Source: Balamuthia mandrillaris (taxonomy: Eukaryota). From it: a DNA stretch of 64,000 bases. Position 1 is the stretch's first letter, and each line of letters starts with the position of its first letter. The stretch covers positions 124,001-188,000 of the forward strand of contig JAVKOQ020000039.1 in the NCBI GenBank assembly GCA_031835245.2, in the 5' to 3' direction. This document shows, in pieces, positions 1 to 64,000 of the stretch. The notes under the pieces are model-generated. The model was not told where the DNA came from and did no database searches. It worked only from the letters and a program-made list of their open reading frames with translations. The translations under genes and the position numbers were made by a program.

Positions 1-189
1 GCAATAGCTTCCGTAAGCGGCTACTCCTACACTTCTGTGAACTGGGACGGAAAACCTCCTATGGGGGACGGCAACACGGAGGACGGTGCCACTGATGGAG
101 ATGGAACCACGGATGGAAATGGAGACGGAGAGGAAGATGGTGGCTCTGCCTCTCAAGTTGCTTCTCTTGTGCTACAGGCACTCTTTTAA
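1..189 (+). CDS. 3' end of a gene entering from the left (Gly/Asp-rich linker, short hydrophobic C-terminus)
   Basis: Frame 1 is open from base 1: AIASVSGYSYTSVNWDGKPPMGDGNTEDG...SASQVASLVLQALF, TAA at 187-189. Confidence 0.5.
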   Translation, partial: AIASVSGYSYTSVNWDGKPPMGDGNTEDGATDGDGTTDGNGDGEEDGGSASQVASLVLQALF

Positions 190-386
190 CTGGTTGAGGC
201 TATCTCCGAAACGTACGCCCTCCGTTAAACTACAGGCATGTTTTCTTATGTTTCATATCTTTTGCATTATATGTTCAATTTGGGAGTAAAATTGGGAAGT
301 TTCCGTCTCATTATTATCGTGTCGTCATGACATAAATTAATTCACAGAATACAAAAGAAAAGAAAAGAAAGAGAAAGCAAAGAGAG

Positions 387-2635
387 ATGCCACGAAAGAA
401 ACGAGGAGGAGGTGCAAGTCGTAGTGGCAAAGGTGGGAGCGCAGCAAGAGGAGGTAGCAACGTAAGCAAAGCAGCCGATGCCTCTTCTTCTACCTCCTCG
501 CAAGGGACTCGCCTTGGTCCAAGAAGAGGAGGAGGTCCCCCACGAAGAGCTGGCGATCCTCGAGGCAGGTAACTATTCGCTCGCTCTCCTTTTTTTCTTC
601 TTCTGCTGCTGCTTGATTGATGTGGGCACCCACTCTTGTGTCTCTTTCTTTCTTTTCAAAACCAAAGTGCAGCAATTGCATTTGGGTGCGGCTATCACCA
701 GGTGAACCCGTTTGACAGAGGGGACCCTTATAATCCGGGCAACACCCTTGTTGGCTTTATTTGTAGGAAGGAAGGGCCGTTTGTTGGTTCACTGTACATC
801 ACTCAAGGTTTGCTTGATTGCTTTTTTTTGTTTCTCTTCTGCTTCTTCATTCCTTTCTTCTCTCTGCTTTCTTTCATCTTCTTTCTTCTCTCTTCTTCTC
901 TTGTTGATCTTCTTCTTTTTGTTCTTGTTGTTCTTCTTCCTCTTCTTGTTCTTGTTCTTCTTCTTCTTCTTCTTCTTCTTCTTCTTCTTCTTGTTCTGGT
1001 TCTTGTTCTGGTTCTTGTTCTTCTTGTTCTGGTTCTTGTTCTGGTTCTTCTTCTTCTTCTTCTTCTTCTTCTTCTTCTTCTTCTTCTTGCTCTTCTTCTT
1101 GTTCTTTTCCCTTGTTTTTTTCCTTCATTCGTCTTTCTTCTTTGAACTTATGCCTTCTTTGAAGTAAACTATGAAAAGTTGGACGAGCCTCAAGTCATTT
1201 ATGCCACACCAAAGTTGCTGTACCCTTATCGGAAAGAGGAGGACCATGTCTACAAGAACTTTGCGGTCAGTGTGGCGGCAAGCATGAGCCATTCTTACGA
1301 TGGCGAAGAGGAAGAAGAGGAAGAAAAGGAAAAAGAGAAAGATACAGATGAAGCAAATGGCCAGCCTTCATCCGTACTCACCTCTTTCTTCTTATCTAAC
1401 AAATGGAATGGGTAAATGGGTTATTCTATTTGTTCTTTTCCTCTTCTCCTCCTTCTCTCTCCTCTGCTTGTACTTCTTCCTCTTCTGCTTCTTCTTCTTC
1501 TTTTTCTTCTTTCTGCCTCTTCTTCTTCTTTGTCTTTTCGTTGCTCACCGATAAATGTTCAGCACGAATGTTCTTGTTTACAAATACACAGATAGAGAGG
1601 GTCAAGTTTACGTGAGCCTAAAATCCAAAGGATCGCCCTTCCTAACAAATGGCCACTATGGAAACTTTGAGGACCAAGTCAGAAAAGCTCCTGAATTAAA
1701 ACGACGACCTTCACAAAAGTCATTTAAACCAACCAGCAAAACCTTTCTGCCTTTTGATGATACGTTGCCAGAGTGCTTGCAACCTTTGTTGGATACTTCT
1801 GTACAGTCTATTTCTTTTGAACTCTGTGGTGACTTATGTACGTTCTCTCTCTCTCTCTCTTGTAGTTTTTCTTTGTTTGTTATCGCTTCTCTAAAACGCT
1901 CAACAACAGTGCCTCACCTGGTGAAATACAATTTTGCTATTGCGATGAAACCGTTGTTTGTAATCTACACGGATGGCTCCATATCGCCATATCAAGTGGC
2001 CGCCGACGGTCCTACGTCAGGTGAAAAAGACGACGAATGTTATGGACCAGAACAGTTTGAGCAAGAGCGGGTTGTGAAGATCTGCCAAACCTTCCAAGAA
2101 CGGGACTTCGAAGCCAACGAAAAATTCCGTGCAGATAAAGGTCTTCCTCATCGTTATGAGTATGTTATCTTCTTTTCCGCTTTTGCTTTCTTTCTTGTCG
2201 ATTCTTCCTTCTTTTTTTTTTTTTAATCATCATTGTTCACTGCAGGTATAACCACTTCATAAAAGAGGGAAGAGTGCTTTACTTGCTTGATGAACGAGGA
2301 AGAGTGCCGAAACGGAAACTCTACAAGGTTAAACCACGAGACATAGAAGAAGTGCACTGGTCCACTTTCGATGAAACTATGCAAGGCCGTGTTGACGAAG
2401 CCATTCAGAAGATCCTCCAACGAGAGAAAACACTTACAAAAGAAGCATTAATGGAAGGTTTGTTGCCTTTTCCCTTCTTTTTTTTCCTTTTATTATTTTA
2501 CATTAACTCTTTTTTTTTAAAAAAAAAACAGAACTGGACATGGGACCAAAAGAATGGAGTAGATTCGGTGGTCAAGTGTGGAAGTATGTGGAACAGCTCA
2601 AACGACAAGACGCTCTTCCATCTAAACGCAGCTAA
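387..2635 (+). CDS. ATP-dependent RNA ligase-like nucleotidyltransferase, about 7 exons
   Basis: Phase-compatible GT-AG splicing (e.g. introns 1412-1562, 1838-1909, 2160-2245, 2458-2531) gives the ligase motifs in order: YATPKLLYP, motif I SNKWNGTNV, SLKSKG, motif III SISFELCG, motif IV KEGRVLY, motif V LYKVKP. Basic Gly/Arg-rich N-terminus. Stop TAA 2633-2635. Confidence 0.7.
874..1110. repeat. Compound (TTC)n/(TTCTTG)n microsatellite inside an intron
   Basis: Directly visible tandem repeats; source of the poly-L/F/E ORFs in the track. Confidence 0.9.
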
Positions 2636-2691
2636 AGTTGATAAACATGATGAAGAAACGGCCGTTTGATCCTTTGGTTCTTTCATTTGGT

Positions 2692-4773
2692 TCATTCTTC
2701 TGTCATCATCTCGTTGATGCTCTTTTCTGGCCAACAATAGCACCGAGATAAGATGCCACCACACCGCAAGCCAGCAAACATGGTTGAGAACGCCTCTGGA
2801 TCCACTAAACCACTCGCCAGCACTTTTGGAGTGGCCTCACTCAACGCGTACATTCCTTCATCCAAGTTCACAGCAAGCAGAGCGGACCGAAGCGCATTTG
2901 TCGACAAAGGGAGTGAAGATTGTGCATTGTTGCTCTCCATAGCAGTCTTCTTTTTTTTGTTGTTCTTGCTGTTTGCAACCAAAGACGAAGTGGAATTATG
3001 AATGAGGAGGGCCTTGTGTAAAGGACACAAAGAGTTGCTGATGTGAGGTTTTCCAAAGTCGTTTGAAGGTCGATAATAAAGCATGCCACAGCATCCCCAA
3101 CAGCCCAAACGCCAGTTCCAAGATGGTTTCTGCTTGCCTGGTTGCTTTTGAACGACCAACAGGCAGGCATAGGTCCCGCTAGAGGATTGCTCCCACACTT
3201 TTGGCCAGTCTCTGCCATAGAAGAAACTGTTGTTGCGCTTGTTGATATTCTTCTTCCGAAAAGACTTTGAGTCCGCTGAACCTTTTTTTTTCTTCTTTCC
3301 CCGAGAGAACCAAGAACCCAGAAGCCCTTTTTTCTCTGGCTTCTCCTTCTCTATGTCCCCTTCATTGCTGGCTTCTTCTTTGCCAACATTTGCTCCGTCA
3401 TACAATCCTGACAGATGAGCCTTCAGTTCTTGCTCACGTGAAGGATTGATGGCAGGAAGATCCACCGTTACTGCGAACCAAACAGTTCCACGTATGAGCT
3501 TGTCCATCGCCTTTTGCATCGCTTCCAAATCCAGAGTAGATTGTGCGTCATTCGCATCGTCCTTACGTTTCTTCTTTTCATCTTGTTTTATCGCTGAAAC
3601 ATTAAACCAGCAACGTTTTTCCCAGTGCAGCTTCCCTGTGCTCTCATTCTCCAGAGGAAATAAGGCCTCTTTGTCAAGCGCCTGAGCCCGCAAGTCCAAC
3701 AAAGCCATATTACGTTCTCCTCCCGCCATCACATGAGCCACCACCACTTGCTTTTGGCCCTCACGCTTCGTTGCTTTCTTCTTGTTGCACTCCTGAAGAA
3801 AGACCTTCACTGCATCCCTGACTCGTTGCACCTGCGTCCATGTGAAACCCTTTTTGCTGCCGCTGTTGCATGAAGAAGATTTATGTTGCGTGAAGGTGCC
3901 TCCAGCGGACCCTGACGAAAAGAACCATCCTCCCTGCTCGCAACGAGAAAAGTCCATGCTGACCCCAAGAGCTTTATCCAAGGCAGCAGCCCAGGGTCCT
4001 ACATGAGAGCAATCCTCCAGCGGCCCGCTGATGTCATAACTGCAACAGGGTCTGGCTGGCTGAAAGGTAAACCAACAGTGGTGCCGGCTTTGTTGTTCTT
4101 CTTCAGAGTAGAAGGAAGGAGATGATGCTGAAGCAGATGGTGCATTTGTTTTATCTTCGCCATCGTCGTTTGTGGTAATGAGTTCCAACATGAAAGCCCA
4201 TCGCAAACGTGAGGCAGAGCAGCTCTCCTCGCGTTTGGCTTTGAGGTACCACCGCAAATGCGGAGGCGCCCGCTGCTCCGCTTCCTCACCTTCATCCCCT
4301 GTCTGCACAAAAGCCGCGGCCGCAAGCTCCAACAGCGAAGGGGGGCTTTGCCCCTTTGAGCTCGGCAAGAACGCAGCAAACGGCTCTGAGGGCGTTCCCT
4401 CTGGCGTCAGCCCCTTCAACCACTGCTCGCAAAAGGCGTCAAAGAAGCGGAGAAGGTCCTCTTCCTCCTGCCAGCCGCTCGCTCGCACGTCCAAAACGTT
4501 CGCCTCGGAACGTCCTCGCAGCAGGTCCAGCACTTCGGCCGCATCCTCGAAGGAAGCGGTCTGAGCCACCAGGTCCCTGCAGTGAAACCCTTGGGTGGCC
4601 GGTTGGGAGCGGATCCCTTCCACCCTCTCCTGCCAGACCTCCTCTGCGCTTCGCGGCTCGGGCAGCAGCTGCCAGTAGCAGGCCTGCTCCGCTCCGTCCG
4701 AGCCGCCCGGTCGGAGCGAGGAGAACGTTGGGGGGCCTAGCTGGTCGAACCGAGGCAGAGCATCCGATAACAT
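2692..4773 (-). CDS. Hypothetical protein, 693 aa, apparently intronless
   Basis: Long ATG-initiated ORF preceded by an AT-rich upstream region; no family motif recognised. Confidence 0.75.
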   Translation of the reverse strand: MLSDALPRFDQLGPPTFSSLRPGGSDGAEQACYWQLLPEPRSAEEVWQERVEGIRSQPATQGFHCRDLVAQTASFEDAAEVLDLLRGRSEANVLDVRASGWQEEEDLLRFFDAFCEQWLKGLTPEGTPSEPFAAFLPSSKGQSPPSLLELAAAAFVQTGDEGEEAEQRAPPHLRWYLKAKREESCSASRLRWAFMLELITTNDDGEDKTNAPSASASSPSFYSEEEQQSRHHCWFTFQPARPCCSYDISGPLEDCSHVGPWAAALDKALGVSMDFSRCEQGGWFFSSGSAGGTFTQHKSSSCNSGSKKGFTWTQVQRVRDAVKVFLQECNKKKATKREGQKQVVVAHVMAGGERNMALLDLRAQALDKEALFPLENESTGKLHWEKRCWFNVSAIKQDEKKKRKDDANDAQSTLDLEAMQKAMDKLIRGTVWFAVTVDLPAINPSREQELKAHLSGLYDGANVGKEEASNEGDIEKEKPEKKGLLGSWFSRGKKKKKGSADSKSFRKKNINKRNNSFFYGRDWPKVWEQSSSGTYACLLVVQKQPGKQKPSWNWRLGCWGCCGMLYYRPSNDFGKPHISNSLCPLHKALLIHNSTSSLVANSKNNKKKKTAMESNNAQSSLPLSTNALRSALLAVNLDEGMYALSEATPKVLASGLVDPEAFSTMFAGLRCGGILSRCYCWPEKSINEMMTEE

Positions 4774-4878
4774 AATATTTTCTGTTTTTTCTTTTATTTA
4801 TTTTTTTGGGTTTTATAAATTAATTTACAGATTTTTTAATTTTTATTTAATTTTTATTATTTTATTATTTTTAGTTTT

Positions 4879-5822
4879 TTATAAGTTGGCTTTGCTTTGT
4901 ACATTTGGAAGCATCTGTTTTTGTGTGTGTGCGTTAACCACGAAACAAGCTTGAAAGGAAAAGAAAGAGAAAAAAAAGAAAAAAAGAAAAAAAAGAAAAA
5001 GAAAAGAGAAAAAGAAAAAAAAGAAAAAAAAAGAAAAAAAAGAAAAGGAGAAAAGGAGGAAAAAGAAATAAAGGAATAAAGCAAAGGAAGGAATGACAAC
5101 AAACCAATTGAACAATCTCCTCGGCCATGAGGTCCAGCTTTTCCATGGGCAGAAAATGAGTGGCCTCCTCCACCGCTTGAATGCGGAAGGACTGGAGGTC
5201 GGGCGAACGACGGATGTTGTCCTCGATGTTGCGGAGGATGAGGTCAGCGGCTCTGGCGTTGTACACATCGGACGCTTTGCCATAGAGCAGCTTCACTCGC
5301 TTGGTCTTCACTTTGAACAAGTGGTAGTGTGCCCCTGCGTCGTCTTGGTTTTTGGTTGTGTTAAAAGAGTATAAGAAGAGTTGAAGTTGTGGAAGAGAAA
5401 GAAGGAAGAGAAGAAAGGATGAGAAGTAGCTCTACAGCAGAACATACCTGCTTTGAATGCAGCAGCCTCCAAAACAGGATCACAACGTAGCTTCCACACG
5501 GCCGCTTCTCCCTCCTTGCCATCAGAGCCGTTGCTCACACAGACCAAGCCACCACGAAGGTACTGCTCAAAGGCCTCCTCATGCCACGTGCTAAACATGT
5601 TGCTGCTGCCTTGCCGAAGGTAGTAATGCTCGCGAGCCTCCGCCAAGGAGCGGAAGCCGTTCCTCCGGCGCAGAGCGGCTTTGGCCAGCGGGTTCTCCCT
5701 TCGTCGCTGCAGCACCACTCTGGTTGGCATCACGATGGGCTCCACCAGCAGCAAACGCTCAAAGAGACCGCCTTCCTCGCTGCACAGAATCTGATCGACA
5801 TCCTAAGAAGAGAGAAGAGGGA

Positions 5823-5880
<58 letters not shown>

Positions 5881-6454
5881 GAGAGAGAGAGAGAGGTACC
5901 TCGGCCATGAGCAAAGAGGCTCCGCCCATGGAGTGGCCCACGCCATAGACAGCCGCTGCGTCCGAGGCACGCGGCACAAAGTGTCGCACCACGGCCGCCA
6001 CGTCCCGCCCAAAGTCCCACCACACCAACAACTCCGGGGCAAAAGGGTCCGACTCGCCGTGCCCCTCCAAGTCGATCGTGTGCAGCGAGAGGGTGGAGGC
6101 AGAGAAAGATGTTGTTCGGCCGTGAGGAGTTTTTTTCGATGTTGGTTGAGTTTGATGCTTTTGCAGGAGCAGGGAGAGAAGGCGATCGATGACGGGCAAC
6201 CAGACCTCCTTGCAGAGACCATTGCCATGCACCTTTTTTTTGTTTTGTTTTTTTGATGAAGAGATGAGCAAAAAAAAAAGGATCAGCGTTGAAAAAAAAA
6301 CGAAGAAGCGACGAACAAAGAAGATGTGAATCGGTTTCGTTTTGGTTTGGTTGGAGGTGGCGAAACCAACAAAAGGCAGTTCAATCGTTTGGGACAAGAC
6401 CGCCACCCGTTTCGCTGTGTGGGGCAACGCCACCCAGCTTCTCTTCCGCTCCAT
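4879..6454 (-). CDS. Alpha/beta-hydrolase fold protein, multi-exon; last exon uncertain
   Basis: HGNGLCKEVW oxyanion motif, IDLEGHGES, nucleophile elbow GVGHSMGG, LLLVEP, and C-terminal EEATHFLPME catalytic His. Confidence 0.8.
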
Positions 6455-6545
6455 GCCTGGGGAAAGGGGATCAGATCACGCGCTGCTCTCCTCTCCGTAA
6501 CACTTGGCTCTCTTCTCCTCTCTCCTCCGCTTCTGCTTTGTCCTG

Positions 6546-6656
6546 GCTCCTATCCTCTCTCTTGTCCTGGCTCCCCTTGTTCCGCTGGTCGCTCATGTCC
6601 TCGCTCCTATCCTCTCTCTTGTCCTGGCTCCCCTTGTTCCGCTGGTCGCTCATGTC
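6546..6656. repeat. Direct tandem repeat, 54-bp identical unit at 57-bp period
   Basis: gctcctatcctctctcttgtcctggctccccttgttccgctggtcgctcatgtc starts at 6546 and again at 6603. Confidence 0.85.
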
Positions 6657-6794
6657 TCTCGCTCATGTCTTTGCTCTTGTCCTCCGCTCATCTCGCACAA
6701 CTTCACTCCCAGATCATTTGGAACAGAGAGAGAGAAGAGAGAGAAGAGAGAGAAGCAACGCGGATTAAAGCCAAAATAATGAAAATGAGAAACT

Positions 6795-7125
6795 CTACAA
6801 AGGAGAATAGTCGTGTCGCCGCCTGACCCGCACCGTCAAGCAGATCAACACAGTCGAAACGGTGGCCAAGAGGATAACGGCCAGAGCCGCCCAAGCGATG
6901 ATGACAGCGGTTCTCCTCAACGAATCGTCCTTGGAGTTCGCAACGCACTTGGAGTGATCGGAGCTGGGTATCGGCTTGTTTCCTCTGCAGCGGGTGCACT
7001 GGGATGAGCCCTCCGGTGCCGCGCTACCGGCCTCGCATTGGGTGCAGTTTGTGGCTGTTGAGCTGTTTTTGTAAAATTGTGGAAAGAAGCGAAGTTTAGT
7101 TGCATGACTACATTTGGTAGAATAA

Positions 7126-7156
<31 letters not shown>

Positions 7157-8455
7157 GCATAAGGAAAAAAAACCACAAACCTATTGGAGAAAGAACCAGG
7201 CCAGCACAAAGTGCATTCAAAGAGGCCGTAGGCAGAGAAGGCGCCCTCTGCGCAGATGGAGTGGGGTTTAGGGGTGGGAGGCTGAGGCACGTCATCGAAG
7301 AAGCTGTTGTTGGCGACGCTGAATAAGTCGGAGATGTAAGGAGTGGCGGAGAGTGGAGGAGCGGAGATAGAGCTACTGTTGATGTTGGAGGAGGAGAAGA
7401 GGCAGAAGGTAAGGACCTGCGGAGGAATGGAGAAGATGGATTGAATGGGGGGATAGGAGATGAGGGGAGTAGCAAGGTTGGCGCGGAAGAGCAAGCCCGT
7501 CAAAGTGGAGGTGAAGTTGGCGGAAGAAACGGAGGCAGGAGGTTTGACGAGGGAGAGAGCGGCGGTGGTGTTCGGAGTGTTACCGGTGAAGTTGGAGTTG
7601 AGGAGGGAGATGGTGGGTGCTTGCAAGGTGACTTGTTTGCCGCTGCTGAAGAGGCAGTCATCAATTTTAACAGAGTTGTTCTGTATGTAGAGAAAATGTG
7701 AGTAAGAGAGAAGACGAGGGAAGAGTTAAAAAAGAGAAGAGACGAACCGTAGCGATGTTAAAGTATTGATGCTGCGACACTGCCACGTTATTGAGCTCGT
7801 ACTTAGCAAGAGCCACCCCCTTGAACGAGGTAGCCTCTTGCTGGAACACCTTGCCCGACAGCACGCTGTTCTGCAAACTAACCAAGCCTGCCGTCACGCC
7901 TCCTCCCACAACCACGTTAGCCAGGGCCAAGTTATCTCCTTTCACAGCGCTGGTCTTGGGCGAGAGGTTGTCCGTGGCCGCGATGGAGAGGTTCCTCGCC
8001 CAGAGGGAGGCCAACGTAAGGGTAGCGGGCTGCACCACCGGGCCGGTCACCACAGCCAGCTGAGTGATAACAGGGCAGGACTGCATGTCGCTGAAGGAGC
8101 AGGCCTCCGGCCCTTGCAGAGTGACAGGGAGGCCGGCTGGGTGATGAGCGGTGGTGAAGTTGAAGGTCTGCGGGTCCGTGTAGGCTCCCTCTGCCAGGCA
8201 GACCACCGCGTGGGACTCGGTTTGAAAAGCGGGGGCGCTGATGAGGGAGGCGGCGGCGGCGAGGGTCTTGAGGGCTTGCGCGGGGGAGCTGCCGTTGTTC
8301 TTGTCGCTGCCGTGCTGGCCGTCCACGTAGACGTTGCAGGGATCGGCCGCCGCGAGCGCACTGCTGGTGCACTGTTGGAGCACGCAACAGATCAGAGCAA
8401 AGAACGCCACCGCAGAGAGGAAGAGATTGGATCGTCGTCGTGTAGCGAAAGCCAT
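6795..8455 (-). CDS. Type I membrane surface protein, paralog A (signal peptide, beta-helix-like ectodomain, Cys-rich repeats, TM, YxxL tail)
   Basis: Signal peptide, CNVYVDGQHGSDKNNGSSPAQALKTL, CTLCWPGSFS/CTQCEAGS Cys-rich repeats, TM segment, tail RRRHDYSPL*. Confidence 0.75.
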
Positions 8456-8953
8456 TTCGAATCTGTTTTTTTTTTTTTTTTTCACTGCCACTTTTCGTTT
8501 TTTTTCAAAAAAAAAATCCGATGAGTTCAAGCACGAAAACAAAAAAAAAAAGGGGTTTGAAGAAACAACGAACGCGAGGTGTGATGACGACGAGGGGACT
8601 TTCGAATCTTCGAGGCCTTGACCCGCTCCTCCCCTTTAACTTTCTTCTTCTCTTCCAACAAGAGCAAGGAGGAAATGAAATGATGAAAAAGAGGAAGAGA
8701 AAAATACGAGGAAGAATATTATATGTCGACAATACTTGGCGGAAATCTATTTGGGTTTGTCGATAGGGGAGATTTTCTGTCGACCGCTAGAACGGGTGTC
8801 TCGCGGACAATTATTGTCGTTGATTAGGATAGAATTTGGGAGGGATCCGATAATAATTCTATTCCACGCAACGAAGAAAGAAGTTTGGTGGAGGAAAGAG
8901 GAAAGCAAACCGCATTGGTTTTTTTTTTTTTGAGCAAGCTGACAAGAGGCGTT

Positions 8954-10527
8954 CTACAAAGGCTGGTATTCCTCCCTCTTCCGGATACGAATAACGTAGA
9001 AGCCGATCAAACCAGCCACGCCCATCAACACCACAAAGCCCAACAGCACCGCCACCACGATGATCACCGTCTTCTTCTTCATGGAATCATCATCGTCCTC
9101 CTCTTTCTGGCAAAGCGTTCTCGCCCCGTTGGCCTCCTGGCCCTTGGGACAAGGGTCGCAGGCGGCGGCGCCTTGCTCGGGCGCCACGGTGTTGACGGGG
9201 CAATCGAAGCACTGCACGGCACCAGCGGAGGCGGCGTACTGGCCGGCGGCGCAAGGCAGGCAGCTCTCCATGCCGGTCTCGTTGGCGAAGGTGCCGGGGG
9301 TGCAGAGCTGGCAGCGGAAGAGGCCGAACCAGGAGACGACGCCCTTGCCGCACTGAGGGGGCTTCACGTTGGGGGCGTGGCTCACGTTGCTCACGTGGAA
9401 CAAGGTGTGGTTGTACTCGGTGTTGGCGAGGGGAGGAGGGAACTCCTCGCGGCTGCTGGGGTTCTTGCCAAAGTAACAGCCCTTGATGAGGGTCTTCTCG
9501 TGCTTGTGCAGCTTGTCGCCGCTGGGGTAGAGGATGAGGGGGGTGGCAAGGTTGTCCTCGAAGCTGAGGCCCTCCAGCTTGGACGCGAAGTTCTTGAACT
9601 CGGGGTAAGGGTGAAGGAAGAGCACCGCGCTGTCGTTGGGCTTGTTGCCGGTGAAGGTGCAGTTGAGGAGGTCCACTCTGGGGCCGTGAGCAGCGAGGGT
9701 CTTACCCTTGATGAAGAAGGCATCTTCTATTTGGATAGCTGTTTCCTGTTTGCTCACTTGTGAGACAACCAACACAAAAGAAAGGAAGGAAGGAAAGAAC
9801 TTACGGAAATGAAGGAAACCAGGTCATGTTCCTCAACGATCGCTTTCTTCAACACTTGCTTGGCGGGCGACATGTCGCTCAGCGTGCTCTGCTTGGCCAC
9901 GGACTTGATGCCCAGCTCCCTGAAGGGGCGAGGGGTCAAGACCAGATCAACCCACTCCACCACCTCCGTGGCGGCAGCTCCCAGCGAGGCCGTCACCGCG
10001 GTGAGGTGCTTGGCTTGGAAGTGGGTGAGGCGCGGCTTCTTGTCGCCTTCGGTTTGGGCGACGGCCAGGTCGCCCACCCAGAGGGTGTCCAGGGTGAGGG
10101 CGGAGGGGTGGGCCGGCTCTCCGGGGTTGATGGAGAGGCTCAGCAGGATGGCGCAGGTCTCTGCGGGGTGGTCGTAGGAGCAAGGGGAGGAGGGGGCGTA
10201 GGTGCGGAGGTGAATAGGGAGCTGCTTCTTGTGGTGCTCCTTCCAGGTCATGTTGAAGTATTGCGGGTCATTGTAGATGCCGGGGGCCAGGCAGACCACG
10301 GCCTCGGCGTGAGGGAACTCCGCGGAGGAGAGGAGCTCGGCGGCGGCGTTCACGGTCTTGAAGGCGGAGGAAGGGGCGGTGCCGTTGTTCTTGTCGTCGC
10401 CGTTCTTGTCGTCGACGTAGAGGTTGCAGTCAGCGGCGGCCGCCACAAGGCTGGCCTTGAAGAGCAAGGCCAGCAGCACCACCGAGAGCAAAGCCAGTGC
10501 GCCACAGTTGCCGGTACCACTTCCCAT
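8954..10527 (-). CDS. Type I membrane surface protein, paralog B
   Basis: Signal peptide, CNLYVDDKNGDDKNNGTAPSSAFKTV, CQLCTPGTF/CLPCAAGQY/CFDCPVNT repeats, TM, tail RKREEYQPL*; one intron near 9760-9803. Confidence 0.8.
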
Positions 10528-10766
10528 TGCCTTTGCTGTTTTTTGCTGTTCGTGAACCTCTCTCTCCGGTCTACAAAAGAAACGAAGAAAAAAAAAACGA
10601 GGGAAACGAGAATGACAAAAACAAAAGAAACCCTTTATTGCCCTATTTTAATCTGCGAGGGTTCCGGTAACTTAATTAAATCCGGCGTCACCCGATTGGC
10701 TCATTTTAAAAATTTCCAAGAAAAGCAATTTAAGAGATCGCCGAAACAAAAGAAAGCAAAAAAAAA

Positions 10767-12950
10767 ATGGAGGAGAAGCCGCGAGAAACGACAGCAAACT
10801 ATGAGCTGCACCTTCGCCTTCAGAACCGATGGATGGACGAATACGCTGCGGACGCCGCTCAGACGAGCCGTTGGGTGCTTGCTTCCAGAGCAGAAGGAGG
10901 AGGAGGAGAGGACCCTCTGCTGGGAGACTTTGTGAGGGCGCTGGTTCCAGTGCATAGCTGCTCCGCGTTCAACTTTCAGTCGATGCTCCAGCGGAACGGG
11001 CTCTTTTCGCGACAACGGCTGACGGGGACGGGGACGGGGACGGGGACGGAGAAGAAGGAGGAGATCATGAACGAGCTAACGGGAGAGCTGAACCCAAAGA
11101 CGAGCGTCTGTTTGAATCTTCAGGAAAAGTATGCAGCGAAGTTTGAGCCGTTCTTGGCAAGGAAAAGATGTTGGCGGGATCAAAGTCGGCTCATGAAAGG
11201 TTGTTCTCGTGCTTCTTGTTGTTCTTGTTGTTCTTCTTCTTGTTCTTCTCCTTGTTCTTCTTCTTCTTGTTCTTCTTCTTCTTCTTCTTCTTCTTCTTCT
11301 TCTTCTTCTTCTTGTTCTTCTTCTTCTTCTGCTTCTGCTTCTTCTTCTTCTTCTTCTTCTTCTTCTTCTTCTTCTTCTTCTTCTTCTTCTTCTTCTTCTT
11401 CTTCTTCTTCTTCTTCTTCTTCTTCTTCTTCTTCTTCTTCTTCTTCTTCTTCTTCTTCTTCTTCTCCTTTTTTTTCTTCTTTTTCTTCTTTTTTTTTATA
11501 TGTGTGACTCTTTGTTGTTATTTCTTTGGTTCTTCATGTTTGTTTATTTTAATTAACTTTTATATTATTCCACTTATTCTTTTCAAAGACTGCGAAAGCT
11601 GCAAAGCGCAGCTGTATAACTTGGCAGAGGTGGCCATCACCAAACACAAACTCGGCGAAACCCGCTGCATCATCATCCGACAGCTTCGCCTTCGTAAATA
11701 TTTTCGCAACGTCTTCTCCGCGCAAGACTTTATCACCATCGACAACATCGCTCTGCAAATTTATCATCAATCCATCTCTGCTTCTGCTTCGTCCTCTCCT
11801 TCTGCTTCGTGGACAGGGATAGAGTACTGGGTGGACGAATTCTTGGAAACGGATCGCCGCGTCTTCTCAGTGTTGGGTCCAAATGTGGACTACGGTCCCA
11901 TCTCTATCCTCTTCTCTCGCGATCTGTTGCAACATCCAGAGATGGAGCTGGTGGTGAACAGCAGCACCACCTTTCTTTCCGGTCACACGTTTAGGTTGCG
12001 TCCTTGGAGTCCTCGACATGTTCAGTTGAAAGAAGAAAGGAAAAAGCAGGAAGACGGAAAGGTAGAAGCACAAGACTATGAGAGAGGAACGGATACCGAT
12101 GTTGATTACTGGTTGGGGTACTTTGTGGCAAAGTACAATCGTGAAGGCGTTAGAGCACAATGGCACGAGCTGAAAAACCGTAAGGAGTCATGGACATTAG
12201 CTAAACTGCACGCCAACGTGCCAGGATGGGATACTTGCTTTGCAAGAGGTACCTCTCCTTTGTTCTTGATTCGTTCTAAAGTGAGAGAGAGAGCATGAAA
12301 AACGGAAAGAGATGGCAAACAAAAACACAAAAACAGAAATAGGAGGACAAGCAAGAATGGCACTAACCGGTCAACCCATCGTAATACCGCCGCCCCATTA
12401 TCTCGTTGAGCACTACGCCCATGCTGACGAGTCATTGGGCATCATCGCTGCCTCATGTTATCGTCCGTCTTCTTCTTCGTCCTCTGCATATTCTAGAAGC
12501 AACAACAGACTGCCACCACCGCTTCATCCCGGTCGTGTCCAGACGTCCGATATAGTAGAATGGTACTTGTCCGAAGTGGACAGTCACGGCAGGATCGAAG
12601 GCTTGATGCCGGGCCACACCTCTCTGCGATACATCGAACACGTACTCATCGCAGAGTCCGTCTTGACCGCTTCTCTGCGTGCTTTGTTGCAGGAGACGTT
12701 TGTGGAAGAAGACGAGGAAGAAGGAGAAGGAGAAGAGGGACAAGAAGAAAAGGAGAAAGAGAAGGGCGAGAAGAAGCAGAAGAAGCAAAGCTTGTGGGAA
12801 AAAGTGGTTGTGGTGAAGGATGAGAAGGAAAGCGAAGAGTGGCAGCGTCGATACTTTTTGCAGCGATGGAAAAGAGAAACGATCCACCGACTCGCGGAAG
12901 AGGTCGCAATGGAAGAAGAAAACGGCAGCAAGAAAAGAAAGAGGAGGTGA
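10767..12950 (+). CDS. Hypothetical protein with ADP-ribosyltransferase-like motif layout, 3 exons
   Basis: Three ORF segments joined by GT-AG introns (about 11200-11588 and 12249-12336); motifs VHSCS..FQSMLQRNGLFSR, VFSVLG...YGPISILF, RIEGLMPGHTSLRYIEHVLI. Confidence 0.6.
11205..11495. repeat. Long (TTC)n microsatellite in an intron
   Basis: Directly visible. Confidence 0.9.
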
Positions 12951-12989
12951 AAGCAAGCAGCAAAAAAAATAAATAAAAAAATAACAGAT

Positions 12990-13456
12990 TCACTTTGTCT
13001 TCTTCTTGGGGGCGACGGTTGGCGTGTCCGACTTGCTGGTCCGCCCGATGGTTGCCTTCAGGCGGGATGTCTTGGGGGAGAGAAAGGATTGGAGTTTGGT
13101 GTGGAGGTCCTCCTCCTTGTTCTCCTCGGGGGAGAAAAAGTCCAGGATGCGACGGCCGTGGTACCACCAGCTTACCCGGATGAGGACCAGCAGGGACAGG
13201 AAGCTGACCAAGAAGAACGTACAAAGAATGACCTTTGAAGGAAGGAAGATTGGGATGAGAGGAACTTCCAACAAGAACGATTGTGTATGTTCTTGAAAAA
13301 AACATTTTAAAAAAATGAACGCACTTGAACTCTTTGATCAACGGTTTCGGAAGATTGCAAAAAGAAGCGATAGTACCAATCCAAGAAGCCTTGAAGGAAA
13401 CCTTCAAACCCTTCGCTGTTCATCCAACCCGAGGAAGAGCTTGGCAGCCCTTGCAT
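12990..13456 (-). CDS. Possible small single-pass membrane protein; start and first exon uncertain
   Basis: ORF 12990-13274 has a hydrophobic segment VILCTFFLVSFLSLLVLI then a basic tail; candidate first exon MQGLPSSSSGWMNSEGFE upstream. Confidence 0.35.
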
Positions 13457-13572
13457 TTCCTTCTTCTGAGCCCTTTTTGGTTTATTGTCGACATGCTACC
13501 AAGCCGCTGTCTGTGCCGATGCGACGATTTTCTGATTTTGAACTTCAAAATCATTGAATTTTAATCAACTAA

Positions 13573-13645
13573 GCCGGGCTAGCTCAGTCGGTAGAGCGCA
13601 AGACTCTTAATCTTGTGGTCGTGGGTTCGAGCCCCACGCCTGGCG
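13573..13645 (+). tRNA. tRNA-Lys(CUU)
   Basis: 73-nt cloverleaf: acceptor GCCGGGC/GCCTGGC, D-arm GCTCAGTCGGTAGAGC, anticodon arm CAAGA-CTCTTAA-TCTTG, T-loop GTTCGAG; no encoded CCA; followed by a T-run typical of Pol III termination. Confidence 0.97.
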
Positions 13646-13817
13646 ATTCTTTTTCTTTTTGTTTTTTGCTTCAGTTTTTTGTTTGCTTCTTCCTGCCCGG
13701 TTTTTTTTTTTTCGTTCTTTCTTTGGTTTCTGTTGTTTCCTTTGTTTTGTTTGTTTGTTTGTTTGTTTTTTTGCTGTCGTGCCAATTTTTTTTCTAGCCG
13801 GGTATCTCATCCCTTCT

Positions 13818-14502
13818 TTATTTATCATAGGCGGATGCAATGCCCAACAGGACCAAGACAGCAGGTCCCCACAGCACGCAGTTGATGAACTGCAGAATGA
13901 ACGCCCAGTCAGGGTTCCAATAGTACTCGTCCAGCTCATCGTTGGCGACTTTGCTGCTGAACACGCCGATCATCACGACCAGGGCCACGACGTCCAACAG
14001 CCTTGAGGTCACCAGAATTAGCATGTAACAAGAAAACTCCAAGCAGACGAACACAAAACATGATACAACAGAACAGGAAACCGGCAACGTACAAAACAGC
14101 TGCTGTGCAAGCCACTGCAATAATGTTCGCATAACGAGCAAATTTCTTTTTTTGCTTAAAGGTGCAAACGAGGCTAACGCCAAGAGCGAATTCCACCAAA
14201 AGCGAGGTGGGGATGGCAATGATGATCAGAGCTCCAGCAGCAGATCCCCCGCTCCTCATGTCCTTGAACGTCTCGATGTCTGAGTAGGACCGTGGGTCGT
14301 CCTGGTCTGATTGGTAGCCCTTCCACCCCACCCAGTACTCATCCACGTAATAGCCATCGTCATCAGAGTAGACGTAAAAGAACCCGCTATAACTACCAGC
14401 CGCACCTGCAATGAGCCAGAGGAAGATGATGAAGCCAATGAACAGTACGAGTCCCTTCAGTAGGAGAGAAATCTTTGCTTTCTTTTCCAGCTCGAACTTC
14501 AT
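13818..14502 (-). CDS. Four-TM claudin/amastin-like membrane protein, 2 exons
   Basis: TM1, loop with YWVGW, TM2, TM3, short loop, WAFILQ-TM4; intron about 14003-14080. Confidence 0.6.
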
Positions 14503-14728
14503 GCTTTTCCGTTGGTAATGTTGTGGTATGTGTGTGTGGCTTGTTTTATTTTGTCTCTGTTTACTCTTTGCAACAAACAAACAAGAAAAGCGATAAAATC
14601 GCAGAAGTCGTCGAAGTTGACCGAGGAAGAAGAAGACTTGAAGCGGATATGAATGTGTAGATCACGTGCCGACCAATGATCCTGCTCACCTCTCTTCACC
14701 CTGATTCTCTCTTCGTGGCCAAAGATCA

Positions 14729-14908
14729 CTACCATTTGATAGGAATGACTTTCTTTTGTTGGCGGGCTTCCTCGGCGAGGTTGGCAATGCGACACACAGC
14801 GACGGCATCCTTGCGCTTGGCCATAGTGTCGTCCTCTTCAGGGTTTCTGCCATCCAGAATCATATCAACAAAGGCCTTGAGCTCTTCCGCGTATGCCTCT
14901 ACGCATTC
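14729..14908 (-). pseudogene. Orphan 3' fragment resembling the C-terminus of a Gfo/Idh/MocA (inositol-dehydrogenase-like) oxidoreductase
   Basis: Minus frame reads EAYAEELKAFVDMILDGRNPEEDDTMAKRKDAVAVCRIANLAEEARQQKKVIPIKW*; only ~300 bp of AT-rich DNA before the next gene, so no room for the N-terminal domain. Confidence 0.45.
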
Positions 14909-15229
14909 TGTTCAACCCTTATTTGTCTTTGCAGGTGAATAAATTATCAATTTTCATATTTATAAACACAAAACTTTTACATACAATTAAAACAAAAAGG
15001 ATTATACCATGAATTTTAAATCCTGAGTTATCCACATCAAAGATTATGGATATCTTCAATAGATGAAATCATGTAGAACTTCTTGGTAGTATCCAAGAAT
15101 AAATCCCCCCCGTCGGTTCGAACCCCGTCGGTGACGGTTTTGATTTTCTTTCTCTTTTTTTTTGTTGTGTGCACAATTAGTGCACTAATTGCGCACAAAC
15201 CAGAGTACCCAAAAGAAGAATCGAAAGAA

Positions 15230-15631
15230 ATGGCAGAAGAAGAGCAACCACCACCACATTGGAAGGAGGGAGAGGAGGAAGAGGAGGAGGAGGATGGCTA
15301 CGAGGCGGCCAACACGAACAGGCGGTGGCAACAGCTCCAGGAACAACTGCCCTTCCTTCGGCCGGAGAAAGGGCTGACTCCCCACCGGGGCAGGGACGTC
15401 GCTCACCTCTGGGCTGGCTACCTGCTCCTCCTGGCGACCTTCCTCTACTTTGTGGTGTCCCTCTACTGGGTGGTGGCCTCCAAGTGGATGCCCTGGACGG
15501 GGGTGCCCCTGCTGGACTGGATGAAGGAGGATCGGTACTACGGCCTGTTGGTGCAGGCCACCATTCCTGCCACCCTGGTCCTGGTCGTTCCCAACTTTTT
15601 CAGTTTCAAGTTCCTCAAGCAAAACAACTGA
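15230..15631 (+). CDS. PIGY: GPI-GlcNAc transferase subunit Y (PIG-Y/Eri1 family)
   Basis: Two TM segments with the family pattern SKWMPWTGVPLLDWMKEDRYYGLLV..TIP...NFFSFKF. Confidence 0.75.
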   Translation: MAEEEQPPPHWKEGEEEEEEEDGYEAANTNRRWQQLQEQLPFLRPEKGLTPHRGRDVAHLWAGYLLLLATFLYFVVSLYWVVASKWMPWTGVPLLDWMKEDRYYGLLVQATIPATLVLVVPNFFSFKFLKQNN

Positions 15632-15720
15632 GGGATGATTGATTATTTATTTGTAAAGAAAGAAAGTGTTTCTCTTTGTTTGTTTTATGATAGGGTCTGT
15701 GTTCACTTGTTTTTTTTTTT

Positions 15721-16103
15721 TCACTTTGCTAATCCCAACAAAACAGCGTGCCCTCTCTGCAGAAGGCTCTCGATCTTGGCCAGGTCTTGCTCCTGCTTGT
15801 GCTGCTGGAAGTTCAGCGTGATCCGCTGCCTCGCCCATTGCCTGGCCCGCTCGTTGTGTTTCAGGGCATGATCGCACGTCCGCAGCAACAGCTTGTACAG
15901 CTGCTTGGCATAGCCAGCGTAGGTTTGCCGCAGCTGCGCCTGTGATGCTTGCATAGGTGGCCACCCCCTGTTCCTTTCTTTTATCGCCACACGCTTCCCG
16001 TCTCTCTCGTCCTTGCTCGTGTCTACCTTAAACCGGTAGGATGCTCTCTCCAATCCGCGTCACTCGTTTTGGGTGGCTCTCTCTTGTCCTGGCCCCTCTC
16101 CAT
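15721..16103 (-). CDS. LYR-motif (Complex1_LYR-like) small protein, 2 exons
   Basis: LYKLLLR...ARQRITLNFQQHKQEQDLAKIESLLQRG pattern; ATG at 16103 joins in phase through a short intron. Confidence 0.6.
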
Positions 16104-16311
16104 TCCAGCGAAATTAGCGGGGAGGGCCGGTGCTATCTCCTGTCTTTCCCACAAAATTCTCGCTTCTTGCTTTCTCTCCCCTTTGGTTCAGCTTAAAAAA
16201 AAGGAAGAGAGAGAAAAAAAAGTAGTGGAAAGCGTCACACGAAAGAGCGCGCCTTCTTTGTCACTTCTTTGAGTTGATTTATTTTTTTTTAAAGAACACA
16301 AGCAGACGCCT

Positions 16312-16684
16312 ATGGAAGACACACAGCTCGTGGAGGAGGGAGTGCAGGAGCTCAAGATCCAAGAGGACGCTCCCAAGGCAACGGAGGAGGCGGCCTCTGG
16401 CGGCGGATGGGAGGAAAACGCTGTCAAGATGATGGCCGGCGGACCCGCTGAAGACCATGACGAGGAGGAAGCGCCACAACAACCTCAACCACCCCAAGCC
16501 GCGGCGGCGGAGGAGGAGTACGGAGATGAGGATGAGGAGGGTCCCTCTCAGAAACCCGCCGTTGCCACCCGCGAGCCAGACACTAGGGATCACCTCAGTG
16601 TGGTCTTCATCGGTCACGTTGGTGCGCTTTACCTTCTTTTTTTTTTTTGAATCCCCTCCCTTTTGTCCCTTCCATATTGACTCC

Positions 16685-16724
<40 letters not shown>

Positions 16725-18537
16725 GTGTTTCATAGATGCTGGCAAGTCGACCATTGCAGGCAACATCATGTACGTAGTGTGTTTTGTTGCGGTAGATTGT
16801 TGTTGTCATGATGAAACTGAAACTAATGTTTTTTAATTTTATTTTAAAGGGTGATAACGGGACAAGTGGACGAGCGTACGGTAGACAAGTACAAGAGAGA
16901 GGCTGAGAGCACTGCTGGTGGCAGTTGGTATCTTGCCTTTATCATGGACCAAAATAAGGAAGAGAGAGAAAAGGTTCTTATTCTCTCTCCTCTGCTCTCC
17001 TCTACTCTCCTCTCCATTGTTACCTTACAAACATTCGTCATGTTATTTTTTCCAAACTTTAGGGTAAAACGGTGGAGGTCGGCCGCGCGCACTTTGCCAC
17101 TGAGAAGCGCCGCTTCACCATCCTGGACGCCCCCGGACACAAGAACTACGTACCCAACATGATAGGAGGAGCGCAGCAGGCCGACGTTGCTGTGCTCGTC
17201 ATCTCCGCCAGGAAGGGAGAGTTTGAGACCGGCTTCGACAGGGGAGGTCAGACCAGAGAGCACGCCACCCTGGCCAAGACTTTGGGCGTCAGGCAGCTCG
17301 TGGTGGTCATCAACAAGATGGACGACAAGACTGTGGAGTGGGGCAAGGATAGGTATGACGAGATCGTGGGCAAGCTCACTCCTTTCTTAAAGCAAACGGG
17401 CTTTGGACCCAAGGCCATTACCTTCCTCCCTCTCTCTGGTTACACGGGCATCAACCTCAAGGAACCGATTCCCTCTGGCCTTTGCCCTTGGTATCAGTAC
17501 GTATTTGTTGTTTCTTAGTTTCTCTCTCCTCCTCTCACCTCATCTTGTTCTTTATTGTTTAACTGATCGCTTCAACATTACTTTCGTATTTTTTCAGGGG
17601 TCCTCCTCTTTTGGAGGTGCTCAGCAACTTGAGGCAGCCCCCTAGGAAGGCTGACGGCCCTCTGCGTATCCCTGTTCTGGACAAGTACAAGGAAGCTGGC
17701 AAGCTTATCATCATGGGCAAGGTTGAGTCTGGCACTATCGCTATGGGCCAGGATGTAATGGTCATGCCTGGCAGGGTTAGTATTCTCTTCGTTTCTTACT
17801 CGATATATTTGAAACTCAAAAAATTGCTGTTGGAGGGGATAGATCACAAAGTACTAACATCCAACTTTATCTTCTTTTTCTTTGCTATTTTAGCAAAGGG
17901 GGACAGTTATCTTTTTGGGTACTGACTTGGTTGAGCAAGACAAAATTGGTCCTGGAGAAAACATCAGACTCAGCATTTCTGGTATCCCTGATGAAGGCGT
18001 TCGTTCAGGTACAAAGCCACCTTCATTCCTCCCATTTAGGCTTGACACCACAATAACACATATATAATTTTAAATGTTCCAGGATTTGTGGTTTGTGATG
18101 AAGAGCACCCTGCCGCTGCTGTATCCAAGTTTGAAGCTCAAATCGTGGTGATGGACCTGCTGCGTCACAAGCCTATTTTCTCACCAGGTTACTCGGCTGT
18201 TTGCCACATCCATACCGCTGTAGAGGAGTGCAAAATCACTGTATGTTCTTCTCTCTTTTCTTGTGGTCGTGCTTCACAACATTTTCCAGCAACATTTTAA
18301 TTTAGGTTTTTGAATTTTATAGCATTTGCTTGCTGGTGTGGATCCTAAGACTGGCAAACCTACCAAGAAGAAGCCCAAGTACGTGAAGAAGGGAGAGATG
18401 GTGATTGCGCGTATCGAGCTGACCCAAACGGTCTGCATGGAATTGTTTGAGAGTTTCCAAGCCCTTGGCCGCTTCACTCTTCGTGACGAAGGTACCATTC
18501 TTCTTTTATTTATTGTTTCTGTTTGTCCCCTGTTTCT

Positions 18538-18591
<54 letters not shown>

Positions 18592-18724
18592 CCGTTCTCT
18601 TTGCCACAAATATTCTGATGTTCTCTTATTCTAACACATTTTCTTGCAACAAACAACAGGCAAGACCATCGCTATTGGAAAAGTGTTGAGATTGCCCAAG
18701 TCGAAAGCCCCAGAGGGCAACTGA
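16312..18724 (+). CDS. GSPT1: Eukaryotic peptide chain release factor 3 (eRF3/GSPT/Sup35), about 9 exons
   Basis: VVFIGHVDAGKST, SWYLAFIMD..KEEREKGKTVEVGRAHF, LDAPGHKNYVPNMIGGA, ARKGEFETGF, NKMDD, LGRFTLRDEGKTIAIGKV; stop TGA 18722-18724. Confidence 0.95.
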
Positions 18725-18823
18725 CTAGCAACCCATACCACCACCTCCACCGCCAACACCCGTGCTGGTGGCGGTGGTGGTAGCAAGAAGGACGGCTCGG
18801 GGCAAGGGGCAGGCACTTATTAG
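18722..18823 (+). promoter_or_regulatory. Candidate stop-codon readthrough cassette (UGA-CUAG, stem-loop, in-frame extension)
   Basis: TGA CTAG; stem taccaccacctccacc (18736-18751) pairs with ggtggcggtggtggta (18767-18782) at 15 of 16 positions; next in-frame stop TAG 18821-18823. Confidence 0.6.
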
Positions 18824-19232
18824 CTTTTTTTCGACTTAGTGAAACACAAACAACAACAGTTCCAACAAGCAACAAGTGAGACACCCATCACCACCAGTTT
18901 CAACTCAAACTCCATCCATGACCCAACAACACCCTCAACTTGAAGGGATGGATGGATGGGCTCCCTTTTTTTTAATTATTCAAAGAGCTTTAGCCTACTA
19001 TCCTTTCAACAAAAAAAACGTTCTTCTCATCTCCGTTGCAAACTTGCTTTTTTTTCTTTCTTTTTTTTAAAAAAATTATACGTTGTTACTCTCATTCTCT
19101 CTCTCTCTCTCTCTCTCTTTCTCCTTGTATTCATGCATATTTTTTTTGTTTCAGGAATTCTTTTCGTTAACAAAAAATAAAATAATAAAATAATAAAATT
19201 AATAAGATAAAAAAAACGGGATAAACAAAAAA

Positions 19233-20104
19233 ATGGAAGTATTTGTGGTACGGCATGGCGAAAGACTGGACGACGTGGACCCATCCTGGAAGGAAACCGA
19301 AAAAGAAAGACCCTACGACCCTCCCTTGACCGAAGCGGGCCTCCAACAAGCCCGCAAAACGGGGCTCCGCCTTCGCCGGGAGCTCACGCCGGAGCAAAGA
19401 AAAAGGGCCAAAGTGATCTCCTCTCCCTTCCTTCGCTGCATGCAAACAGCCACAGAGATCGCCAAAGCCTTGCATGAAGAAGAGGAAGAAGAAGAAGGGG
19501 AAGCTGAAGGAAGGGAAGAGAAGAGAAGCGAGAGAGGACTTGGTCATGGCGTGCATGTGGAATACGGGCTGTATGAGGGTCTTTTGGCCGCTTGGTTCCC
19601 TGTGCGCCCCAGCTTTGAGGGCTTGGAGGAGCGCTTCGTGGTGAACGGCAGCTACGAGGCCTATCTCTCCCAAGTCACCGTCTTTCCCGAGGTTCTCCCT
19701 CTTCTTGCTTTGCTTTTTTTTGCTCTTTCCCTTCTGACTTCAAAATAAACAGACAGTGGAGCAGCTAGCCCGTCGCTACACGAAAACAGCTAAACATCTC
19801 ACGGCGAAGCATACACCGGGGGAGCCGCTCATCCTGGTCACGCACGGCTATGGCGTGCAGTGCATCTCCCAATACTTTGACCCCGAGCTGTTCGTGATCG
19901 AGACGCCCTACTGTTGCATCAGCAAGTGCGTGCCAAGAATTCCTCCTCCCAATGCTTCGTTCTTTCTCTTTTTCTCTCTCTTACGCTTACTTGCCTACCT
20001 ACTTACCACAACACAAAACAAAAAGGTTTCGGCGAGAGAAGCCAAAGAGGAGCTGGCAAACCGTTCGGTTCGCTGATGCCAGCCATTGGCGCTCCTCCTC
20101 TTGA
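19233..20104 (+). CDS. Histidine phosphatase (phosphoglycerate mutase) family protein, 3 exons
   Basis: VFVVRHGERLD, DPPLT..GLQQA, SSPFLRCMQTA, ILVTHG. Confidence 0.9.
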
Positions 20105-20404
20105 AGCAGCTACGCTGCCCCTTTGCTTTGCTTTGCTACACACACAAAAAAAATAAATAAATAATAAACATGTCGACAATTAACGAACAACTTTGATCTG
20201 TCACGTAAAGTTTCAAACCACCAATCAGAAATCGAAATAGAGGCTTTAATTTACCATAAATAGATCGGCTATATAAAATATATTGTCTGATCTCTCACGT
20301 CGACAATTGAACTCGCTTTTCCCGCCAAAAATGTTGTCGACAGTAAACAAAGGAAGAAAAAGAAAAGAGATCCAACGAAAACAAAATTGAAAAAAAAAAA
20401 AGAG

Positions 20405-23400
20405 ATGCAAAGAAGAACGGCAAAGCGGCGGAAAGCTGCCACGGCGGCAGAACAAAAGAATGCCTCCTCGGCGGCGGCATCGTCAGGAAGGCCCGCGAAG
20501 AAGCGGAGGAAGCAAACCTCCTCCACTACTACTACCACCCGAGGTGGCAGCAGAAAGAAAGCCGTTCCGCGCTTTTCCTCTCCCGATGAGCTACGAACGG
20601 AGGAAGACATTAGGAGCTTGGGAGTGTGCGAAGGGATGGAGGACGACCTCCCCTACCGAGAGCTGGACCGTTTCCGCCTGCTGGAGGGCAGCGGCAAGCT
20701 CAGCCCCGGGCTGGAGCGCATGGAGCAGCCTGGGAGGACGCTCTACGCGGAGGGCTGGGCGTCCTCCCCGTTCAGCGAGGACCCTCCGGTTCGCGTGCGT
20801 TTGGGCCGTCTGCTGGAGTGGCACCTGGAATATGGCGGGGAGCCGGGCTCCTGCCCTTTGGTCTGGGTCAAAACGGTGCACGCTAATTACTGCCTGAAGA
20901 GCCCTGACCAGGAGTATGCCGCCCTGTTTCACGAGTCGGTGGTGAAGAAGGCGGCGTTGACGGCCAGGGTCTTGGCCGTGCTTGAGGAAGGGCTTGAGCT
21001 CAGCTATGAGGACGTTCTGGAGAGAGTTTTGCAGCACAGTGTACCATCGCCACCTTCTGCGACCATGACAACCCAAAACGGACACGAAGAAAAGGAAAAA
21101 GAAGAAGAGGAAGAAAAGGAGAAAGCATCACCTTTGGCTAAAGGCAAAGAAAAGGACTGTGATACTACTGCTGGAATGGAAGTTGTTTCAGAGGCACAGC
21201 AGAACAAGAACCAGAAGAAAGTGGAGGAAGTACAGAACGAGATGGCGGAAGGGAGCCAATGGTCAGTAAGTGATGTGGTGAGCAATGCTACATTCATCGA
21301 GGCACAGATAAGGGGCTTTGGGGATGACCTGCTGACCACTTGCCCGTTTATGGTGACTCTGAGAGAGGTCATCATGGCCAACAAGACGAGAAAGCAAGAA
21401 AAGAAAAGTAAACAACTAGAAGAACTACAGCAACAACGAATGGCAACCTCTGTTGAAGCCAAATCGGCTTCTTCCTCCTCCTCGTCTACCTCTTCCTCTT
21501 CTTCCTCTATCTCAGCTTCCACTTCTTCTTTCAACACAGAAGCGGGGCCATCGTCAGCTACCAAAGATGCCTCTCCACAAAGTTCAGACTTGGACGACTT
21601 TGCCCTGGATCCCAGCAAAACAAATAAACGCCGCCGTTCCAAGACCCATTATATCCCAAAGCATAAAACTGTGCCTGAACAAGAAGTCGAACTCATCAAC
21701 GAGAACACGGATGACATGACCAACGGCGGTGACGATGAGGATACCATTCCCACTCGTCTCTTAGAGGATTTTACGGTCTACGATCTGAACGACAAAAGGA
21801 TGGTGCTGATGGATGAGATATGGTCATCCACGCACTCTGACCTGGAGATGTGTGCCTCAGGCTTCGTCACTCCCATACTCAGCGATGAACAGATATTGGA
21901 GCAACAGCAGTTGGATGACGAAGAAGGTGACATCAGCGAGGACATCAGTGAGGAGGACGAAGACGAAGAGGATGAAGCAAAAGAAGACGATAAAGATGAA
22001 GAAATCAAAAAAGAAGAGAGCGATACTGAAGATTTCGTGGTGGAAGACAAGAACAAGAAAGGAGAAGAAAGACACAAGAGGAGAAAGAAGAACAAGAAGA
22101 GACAACGCAATCCAGAGTCCGGTCTGTGGGTCTCTCTGACCACTGTCTTCACATGGGATGTCCAAATCTCGGATGGCTCCATCTGGCTGCGCACCCAATT
22201 CGCATGGTACAAACTAGGCCGCCCCTCTAAAGCTTATTCTCCTCTCTACGAGCCGTTGGTCTATCGCTATCAACTCAGCGCCAGAGTAGGGGCTCTCTTG
22301 CAGAGCAACTTTGCTGCCTCCTACCAATTCATCGTGGAGCAGGTAAGAGAGCCTTACCTCGACTTTCCTGGATTCAGCGAGGAGGACATCCAACATGAGG
22401 CTACGCATATTCTGGAAGAGGTTCGACAGTTGATGCCCGACATTGATCCCTCTCGTCAACCTTTTCTTCAACGTTTGCAGAAGCTTCTTTCTTCTTCAGC
22501 GAACAAAAACAAGTGGAATAAAAGTCATGATACAAGCGTTGTAAGTGGAAGACAAGCAGGCAGACAACGGGCGCAGAACATTCCCACGCGAGGAAGTGCA
22601 AAACGGCTAGAACGAACTCCAGCTACCGTCACACCTTTGATAAAAGAGCTCTCCGTCGGTCTTTTCAACACCATTGTTGAGGTTAAAACCAGCGGGAGCG
22701 ACAACAATCAGTATGTGGGCGGCAAGCTCGGCAAAGAGAAAGAGGATTCAACAGCTCTTCATAGGGATGGAGCCACTGTGAAGCAAAAAGAAGGAAGAGC
22801 AAAATGGAAGGAAGTCACAAGAACGGTCAAATGGACAAAACTTCAACACAAAGGCGATCACACGAACGAGAAAGAGAAGGAGAAAGAAGGAGGTACGAAA
22901 GAGAGTATTAGCATGCGCGTGGAAGAAGAGGACGATGCGTTTTTGGCGCCTTGCAGCCGGTCTGCTTCCAAAAAACGGATATACTATGATGAGGCTTCTG
23001 TGGATGGTGAGATCATTCGTCCTGGTGATGTTGTTTATCTTCGTGCTGATTCTGCTGGCTCCGAGTCTTGGATTGGTCGGGTTATCGCCATGTGGTGTGT
23101 ATTCTTTTCTTTGTCTTGCTCTTTTGCCGTTCCTCTTTTGTCTAAGCGACAAATGCAGGGAAAACAAGCCCACTCGTAGCAAGCTCTTTCACTGCCGTTA
23201 CTTCCGGCGTGGCCACGAGACCATTCTCGGGGAGACTTCAGGCCCTCATGAGCTCTTCCTCACGGATGAGTGTGTGGTCAACCCAATGAGCAGCATCATG
23301 GGCAAATGTAGCGTCACTTTTGTGCCTCCCAACTTCATCACGGATGGGCGCTGGTCCGACGCTAAGCGACGTCAACTCACAAATGAGAACAAGAAAGTGA

Positions 23401-26400
23401 ACGAGAACGACTCCTTCTTTTATCGTTTCTGGTACGATCAGAAGACGGCTTGTTTTGAGGACGTTTCGAAACATGATGTCAGCGCAGCGATGATGGCTAC
23501 CGAACTCCCTCCAAACTATTGTCACGCATGCCATGAGAAGAGCAGAAAGAAGAGTGAACAAATACCTCGCCCTTTTCTTTTTGCCAAGAGAAAGCGACAA
23601 CAACAACCACAGGAGAAAGATAAAGCAAGGATCTATTACGACGGTTTTGCTCAGAATGGACAGAGTTACTCTGTCAATGACTTTGTTTATGTGTTGCCTC
23701 CTGACAAATACATTGTTCGTGGACGCAACTCACCTTGTGTTGCCTCGTACGTGTTTTTTTTGTTCTTGTTCTTGTCCTGCTTCAGAACTAACCTCTTTTT
23801 TCACATTCTATTACTAAAATGACTTTGGCTTTTGCAGGAAATGGTATTCCTGTCCCTACGAGATACACCAAATCGATAAGATATGGCGAAACCAGAGAAG
23901 CAGCCGCTCTGGTGGTGTTCCTGTGGTCTATGTATCGCTGCGGCGACTCTATCGCCTCACCGAACTCAACGAATACTTCAGTGGTCAAAAAGAAGACAAT
24001 GGCAATGGTAATGGTTCTCTCTCTCTCTCTCTCTCCTTCTCATGTCTAACATAGTACAAATAGGACCACAATGGAAGCCAAAAGGAGACCCAAGGGAATT
24101 GCTGTGGTCAAATCACCTGACAACTAGAATGCTCAGCGCCACGTCGCCCTTCATTGAGGGCATCTGCGTCGTGCGCAAGCTCTCCGACATCCAGGAAGAT
24201 CTCAACAATTACATCTTTAAGAGCCCACATACATACTACATGAAGCGAACCTATATTGGAAAACCTTTGTCATCAGATAGTAACAACTTAACAACAAACA
24301 AAAAAGATGGTAAGAAGAATAAGCTGGACGAACTTTTAAGAGCGTTACCTTCTTCTTCAGAGGAGGAAAATGCTATTCGGTACTCGGAGAACAGCAAGCA
24401 CTTGGAGACTGCTTGTGGAAGACCCTGCGATGTGCAAGACATGCTTCATGCCTTCAACGTCGATCCTTCGGAAGCATCACACTTACCGCTTGATCGAATC
24501 GTGAAAGAAGTGGAAAGTTGGACCTCTATGGATGAAGATAGGAGACACCAAAAGAAGAACAAGAAGGAAGGGCCAACCTCTGGGTTGGATAGGATTAAAG
24601 CAAGGATAGAGCCGCTTCGTGCGTTGGATTTGTTTTCAGGATGTGGAGGTTTTACGCAAGGCCTTGAAACCAGCGGCGTTGTCAAGACCTGTTATGCTGT
24701 AGAGTTTATGGACAGTGCTGCGGAAACGTTGCGCCGAAACCATCCGTATGTTTACATTCTTTCATTCTTGTTTTTTGTTTGTCTCCACTTTTCTTTCTCA
24801 CGTTATCTCACCGTTTTGTTTGTATAACAGTGATGTAACAGTGTTAACCGGAGATTGTAACACTCTGTTGCGAGAACGTATCGAAATGGACGATGACGAA
24901 GCCCAAACGACGAAGACGGTGTGCCTTCCACCAAAAGGTGAACTGGATTTCATCTACTGCGGACCACCCTGTCAAGGCTTCAGCGGCATCAACAGGTTCA
25001 AGAAAGCGGATGATGTGTTGAACTCTCTCATTGCCGCTACTCTCAGCTATGTCGACTATTATCGACCACGATACTTTCTTCTTGAGAACGTGCGGGGCAT
25101 GATTTCTTTCAAGCTAGGTTTGTGTCTTCATTCTTCATTCTTCCCTTCCTTCCGTCAATGCCTTTGCTTCCTTTAGCGAAAAGCACAAGATTCTTGTCTA
25201 TTGTGTTCTTTAGCATGCACGGATAGAGCATTTACAGCATATAGCAATCAGAATGGACTTTTACCGAGGCCCATCCGGATAATTAATGCTGTCACATTCT
25301 TCTTCTTCTTCTTCTTTTTCCTTCTTCTTCTTCGTTTTGTCTGTTCGCTAAAACAAAAGGGGAATAGGAGGACAACAGGATAGGCATAGAGTGATAGGCG
25401 GAGTAAAGATGGGCGTCGTCAAGCTGATAGCACGTGTACTCACCGCAATGGACTATCAGGTCCGCTTCACCGTTCTCCAAGCCGGCATGTTTGGCGTCCC
25501 TCAAAGCCGTCGCCGATTCTTTGTTTGGGGTACTTTTTTTTTCCCTTGTTCTTTCTTTCGCTCTGTCTCATCTTCGCATCGTCCGTCCTTGGTCTTCATT
25601 GCAGGCGTTAAACGAACAGACAGATTGCCAACATTCCCTCAACCAACGCATTGCTTTCCAAGCACCGGCTCCCTTACCATCAGTATTCCCACCGATGACA
25701 GCACGGAAGGAGGCAAAGAGATCCGCTACACCTCCATCACCGCACAGGCCGCTCCTCATCCTACCGTCACGGTAGGCGATGCCATTGGAGACCTCCCTGC
25801 CTTTGAGTATGAGGATACGTGGTCTACTCTGTCTGCGGAGGAGCTGGCACAGACGAAGAGAGGCACGGAGCAGCACTGTGTCGGCAGCGAGAGCATAAAG
25901 TACTTGTCCCCTCCTCTCTCTGAGTATCAGAAGAGGTTGCGGCAGTCTTGTCTCTCCGGCGAAGATAAAGGCCAAAGCAAAGACATTGGTTTGTTCTTTC
26001 TCCTCTCTCCTCTCTCCTCTCGTTTTCTTCTTTCCCTGCTGATGACAACGACAACAAAAAAGGTGGAATACTTCGCAACCACATGACAAGATCCTTTAAC
26101 AGCCTAAACGTGGCGCGCATTTGCAACATACCCAAACGCCCCGGTGCGGACCACCGCGACCTGCCCGAGCCTCTGCGCCCTTGGTGCCTCAGCCATCCCG
26201 ACTCTGCTGCCTCCCGCCACCACAACTGGGCAGGCCTCTATGGTCGCCTGGACTGGGAGGGCACGTTCAAGACGGCCTTGACGGACATCTCTCCGATGGG
26301 CAAGCAAGGCACCGTCCTTCATCCCAACCAGAACCGAGTTATCACGTTGAGAGAGTGCGCCAGGGCGCAAGGCTTTCCCGATACGTTTGTCTTCTTCTCG

Positions 26401-26751
26401 CGAAGGGGCGATATCAAGGAGATGCATCGACAGGTAGGCAATGCGGTGCCACCGCCGTTGGGAGCGGCGTTGGCAGAGAGGCTTGCTGTTGCAGTTTGTG
26501 GAGGGTTTTATTGCAAGCTCGTACAGAGCCGTCCGGTTAGGAGAGGAGCGAAGAAGGAGAAAGAAGAGGAAGAAGTAGAAGAGGAAGAAGAGGAAGAAGA
26601 ATGGAGAGGCTCGCAAGTGGGAAGAAAGGAGCAGGAAATGGAAGAGATGGTGGAAGCAATGGAAATGGGTGATTATCTCTATTCGCAGCCGTTCAACAAG
26701 GAAGAAGAGGAAGAGGAAGAGGAAGAGGGAGAGGAAGATCCACAGACATGA
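20405..26751 (+). CDS. DNMT1: DNA (cytosine-5)-methyltransferase, DNMT1/MET1 type, multi-exon
   Basis: Two RFTS-like repeats (VWVKTVHANYCLKSP; IWLRTQFAWYKLGRPSKAY), BAH domains (IRPGDVVYL...RGHETILGETSGPHELFLTDEC; YSVNDFVYV), catalytic motifs LDLFSGCGG, GPPCQGFS, ENV, PQSRRR, RECARAQGFPD, RQVGNAVPP. Confidence 0.93.
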
Positions 26752-26869
26752 AAAGAAAGAGGGGAAAAAAGCAAAAACAGTAGGCAGAAACTGGCAACCC
26801 ATTCCTCTATGAGTTTACGAATGAAAGCCTGAAAGGAGGAGACATCAAAATCTGTTCTTCATCACTTTG

Positions 26870-27498
26870 TTATTCGTTCATTCTTTGCTCCTCTCTTTTT
26901 TTCTTCCTTCTACTCGTAACATCACCACTACCATCCTTGTGCAGCGTACCCTTTTCTTCTTTTTCCTCTGCTTCGGCGCCGCTGATAGCGTCATTGCTGG
27001 AGGAAGGAGAGGAAGAAGAGACGGTCTTATCTCCGCCCGTCACTTCGAACCTCTTCCTCTTCTTTGACGATAAATTAGCCACTTTAGTCTCGTAACGATC
27101 TGCTCATCCAACGAATACAGCGTCAGCAATAAGAAGAGAGAGAGAGAGAGAGAGAGAGAACCTTCTTTCCAGCGTTGCATTAAAGGGACGTATTTCGATT
27201 CAGGTACAGCTACCAGCCTTCGCAGTTCTTTCCATTGAAGCCGTTCTACTGCGCTTTCTTCCGTTGATGTTGTGGCATCTGCGGAAGAGGAAGATGAGAT
27301 CGGTAGATAAGCTTGCTTGTAATGTTCGCTGCGATAAACCATGCAATGGTCCAGGCTATGGAGCATGCATCGCACAACAGCCGTTTTCAGAGACAGGTTT
27401 TGCCATCGATTGTATAATGCTTGTTCCAAGTGACGATGAGCACCTTTTTTTTTGTTTGTTTGAAAGTTGGGATGAGTGAATGCCAGAAAGAGAAAGAG

Positions 27499-27534
<36 letters not shown>

Positions 27535-29279
27535 TAGAAACCAGCTTCGTAAATAAAATCGATGCCTTCAAACTCGGCATCATAAAGCACGAGGGGAACC
27601 TCAGAAGCCATTTGATAAGTTGGTTTTTGGTTGTTTTCTACATCCAATAACTCATCTATCACCTATCCCGTAACGTTATGAAAAATAGAATAAGAGAAAT
27701 GAAAGAGGAAAGAAAACAACAATAAAGAGAGCAAGAGAAAGAGAGAACCGAAGGAGACTCTAGCCCTTGGCCAACAAGAAACAGAACAGCAGCCATGTCT
27801 CTTACTTGATGCCACAGAAACGCATATCCACATATTGTCATTTGATACATCGAACTCTGAGCAGAGAAGAAAGAAGAGGTCGACGAAGAAGAAGATGCAG
27901 CATCATCTCTTTCATCGAATGGATCAATCTCGAAGGAAAGAAGGGTCCGCTCATAGTTGTGAACGTTCAACACGTCCATCCGACAGAAGTTGCGAAAGTC
28001 GTGACAACCGACTAACTTTTGTGCAGCCTCTCGCATGGCCTCTATGTTCAGGTTCTCTTTGAGGAAGAAGTACTTATAGGTTCTGGATCGAGTGCTGAAC
28101 CTCGAACTAAAGTCTTTGTGAACTGGAGCCCATCCCAAGACGCGAATGTCCGGTGGAAGCAGGTTGTTGAGAGTGCGAGTGTAATTTAGCTCTTCGTCTT
28201 TCTTTCCACCGCTCAGCATCAGTGGAGTGTCTTTGTAAATTATCCCATCGTCTTCTTCGCTTTCTTCTTTCTCAGGTTTTTCTTTGTCCTTGTGTTCTTG
28301 GTCGTCTTTCTCCTCTTCTTCCATTTCCTCTTTTTCTTTGTCTTTCGTTTGGCTCCTCTTTCTTGTTTCGTTGCTAGTTGTTGCTGGTCGTAAGTTGGAT
28401 CGAACTAACAAAGAAATGACCTGTGGTTGATACAGTAGCATGTTAGAAGAAGAACAGACAATTACACAACAGACAATTACAAGAAGAGGTACGATACATT
28501 TCCCAAAGCGCTTACTCCTTTGTCGGTACGACCACAACGCTGAAAGCGAGCGCTCTCTCGGCTAGTAATAAGTCGAGCCTTTGTTAGTGCCTCCAACAAG
28601 TGGCGCTATTTTATTTCGTTTTTGCATTTAGACAACAGATAAAGAGAGAGGCAAAGAGAAGTAGAGGACAACGAACAGAGCTAAATGGAGAGAGAGAAGA
28701 AGAAGAAGAAGAAGAAGAAGAAGAAGAAGAAGAAGAAGAAGAAGAAGAAGAAGATGAAGAAGAAAAAGAAGAAGAAGAAGAGAAAGAACCTCAATGCTGT
28801 TGTCCTGAGCGTCCTGCATGGCGAGGCCTTGATAGCCCCACCCCAGATAGGCCAGCTTGATAGCGACATAGCGTTGGCTGTAGTTGCTCATCGTGAACTC
28901 TCTCTGTTGTTTATTTTTTGCCTAACGTTAGCTGTTCCGTTGCTAATTCTTTTCAAAGAGAGAAGAAAGAAACCTTTTTCTTCTTCCTTTTGCCTCCGGA
29001 AGCCTCTTGTTTCACCACCGAGGAGGATGGTTTGTTTGCACTTGGTTGGTGGGCATGCTCTGCTTGCAACCGTTTCACTTGTCCCTGAAGCTGGCGCACC
29101 TTTTGCAGCAACTCTTCTTTGCTCAATTCTTCCAACGAGGTTTCTCCTTTAAGAATTTTCATTAACAAAAGAGGGAAAGAGCAAAAGAAGAGAGATGGAG
29201 AGGGAGAGGAGGAAGGGAAAGGTTTTCTACCTTCTTCATCTTGTTGTTGTTGCTGCGGCGAGTGCGACGATGCTTCCAT
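26870..29279 (-). CDS. PUS3: tRNA pseudouridine(38/39) synthase, TruA family (Pus3/Deg1-like), multi-exon
   Basis: [75 protein letters not shown]. Confidence 0.9.
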
Positions 29280-29471
29280 TCTCTTTCTTTTTTGTTCTTT
29301 TTGTTCGGAATGCAAGGTATGCAATCTATGAGTGGAATTTTAGGTATGTAATTAATGCTTGGAATGTATCATTCTATGAATTTCTCACATACTCTAGCTT
29401 TTGATTTTTCATTGGGTGATCACTGGTTGATCTGTATCATCAAAGAAAAAGAAAAGAAGAGGAGGAGAAGA

Positions 29472-33194
<3,723 letters not shown>

Positions 33195-33486
33195 GCTATT
33201 CTTTGAAGAAATGGACTTCGTTTTGTTTTTTTTAATTATTATTTTTAAAATAATGTAAAAGAAAAAGAAAAAATTAACAAAAAAAATAATAATAAAACTT
33301 GTCGACAAATGTTTTGTGCACAAGCTTTGCATCTCTTGATAACCAAAGCTGACGTCTGCTTGGAAGTTTCGTATACCTACGAGGTTGAGCGGGCAAGCCC
33401 GCTAGATAAACAATTCAAAAAAAAACAAAACTAGCTTGAAGTGGTGTCGAACCGGGAACATAAGGAGGAAGAGACGAAAGCAGTAG

Positions 33487-33614
33487 AAGAGTGTCTTCCA
33501 CGCTCAATGCCTGCACCATTAGTTCAGAGACAAATAGGAAATACATGAGGAGGTAGAGCCTCTCTCTCTCTCTCTGAACTAATAGTGCAAACATTGAGCA
33601 TGGAAGACACTCTT
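33487..33614 (-). ncRNA. Candidate hairpin RNA (pre-miRNA-like): 44-bp stem, 40-nt loop
   Basis: Arms 33487-33530 and 33571-33614 are reverse complements except at 4 positions, each a G-U wobble when read from the minus strand. Confidence 0.5.
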
Positions 33615-33967
33615 AACAACCATTTTCCAGGTCATCTTCAGGTAAAGGAGTGCAGGGCTGGCCAACAGCGTGGGCCAATGCGATGCAAGCAAGGGATCAC
33701 ACTGGCCCCTCTAGGCTTTACTTACAAAACACTCGGACAGTACCACCTTTAAGAAACTTGCTGGTATATCTTTTTGTTTGCTTCCCTTCTTGTTCTGATT
33801 GCTGCTTCACCTTCTCCTTCTTGAGCTCCATTAGCTCTTAGCACGTCGTCTTGTGGTTAGCTCGGCCATTTGGTTTGTTCTTACTCTTCTTCCTTGCCTC
33901 TCTTATTCTCTCTCTCTCTCTCTCGCCTTGGTGAAAAACAAAAGAGCAGATATTACACAGCGAAGAT

Positions 33968-35216
33968 TTAATGTACAGAAGAGAAGGCGGAAGAAGTTGG
34001 AGAAAAGGGAGAGGCAGCAGCAGGAGAAAGATGCGACGAAGGAATAAAGTTGGTGAAGGTAGAAGCTGGAGTAAAGGAGAAGGAGGGAGAAGAAGAACAG
34101 GGTGGTGGGTTGGAAAAGGAGAAGAATGACGAACCAGGAGGCTGTGAGAACGGAGTTGTTTCTCTGATCGTTGGAGCTGTACATAAAGGAGAAGTTGATG
34201 AAGAAGTAGATGGAAATGACGTAGAAGCAAAAGTGGGGGAGAAGGGTTGTGAGAAGGAAGATGGGGACGAGAATGGGCCAGGCTGAAATGGGCTTGGCGC
34301 ACCAAAAACAGGTTGTGAACATGAAGCAAACCGCTCTTGTTCTTCTTCCTCTTCTTCCTCCTCCTCCTCCTCCTCCTCTACGGCGTTTCTATGCACACGT
34401 CCCCCGCTATACATACCGTCCCCTTCTTCCTCCTCTTCTTCTTCGAGTTCTTCTGCCTTTGCAGAATACATCCACTCTTTTTCTTTTCCCTTATCCTTGC
34501 TTTCCATCGCTATCACTCTACACCGGTCCGCATCACATCCGTCTTCCTCTTCCTCTTCTTCATTCTCTTCTTCATCTACCAGCTCTACAATAGGAGAAAG
34601 CTTGGCGCCACCAACAGGTTGAATCCAGTCTAAGCCTCCATCAGACTTCAACTCATCGTCAGTGTTTTCATCATCAGTATCGTAGTCTTCATCATCCTCG
34701 GAGATGCCATCCAAGTCATAATAATCAACGTCTCTTCGGCGGTGTGCCTTCCATAGCAGCTTCATGCGCTCTTTTCGAGATAGACTTGCGAATGGGTCTT
34801 CTGTCACTCTAGTGGAAGAAGGAAGCATGATTATGGCTTTTGACAAGCTGAACCACGAGAATGGGTTAGAGGAAGGAGAAACGAGGAAGAAGAGGGAGAG
34901 GGCGAAAGAGGAAAGGAGAAAAGATGTACTCTTCGGGTTTGCAGCCAAAAGGATTAGAGAACTTGGAGGAGTGAAGCGCTTGAAGAAGTTCTGCTGGCGC
35001 TGGAGAAGCCGATAGAAGCCCAGGTTGAAGCAACAAAAGGCTTGAGTTGGGCCGATACAAGGTCAACGCTCTGCACGAATTGTTCGCTGACGTTGCTGCA
35101 CCGGGACACGACATATCTTCTGCCTCCGACAGCCTAATTTTTGCGTTTTCAACTTCAGCATACCGACAAGCGACCAGAGAGAGAACGAAAGACGAGAAAG
35201 AGATAAGGGACGAGGG

Positions 35217-35257
<41 letters not shown>

Positions 35258-35723
35258 GATTAGATATAACTAGCCTGTTGCCAGAAGAAGTCGAGTTATC
35301 AAGAGCAAGAGACTGTTGGAGCTGTCGGTTGAGGTGGTCAATGTCAGCCACTATGTGGCGATGCTGCAAGGACCGACGAGGCTGCTTCAGGGGTTTCGGC
35401 AAGTCCTTGGAGAAGGGATCGCTGCACACACGCGACGGCGGTTGTTGCGATCGATGCTCAGGAACGAGGCAGCTCTTGCGTTTGAAGGCTCTTCTCTCGC
35501 ACAACGAAGCGCCAGCCTCGGACTTGACGCGTTTCATGGAGCCAACCAGGTCAAGCCCCTCCTTGGGACCCTCCTCCTCCCCCAGCGAGAGGGCAGAGGC
35601 GAACTCCTCGGACATCCTCTCCGCCACGTAGCGGCTGTTGCGGAAGAGGTTTTCCTCCGCTTTGTCTTGGAGGGGCGTCTCCAGTCCTCGAAGCTTGCGT
35701 TTGAGGAACGTGGCCATGGCCAT
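33968..35723 (-). CDS. Hypothetical low-complexity/acidic protein, multi-exon
   Basis: Consecutive long minus-strand ORFs (MAMATFLKRKLRGLE...; acidic D/E tracts; F/S/P-rich tail) interrupted by pyrimidine-rich introns; no family recognised. Confidence 0.55.
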
Positions 35724-36144
35724 GGTGGTTGATTGGTGATGGTGGTGGTAGAGATAGTGGCAGTGGCAGTTGGTGATGGTGTTTGTTGGGACCTGATCCC
35801 TTCTTCCTCTTCTGCTTCTTCCTGTCAACTCTGCTCCACCACTACTCTTTTTTTTTTTTTTTTGCTTCCCGCTCGAATTCCTTTATTTCCGTGTTTCCGT
35901 TTTGTCGAAGAAATTCTAATTAAATTTCATTCGTGGTTTGACTCCTCTGGCAGATAGGACTGTTGAAATTTCGTGTGAAACGCGTCCCCATTCGCACGGA
36001 GTTTACGGGTAAAAAAAAGGTGGGACGAAGCTCGTATCTTCATCGTCTCTCTCTTTTCTCTCCACTCAATCCCCTTATTAGCAGCCAGTCCTGAAGCAGC
36101 GGCAGACTTGCATTCTCCCTTCGAGTCGTAAATCCTAGAACACA

Positions 36145-36631
36145 ATGGTAAGTTATCGATTTTGTTTGCCTTCCTTCTGCCCTCGTGAGGCAGCGGTTTC
36201 TTCTTGATCTTCCGTCCTACTTTCCAGCATCAAGATAGATTGATTGTAACTTGATGATCTGATGATGGTCTCCTCCTTCTCCTTGTAGGCCAAGAGAACC
36301 AGAAAGGTCGGCGTAACTGGCAAGTACGGTACCCGTTATGGTGCCAGCTTGAGGAAACAGATCAAGAAGATCGAAATTACTCAGCACGCCAAGTACACAT
36401 GCCAATTCTGCGGCAAGGTTTGCGCCTTCGAAACTTTTAATCCTGTTTTGCCTTGTTTCCTCATGTTTTCGCGAAAAATAGGACACCGTAAAGAGACAAG
36501 CTGTGGGCATCTGGCACTGTGGTGGTTGTGGTAAGACCACTGCTGGCGGTGCCTGGGTTCCTAACACTGCTGCTGCCTCTACCGTAAGATCCACCGTCCG
36601 TCGTCTTCGCGAGATGCACAAGGGAGAATAA
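36145..36631 (+). CDS. RPL37A: 60S ribosomal protein L37a (eL43), 3 exons
   Basis: ATG|intron|[68 protein letters not shown]. Confidence 0.97.
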
Positions 36632-37355
36632 ACGGCCGTTCCTTTGCAAAAAACAAACCGAAGGGAGAATACAGTGTGTTTACTTCAACCTGCACCATTT
36701 TCATCTTTGCTCTCTCTTCTTCTCTTTCTCTCTTCTCCACTCGGCTCCAACTCTTTCCATCCTGATCTTTCGTTGATTCACTTCACGTCCATACTCATCC
36801 GCCGCAACGTCACCCTCAAGTAGTCTCTATCGTCACTCTCTTTATCCTTCCATCTCTTTTCCCTTTATCTTTCTATTCTCTTCGCTCTTGCATTTCTTCC
36901 TCTCATGCCTTTGTAATGGAGAGGAGCCATGGCGATACTTTGCAGCTTTTTGTTTGTAAAATTCCGTCGGGCTGTGCACCGATGGTCCTCCTGCGCGTCG
37001 ATGCTGTTCCTTGGACCGTGATGGATTTTCCCTAGTTCTTGTTTGCAAAGGCTTTGCTGCACCACGCCACATGTGTATGCCCTCGTACGTAGCCAGTCCC
37101 AACTGCCTCTTTTCCTACCCAGTCCGCCCATGACATGGCAAGCACAAGCGGATTATTTGAAAAAAAAATTTTTTGTTGTTTTTGCTGTCGCCAAAAAAAC
37201 AAAAATTGCCTTTTTTTGAAGCACAGCTGACGAAAAAGACAAAGCCGCTTCTTTGCTTGCTCTTGTTCTCCTCTCCTCAGCGGCCGCTACCCAAGGTAAC
37301 ACTCTCTACCGGTGCTACAAAAAAATAATCAGTTCGGAAAGCGTTGAAGAAGAGG

Positions 37356-38738
37356 ATGGGCAACTGTTTATGTGGTTGGTTGCGACACTTACCCCTCTGT
37401 GTCAATGTGTGCTTTAGCGGACGTGCCTTTTGCTTACTTCACCTCTTTTTTTTCTCCCACCCTTCCCGGAACACAGGCGATGATGTGGCTCAAACCGACG
37501 AACGGCAACCCCTGCTGTTCGGCCCCACTAAAAAGGAGCGAGAACAATACTTGGAGGCTCATCAGGAGCTGATCGTCCGGCTGCAAGCCGCCAGGGAAGA
37601 AGCGGTCTATCGGGCAGGAGGCTCGCAGGAAGCGTTGGCCTTTGCGCAAGCAGTGCAGGCGCTACCGGCCGAAATGTTCACAACCTACCGCGTCTTCGTC
37701 AAAGAGAAGTTGGTCAAGGAGGCGCTGGACCTTATCGATCAAGCAACACGAGCGAGGGCCTCCCTCTTGGCTGGCAGCGGCGAGAGCGACAAGACAGACA
37801 GTTGGATCAACCGTTTGTGCCTGGAGAAAGGGCGGCTGCTGTACTTTCAGGGCAAGCCAGGCTCGCACGCGGAGGCCTTTGCCGTGTGGGATCAATGCCT
37901 TCGAGTCTTCATTGACGAGGACATTCTTGAACAGTACGCCTCCTGTCTAGTAAGCTTGGACAGGGCCAACGATGTTAACGAGCTCTGCAAGGAGCACTGG
38001 CCGCATGCCCGCAGCCAAGAGGAGCAACTTCGCCTGTTGAGGGCGTTCCACAAGCACACCACGTTGGCTCATAAGGTGGCCTACGAGTGGGCTCCTCCCA
38101 CTGTGGTTGATTCTTTCGTGAAAGATATGGAAGCACAGTACGGCGGTGATAGCGGCCTGCGCACAACGCGGCAGACCATTTATATGAAGGAGCGGGAAGG
38201 CCGCAAGCAGCGACAGAGAGAAGCACTTCATCAACAGGAAACGGCTTATGATCGACTACGAAATATGGTGTACGGCGGGACTGAGGGTGCAGCTGTGGTG
38301 GGCACGCCTCCTCCTGAGAGGGACCTACTGGAGGTGGAGAGAGAACGGCAACAAAAATTGGAAGCGTTGCGCAAACGCGCCTCAATGGCACCGCCACCAC
38401 GACTTTTTGTCCCTCCTCAAGGAAGGACCTCCCTTCCTTCTTCTCATCCCATTTCTAGTTCTTCTCACACCACCGCCACCCAGGATCCATCCATTTCCAC
38501 AGAAGGGTCCCTTCCTCCACCACTGCCACCACGCCAGGCCTTTTACCAGCCTATAACCTCCTCTCATGATATCTCTTCTTCGCCTCCTCGCCCTTCTTCT
38601 TTAACCTCATCTTCAACAACCATCACCACAACCTCACACGAAATCGAACAAGAGACAACAAACCAAGAAGAGCAAACACCCACAAGCATCGAGGGAGAGG
38701 AGGCGGAGGAGAACCATCACCACTCACCCATTGTGTAA
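37356..38738 (+). CDS. Hypothetical helical (TPR-like) protein with N-terminal acylation and dileucine signals
   Basis: MGNCLC, then after a short intron GDDVAQTDERQPLL; helical core; Pro/Ser-rich tail. Confidence 0.7.
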   Translation: MGNCLCGWLRHLPLCVNVCFSGRAFCLLHLFFFSHPSRNTGDDVAQTDERQPLLFGPTKKEREQYLEAHQELIVRLQAAREEAVYRAGGSQEALAFAQAVQALPAEMFTTYRVFVKEKLVKEALDLIDQATRARASLLAGSGESDKTDSWINRLCLEKGRLLYFQGKPGSHAEAFAVWDQCLRVFIDEDILEQYASCLVSLDRANDVNELCKEHWPHARSQEEQLRLLRAFHKHTTLAHKVAYEWAPPTVVDSFVKDMEAQYGGDSGLRTTRQTIYMKEREGRKQRQREALHQQETAYDRLRNMVYGGTEGAAVVGTPPPERDLLEVERERQQKLEALRKRASMAPPPRLFVPPQGRTSLPSSHPISSSSHTTATQDPSISTEGSLPPPLPPRQAFYQPITSSHDISSSPPRPSSLTSSSTTITTTSHEIEQETTNQEEQTPTSIEGEEAEENHHHSPIV

Positions 38739-38855
38739 AACAACACGCTTCAAACCAAATGCAAGAACAACTGGAACACTTACACCTATACTATTTCCTC
38801 TTTAGCTAGCCTATTTTCCTTCTCTCTCAGTCTTTGTTTATTTCAGCTTCGTGTC

Positions 38856-39899
38856 TCAGACGGATACGTTCAGGGCCTCAACAATGCGGTGCATGACCAC
38901 ATCGCAAGAGATGTGAATGAGCATGGCCGCAAGGGGATCCTTGGGTGTGCGCTGCCGGTTGACGATGACCAGCCTACCCCCTCTCTCCACGCACTCATCC
39001 ACGAGGTCACATGCGGTGGGCACACTGAGGCTGCTTCCCAACACCAACACCAGGTCGGCCTTTATGCACTGCACCCAGGCTCTATCGTGCTCTGCCTCCA
39101 TGGACGGCACATCCAGGTAGGTGTTTCCAAAGTTTACAATGATGTCTCGCAGCGTTGCTTCTGCTTCTGCTTGCTTCTCCTCTTTGGTAGAAGGCGGAAA
39201 GCAGAGTTCACAGATGCGACCGGTTTCATGTTGCTTGAGAGCACGAGCGGTTCGCACGGGGAAGGAGCGATAGAACTGAGCGGAGCAGCGAGAGCACTCC
39301 TCCACAAAGGCATTACCATGCAGCTCCGAGAGGTTGTTGCCCCGTTGCAAGCCGCTCTTGACGTGCAGGCCGTCCACGTTGGTGGAGATGACGTGCTTCA
39401 GCAAGGCTCCTCCATCCTGCGTTCTTGCCTGGCACAAGGCAGCAAGGGCCTTGTGAGAGAAGGAAGGTTCCACCTGGGACAGTCTTTGTGAGAACCATCC
39501 CTCCTCTCCTTCTTCTGCTCTGCCCTTCTTTCTTTCTTGTCGTTGTTGTTGCTGGACTCGTTTGGTCCACACCCCTTGTGGTCCCCTGTAGTCTGGCAGT
39601 CCACTTGCTGTGCTTATGCCTGCCCCTTTGGTTTTTTTTTTGAGGCATCAGTTTTTTTTTGTGTTCCTCAAAAGAGAGAGCTCACATACGAAAAACAAAC
39701 CAGTGTACACCACCCAATGTTTTGCGTCCTGGACCCATGCAACGAGTTGAGAGAGCTTGGTTTGGAGGGCGGAGGGGTCCTCGCTGAGCTCCGTCATGTA
39801 GTCCACGCCGCGCTCCTTGTCCGCCTCGCGAAGGTTGGAGCGCACGTACTCCTCAAACTCGCGGTACTCCTCCCCTTCGAACCCGTCCTCTGGCGCCAT
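38856..39899 (-). CDS. NAD-dependent deacylase, sirtuin class IV (SIRT6/7-like), 2 exons
   Basis: VVYTG|AGISTASGLPDYRGPQGVWT, STNVDGLH, SELHGN, CxxC...CxxC, LGSSL, IVNRQRTPKD. Confidence 0.9.
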
Positions 39900-40381
39900 G
39901 TGCTCCTCCTTTCCTCGCGTGTAAAAATGCCAAACACTCTCCTCTTTCACGAGCAGTAGTGAGCGCCACCCAACAAGACGTTGCAGCAGTTGCCTTGCCC
40001 TTTATTCATCGAAAGAAAGGGACAAAGAAAGGGAGAAAGAGAAAGGAAGCAGCGAAGATGAAATTCTTTTCTTTCTTTCCTTCTTTCTTTGAAAGAATGC
40101 GGGGAATGTGGAAAATGTTAGGAATGCGGGAAATTCGAGACAAAATCGGAGGATCTTCAGATCACAAGGCTAAATGAAGCGGTTTGATTTTTCATTGGTT
40201 ACCATTTAGTCAAAAAAATAATCAATAAAATACAGAAAAAGAGAGAGAGGAGGAGAGGGGGAGGTGAGTTGGTGTCGGTCACCCTCGCTCTCTTCTGTTC
40301 CCGCCCTTCCCTTCTTCTTCCTTGCGAGTAGTGGCAGCGGTGACAAAAACGTCTTTTTTTTTATTTTTGCTAAAATAACCG

Positions 40382-43300
40382 ATGGCGGAACTTACTGCCG
40401 CATCTTCTTCTTCTTCCTCCACACAACCAGATGAAGAGGGAGAGCAACCGCCTTCCTCCTCCTCTTCCTCACAACCTACCACTGCTAGCAGGCCTCGAGG
40501 TTCCAACGATGAAACAGAGGAAGGTGGTGGCTCCTTTGCCGCCCTGCTGGACTTTTACCGCCGCAACGACGTGCTGGTGGTGCTCATGGACGTGCCGGGC
40601 CTCTCCCGTGAGGACTTTGACGTCCTCTACGACGGCTACAGCCGCGAGCTGGTGGTGAAGGGCCATCGACACCTCTCCAAGCAGAAGGAGAACGGGAACG
40701 CCGCCCTGCTCGAGTACTTCCTGGACGAGCGGGCGGGAGGAGCCTTCGAGAGGACGGTCCGGATCCCGGAGGGGCTCAGGCCGAGGAAGAAGGCCATCCG
40801 CGTGTACGTTCGCTTTGGAGTGCTGAAGGTGAGGGTCAAGCTGAAGAACTACGAGGCCACCCCGACGCTGATCCTTGTGAACTATCGGCTGAGCAGAGAG
40901 AGCGCCGACAGCAACAAACGAGCGTTGCCCTCCTCTTCTTCGGGTCGGCCTCTTCTTACGTATAAGAAGGATGACGAGGGTGATGAAGGAAGAGGAGGAA
41001 AGAAAGCGGGAGAGGAGAGAAAGAGCAGTGATGGAAGAGGAACGGATGGAAGCGGTAGTGGTGGTGGTGGTGAGCGGAGAAAAGAAAGAGAACAGGACGA
41101 GGGAGGCAAAGGACAAAGAGAACCACGGAAAGAAGGAGCACAACAACAGGAAGTGCCAGAGCCTAAAACAAAAACGAAACAAGAGGAACCAAAAGGACCC
41201 AAAGAAGAAAAAGTGAAAGAGAAAGAGCAAGTTGCCCGCCACGAACAAGAGAAGAAGCAAGAGGGAGGAGATGATGCAACGGTTGAACCGGCAACAAACC
41301 AACCAACGCAAGAAGAGGAGAAAGACAAGCAAGAAGAAGCAGCAACACCAGCAGCAGAACCAGAAAACAGAGAGGATGAGGAGGATGGCGAGGGCATAGA
41401 AGGAGAACACAGCGAGGAACGACCGAAAAGGCACTCCGTCAACCGGCCTTCGTTGAGCGAAACTCTACGAGGGGAGCGGGCCACAGAAGGTACCCGCCAC
41501 CCTCCCTCTCTTCTTTCTTCCTCTTCTTCTCTCCCTGCTTTTAGTCTTGTTTGTTCCTATTCTGCCAGCGTTCTTTCTTCCGTCTTTCTTCCTTCATTGT
41601 ATTCTCCCTTCACTGTTGCCACTGCTCCTGCATTGGGCCTCCCTGAAGCAGAAGAAGCAGAAGATGCTTCCTTCTTCTCTTCTCCCTCTCCACAATCAAC
41701 CTCCACCCCTTTCTCCCCTTCTTCTCCTATTTCACCTTCCCAAAGATTATCGGCATGGATGAAGACCCTGTATCTGTCTTCTCCTCCGCTTCAGACAGTC
41801 GTTGTCGATGATGGTGACGATGAGTTCGACTCTTCCTTTACATCCACTCCCACTCCTACTTCGACATCGGAAGACAACGACTCTCTGCTTCCTTCTCCCC
41901 ATTCTTCCTTCTCTTCTTCTCCTCTCATTTCTTCTTCCTCTTATTCTCCTCCTCCTTCATCACTAACAACATCGGCATTAATACCCGTTACACCGGTCTT
42001 CACGCTGTCCATCCTTGTCACCGCGTTTGTGGCTTGTTGCCTGTCTGACATTGCGGCCGCCCGCCAACGACGTCGCACTCGTCGCTATAGCCATCCAGCA
42101 AGAAGCCAAACGAGTCAAGACCCGCAAGATGGTCGCCGAGGAGTTGCTCGCCACGGAGAAGACTTACGTCAACAGCCTCGAGACAGTTGTGAAGGTTTCT
42201 CTCTCATGCTCTCTCTCATTCTCTCTCGAGTTCTTTCGTTTCTATTTTCTGATGATGTTTATATTTCTGTTATTTCAGCAAGTTATAGTACCATTGAAAA
42301 AGACTTCCTTGAACGTTTTGACTCAGGATGAGATAGATCAGGTCTTCCTCAACACCGAACAAATTTTGGCTCATCACCAACGCTTCTTGTCGTTGTTGGA
42401 ACGGCGCATCGAGAATTGGAATGATGACTCTAAACTCGGAGATATTTTCCTCAACGAGGTAAGCCCTTATTATCCTTCTCCTATATGTAAATCTTTCTCC
42501 TCTGCTTATCTTTCTACGTGAAAACAAACAAACGATAAGACGGACTTTATTTGGGATTATGGCAAGTTCCTAAATGACTACGAAACAAGCGTTCAGGTCA
42601 GCAAGTATCTTCAAAGGAAAATCCCCGACTTTGCAGCTATACTGAAGGTTCTCTTTCTTCCTGGTCATTTCTTTCTTTATCATTCTCCTCTGGCTTCAGT
42701 CCTTTTCTCACTGGTATTTCTTATTGAAGTCATTCGAAGAAGAACAAGATAGACTCTCCAAAGATGGAGCAGGTCTCAATCTCGATTCCTTCTTCGTCAC
42801 TCCTGTGCAACGCGTTCCGCGTTACCTCCTGCTGCTGCAACAACTACAAAAGTACACCAACGAGGCCGACGAAGAGAAAGCGGCTCTTGCCGCTGCGGAG
42901 GATAAAATCAGAGGCATCCTCACAAAGTTGAACAGCTCCATCGAACGAGACAAACTGATAAACGCCAAGAAAATCATTTCGATTGATGAAAGTATCTCTG
43001 ACTTACCACTGGTTTGTTGCTTTTCTTCATGCTTCGGTTGTTTTTTCTTCAATTGTCTTTCTTTCTTTCTCACCTCTTTTGTTTTCTTTTATTTTAAACA
43101 GAGACTCTTCAAAAGTGATCGGACGTTGGAAAAGGAAGGTAAAGTAATATTGAAGCTGAGCGGCAGCAAGAAAGAAGGCACCATCCGCATCTTCCAAAAG
43201 AGCTCCTACCTCTTCCTCTTCAACGATATCTTGGTGGCAACAGAAGAATCCGCAAACAAAAGCAAAGACAAAAGAAAGAGCAAGAACAAGAACGAAGCAG

Positions 43301-43569
43301 AAACGACGGTGAATGCCGAATCTACTCCCTATTCTTACATGTCTTCTGTGCCGCTGAACGACGTTGTTTCTGTGGAAGAAGGAGCTGCTATGCCACTTGT
43401 GGCTGCTCCTCAAAAAGGAGATGGCGATGACGAAGAGGAAGAAGAGAAGACAGCACCGAATGCGTTTCACTTTGAGACTAAGGGAGGCAAAGTGTGGACC
43501 GTCATCGCCTCTTCTGCCGAAGAAAAGGAAGCATGGATGCGGATTATCAGCAAGGGCGCCTCCCAATGA
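40382..43569 (+). CDS. HSP20/alpha-crystallin domain fused to RhoGEF (DH-PH)
   Basis: N-terminal LMDVPGLSREDFDV...LVVKGHR...ER..GAFERTVRIP...VRFGVLKVRV; phase-1 intron 41490-42090 joins to RKMVAEELLATEKTYVNSLE...VTPVQRVPRYLLLL (DH) and YLFLFNDILV...EEKEAWM (PH). Confidence 0.7.
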
Positions 43570-43624
43570 ACAATGTACTTTTGTTATATTTCCTTGTCGT
43601 GTCTTTCTTTCTGCTAGACACGCA

Positions 43625-43820
43625 GAAAAGAAGAGAGAGGAGAGAAGAAGAAGAGAGAGGAGAGAGCAGAGAAGAGAGGAGAGAGGAGAGGGAGAGAGGA
43701 GAGAAGAGAGAGGAGAGAGGAGAGAGGAGAGAGGAGAGAGGAGAGAGAAGAGAGGAGAGAGGAGAGAGAGAGAGGAGAGAGGAGAGAGGAGAGAGGAGAG
43801 AGGAGAGAGGAGAGAGGAGT
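43625..43820. repeat. Purine-rich (GAGAGAG)n-type satellite between the RhoGEF and DPH5 genes
   Basis: Directly visible ~7-nt periodic GA repeat. Confidence 0.85.
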
Positions 43821-43881
43821 AATTTGTCGACATCGGCTCACCAGAAGAAAGAAAGAAAGAAAGGGAAAGGGAGAGGCCAAG

Positions 43882-45111
43882 ATGGTGTTGTATTTGATAG
43901 GGCTGGGTCTCGGCGACGAGAAAGACATCACTGTCAAGGGCTTGGAGGCAGTGAAGAAATGCAAAACCGTTTACTTGGAACACTACACGTCCATTTTGTC
44001 AGTGGGCAAGGAGCGATTGGTACAAATCCTCTCTTCCGATTTGTTGTTCTCTGTTCTTCTTTCTTCTCATTCTGTCTCTCTTGTGCTTCCTCCCAAAAAC
44101 TCAAAGGAAAAGTACTACGAAAGAGAGGTCATATTAGCCGACAGGGAGCTCGTGGAGAGCGAGGCGGAGGAGAAGCTGCTCCTTCCCGCTCGTGAGGACG
44201 ACATTGGCCTCCTCGTCGTCGGCGATCCTTTTGGGTAACCTTCCTCCTTCTTCTTTCTTCTTCTTCTTCTTCTTCTTCTTCTTCTTCTTCTTCTTCTTCT
44301 TCTTCTTCTTCTCACCTCTCTTCCCGATAGAGCAACAACGCATGCGGACTTGGTGCTGAGAGCCAAGAAAATGGGCGTGGAGTGCGTCGTCTGCCACAAC
44401 GCCTCCATCATGAACGCCGTGGGTTGTTGCGGCCTTCAGCTCTACACCTTTGGGCAGACCATCTCCATGGTCTTCTTCACGGAGAACTGGCGGCCCGACA
44501 GCTTCTACAACAAGGTCCTTGCCAACCGCAAGATGGGCTTGCACACCCTTTGTTTGCTGGGTTGGTCATCCCTTCCTTCTTTCAAAACAAGAATAAGGAG
44601 AGAGAGGAGAGGGGAAGAGGGAGAGAGGGAGAGAGGGAGAGAGAGAGAGAGAGAGAGAGAATAACAAACCAAAAAAAAAAAAACAGATATAAAGGTGAAA
44701 GAACAAAGCGACGAGAACATGCTGAGAGGACGAAAGATCTATGAGCCACCTCGCTTCATGAGCGTCCACCAATGTATCGAACAGTTGTTGGAGGTTGAGC
44801 AAAAACGTCAGGAAAATGGTAACATCTTCTATCTCCTCTTCCTTCTACTTCTCCTCTTGTAATTCCTCTCGCATCTCATCTCAACCCTCTCTCACTCTCT
44901 CTTAATAGCGTATTCCGAAGAGACGATGTGCGTAGGGTTGGCGCGAGTGGGACAGGAAACACAGCAAATCGCGGCCGGCACCATGAAGGAGCTGTTGGAG
45001 GTGAGCTTTGGGGAGCCGCTGCATTCCTTCATCATCTGCGGGGAGCTTCAGCCCATGGAGGAGGAGTACATCGAGTTCTTCCGAGCTGGGAAGAGCAGCC
45101 ACGCCAGCTAA
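43882..45111 (+). CDS. DPH5: Diphthine methyl ester synthase, 5 exons
   Basis: [79 protein letters not shown]. Confidence 0.96.
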
Positions 45112-45346
45112 CTGGATATGAAAAACGAGCGTCGACGCTGTGCATTCATCTCTCCTTCTCTTATTTATTAATCGTCGTTGCAACGAAGCGAAACGTTGTG
45201 TTTCGTTCGACGTCCTTTCTCCTCTCTTCTGTCCTGGCTCATGTCCACTCTCCTCTCTATGTCGGCAAATATGAATAAATAAATTATGTCGACACTTAAA
45301 TTTTTCTTGGAATTTATTTCAACCAAAAATAAAATAAAAGAGGAAG

Positions 45347-46220
45347 ATGAAGAGAGGAAGACCATCTCAACGGGCTGGTTCATCTGCATCTCAGCGGAGC
45401 GGTTCGTTTGTTTATCTTTGGTTTTTTTTTTGTGTTGAAGAAAAAAGCGCAAGTCATCTTCTTTACATCTTTTTTAACGGCTACATTATTTTTTTTTTCA
45501 GTTCGCTCAAGAAGAGGCGGAGGAGGGGCCGCATCTCAACAGAGTTCGGAAGATGAATATTCACAAGGCTCCGAGACCCAACGACAACGCGCTAAATGGG
45601 ACAACCTCTCCTCCGAGGTGCGTACCGCATTGAGACTGATCCTTTATTTTTTCGTTTTTGGCCTCATCTCTCTCCTCTCTTTGCAGGAAAGAGAAAAGTT
45701 GGTTGGAGATACGATGCGGCTCATCTTGTTCATGGACCACAGCAAGAAAGTGATACGACGGACCGACATCAACGCCAAAGTGCTGCACGAGTACAAAGGA
45801 CAGAACCTGGCCACCGCAGTCATCGAGGAAGCGCAGAAGCGCTTCAAGGACATCTTTGGTTACGAGCTGGTGGAGGCTCCCCGCGTTACCGCTGAGGCAG
45901 GCGGTGCTCCCTCTAGACGAGGCGCTCCTTCTGCTTCTCGTGCGTTCTCACTGCCACCGACTTCTTTGTCATGTTGTCATCGTAACCTTCTCATCCGTTC
46001 TCTCTTTTTTCTCTCCTTATTCTTTGTTTTATGCTTTTGCTGTTGGGCAGAATCGGCAACAACGCCGGGAACGTACATGTTGGTGAACACGCTGCAGCCA
46101 AAAGAGGTGGAAATCATAGATTGGACGGACGAGGCACCCCCGTTGGCCCTCCTTAGCATTATTCTCTGCATCATCCATTTGAATGAAAACGTCATTGACT
46201 CTGGTGTCGTCTCGCGCGCG

Positions 46221-46275
<55 letters not shown>

Positions 46276-46766
46276 TCTCTTGATTTGACTAAACATTCAA
46301 ATGCAGAAACGCTAAGCTCTCATTTGGCCAAGCTAGATTTGCACACCGGACGCTTGCATCCCATCTTGCAGGATTGGGAGAGGGTGGTATCAACCTTTGT
46401 TCAAGAAACGTACCTCTCTCCTCTCCTTCGCTTTTCACCCTCATTTATGTCTTCCGTTCTCTCTCTCTGATTTTTTTTAAAAAAAAACAAACTAAACGCC
46501 ACACAAACACAAGGTACTTGCAACGCACAAAGAGCAACAAAACAGGGCAGAATGGCAACTTACTGTACGAGTATAGGATGGGACCTCGAGCGATCGCTGA
46601 GATTGACCTGCAGAGTATTATCGAGATCATAGCCACTGTCTTTGGAGAGCAAGTGGACGCCATCCTCATGCAGGATACCCTTGCAGCAAGAGCTGCTGCT
46701 AATGAAGCAGAGGAGGAAGAGGAGGAGGAGGAAGAAGAAGAAGAGGGCGAAGGAGAGGGAGCCTAA
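45347..46766 (+). CDS. NSMCE3: MAGE-domain protein / SMC5-6 subunit NSE3-like, multi-exon
   Basis: LVGDTMRLILF..HSKKVIRRTDI, AQKRFKDIFGYELVE, YMLVNTL, LLSIILCIIHLNEN, YEYRMGPRAIAE. Confidence 0.8.
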
Positions 46767-46917
46767 CGATTTCTTTGTACCAACGACAGCAAGTTAATTT
46801 TCTTTTCCTCAACCTTTTGCTTCCCTCTGTCTCTGCAAAAAACCAAGAGAGAGGGGAAAAAAATGTACAAAAACAGGACTTTATTTAACATCGGAGTTCT
46901 GCTTGTGGACATAACCT

Positions 46918-49420
<2,503 letters not shown>

Positions 49421-49725
49421 CACTCTCTTTCTTTCACTCGGGCGTGTCTCGCTCTCTGTCTCTCTGACTGCCCACTTACTTTTTTTTTCTTTTGCTTTTC
49501 TCTTTTTTGCTTTTTCAGTTCTGCCAAATGCATGACGTCAGCATTCCATTTTTTTAAAAATGGAATTTTCCTTTTCAATTTGGCAAACGCGCAACGGTTT
49601 GCTTTTGCAGTGGTCCTCGTCGACACTATTTTTCACCGCTCAAACTCTCAGGGATACGTATGGACTTTTTTGCTGCCGTTATTTCCCTTGTCATTTCTTT
49701 TCGGTCATTTTTCGACTTTTACTCA

Positions 49726-49815
49726 AGCACGAGAGGAATGATGAGCACGAGAGGAATGATAATAATGTTAGGAATGCTAAGAATGAGAGGAACGATAAGA
49801 ATAAAAGGAATGCTC
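49726..49815. repeat. Degenerate 18-bp periodic repeat just beyond the NXF1 stop
   Basis: agcacgagaggaatgatg-like unit twice, then diverged ..aggaatg.. units at the same period. Confidence 0.6.
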
Positions 49816-49829
49816 TACAAGATAACGCT

Positions 49830-51820
49830 TTATGGGGTGGAAGCGCCGCTGAGGAACGCTTCCGGAGGGATGGCGTTCTGTGCCTTCAACTCGTAAAAGT
49901 TGGCGAGGGCCTTGTTGTAATCCCACTCGTTGGTCTCCAGGCACTGCTTTGCAAAGGCCGGCGTCAGGTCCGTCACGTAGGACAGCTTGGTGATGAGGTC
50001 GTTGGATGAGGCAGCTGCAGCCGAACCGCTGCCACGTCTTGCTTGAGCGGAGGGAGAAGAGACCGGAGAAAAGGAAAACAAGGCGGAGGAAGAGGGGCTG
50101 CCCATCATCGGCAATGCGGAAGCAGTGGTGGACGTAGTTGTAGTGGAGGAGGAAGCGCTTGGTGCAGCAGAGGAGGCAGGTTGAAGGGATTGGCCAAGAT
50201 AAGGCCGCAGATGGAGCTGGTCGTTGACTACGAGGAGAGGAACGCCCAGTTGGTGGGCTCGCGATTGGGATGGTGCTGGCGTCAGTATGAACGTCCGGTC
50301 AAAGGAACGATTTACACCAACGTCCACTATTGTCGGTGATGTTAGTGGAAGTTCAATACATATCAAGAGAGAAAGAAGGCCAACCTTCCCAAAAGGTGCC
50401 GTGGATTGCCACATGAATCAACTTAAATAAATACAAAAATGAAACAAGCCATAGCAAGCGCTTTCGTTAGATATGGAGCAGAAGACGCAGAAGCGGGAGA
50501 GAAAGAAGAGACGAAAGAACAGTAAGCTAACCTGAAGATTACCAATAGAAGGCAAGGCAAAAGCATCAACGGTAAACCCGGTGCTAAGATCATGTAGCGT
50601 GTTTGGTAGCTGTTGCAAGAAATGAACGATATCAGCACGTCCGCGCTGAATCAGCTCTTGCCTCTGGTCCATGTCTTCCACCACCAAGAAATTTCTGCTG
50701 AGCTTTACATAGTCTTTCAATTTCTCTTTGTTTTCGTGCTGTTTCTTCTTCCCGTCTTTGCCTTTGTCTTTGTGATGATGCGACTTATCAGCTCCGATGG
50801 AATCTTTCTTGCCTACTGTCAATGAAAAGTAGGACCCATCTGTGTACAGTTCCAAAAGAGTTTGTCTGTTCTTGTCATACAGCTGGTAATATCTTACATA
50901 AGAAAATAAAACAATGAGTATAAATAACTTAAAGGAGAGGAGATGGAGAGAGAGAGAGGTTAAGTTACTTGGATAAAAAGTTGGCGATGAGGTTTTCTCT
51001 TTGTGGGGCATCAAAGTAATTGCTTTGAATGGGAGGAAGTACGCTGCTAAGCGCATAGGATGGAATGTCGAAGGAGATGGCTGGTTCCACCTCCACTGTG
51101 TCCAAATACTTTAGGAACGGAAATCGCCGTGTTACCTGGCTGTTGTTTGGGAGAATGCAGTCATGGAAGATAAGATAAACAAGCATAAAATAAATAAGAG
51201 AGAGAAGAAAATAAGATTGGAAAAAACAAGAACACCGAAAAAGAAGTAGAGCGAAAACAGGAAGAAGAACAAGAAAGTCGAACCTTCTATACCGACTTGG
51301 GTCTGTTTGTGTAGAAATAGGATTGTTGGTGAAAACCACTTCCCTCAGCTTGAGTCCCTTGAGATGATCCAGCTGCTTCATATCATTGATCCGGTTGCTA
51401 TCAAAGTTGAGGTTGGCAAGTTCAGGGGCATGAGAGGGCAGATCCCTGAAGCCCACCAACGTTCTCATGTTGTTGTTCGAAAAGTCAATGGTCTCTACCT
51501 GAGAGCACTTCTCGGCGACGACGCTCCACAGGGTGCGTAGCAAGGTGACGTTGTTGAAGTCCAGGGTAACACCGTGCTGGTGGCTGCCCTGCAGGCCCGC
51601 TAGGTTGAGAAACTTGCCGGCAACATTGTAGTGCGTTTCGACCAGGGATTGCAGCGCTTCTTTGTGCTTAGCGCTGAGCTCGTTGCTCGGTTTGTACTTG
51701 ACAAAATGTATATTAAGCTGTACGTAGAAGAATGGAAAGAATGAGAGAATAGGGAGAGAGAGAGAGAGAGAATGAGCATGAGAGAGATAAGGAGAGAAAC
51801 AGACAAGAGAGAGTGAGAGT

Positions 51821-51861
<41 letters not shown>

Positions 51862-52530
51862 ATGAAAGAGAACAGGAGACCAAGAGAAGAGAAAGAGAAC
51901 CTTGTTTCTGTCCCAGCGAATGCCGCTCAGCTTGGAGACGGCGAGAGCTTCGGCGCGATTGCTTATCCATAGGAACGCCTTGTTCCCAACCAGAGAGGCC
52001 TTTTTTTAAAAAAAAAAATAATGGACGGCAGTTCGTTTAAACACACACAACCGTTCTTTGCGGCGCTTTTTGTTTTTTTTTTTAAAAAAAAACGTACATC
52101 ATCCAGGGTGAACGGCTCGGAGCTTTTCTCCTTCAGAAACGCCACCAGGTCTTCCAGTGCCACGTTTTCCTCAAATCCAGTGACCTTGTTGCAACGCACA
52201 CATAATCAAACGCAAAAAAAAAGACACACTGTTTAGTGAGCCACAACGCACTGAAAAGGAGGGAGATAAAAGAAGAAGCACCATCAACTTGGCGCCATGT
52301 TCGCCTTCATGTTCTCCTCCTCCTCCTCCTCCTCGGAAGCCACCCCTTTTGCCGCCACCACGCCCTCCTCCTCTGAACCGGTCCTTGAAACCGCTTTTTA
52401 CTCCTCTTCGACCGCCGTCTCCACCTCCACCCTCCCCGCCTCCTCCTCCACGTCCTCCTCCTCGTCCTCTTCCTCCTCTTCCTCCCCTGCCACCACCTCC
52501 TCCTCCGCCTCCTCTGGGTCTCTCGCTCAT
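49830..52530 (-). CDS. NXF1: Nuclear mRNA export factor NXF1/Mex67, multi-exon
   Basis: RGG-rich N-terminus, LRR (IDFSNNNM, LNFDSNRI, VFTNNPI, FPFLKYLD), NTF2-like (YYQLYD, RSFDRTFIL, VVNDQL), TAP-C (QCLETNEWDYNKA...IPPEAF). Confidence 0.9.
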
Positions 52531-52818
52531 CCTCTTTTTTTTTTTTGTTGTTGTCTTTTCTTGTTGTTGGTTTTGCTGCAGCAACTCTTCTGGTTTTGTT
52601 GTGATTTTGTGCACGCTGATCGACTCGATCTTTCCATGACGTCATTGTGAGATCTTAATTCATGTCGTCATGGCATATTTAACGAGACGCTAACCCTAAC
52701 CTCAGAAACAATTCCAACCAGCGAAGCAAGTAAGAACAAGGAAGCAAGGAAGAAAGGAAAGACAAGGAAGGAAAGGCGGGAAAAAAGGAAGAAAAAAAAA
52801 ACAAAGCAGCAGAGAATC

Positions 52819-52946
52819 ATGATGAGCGGGGGAGGACAAACTACCATGAGGTGCTACTACGAGGTGTTGGAGGTGGAACGGAATGCCTCGGCGGATGAGC
52901 TTAAGAAAGCATACCGTAAAAAAGCCTTGCTTTGGCATCCTGGTTT

Positions 52947-52983
<37 letters not shown>

Positions 52984-54964
52984 TTTCTTTTTGGGCCAGT
53001 TTTTCTGACCGGTTTATTCTTCACTCCATTAGACCGGAACATACATCAACCCGAACTTGCCCATGAACGTTTCCAGGAGCTACAACAAGCTTACGACGTG
53101 CTAAGCGATCCACACGAGCGTGCATGGTTTGTTGCCTTTCTCTCTCTCTCTCTCTCCTTCTTGCACGGTCTCCTCTTTCTCTTCCTTCGATTAACTCCTC
53201 CAAACGCATGTGTAACAGGTACGACGATCATCGAGAGGCCATTCTTCGCGGAGGGGACGGCACCGCCGAAGAAGGCGCTGAGCACGGCATCAACCTCTGG
53301 CCCTTCTTCAACAACAGCTGCTTCTCCGGCTACAACGACGGCCCCAAGGGCTTCTACACCGTCTACGGCGGCCTCTTTGCCAAGCTGGCCGAAGAGGAGG
53401 AGGAGGCAGCCGCCAACAAGAAACAGAAGAACGGCTCGCCAGCGGCGCCGGCCTTTGGCGACCTCTCCACGCCTTACCCCGCCGTCAAAGAGTTTTACAG
53501 CCATTGGCTGAACTTTGTGACCCAAAAGAACTTTGCTTGGTGCGACCAGTACAAGACGACGGAGGCCCCCAACCGACAGATCCGTCGCCTCATGGAGAAG
53601 GAAAACAAGAAATGCAGGGACAAAGAACGAAGGCTTTTCAACGAACAAGTCAGAGTACGTTGTTTTTTTTTCCCCCTTTTATTCTTTCATCTTCCTTCTT
53701 TCTTCGTCCTTCTCTCAGTTTTGATGTAACATGTGATCACTTAAAGCACTTGGTGGAGCATGTGCGGAAGAAGGACAAACGAGTTATAGAGCATCTCATT
53801 AAAACGAAACAAGAAACAGAACAGAAGAGAGAAAAGGAGTTGCTGAGAAAGAAGCAGCAGGAGGAAGAGCGGCAGGCCGCTAGAGAACTGCAAGAGGCCG
53901 AAGAATTGCAGCACTTGGAGAACTTTCAGGAGGAATGGGACAAGCTGGGCTTAGATGACATTTACTCTCCAGAGGAACTTTCTCGAGGGAAGAAGAAGAA
54001 CAAGAAGGGCAAGGGCAAGGATGTACAAGCGGCCGCAGATGCAGTTGATGCTAAACATATGGATGGAGAAGCCGAGCTCTTTTGTCCTGCGTGCAAGAAA
54101 AGCTTTAAGTCTGAGCGATCGTACGTGTTTTATTCCATACGTTTCTCCTCCTTCTCGTCACTCTCTCTCCCTCTCTCTCTCTCTCTCTCTCCCTCTCCCC
54201 TGTTTGTTAATTTGGTAAAATGCAGTTATCAGAATCACGAAAAATCTAAAAAGCATTTGGCCAATGTAAAGAAGCTCGAACGCGAACTATTGGAGGCAGC
54301 TCTAGCTGCAGAAGACGAAGACGAAGAGGCGGAAGAGGAAGAAGACGAAGGAGCAAAGGGGGAGGAGGATATGCAAAAACATGGCAATGACAGCGAACAT
54401 AGCGAAGAGTTTGTGGTATTGGGCGATGCCGATTCCTCCTCTGGAAAGGAACAACGTGAAGCAGATGGTCAAGAAAGTGAGGATGATGAAGAAGAGGAAT
54501 GGGAAATGCTGTTGAGATATCAGCAACAAAGCCGGCGGTTCTCCACCGGAAGCCAAGATGAAGAGGAAGAGGAAGAGCAAGAAGAGGCTGAAAACGAAGA
54601 AGATGAAGGAAGTGCAGATACAGACACAACGAGCAACACAAACGAAGCGAAAGAACAGGAAGAAAACGAAAGCGCACCGGAAAGCAGTGCAAAAGAAAAC
54701 GGTTTAGATGAAGGCGAAGAAGAGGAAGTAGAAGAAGCAAAGACGACGAAGGAGACAGCTAAACCCTTCACAAAGAAAGAAAGGCGCATGTTACGAAAAA
54801 TGCGAAAGAAAGACAGCAGAGCCGCAACCAATAGCTCCCCTGCGCCCTCCTCCTCCTCCGAAGACAATGCCCTGCGGTGCAAGACCTGCTCCGTCACGTT
54901 CCGCTCTCGCAACAAACTCTTCCAACACATCAAACAAACGGGGCATGCAGCCTTCAAAAAATAA
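52819..54964 (+). CDS. DNAJC21: J-domain protein with C2H2 zinc fingers (DNAJC21/Jjj1-like)
   Basis: RCYYEVL...[87 protein letters not shown]. Confidence 0.92.
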
Positions 54965-55078
54965 CAGCACAAACTTAGAGAAATGTTTCCTCTTCTTCAG
55001 AATAGTTGAGCAAGTTGGAGTCCACCCCCATTTCTTGCAACATTCGGGTCATGGTCAGGTCTTCCTGTGGTTGCCCTG

Positions 55079-55250
55079 TTAGCCCCTGGTGAACCGCGCT
55101 GTGCATTCCCTGCAGCTTGGCGAAAAGGTCGGTGGCCACTTGTTGGCAGGCTTCTTTCCATTTGTCTCTGAGTACGTTGACTTTTTCTGTTTCTTGCTAC
55201 ACACGTTTTTTTTGTAAGCATCTTTGCCTTCTTCCTCGTTCTCTTCTCTC

Positions 55251-55296
<46 letters not shown>

Positions 55297-56017
55297 GTAG
55301 TAGCGTGAAAGCAAAAAACCTTTTGTAATTGTCGGCGCTCATAGATGGCTTTCTTGCGGTCAATCTCTTTGAGGTGCTCTTCCAGCGACTGTATCTCAGC
55401 CTCCAATTTCTTCTTCACCTGCTCAAATGTGGCTGGCCTCAACTTGCATTTTGAGAAGAGAAGATTGGGAGATTGTCGAGCAGATGCGAGACGAGAGAGA
55501 GAGAGTGAGAGAGTAGAGAGAGAGAGTGAGAGAGAGAGAAGAGAGAGTGAGAGTGAGAGAGCGAGACGAGAGAGCCGGTTGCCCATACCCGCAGCTTGGC
55601 AGTCGGTGAAGTAGTGTTTTTGTATGAAATTCTTCGCGGCCGCTTAGATGGCGTGCCTTGAGCAGAAGAAGCCGCGCATGGTGTTGCAGATAACGCTGTC
55701 GTTGAAGTGGTTGTTGTAGAGGATGCGGCAACAGGGTCCTTGTCGGCAAGTGTCTCGGTGTTGGTTTTAAGGGCAGCTTTGCGTTTCCGCAGGCGAGAAC
55801 GTAGGGCAGGGCTCAGCGCCTTGGAGAGGTGATTTGTGCTCTACTTTGTGTGTTGTTGAGGAAGGTGAGAAAAAGAAAAACACATCCTGCTAGGGGCGTC
55901 CAAGGAGTAAGCACCGAAGACATTCTTTTCCGCTCAACGGCGGCTTCTAGCGTTAATCTTTCTTATTTTTACTTCCTTGAAAGGAATTCGCCAGGTTTCC
56001 TTGGTTACGGTATCCAT
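55079..56017 (-). CDS. Hypothetical small coiled-coil protein; exon structure uncertain
   Basis: Coding-like segments (e.g. PATFEQVKKKLEAEIQSLEEHLKEIDRKK) separated by GA/TC-repeat introns; candidate ATG at 56017. Confidence 0.4.
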
Positions 56018-57147
56018 GGTGAGCGTGACGTCAGCATTTCAAAGACTTTTCCTTCGAAATTCTCGAATTATCTACGGGATTTCCAAGGATGTCCTCAAAA
56101 TTACGACATTTGTACCTTTTTTAGGTTCGTTTTCCTCGGAGTTTCGGTTTACTCCGCTCTGTTTCTCTCAGGTAACCTTAAATTTGCCGTAAGTTTTAAT
56201 CGTGCTTCCATTTCGGTTTCCATTTTGTTTACGTTCGAGACAACGAAAAACACACACACCTGCACAACCTACGCCTCTCCGTAGTCACCACAGCAAATCT
56301 CCTGCCACCCTACGTGGGGAAAGGGGGAAGAAAACCAAAACCAAGACCAAACTTAACATCTCGCGCACACGCACACCTTAAAAAAAACCCAAACCTTACC
56401 ACTACACGCCAACAACAACAACAAAAAAAACTAAAAGCTAACTTGACTATATTGTTCTCGTTATTTTTATTTTTTTCTTCTTTCTTTCTTCTTCTTTCAT
56501 ACCACACACGAACACCCACAACAGGGCACTACCAGTCGATTGGTGGCTCCGTTTTTTTTTTTGCTTAGCAGCTGTATTATTATTTGATTATTATTTTTTT
56601 TCACCACTGTTGTACACCTTACCGCTCTCTTGACTGCAGTTTTTTTTTGTTTGGGACTAACTATCCACTACTCTACTGCAGAGGAGAAAAAAAGGGAAAC
56701 ACAAAACGTTGTAGCAGCTCATTTCTTTTTTGTGCTAACTACTCTTTTTTTTTCCTTTCCACCAAACCAATCAACCCCTTGTTTTCCTCTTTCAAGGACA
56801 GCAACGATACCACGACCAAACCACCACCGCGATTCCTCTTCTTCCTCTTCTTCAACTTCCACTTCATCTTCTTCCTCTAAACATTCCAACAATCCTTTTA
56901 ACACCGTTAACAACAAGAGCAACAAACACAACAACAAGAAGGAACTAAACCACCTCAACAGGCGTAAGCGAGGACAAAGGGGGGAGTTAGGCAGACAGCG
57001 AACCAACAAGGAGGAAGGCGGCAAGGGACGAGGCAAAAAGCGAAGGAGGAGGAGAGAGGACTAAAAGGTAAGCCAAACGTTTCTGGCTTTTGGGAGGGAG
57101 GCACTAGGATTGTAGATAGAGAGTAGAGAGAGAGAGAGAGAGAGAAG

Positions 57148-57197
<50 letters not shown>

Positions 57198-57595
57198 GCA
57201 AAAAACTTTAAGGCATTATTTATTACTATTCCTGTTTGAAGGCAACGGTCACCCAAAGATCAAACCCTTTCAAGGCAGCGAATACAAGGATAAATAATAA
57301 AGGGACCATTACCCCTCTGCTTTTAGCTTGTGCTCTTTTGAGAGAAGGAAGCAAGGACAACAGGAGAGAAGGGAGAGCGCGCGGAGAGAAAGAGAGCGAG
57401 AGAGAAAGCAAGAAGACGAGGAGCAAGGAGAGCCTCAACGCGGACCCGAAGACCGGAAAGGAGCAACGAGTAGCTGAAGAAGTGCACGTACGCGATATAG
57501 CCTCCTCTTCCATCGTCGCCGCCCCTACTACGTGGACCAAGACGACCAACTCCCCCTCCACCCGACGAGCGAGCCCTCCTGCTGCCGCTAACGAC

Positions 57596-58485
57596 ATGGC
57601 TGCTTCCATGAAGAAGGACGTGCCCATTGTGGAAACCTGCGGAGACCGATTGCAGGACATGCGTCTGCGCCCCGTGCGCGAGGCTGACTTTGACCTGCTT
57701 CTTAGCCTCGACCAGAAGGTCTACCCTTGCGAGGACGTCACCTATAATGCCCTTAAGGCCTGGTACAGGAGGAATCCCGAGTTTGGCATGATTTACGACC
57801 TCCCTGACGATGGCGAGATTGTGGCCACCGCCATTTTCATTCCTCTCAACGAGAAGGGCTGGAACAAGCTCATCAACGGTGAACTCGACGAAGGCGAGTT
57901 GGGTCCCGAAGAGGTAAGCACTCATTTTTTTTCTTTTACTCTTTCGTTGCTTGCTAACAAAACTCATGCGTTCCCACTTTCTTTCAGATATTTGATGCAG
58001 AGCGCGACTCGGCCATCGGAATTCATGTCTATCATTTGGAGAAGTTGGACAACAAAGTGCGCAGCTTCTTCCAGACAGCTATGACCGACCTCAACGCCAT
58101 CATCCAGAGGCTTAGAGAGGCCAAGGCCAAGCGTCAGCAGCTCGCTCTGCCCCTGACGGAGGAGCAAGGTCAGCAGCTGCTGAAGGTGGTTGGCTTTAGC
58201 GGCCTTGCAGTCACCAACAATGGCATCGGCCTCTTGTTCAACAAGCTGAACATGATGGAGAGGGACTACATCTGCCAGCAGCACATCTTGCAGCGCAAGG
58301 CCATTCGAAGGAGCGGCCACTCCTCCGCCGCCGACAAGAACGAGAGTGACCTCACCGTTTTCAAATGTTGCACTAAGAAAGAGTTGGCGCAAAAGTTGGC
58401 AGAGGGGTACGACTATGTTAACAGGTGCAAGATGCTGGTCACCTACCCCACCGAGCCAAGCATCGTCTGGATCTTCCTCAACTAA
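57596..58485 (+). CDS. GNAT-like acyltransferase fold protein, 2 exons
   Basis: MRLRPVREADFDLLLSLDQKVYP start, WYRRNPE, GEIVATAIFIPL, LAVTNNGIGL; intron 57913-57987. Confidence 0.55.
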
Positions 58486-58622
58486 GAGCAGGGTCAGTCT
58501 GGTGTGTTTCCAACTGTTATCTCTTCTGGTTTTTTCTTGTACAGTTACAGCTTTACCCATTTTTTTTCATCACGCATTTATATAAAGTTGAACAATTTGC
58601 ACGACTTCCCTTTTGGCTTCTT

Positions 58623-58660
<38 letters not shown>

Positions 58661-59180
58661 TTTCTCTCGCATAACCTTGGCGTGTCTGTTTCTTTTTGAT
58701 ATATGTGACGTCAGCGACTGCCAATCGAAAATCAAATCGTTTGAAATAAATAAACTCCGCAAACCAGTGCATCCAATCATCAAAACTCCATAGCCTTCCT
58801 AAATTAGCCTCATGCCCTTATTTAAACCTAAATTGTGGCCGGGAAAAATTTGGTTGGGGTTGAAGAAGTTGAAATCCCAGAAAAAATAAGTTTTTAGTTA
58901 TTTAGGCGTAGCCACGCGTTGATAAATAAAAAAGAAAGGGGACCAAAAAGCAGAAGTGGAAGTCCGCGCACCGAAATAAAAAGAAGAGAAAGGGATCTGG
59001 TTTGTGTTTTTATTTTTCATTTTCCTCCTTCTCCTCTTGGCCAACACTTCTGGGTTTTTAAAAAAAAAAAATAACAAAAACTGAAACATTCCTTCTCGTT
59101 CTCTATCCGCCGCTTGCAGCCCAGTTGATTTTGATTTGTAATTATCTTTTTTGTCCTCGAAGCGACTTGACAAAGCCGAC

Positions 59181-60221
59181 ATGGCAGCAACGGAATAGTG
59201 CGTTACTCTTTCTTGAGACGAGGCCTTTCTCCTTTTCCTCCTGTCGTTCTGTTTCTGTTTTTGTTTTAACGTTTCTCTTCTCTTTACCAAACAAAGTGAT
59301 CACTTGTTTAAAATTCTGATGGTGGGAGACTCGGGTGTGGGCAAATCGTCTCTTTTGTTGAGGTTTACGGTATGGCTGGCTGCTTGCCCCTCTCCTTCCC
59401 TTTCTTCCTCTTCTCAAGGAGAAGAAGTCCCTTCCCTTCCCTTTCCTTTCCCCTCTCCCTGCTCTTCTGATTAGATTTCTTGTCTTTTTTGTGTGGTGCT
59501 AGGAAGACACATTTTCTGAGAATTTCATCAGCACAATCGGAGTCGACTTTAAGATTCGTACAGTAAACTTGGAGGGTAAAACGGTTAAGATGCAAATTGT
59601 ACGCACCCTCTCTTTGCTGTTCAACAGTTGTTAATACAACTTCTAACTGTAAATAAACGACTCTAACGTTACGATTTTTTTCTCAATTGTCTGCAGTGGG
59701 ATACGGCAGGGCAGGAACGATTCAGAACCATAACAAGCAGCTACTATCGAGGAGCGCACGGCGTCATTCTTGTCTACGATGTCACTGATCAGGTTTCCTT
59801 CAACAATGCAAGGCAGTGGCTTACCGAGATAGAGCGTTATGCTTGTGGGCAAGTGGTGAAGCTTTTGGTAGGAAACAAGAGCGATCTTACAACGAAAAGA
59901 GTGGTGGACTATGTTACAGGAAAGGTTTGTTGATATTTTATATCGTTGCCATCCCCTCGCTCTCTACTCGTATGATTCTAACGATTTCTGTTGCCTCAGG
60001 AATTTGCGGATCAATTTAACTTGCCTTTCCTGGAGGCCTCTGCCAAAGATGGCAACAATGTAGAAACCGCTTTCCTCACGCTGGTGAAAGACATTTTTGA
60101 CAAAACAGTTGGCAACAGTTCCACTGGAGATGACAGTGCCAGCACAGGTAGTATACGGATTCCTTCCAATGGCAAAGGTGCTGCACCTGGCAAGAAGAGA
60201 AGAGGTTTATGTGTTGTATAA
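59181..60221 (+). CDS. RAB1: Rab1-family small GTPase, 5 exons
   Basis: [61 protein letters not shown]. Confidence 0.92.
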
Positions 60222-60879
60222 GTGGTCCTGTGCAATACTGTTTCATTTCTCTTTTTAAAATCGCCTTTTCTTTTTTTCTTGTACTTTCTTTCTCTTTCTC
60301 TTTCTCTTGCCCTGCAATCAAAGCTCATGCCTTCTCCTTGGCCTTTTCCTGCTTCATTCTAATCAGACAACCAGTTGTCTTGAATTCAAGTGCAAACTCT
60401 TTTGCCATCTCATTTTTGAATGCAACTTGCACAGTAGGAAGAGAGAATCCATTAGTACAGCAGGTTTCAGTTGATATCTAGGCAGCTGCTGTTTCAGACC
60501 CATCTTTGTCTCAACAGCCACTCAGGGAGGAGAAGGTAATTAATTGCCGTGGTCTATTTGTTGTTGGTGAGCTTTAGCCACAGATGACAAAGCTTGGCCT
60601 CAAAAAGCTTTCACTAGTATTGAGTCTTACAATGGCCAGCCCCACCAAGATAGCTAAGCAACCAAGTGAGTCACAATAACACCTATTGTCGTCATTAAGA
60701 TGGGTCAGCAGGAGTGCAATGTTTTGAAGCAAACCATGTCCTTTCATGTGAATATTGTAAAAGAAAAAAGAATCCATTTAACTCAAAGCTAAATATAAAG
60801 AAAACAAGACAAATAAGATAGTGATGATGTTTTTAGAGATAATGATGGTAAGGCATCGGCATCAATAGGAACATGTGAA

Positions 60880-61045
60880 ACAAAACTAACTAAAAGAAAG
60901 AGAAAAGGAGGCCCTTCAATATAATAAAAGAAAGAAGCTTAGTGATATGGCAGAAGGCAATTGACCAATGTTTTTGATATCAACAGAAAGAAAAGAAAGG
61001 GAAAGAAGCAAAAGAGCTAATATGTTGAGAGTAATTATCAACATC
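60880..61045. repeat. Diverged ~165-bp dispersed repeat, copy 1 (copy 2 at about 62650-62815)
   Basis: Shared blocks aactaactaaaagaaagaga, aagaagc.tagtgat.tggca, agcaaaaga.ctaatatgttgagagtaatt.tcaaca. Confidence 0.75.
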
Positions 61046-61959
61046 CTTAGTTTGCTTCTGAGCTATAAATACTCTCTTAAGAATAAAAAGAAGATATTAA
61101 ATCATAATACCCTAAGCTTCATTTATAGTATAGAAGATGTTTTCTCTCTTTATCATTTTGTTTCCCTTTGCTTTTTATGATGAAGAAGGCAAAATCAGCT
61201 CAATCCACCAAAATTACCAACAATGTAGCATAGTGTCCTATATTTTGCTAGGTTATAGATAAATAGTAAAATGATAAATGCTTCTCAAATAGATACCCCC
61301 ATGCCTATTCTCAGTACAATGCAATGTTAGTTGATTTGATAGTTAATAGAAAAGAAGAAAAAGTAGCAGTTATTAGTATAAACTTATTTAAATAAGGTGA
61401 AAGAAAATGATATTCTAGTAAAATTGTGAAAAAGAAAGTCACTATTTAGTGGAAATACAGTTGAAGTATTACTCAAAGTTGTAGTGTATATGAATTACTT
61501 GTGAGTGTAATGTTGAAAAAGATGACAGGGAAGGAAACACTTGTGGAAAAAGAGGTGATATAGCCTTTGAAAAAAGGGTTTAGAGTAGAGCTACCAAGTG
61601 GCTTTATGAGAGGAAAGTAAAACAACAAAGTTGTTGATTCATTTTCCAAAGCCTATTTATGATGAAGAAAACAGTACAAATGCATTTCTCCAAACCTAGG
61701 ATGAGTAGAATATTATGAATAGAAAAAAAGAAATAATAGTCATGTTGAAAGTAGAACAACTGTTTAATTTGTTGATAGTAAATATTAATAATAAAAAAAA
61801 CACATGATAAGGCTAGTAGGGAAACAACCTAATGGATACCAACTTGATGGACATAAAGAAAAAACCTTTAATAGAAGGAAAAAAAGAGATATATCTCTTT
61901 GAAGTCCAACCTTGTGATCAAGATCAGCACAACAGAAAGTTAGCAGAGTTATGAACTGA

Positions 61960-63345
61960 AATTGTGATTTATATATCTATTGTTTTTCCTGATTTATTAG
62001 TGGTGATTTTTTTCATACACACAAAAAAAAGAATTTTTTTTTGGAGCTTATTTTTTTTTACCAACACATTAACAACAAGCACATGTCTTATCTACAAAGA
62101 CAGCAACCAAGCAAAAGACATCAAACACAATGCACATATCAAACACAATATAAATGCTAAACACAATACACACACCAAACACAATGCACACAACACTTAC
62201 ATCAAACAGAAAAAGCACCTTGAAAATAAAAGGAAATGGTGTAAGATGAAGGAAAGAGAACTGCAAAAGAATTGGACACCTCATAAGTATGTATGTGTTG
62301 ATGAAGGAATGAGTCTATGGAAAGGAAGAAAGAAAGAAAGAAGTTTGAGTCCTTGTGAAAGGAAAGCTCCACTTGAATGGGATCAAACTGCATTTTCTTG
62401 CAAATCAAACAACATATATTTATAACTTTTGGACTTATCAAGGATACCAGTCAGCAACAAAATGGATTGTTATAACTTTCATTGAGGTGCTTCCTGATAA
62501 AGGAAAAGGATACACAGTTAGCATGGACTCCTATTATAGGAGTGTTAGAAAGGGCAAATAACACAAATGAATGAAGTCAAAACGTATTACTCAAAAAGAG
62601 GAAACATGAAAACAAAGGGTGTAAAGAGGAAAAGGTGTGATATGAACAAAACTAAACTAACTAACTAAAAGAAAGAGAGAAGAAAGCAACAAAATAAAAG
62701 GAAGAAGCCTAGTGATGTGGCAATAGGTGATTAGTATATGTCACAGATGTCAACATAAAGGAAAAGAAAGGAAAGGAGCAAAAGAACTAATATGTTGAGA
62801 GTAATTCTCAACAACAGACTCTCAATAGCAAGAGTGCTAAGAAAGATGAAAATGTCCTTTGTTATGGGCTGTAAGACAGACAAACCTTTTTCACAACAGC
62901 ATGGATTGCTTGCTGCAACTGATGGCTCAATAGTATGATGCTCTTCTTTTTGCAAGCTAATGGCCCTTTGTTGGTGAGATAAGAAGGTCCTTAATCTTTT
63001 CACAACTCCACACCTTGCTTTCTCTTGTACTCACCAAGGCCTATGTCATCTACAAAATGACCAACCAAAATAATGAAAAAGCAGCAAAAACACACAAGAG
63101 GTTTCTTTGCCAGCTTGTGCATACCTTGCTGGAAAAAGCAGGAGGCACAAAGAGGAAAAAGAGGAAAAGAAGTGATGCCAACCATCAAGCAGGTAAAGGG
63201 TTCCACTTTCCAGAGAGGATAGGAAAGTGAGGAACATGCCCCTATTGCAAAGAAGTGGCTCAGTGCACCAGCCAATACACACTTAACTGCCAAATAATCT
63301 TTGTTGCATGCTCTACTCCTGAAACCCCATAGGTGCACAAAAAAG
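61960..63345 (+). mobile_element. Degenerate piggyBac-like transposase relic
   Basis: Fragments in collinear order: VCVDEGMSLWKGR, MKGKLHLNGIKL, GYTVSMDSYY, W*DKKVLNLFTT, KAYVIYK...THKRFLCQLVHTLL, HFPE..K*GTCPYC Cys-rich tail; frameshifts, stops and an internal deletion. Confidence 0.8.
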
Positions 63346-64000
63346 GTAGTACAAAAAAAAGAGGGGGAGGAGAGAGGGTGGGAAAGAATGCAGAGAGCCT
63401 CTAGTGGCGCTTCTTCCTCAATACTGTGTGTTCTCCAGGGCTGAAGATGAGCACAGGAGCTGTTGTTAGAACCAGGTTTTCCAACAAGTCAGGATGACTT
63501 GAACTATTTCTGCTTCTTATGGCATAGGCCAGACCATTTCACAGTTTAAAGTAGATGAGAAGATAGCCACATAGAGAAAGAGGGAGTCACAGAGATAAGA
63601 AAAGCAGGAGTGAAGGAGAGGAAGAGAGAGTTGAAACCTGTTCTTTTACTATTAAAACTACTGCATTATAAGTCTGGCCTGAAAGGATGAAGGGAAACAC
63701 AAGACTTTTAGCAGGGGAAAACACATGATGCCCTTACATTGTGTTACTAAAACACTAAAACTAATTTTGGAATTGAAACTTTTGTTTAATGTAAGGACCT
63801 AAAGGATTTAAGCACCAGTTTATTATTGGGTGATACTTAAAAAATTATTGTGTTGATTGGTCGATCACAGAACTTCAGCACCTGTTTTTCTTTATTTGGT
63901 GCTGTGTGCTTTTGCAGCAGAAACCAAAAAAAAAGCAAACCAAAAAAAAGCAAAAAAGTATGCAAGAAGAAGTGGAACTAACACAAAAAAAAAACAAAAA

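Follow-up and report, generated by a model that had tools for sequence, protein, structure and literature searches.

A 44-bp fold-back between convergent genes of Balamuthia mandrillaris and its relation to a broken, coding-derived remnant

Does a 44-bp fold-back between two convergent genes of Balamuthia mandrillaris give rise to a regulatory RNA, or is it a scar left by rearrangement? The fold-back lies near the middle of the window, the whole 64,000-nucleotide stretch of contig JAVKOQ020000039.1 analyzed here, and its two strands pair unequally well. An initial annotation had read this inequality as selection on a minus-strand RNA, a candidate microRNA precursor or hairpin RNA. On balance we lean towards a plainer account, in which the hairpin would be a local inverted copy of a 44-base piece within the broken remnant of a likely multi-copy coding element, a passive by-product that yields no regulatory RNA.

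The fold-back and its setting

The arms occupy 33487-33530 and 33571-33614 (44 bp each, with a 40-nt spacer), and their alignment bears out the four same-direction differences first reported for them, each a C in arm 1 against a T in the reverse complement of arm 2 (33501/33600, 33510/33591, 33511/33590 and 33517/33584). The strand asymmetry was confirmed when both strands were folded: the minus-strand RNA pairs all 44 rungs, four of them as G-U (-91.7 kcal/mol, z -12.2; none of 200 shuffles did as well), and the plus-strand RNA carries four mismatches (-75.2 kcal/mol, z -9.7). The hairpin ranks first among the 72 inverted-repeat pairs in the window whose arms lie at most 400 nt apart, and simple repeats account for most of the other 24 close pairs listed. 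Within the 64 kb the arm sequence occurs at these two places and at no further one, and a pattern search for it in metagenome and viral contigs found nothing. No Rfam family reached its gathering threshold on the hairpin; the best score was 38.9 bits against 104 (mir-4504), and the matches are of shape only. The features of the hairpin and its neighbors are as follows.

33192..33194, plus strand: stop codon of the left neighbor, a DEAH-box helicase gene (by eye; Pfam OB_NTP_bind on a late exon, E 2e-14), presumably DHX35-like
33487..33530, minus strand: arm 1, forming the 3' arm if RNA is made from the minus strand; probable inverted copy, antisense to the parent-family message, with G at the four wobble sites
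33531..33570: spacer (loop), 40 nt, which includes part of a short CT/GA run; no relative aligned
33571..33614, minus strand: arm 2, forming the 5' arm if RNA is made from the minus strand; over 33614-33580, its first 34-35 nt, it reads as sense-strand sequence of a coding family
33968..33970, minus strand: stop codon of the right neighbor, an acidic low-complexity protein of no known family

The two stop codons uphold the placement between convergent genes and leave a gap of 773 bp around the hairpin; the mean intergenic gap in Balamuthia is ~664 bp (10.1101/2025.02.25.640156).

Several other features of the window are recorded here in their own right. An eRF3 exon is 100% identical over 144 residues to a Balamuthia mandrillaris protein, a tRNA gene lies at 13573-13645 on the plus strand (Rfam, 69 bits), and a 30-bp near-perfect palindrome (93%) lies at 15168-15197. 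Tandem paralogous genes at 8153-8353 and 10246-10443 (70% DNA identity over 204 bp) encode predicted surface proteins with Cys-rich repeats and a hydrophobic C-terminal stretch. A DNMT1-like cytosine methyltransferase gene with RFD and methylase domains spans 20405-26750 on the plus strand; one late exon is matched best, at identities reaching 67%, by early-diverging fungi, the best 120 matches listed include no named amoebozoan, and a lateral or fungal-type origin of this gene is possible on these matches. A decayed transposase piece (Pfam DDE_Tnp_1_7, E 0.0026, below the cut-off), which we take to be piggyBac-like, lies in an AT-rich stretch (61955-62425 and 60884-62813) that also has a 161-bp direct repeat (60884-61043 and 62659-62813, 79.5%).

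Relatives of the arms in other DNA

Of the 19 sequencing runs listed, none of them a small-RNA library, four were aligned, against 33300-33880 only: a DNA run (X12) from a study other than that of the best-matching run, a run of a second organism (X14) and two RNA runs (X16 and X17). Six X12 contigs match pieces of 33316-33831, four at 90-95% identity, two below 90% and none at 95% or above, so that the run yielded no contig near-identical to the hairpin region, although contig filters can hide some. The second organism gave no matching contig on 33300-33880, and the same filters keep this from being proof of absence.

The X12 contigs, numbered as records, cover different parts of the region. 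Record 1 matches 33316-33364 and 33786-33831 with 33364 joined to 33786 and the 421 bp between them skipped, which is a different internal deletion. Records 2 and 3 match 33374-33408, record 6 matches 33754-33790, and record 5 matches 33580-33664 on the minus strand at a depth of 2.7 (contig depth was not taken as copy number). The match of record 4, placed on arm 1 with three differences, covers the arm's first 34 nt; of the X12 records, one can be fitted at two places. By eye, the upstream letters of record 4 agree with the minus-strand flank of arm 2 at 25 of 30 positions with one gap, and record 5 has the same gap, at 33623. The window differs from these relatives at 3 of 34 and 9 of 85 positions.

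The kind of difference is informative. All six sites at which records 4 and 5 depart from 33615-33645 are synonymous third positions of one minus-strand frame (a common phase is expected by chance at 0.004). Record 4 alone contributes five of five (chance 0.012, by hand), the sixth site resting on record 5 only, and its downstream letters stay open in the family frame for ten codons (by eye). Because the six sites that differ just upstream of arm 2 are all synonymous third positions, each arm comes, over its first 34-35 nt, from a protein-coding family. Balamuthia has a diploid-like genome, and its strains are ~90% alike in protein (10.1101/2025.02.25.640156). Records 1, 4 and 5 represent three versions, more than two alleles can yield, and thus at least two loci; the protein-coding element is likely multi-copy, as far as these contigs tell. 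The description of the hairpin as non-repetitive consequently needs qualification: it is single-copy in the window, but pieces of 33316-33831 recur in the X12 contigs in at least three different forms, ~90% alike, and two of these include the first 34-35 nt of the arm.

The window copy of this element is broken, with a frameshift at 33623-33626 and stops at 33718-33720, 33697-33699 and 33579-33581; both arms have a stop at arm positions 34-36 in the family frame. The remnant can be laid out as follows.

33316-33364 and 33374-33408, strand not settled: downstream family fragments (records 1, 2 and 3), with a small GC palindrome at 33389-33402
33615..33664, minus strand: flank upstream of arm 2, derived from coding sequence; the changes that set relatives apart are synonymous and fall at third positions, and the window copy is frameshifted in the run 33623-33626
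33665..33753, minus strand: probable continuation of the remnant, interrupted in frame by stops at 33697-33699 and 33718-33720; GTAAGT, resembling a donor, at 33725-33720; homology presumed, no contig piece aligned
33754..33831, minus strand: upstream family fragment with a short ORF from an ATG at 33831; relatives in X12 (records 1 and 6) and low-level transcripts in X16 and X17

Protein searches gave the family no name. Pfam found no family in any of five short readings of the remnant, and HMMER found no match at E 0.001 to the 39-residue ORF at 33721-33837, both weak negatives on short queries. A word-indexed search with a 45-residue read-through (X at two breaks), likewise a short query, returned one candidate and no match at E 10 in a collection that includes Balamuthia proteins, and an exact look-up of six window ORFs found none. 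Together with its fragmentary state, this absence weakly suggests that the parent family is a transposon ORF.

Some smaller features touch the remnant. A plus-strand reading of 33309-33360 resembles the family reading of the arm by eye (a few shared residues, same spacing), and this stretch may be a second, older family fragment in the opposite orientation. Two closely spaced 10-bp perfect palindromes (TTGTCGACAA and TTGTGCACAA, within 33290-33325) form a small minus-strand stem near the left end of the remnant. The small palindrome at 33389-33402 was not found in viral contigs, and a Helitron or IS-like end there was considered and dropped; the shared piece also stops beside an acceptor-like CTAG. 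Within the hairpin itself, 33522-33585 on the plus strand and 33579-33513 on the minus strand each show intron-like signals, namely an initial GT, a CTAAT that resembles a branch site and a terminal AG, 64-67 nt apart, a spacing close to the size of the neighboring introns. These signals are present on both strands because the repeat is inverted, and the RNA reads contain no splice joint across them; an intron across the loop was dropped. The GTAAGT that had been noted near 33724 on the minus strand is indeed there, starting at 33725 and donor-like by sequence, and no splice joint using it was seen in the X16 or X17 reads.

How the fold-back may have formed

Records 4 and 5 both leave the arm at position 34-35, and the last 9-10 nt, common to both window arms, are absent from both of these relatives. 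Since the two arms share letters that the relatives lack, the duplication would have followed the cutting of the reading frame. We envision a scenario in which a family copy, probably a transposon ORF, decayed in the 773-bp intergenic gap, after which a fold-back or template-switch event would have copied 44 bp in inverted orientation across the break, and three or four ordinary C/T changes then happened to fall so that the minus strand keeps its pairing through G-U. The Balamuthia genome is replete with fragmented transposable elements (10.1101/2025.02.25.640156).

The initial annotation had offered a MITE as its alternative, and an element with 44-bp terminal inverted repeats inserted at this locus would indeed place inverted arms around a short spacer in a stretch that is repeat-derived. 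We nevertheless consider such an insertion very improbable. Coding-type homology continues past arm 2 into 33615-33664, and because it runs on as coding sequence the end of the arm is not the end of an element. No target-site duplication was seen by eye beside 33487 or 33614. The annotation had also proposed that dispersed copies would betray a MITE: relatives of one arm do exist, but the window holds a single two-armed copy, and no second arm or strand-changing joint was aligned in the remaining 199 and 315 letters of records 4 and 5, the two arm-bearing X12 contigs. The stops and frameshift, with no second arm aligned for these two relatives, argue for a local inverted duplication in a gene or transposon remnant over a MITE.

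The arms might instead have separate parents, two family members brought together in opposite orientation, or a paralog might have converted one of them, in which case the C/T differences would be old synonymous variation and the G-U pairs a side effect. The divergence between the arms, 4 of 44, is similar to that between the window and its relatives, and three of the four arm differences are synonymous in the family frame. However, at least three of four synonymous sites are expected in 115 of 330 random sets of C sites (0.35), and we dropped synonymy of the arm differences as evidence on that ground. The shared last 9-10 nt, found in neither relative, point rather to one common source, and we judge a two-member origin unlikely in the extreme, if marginally less so than an inserted MITE.

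A fold-back chimera of the assembly is the least credible source of all. None of the independent runs aligned spans the hairpin, as an artefact would have it, but the arms differ at four sites and a 40-nt spacer separates them. Read chimeras produce near-identical arms.

Is the fold-back a hairpin RNA?

The reading that competes most seriously with a passive inverted copy is a young hairpin RNA or miRNA-like locus that silences its parent family, which we regard as possible but doubtful. Under this mechanism a minus-strand transcript would fold into the fully paired 44-bp stem, which a Dicer-like enzyme would process into ~21-nt duplexes, one or, as 44 bp allow, two. The 3' arm, antisense over 34-35 nt, would then guide silencing of the parent-family mRNA; with G at the four sites it would pair with either C or U, whichever a family member carries, and C-to-U changes would let the sense arm drift without loss of the stem. 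A more specific version is that of a newborn hpRNA locus, in which the antisense arm would keep its match to expressed members, every change in the sense arm would have left the stem paired through G-U, and the siRNAs or miRNA produced would act on the parent family; we hold it more tentatively still. The placements of the contigs suggest that, at some of the four sites, relatives have the C of arm 1. A guide arm under conservation beside a passenger arm that drifts would account for this, but a C-to-T change on one strand would do so equally well.

Several features speak for such a hairpin. The minus-strand stem is fully paired, and its 3' arm is antisense to a family with transcribed relatives. 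A stable single hairpin of precursor size, used as a criterion for miRNA precursors in PMC11014262, is what was found here (128 nt, 44-bp stem, z -12.2), and the length is near the 75-125 nt of most amoebozoan pre-miRNAs, which in Acanthamoeba and other Amoebozoa are mostly intergenic and turn over fast (PMC11014262). The evidence for Dicer and Argonaute comes from Acanthamoeba, which has two of each alongside miRNAs (PMC11014262), and the review table in the available part of PMC13315211 covers Naegleria fowleri and Acanthamoeba castellanii only. Against a functional hairpin RNA also stand the lack of an Rfam family at threshold, a target match limited to 34-35 nt, and the X12 and X14 results, with no near-identical contig in the one and nothing in the other, subject to filters that can hide contigs. 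Because the arm is a fragment of a coding family, the hairpin is best described as an inverted-duplication hairpin with an obvious possible target and not as a stand-alone pre-miRNA; the stem and size of the proposed candidate stand, its independence from the decayed copy around it does not.

Transcription was assessed in X16 and X17, with 12,895,792 records of each (~3 and ~5 in 100 of the runs). No read aligned at 95% or above on 33300-33880, the interval covered, and depth was zero over 33420-33739. Six reads of X16 and one of X17 aligned, all partial and 90-95% alike, on flanking fragments (at 33752-33790 in the upstream one) and none on the arm segment. Relatives of the flanks are transcribed at a low level, and the hairpin copy is not seen in the same RNA. 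For the proposed minus-strand transcription, two RNA runs lacking a positive control thus gave no hairpin read. The strain behind X16 and X17 may not carry the hairpin copy, and RNA-seq underrepresents the duplex arms of genuine hpRNAs as well (PMC10317233).

The strand bias had been the main argument for selection. Each transition gives G-U on one strand or the other, and four of them therefore all fall on one strand with a chance of 0.125, or 0.25 when the neighboring CC/TT changes at 33510-33511 are counted once; at 60% transitions the chance of same-strand G-U is 0.016-0.054. All four changes are of one class, which among transitions is expected once in 64. The gap in folding energy between the strands, -15.8 kcal/mol, is rare under a random model and favors the hairpin RNA: it was reached by 0 of 400 random four-change hairpins at 60% transitions and 2 of 400 at 80%, the model leaving out the CC/TT linkage. 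But the bias rests on three or four events. Decay of methylated CpG was considered as its cause and rejected: CpG occurs at one of the four difference sites and Acanthamoeba methylates almost only at CG (PMC12344493), so that this process fails for the set. Altogether the G-U bias, at a chance of 0.02-0.25, is modestly unusual, which is suggestive and not strong evidence of selection. The fold and the bias are as first described, while the selection drawn from them is only a possibility.

Known small-RNA systems offer instructive parallels. As in Drosophila hpRNAs, the arms derive from a gene or transposon fragment with one arm antisense. Those hpRNAs arise as inverted gene or transposon fragments among other repeat scraps, de novo examples being hp58, hp88 and hp-ODox2 of D. 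simulans, and the antisense arm matches a multi-copy family in both cases (PMC10317233). They are, however, recognized by siRNAs that depend on Dcr-2, by primary transcripts with a cap and a poly(A) tail, and by the de-repression of targets, whereas the Balamuthia hairpin is known from sequence, and its 44-bp arms compare with ~200 bp of target homology for hp-ODox1 (PMC10317233). Young plant miRNA genes born from inverted duplication of coding genes or rearranged transposons share the same inferred route of origin, a near-perfect stem and progenitor homology that extends past the stem; unlike them, the Balamuthia hairpin is known from its sequence and not from a mature miRNA/miRNA*, its progenitor is unnamed and its host is an amoeba (10.1101/2024.07.25.605110). 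Amoebozoan miRNA loci resemble it in being intergenic, as a single locus here within the window, and in precursor size (128 nt here), and those called young also have a fully paired stem; they are called from replicated small-RNA stacks, whereas the present likeness is one of shape and setting only (PMC11014262). Balamuthia is not among the species named in the available text of that paper. Our literature search found no description of a Balamuthia miRNA or hairpin RNA, nor do the available parts of PMC13315211, PMC10471605 and PMC11761746 contain one.

If the inverted copy is passive, as we are inclined to believe, such a scar is nothing special in a genome where transposon fragments abound, and it is a cautionary case: three or four changes that yield a G-U strand bias speak only weakly for selection. 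Should it be active, it would point to endogenous RNA silencing at work in this amoeba, a human pathogen for which the available part of a 2026 review reports no tools to alter gene expression (PMC13315211). It would then be the first endogenous small-RNA locus described for Balamuthia mandrillaris in the literature searched, would extend to Amoebozoa the inverted-duplication route by which small-RNA genes are born in plants and flies, and would provide a concrete case of the birth of an amoebozoan miRNA-like gene, a question that PMC11014262, in its available text, leaves open.
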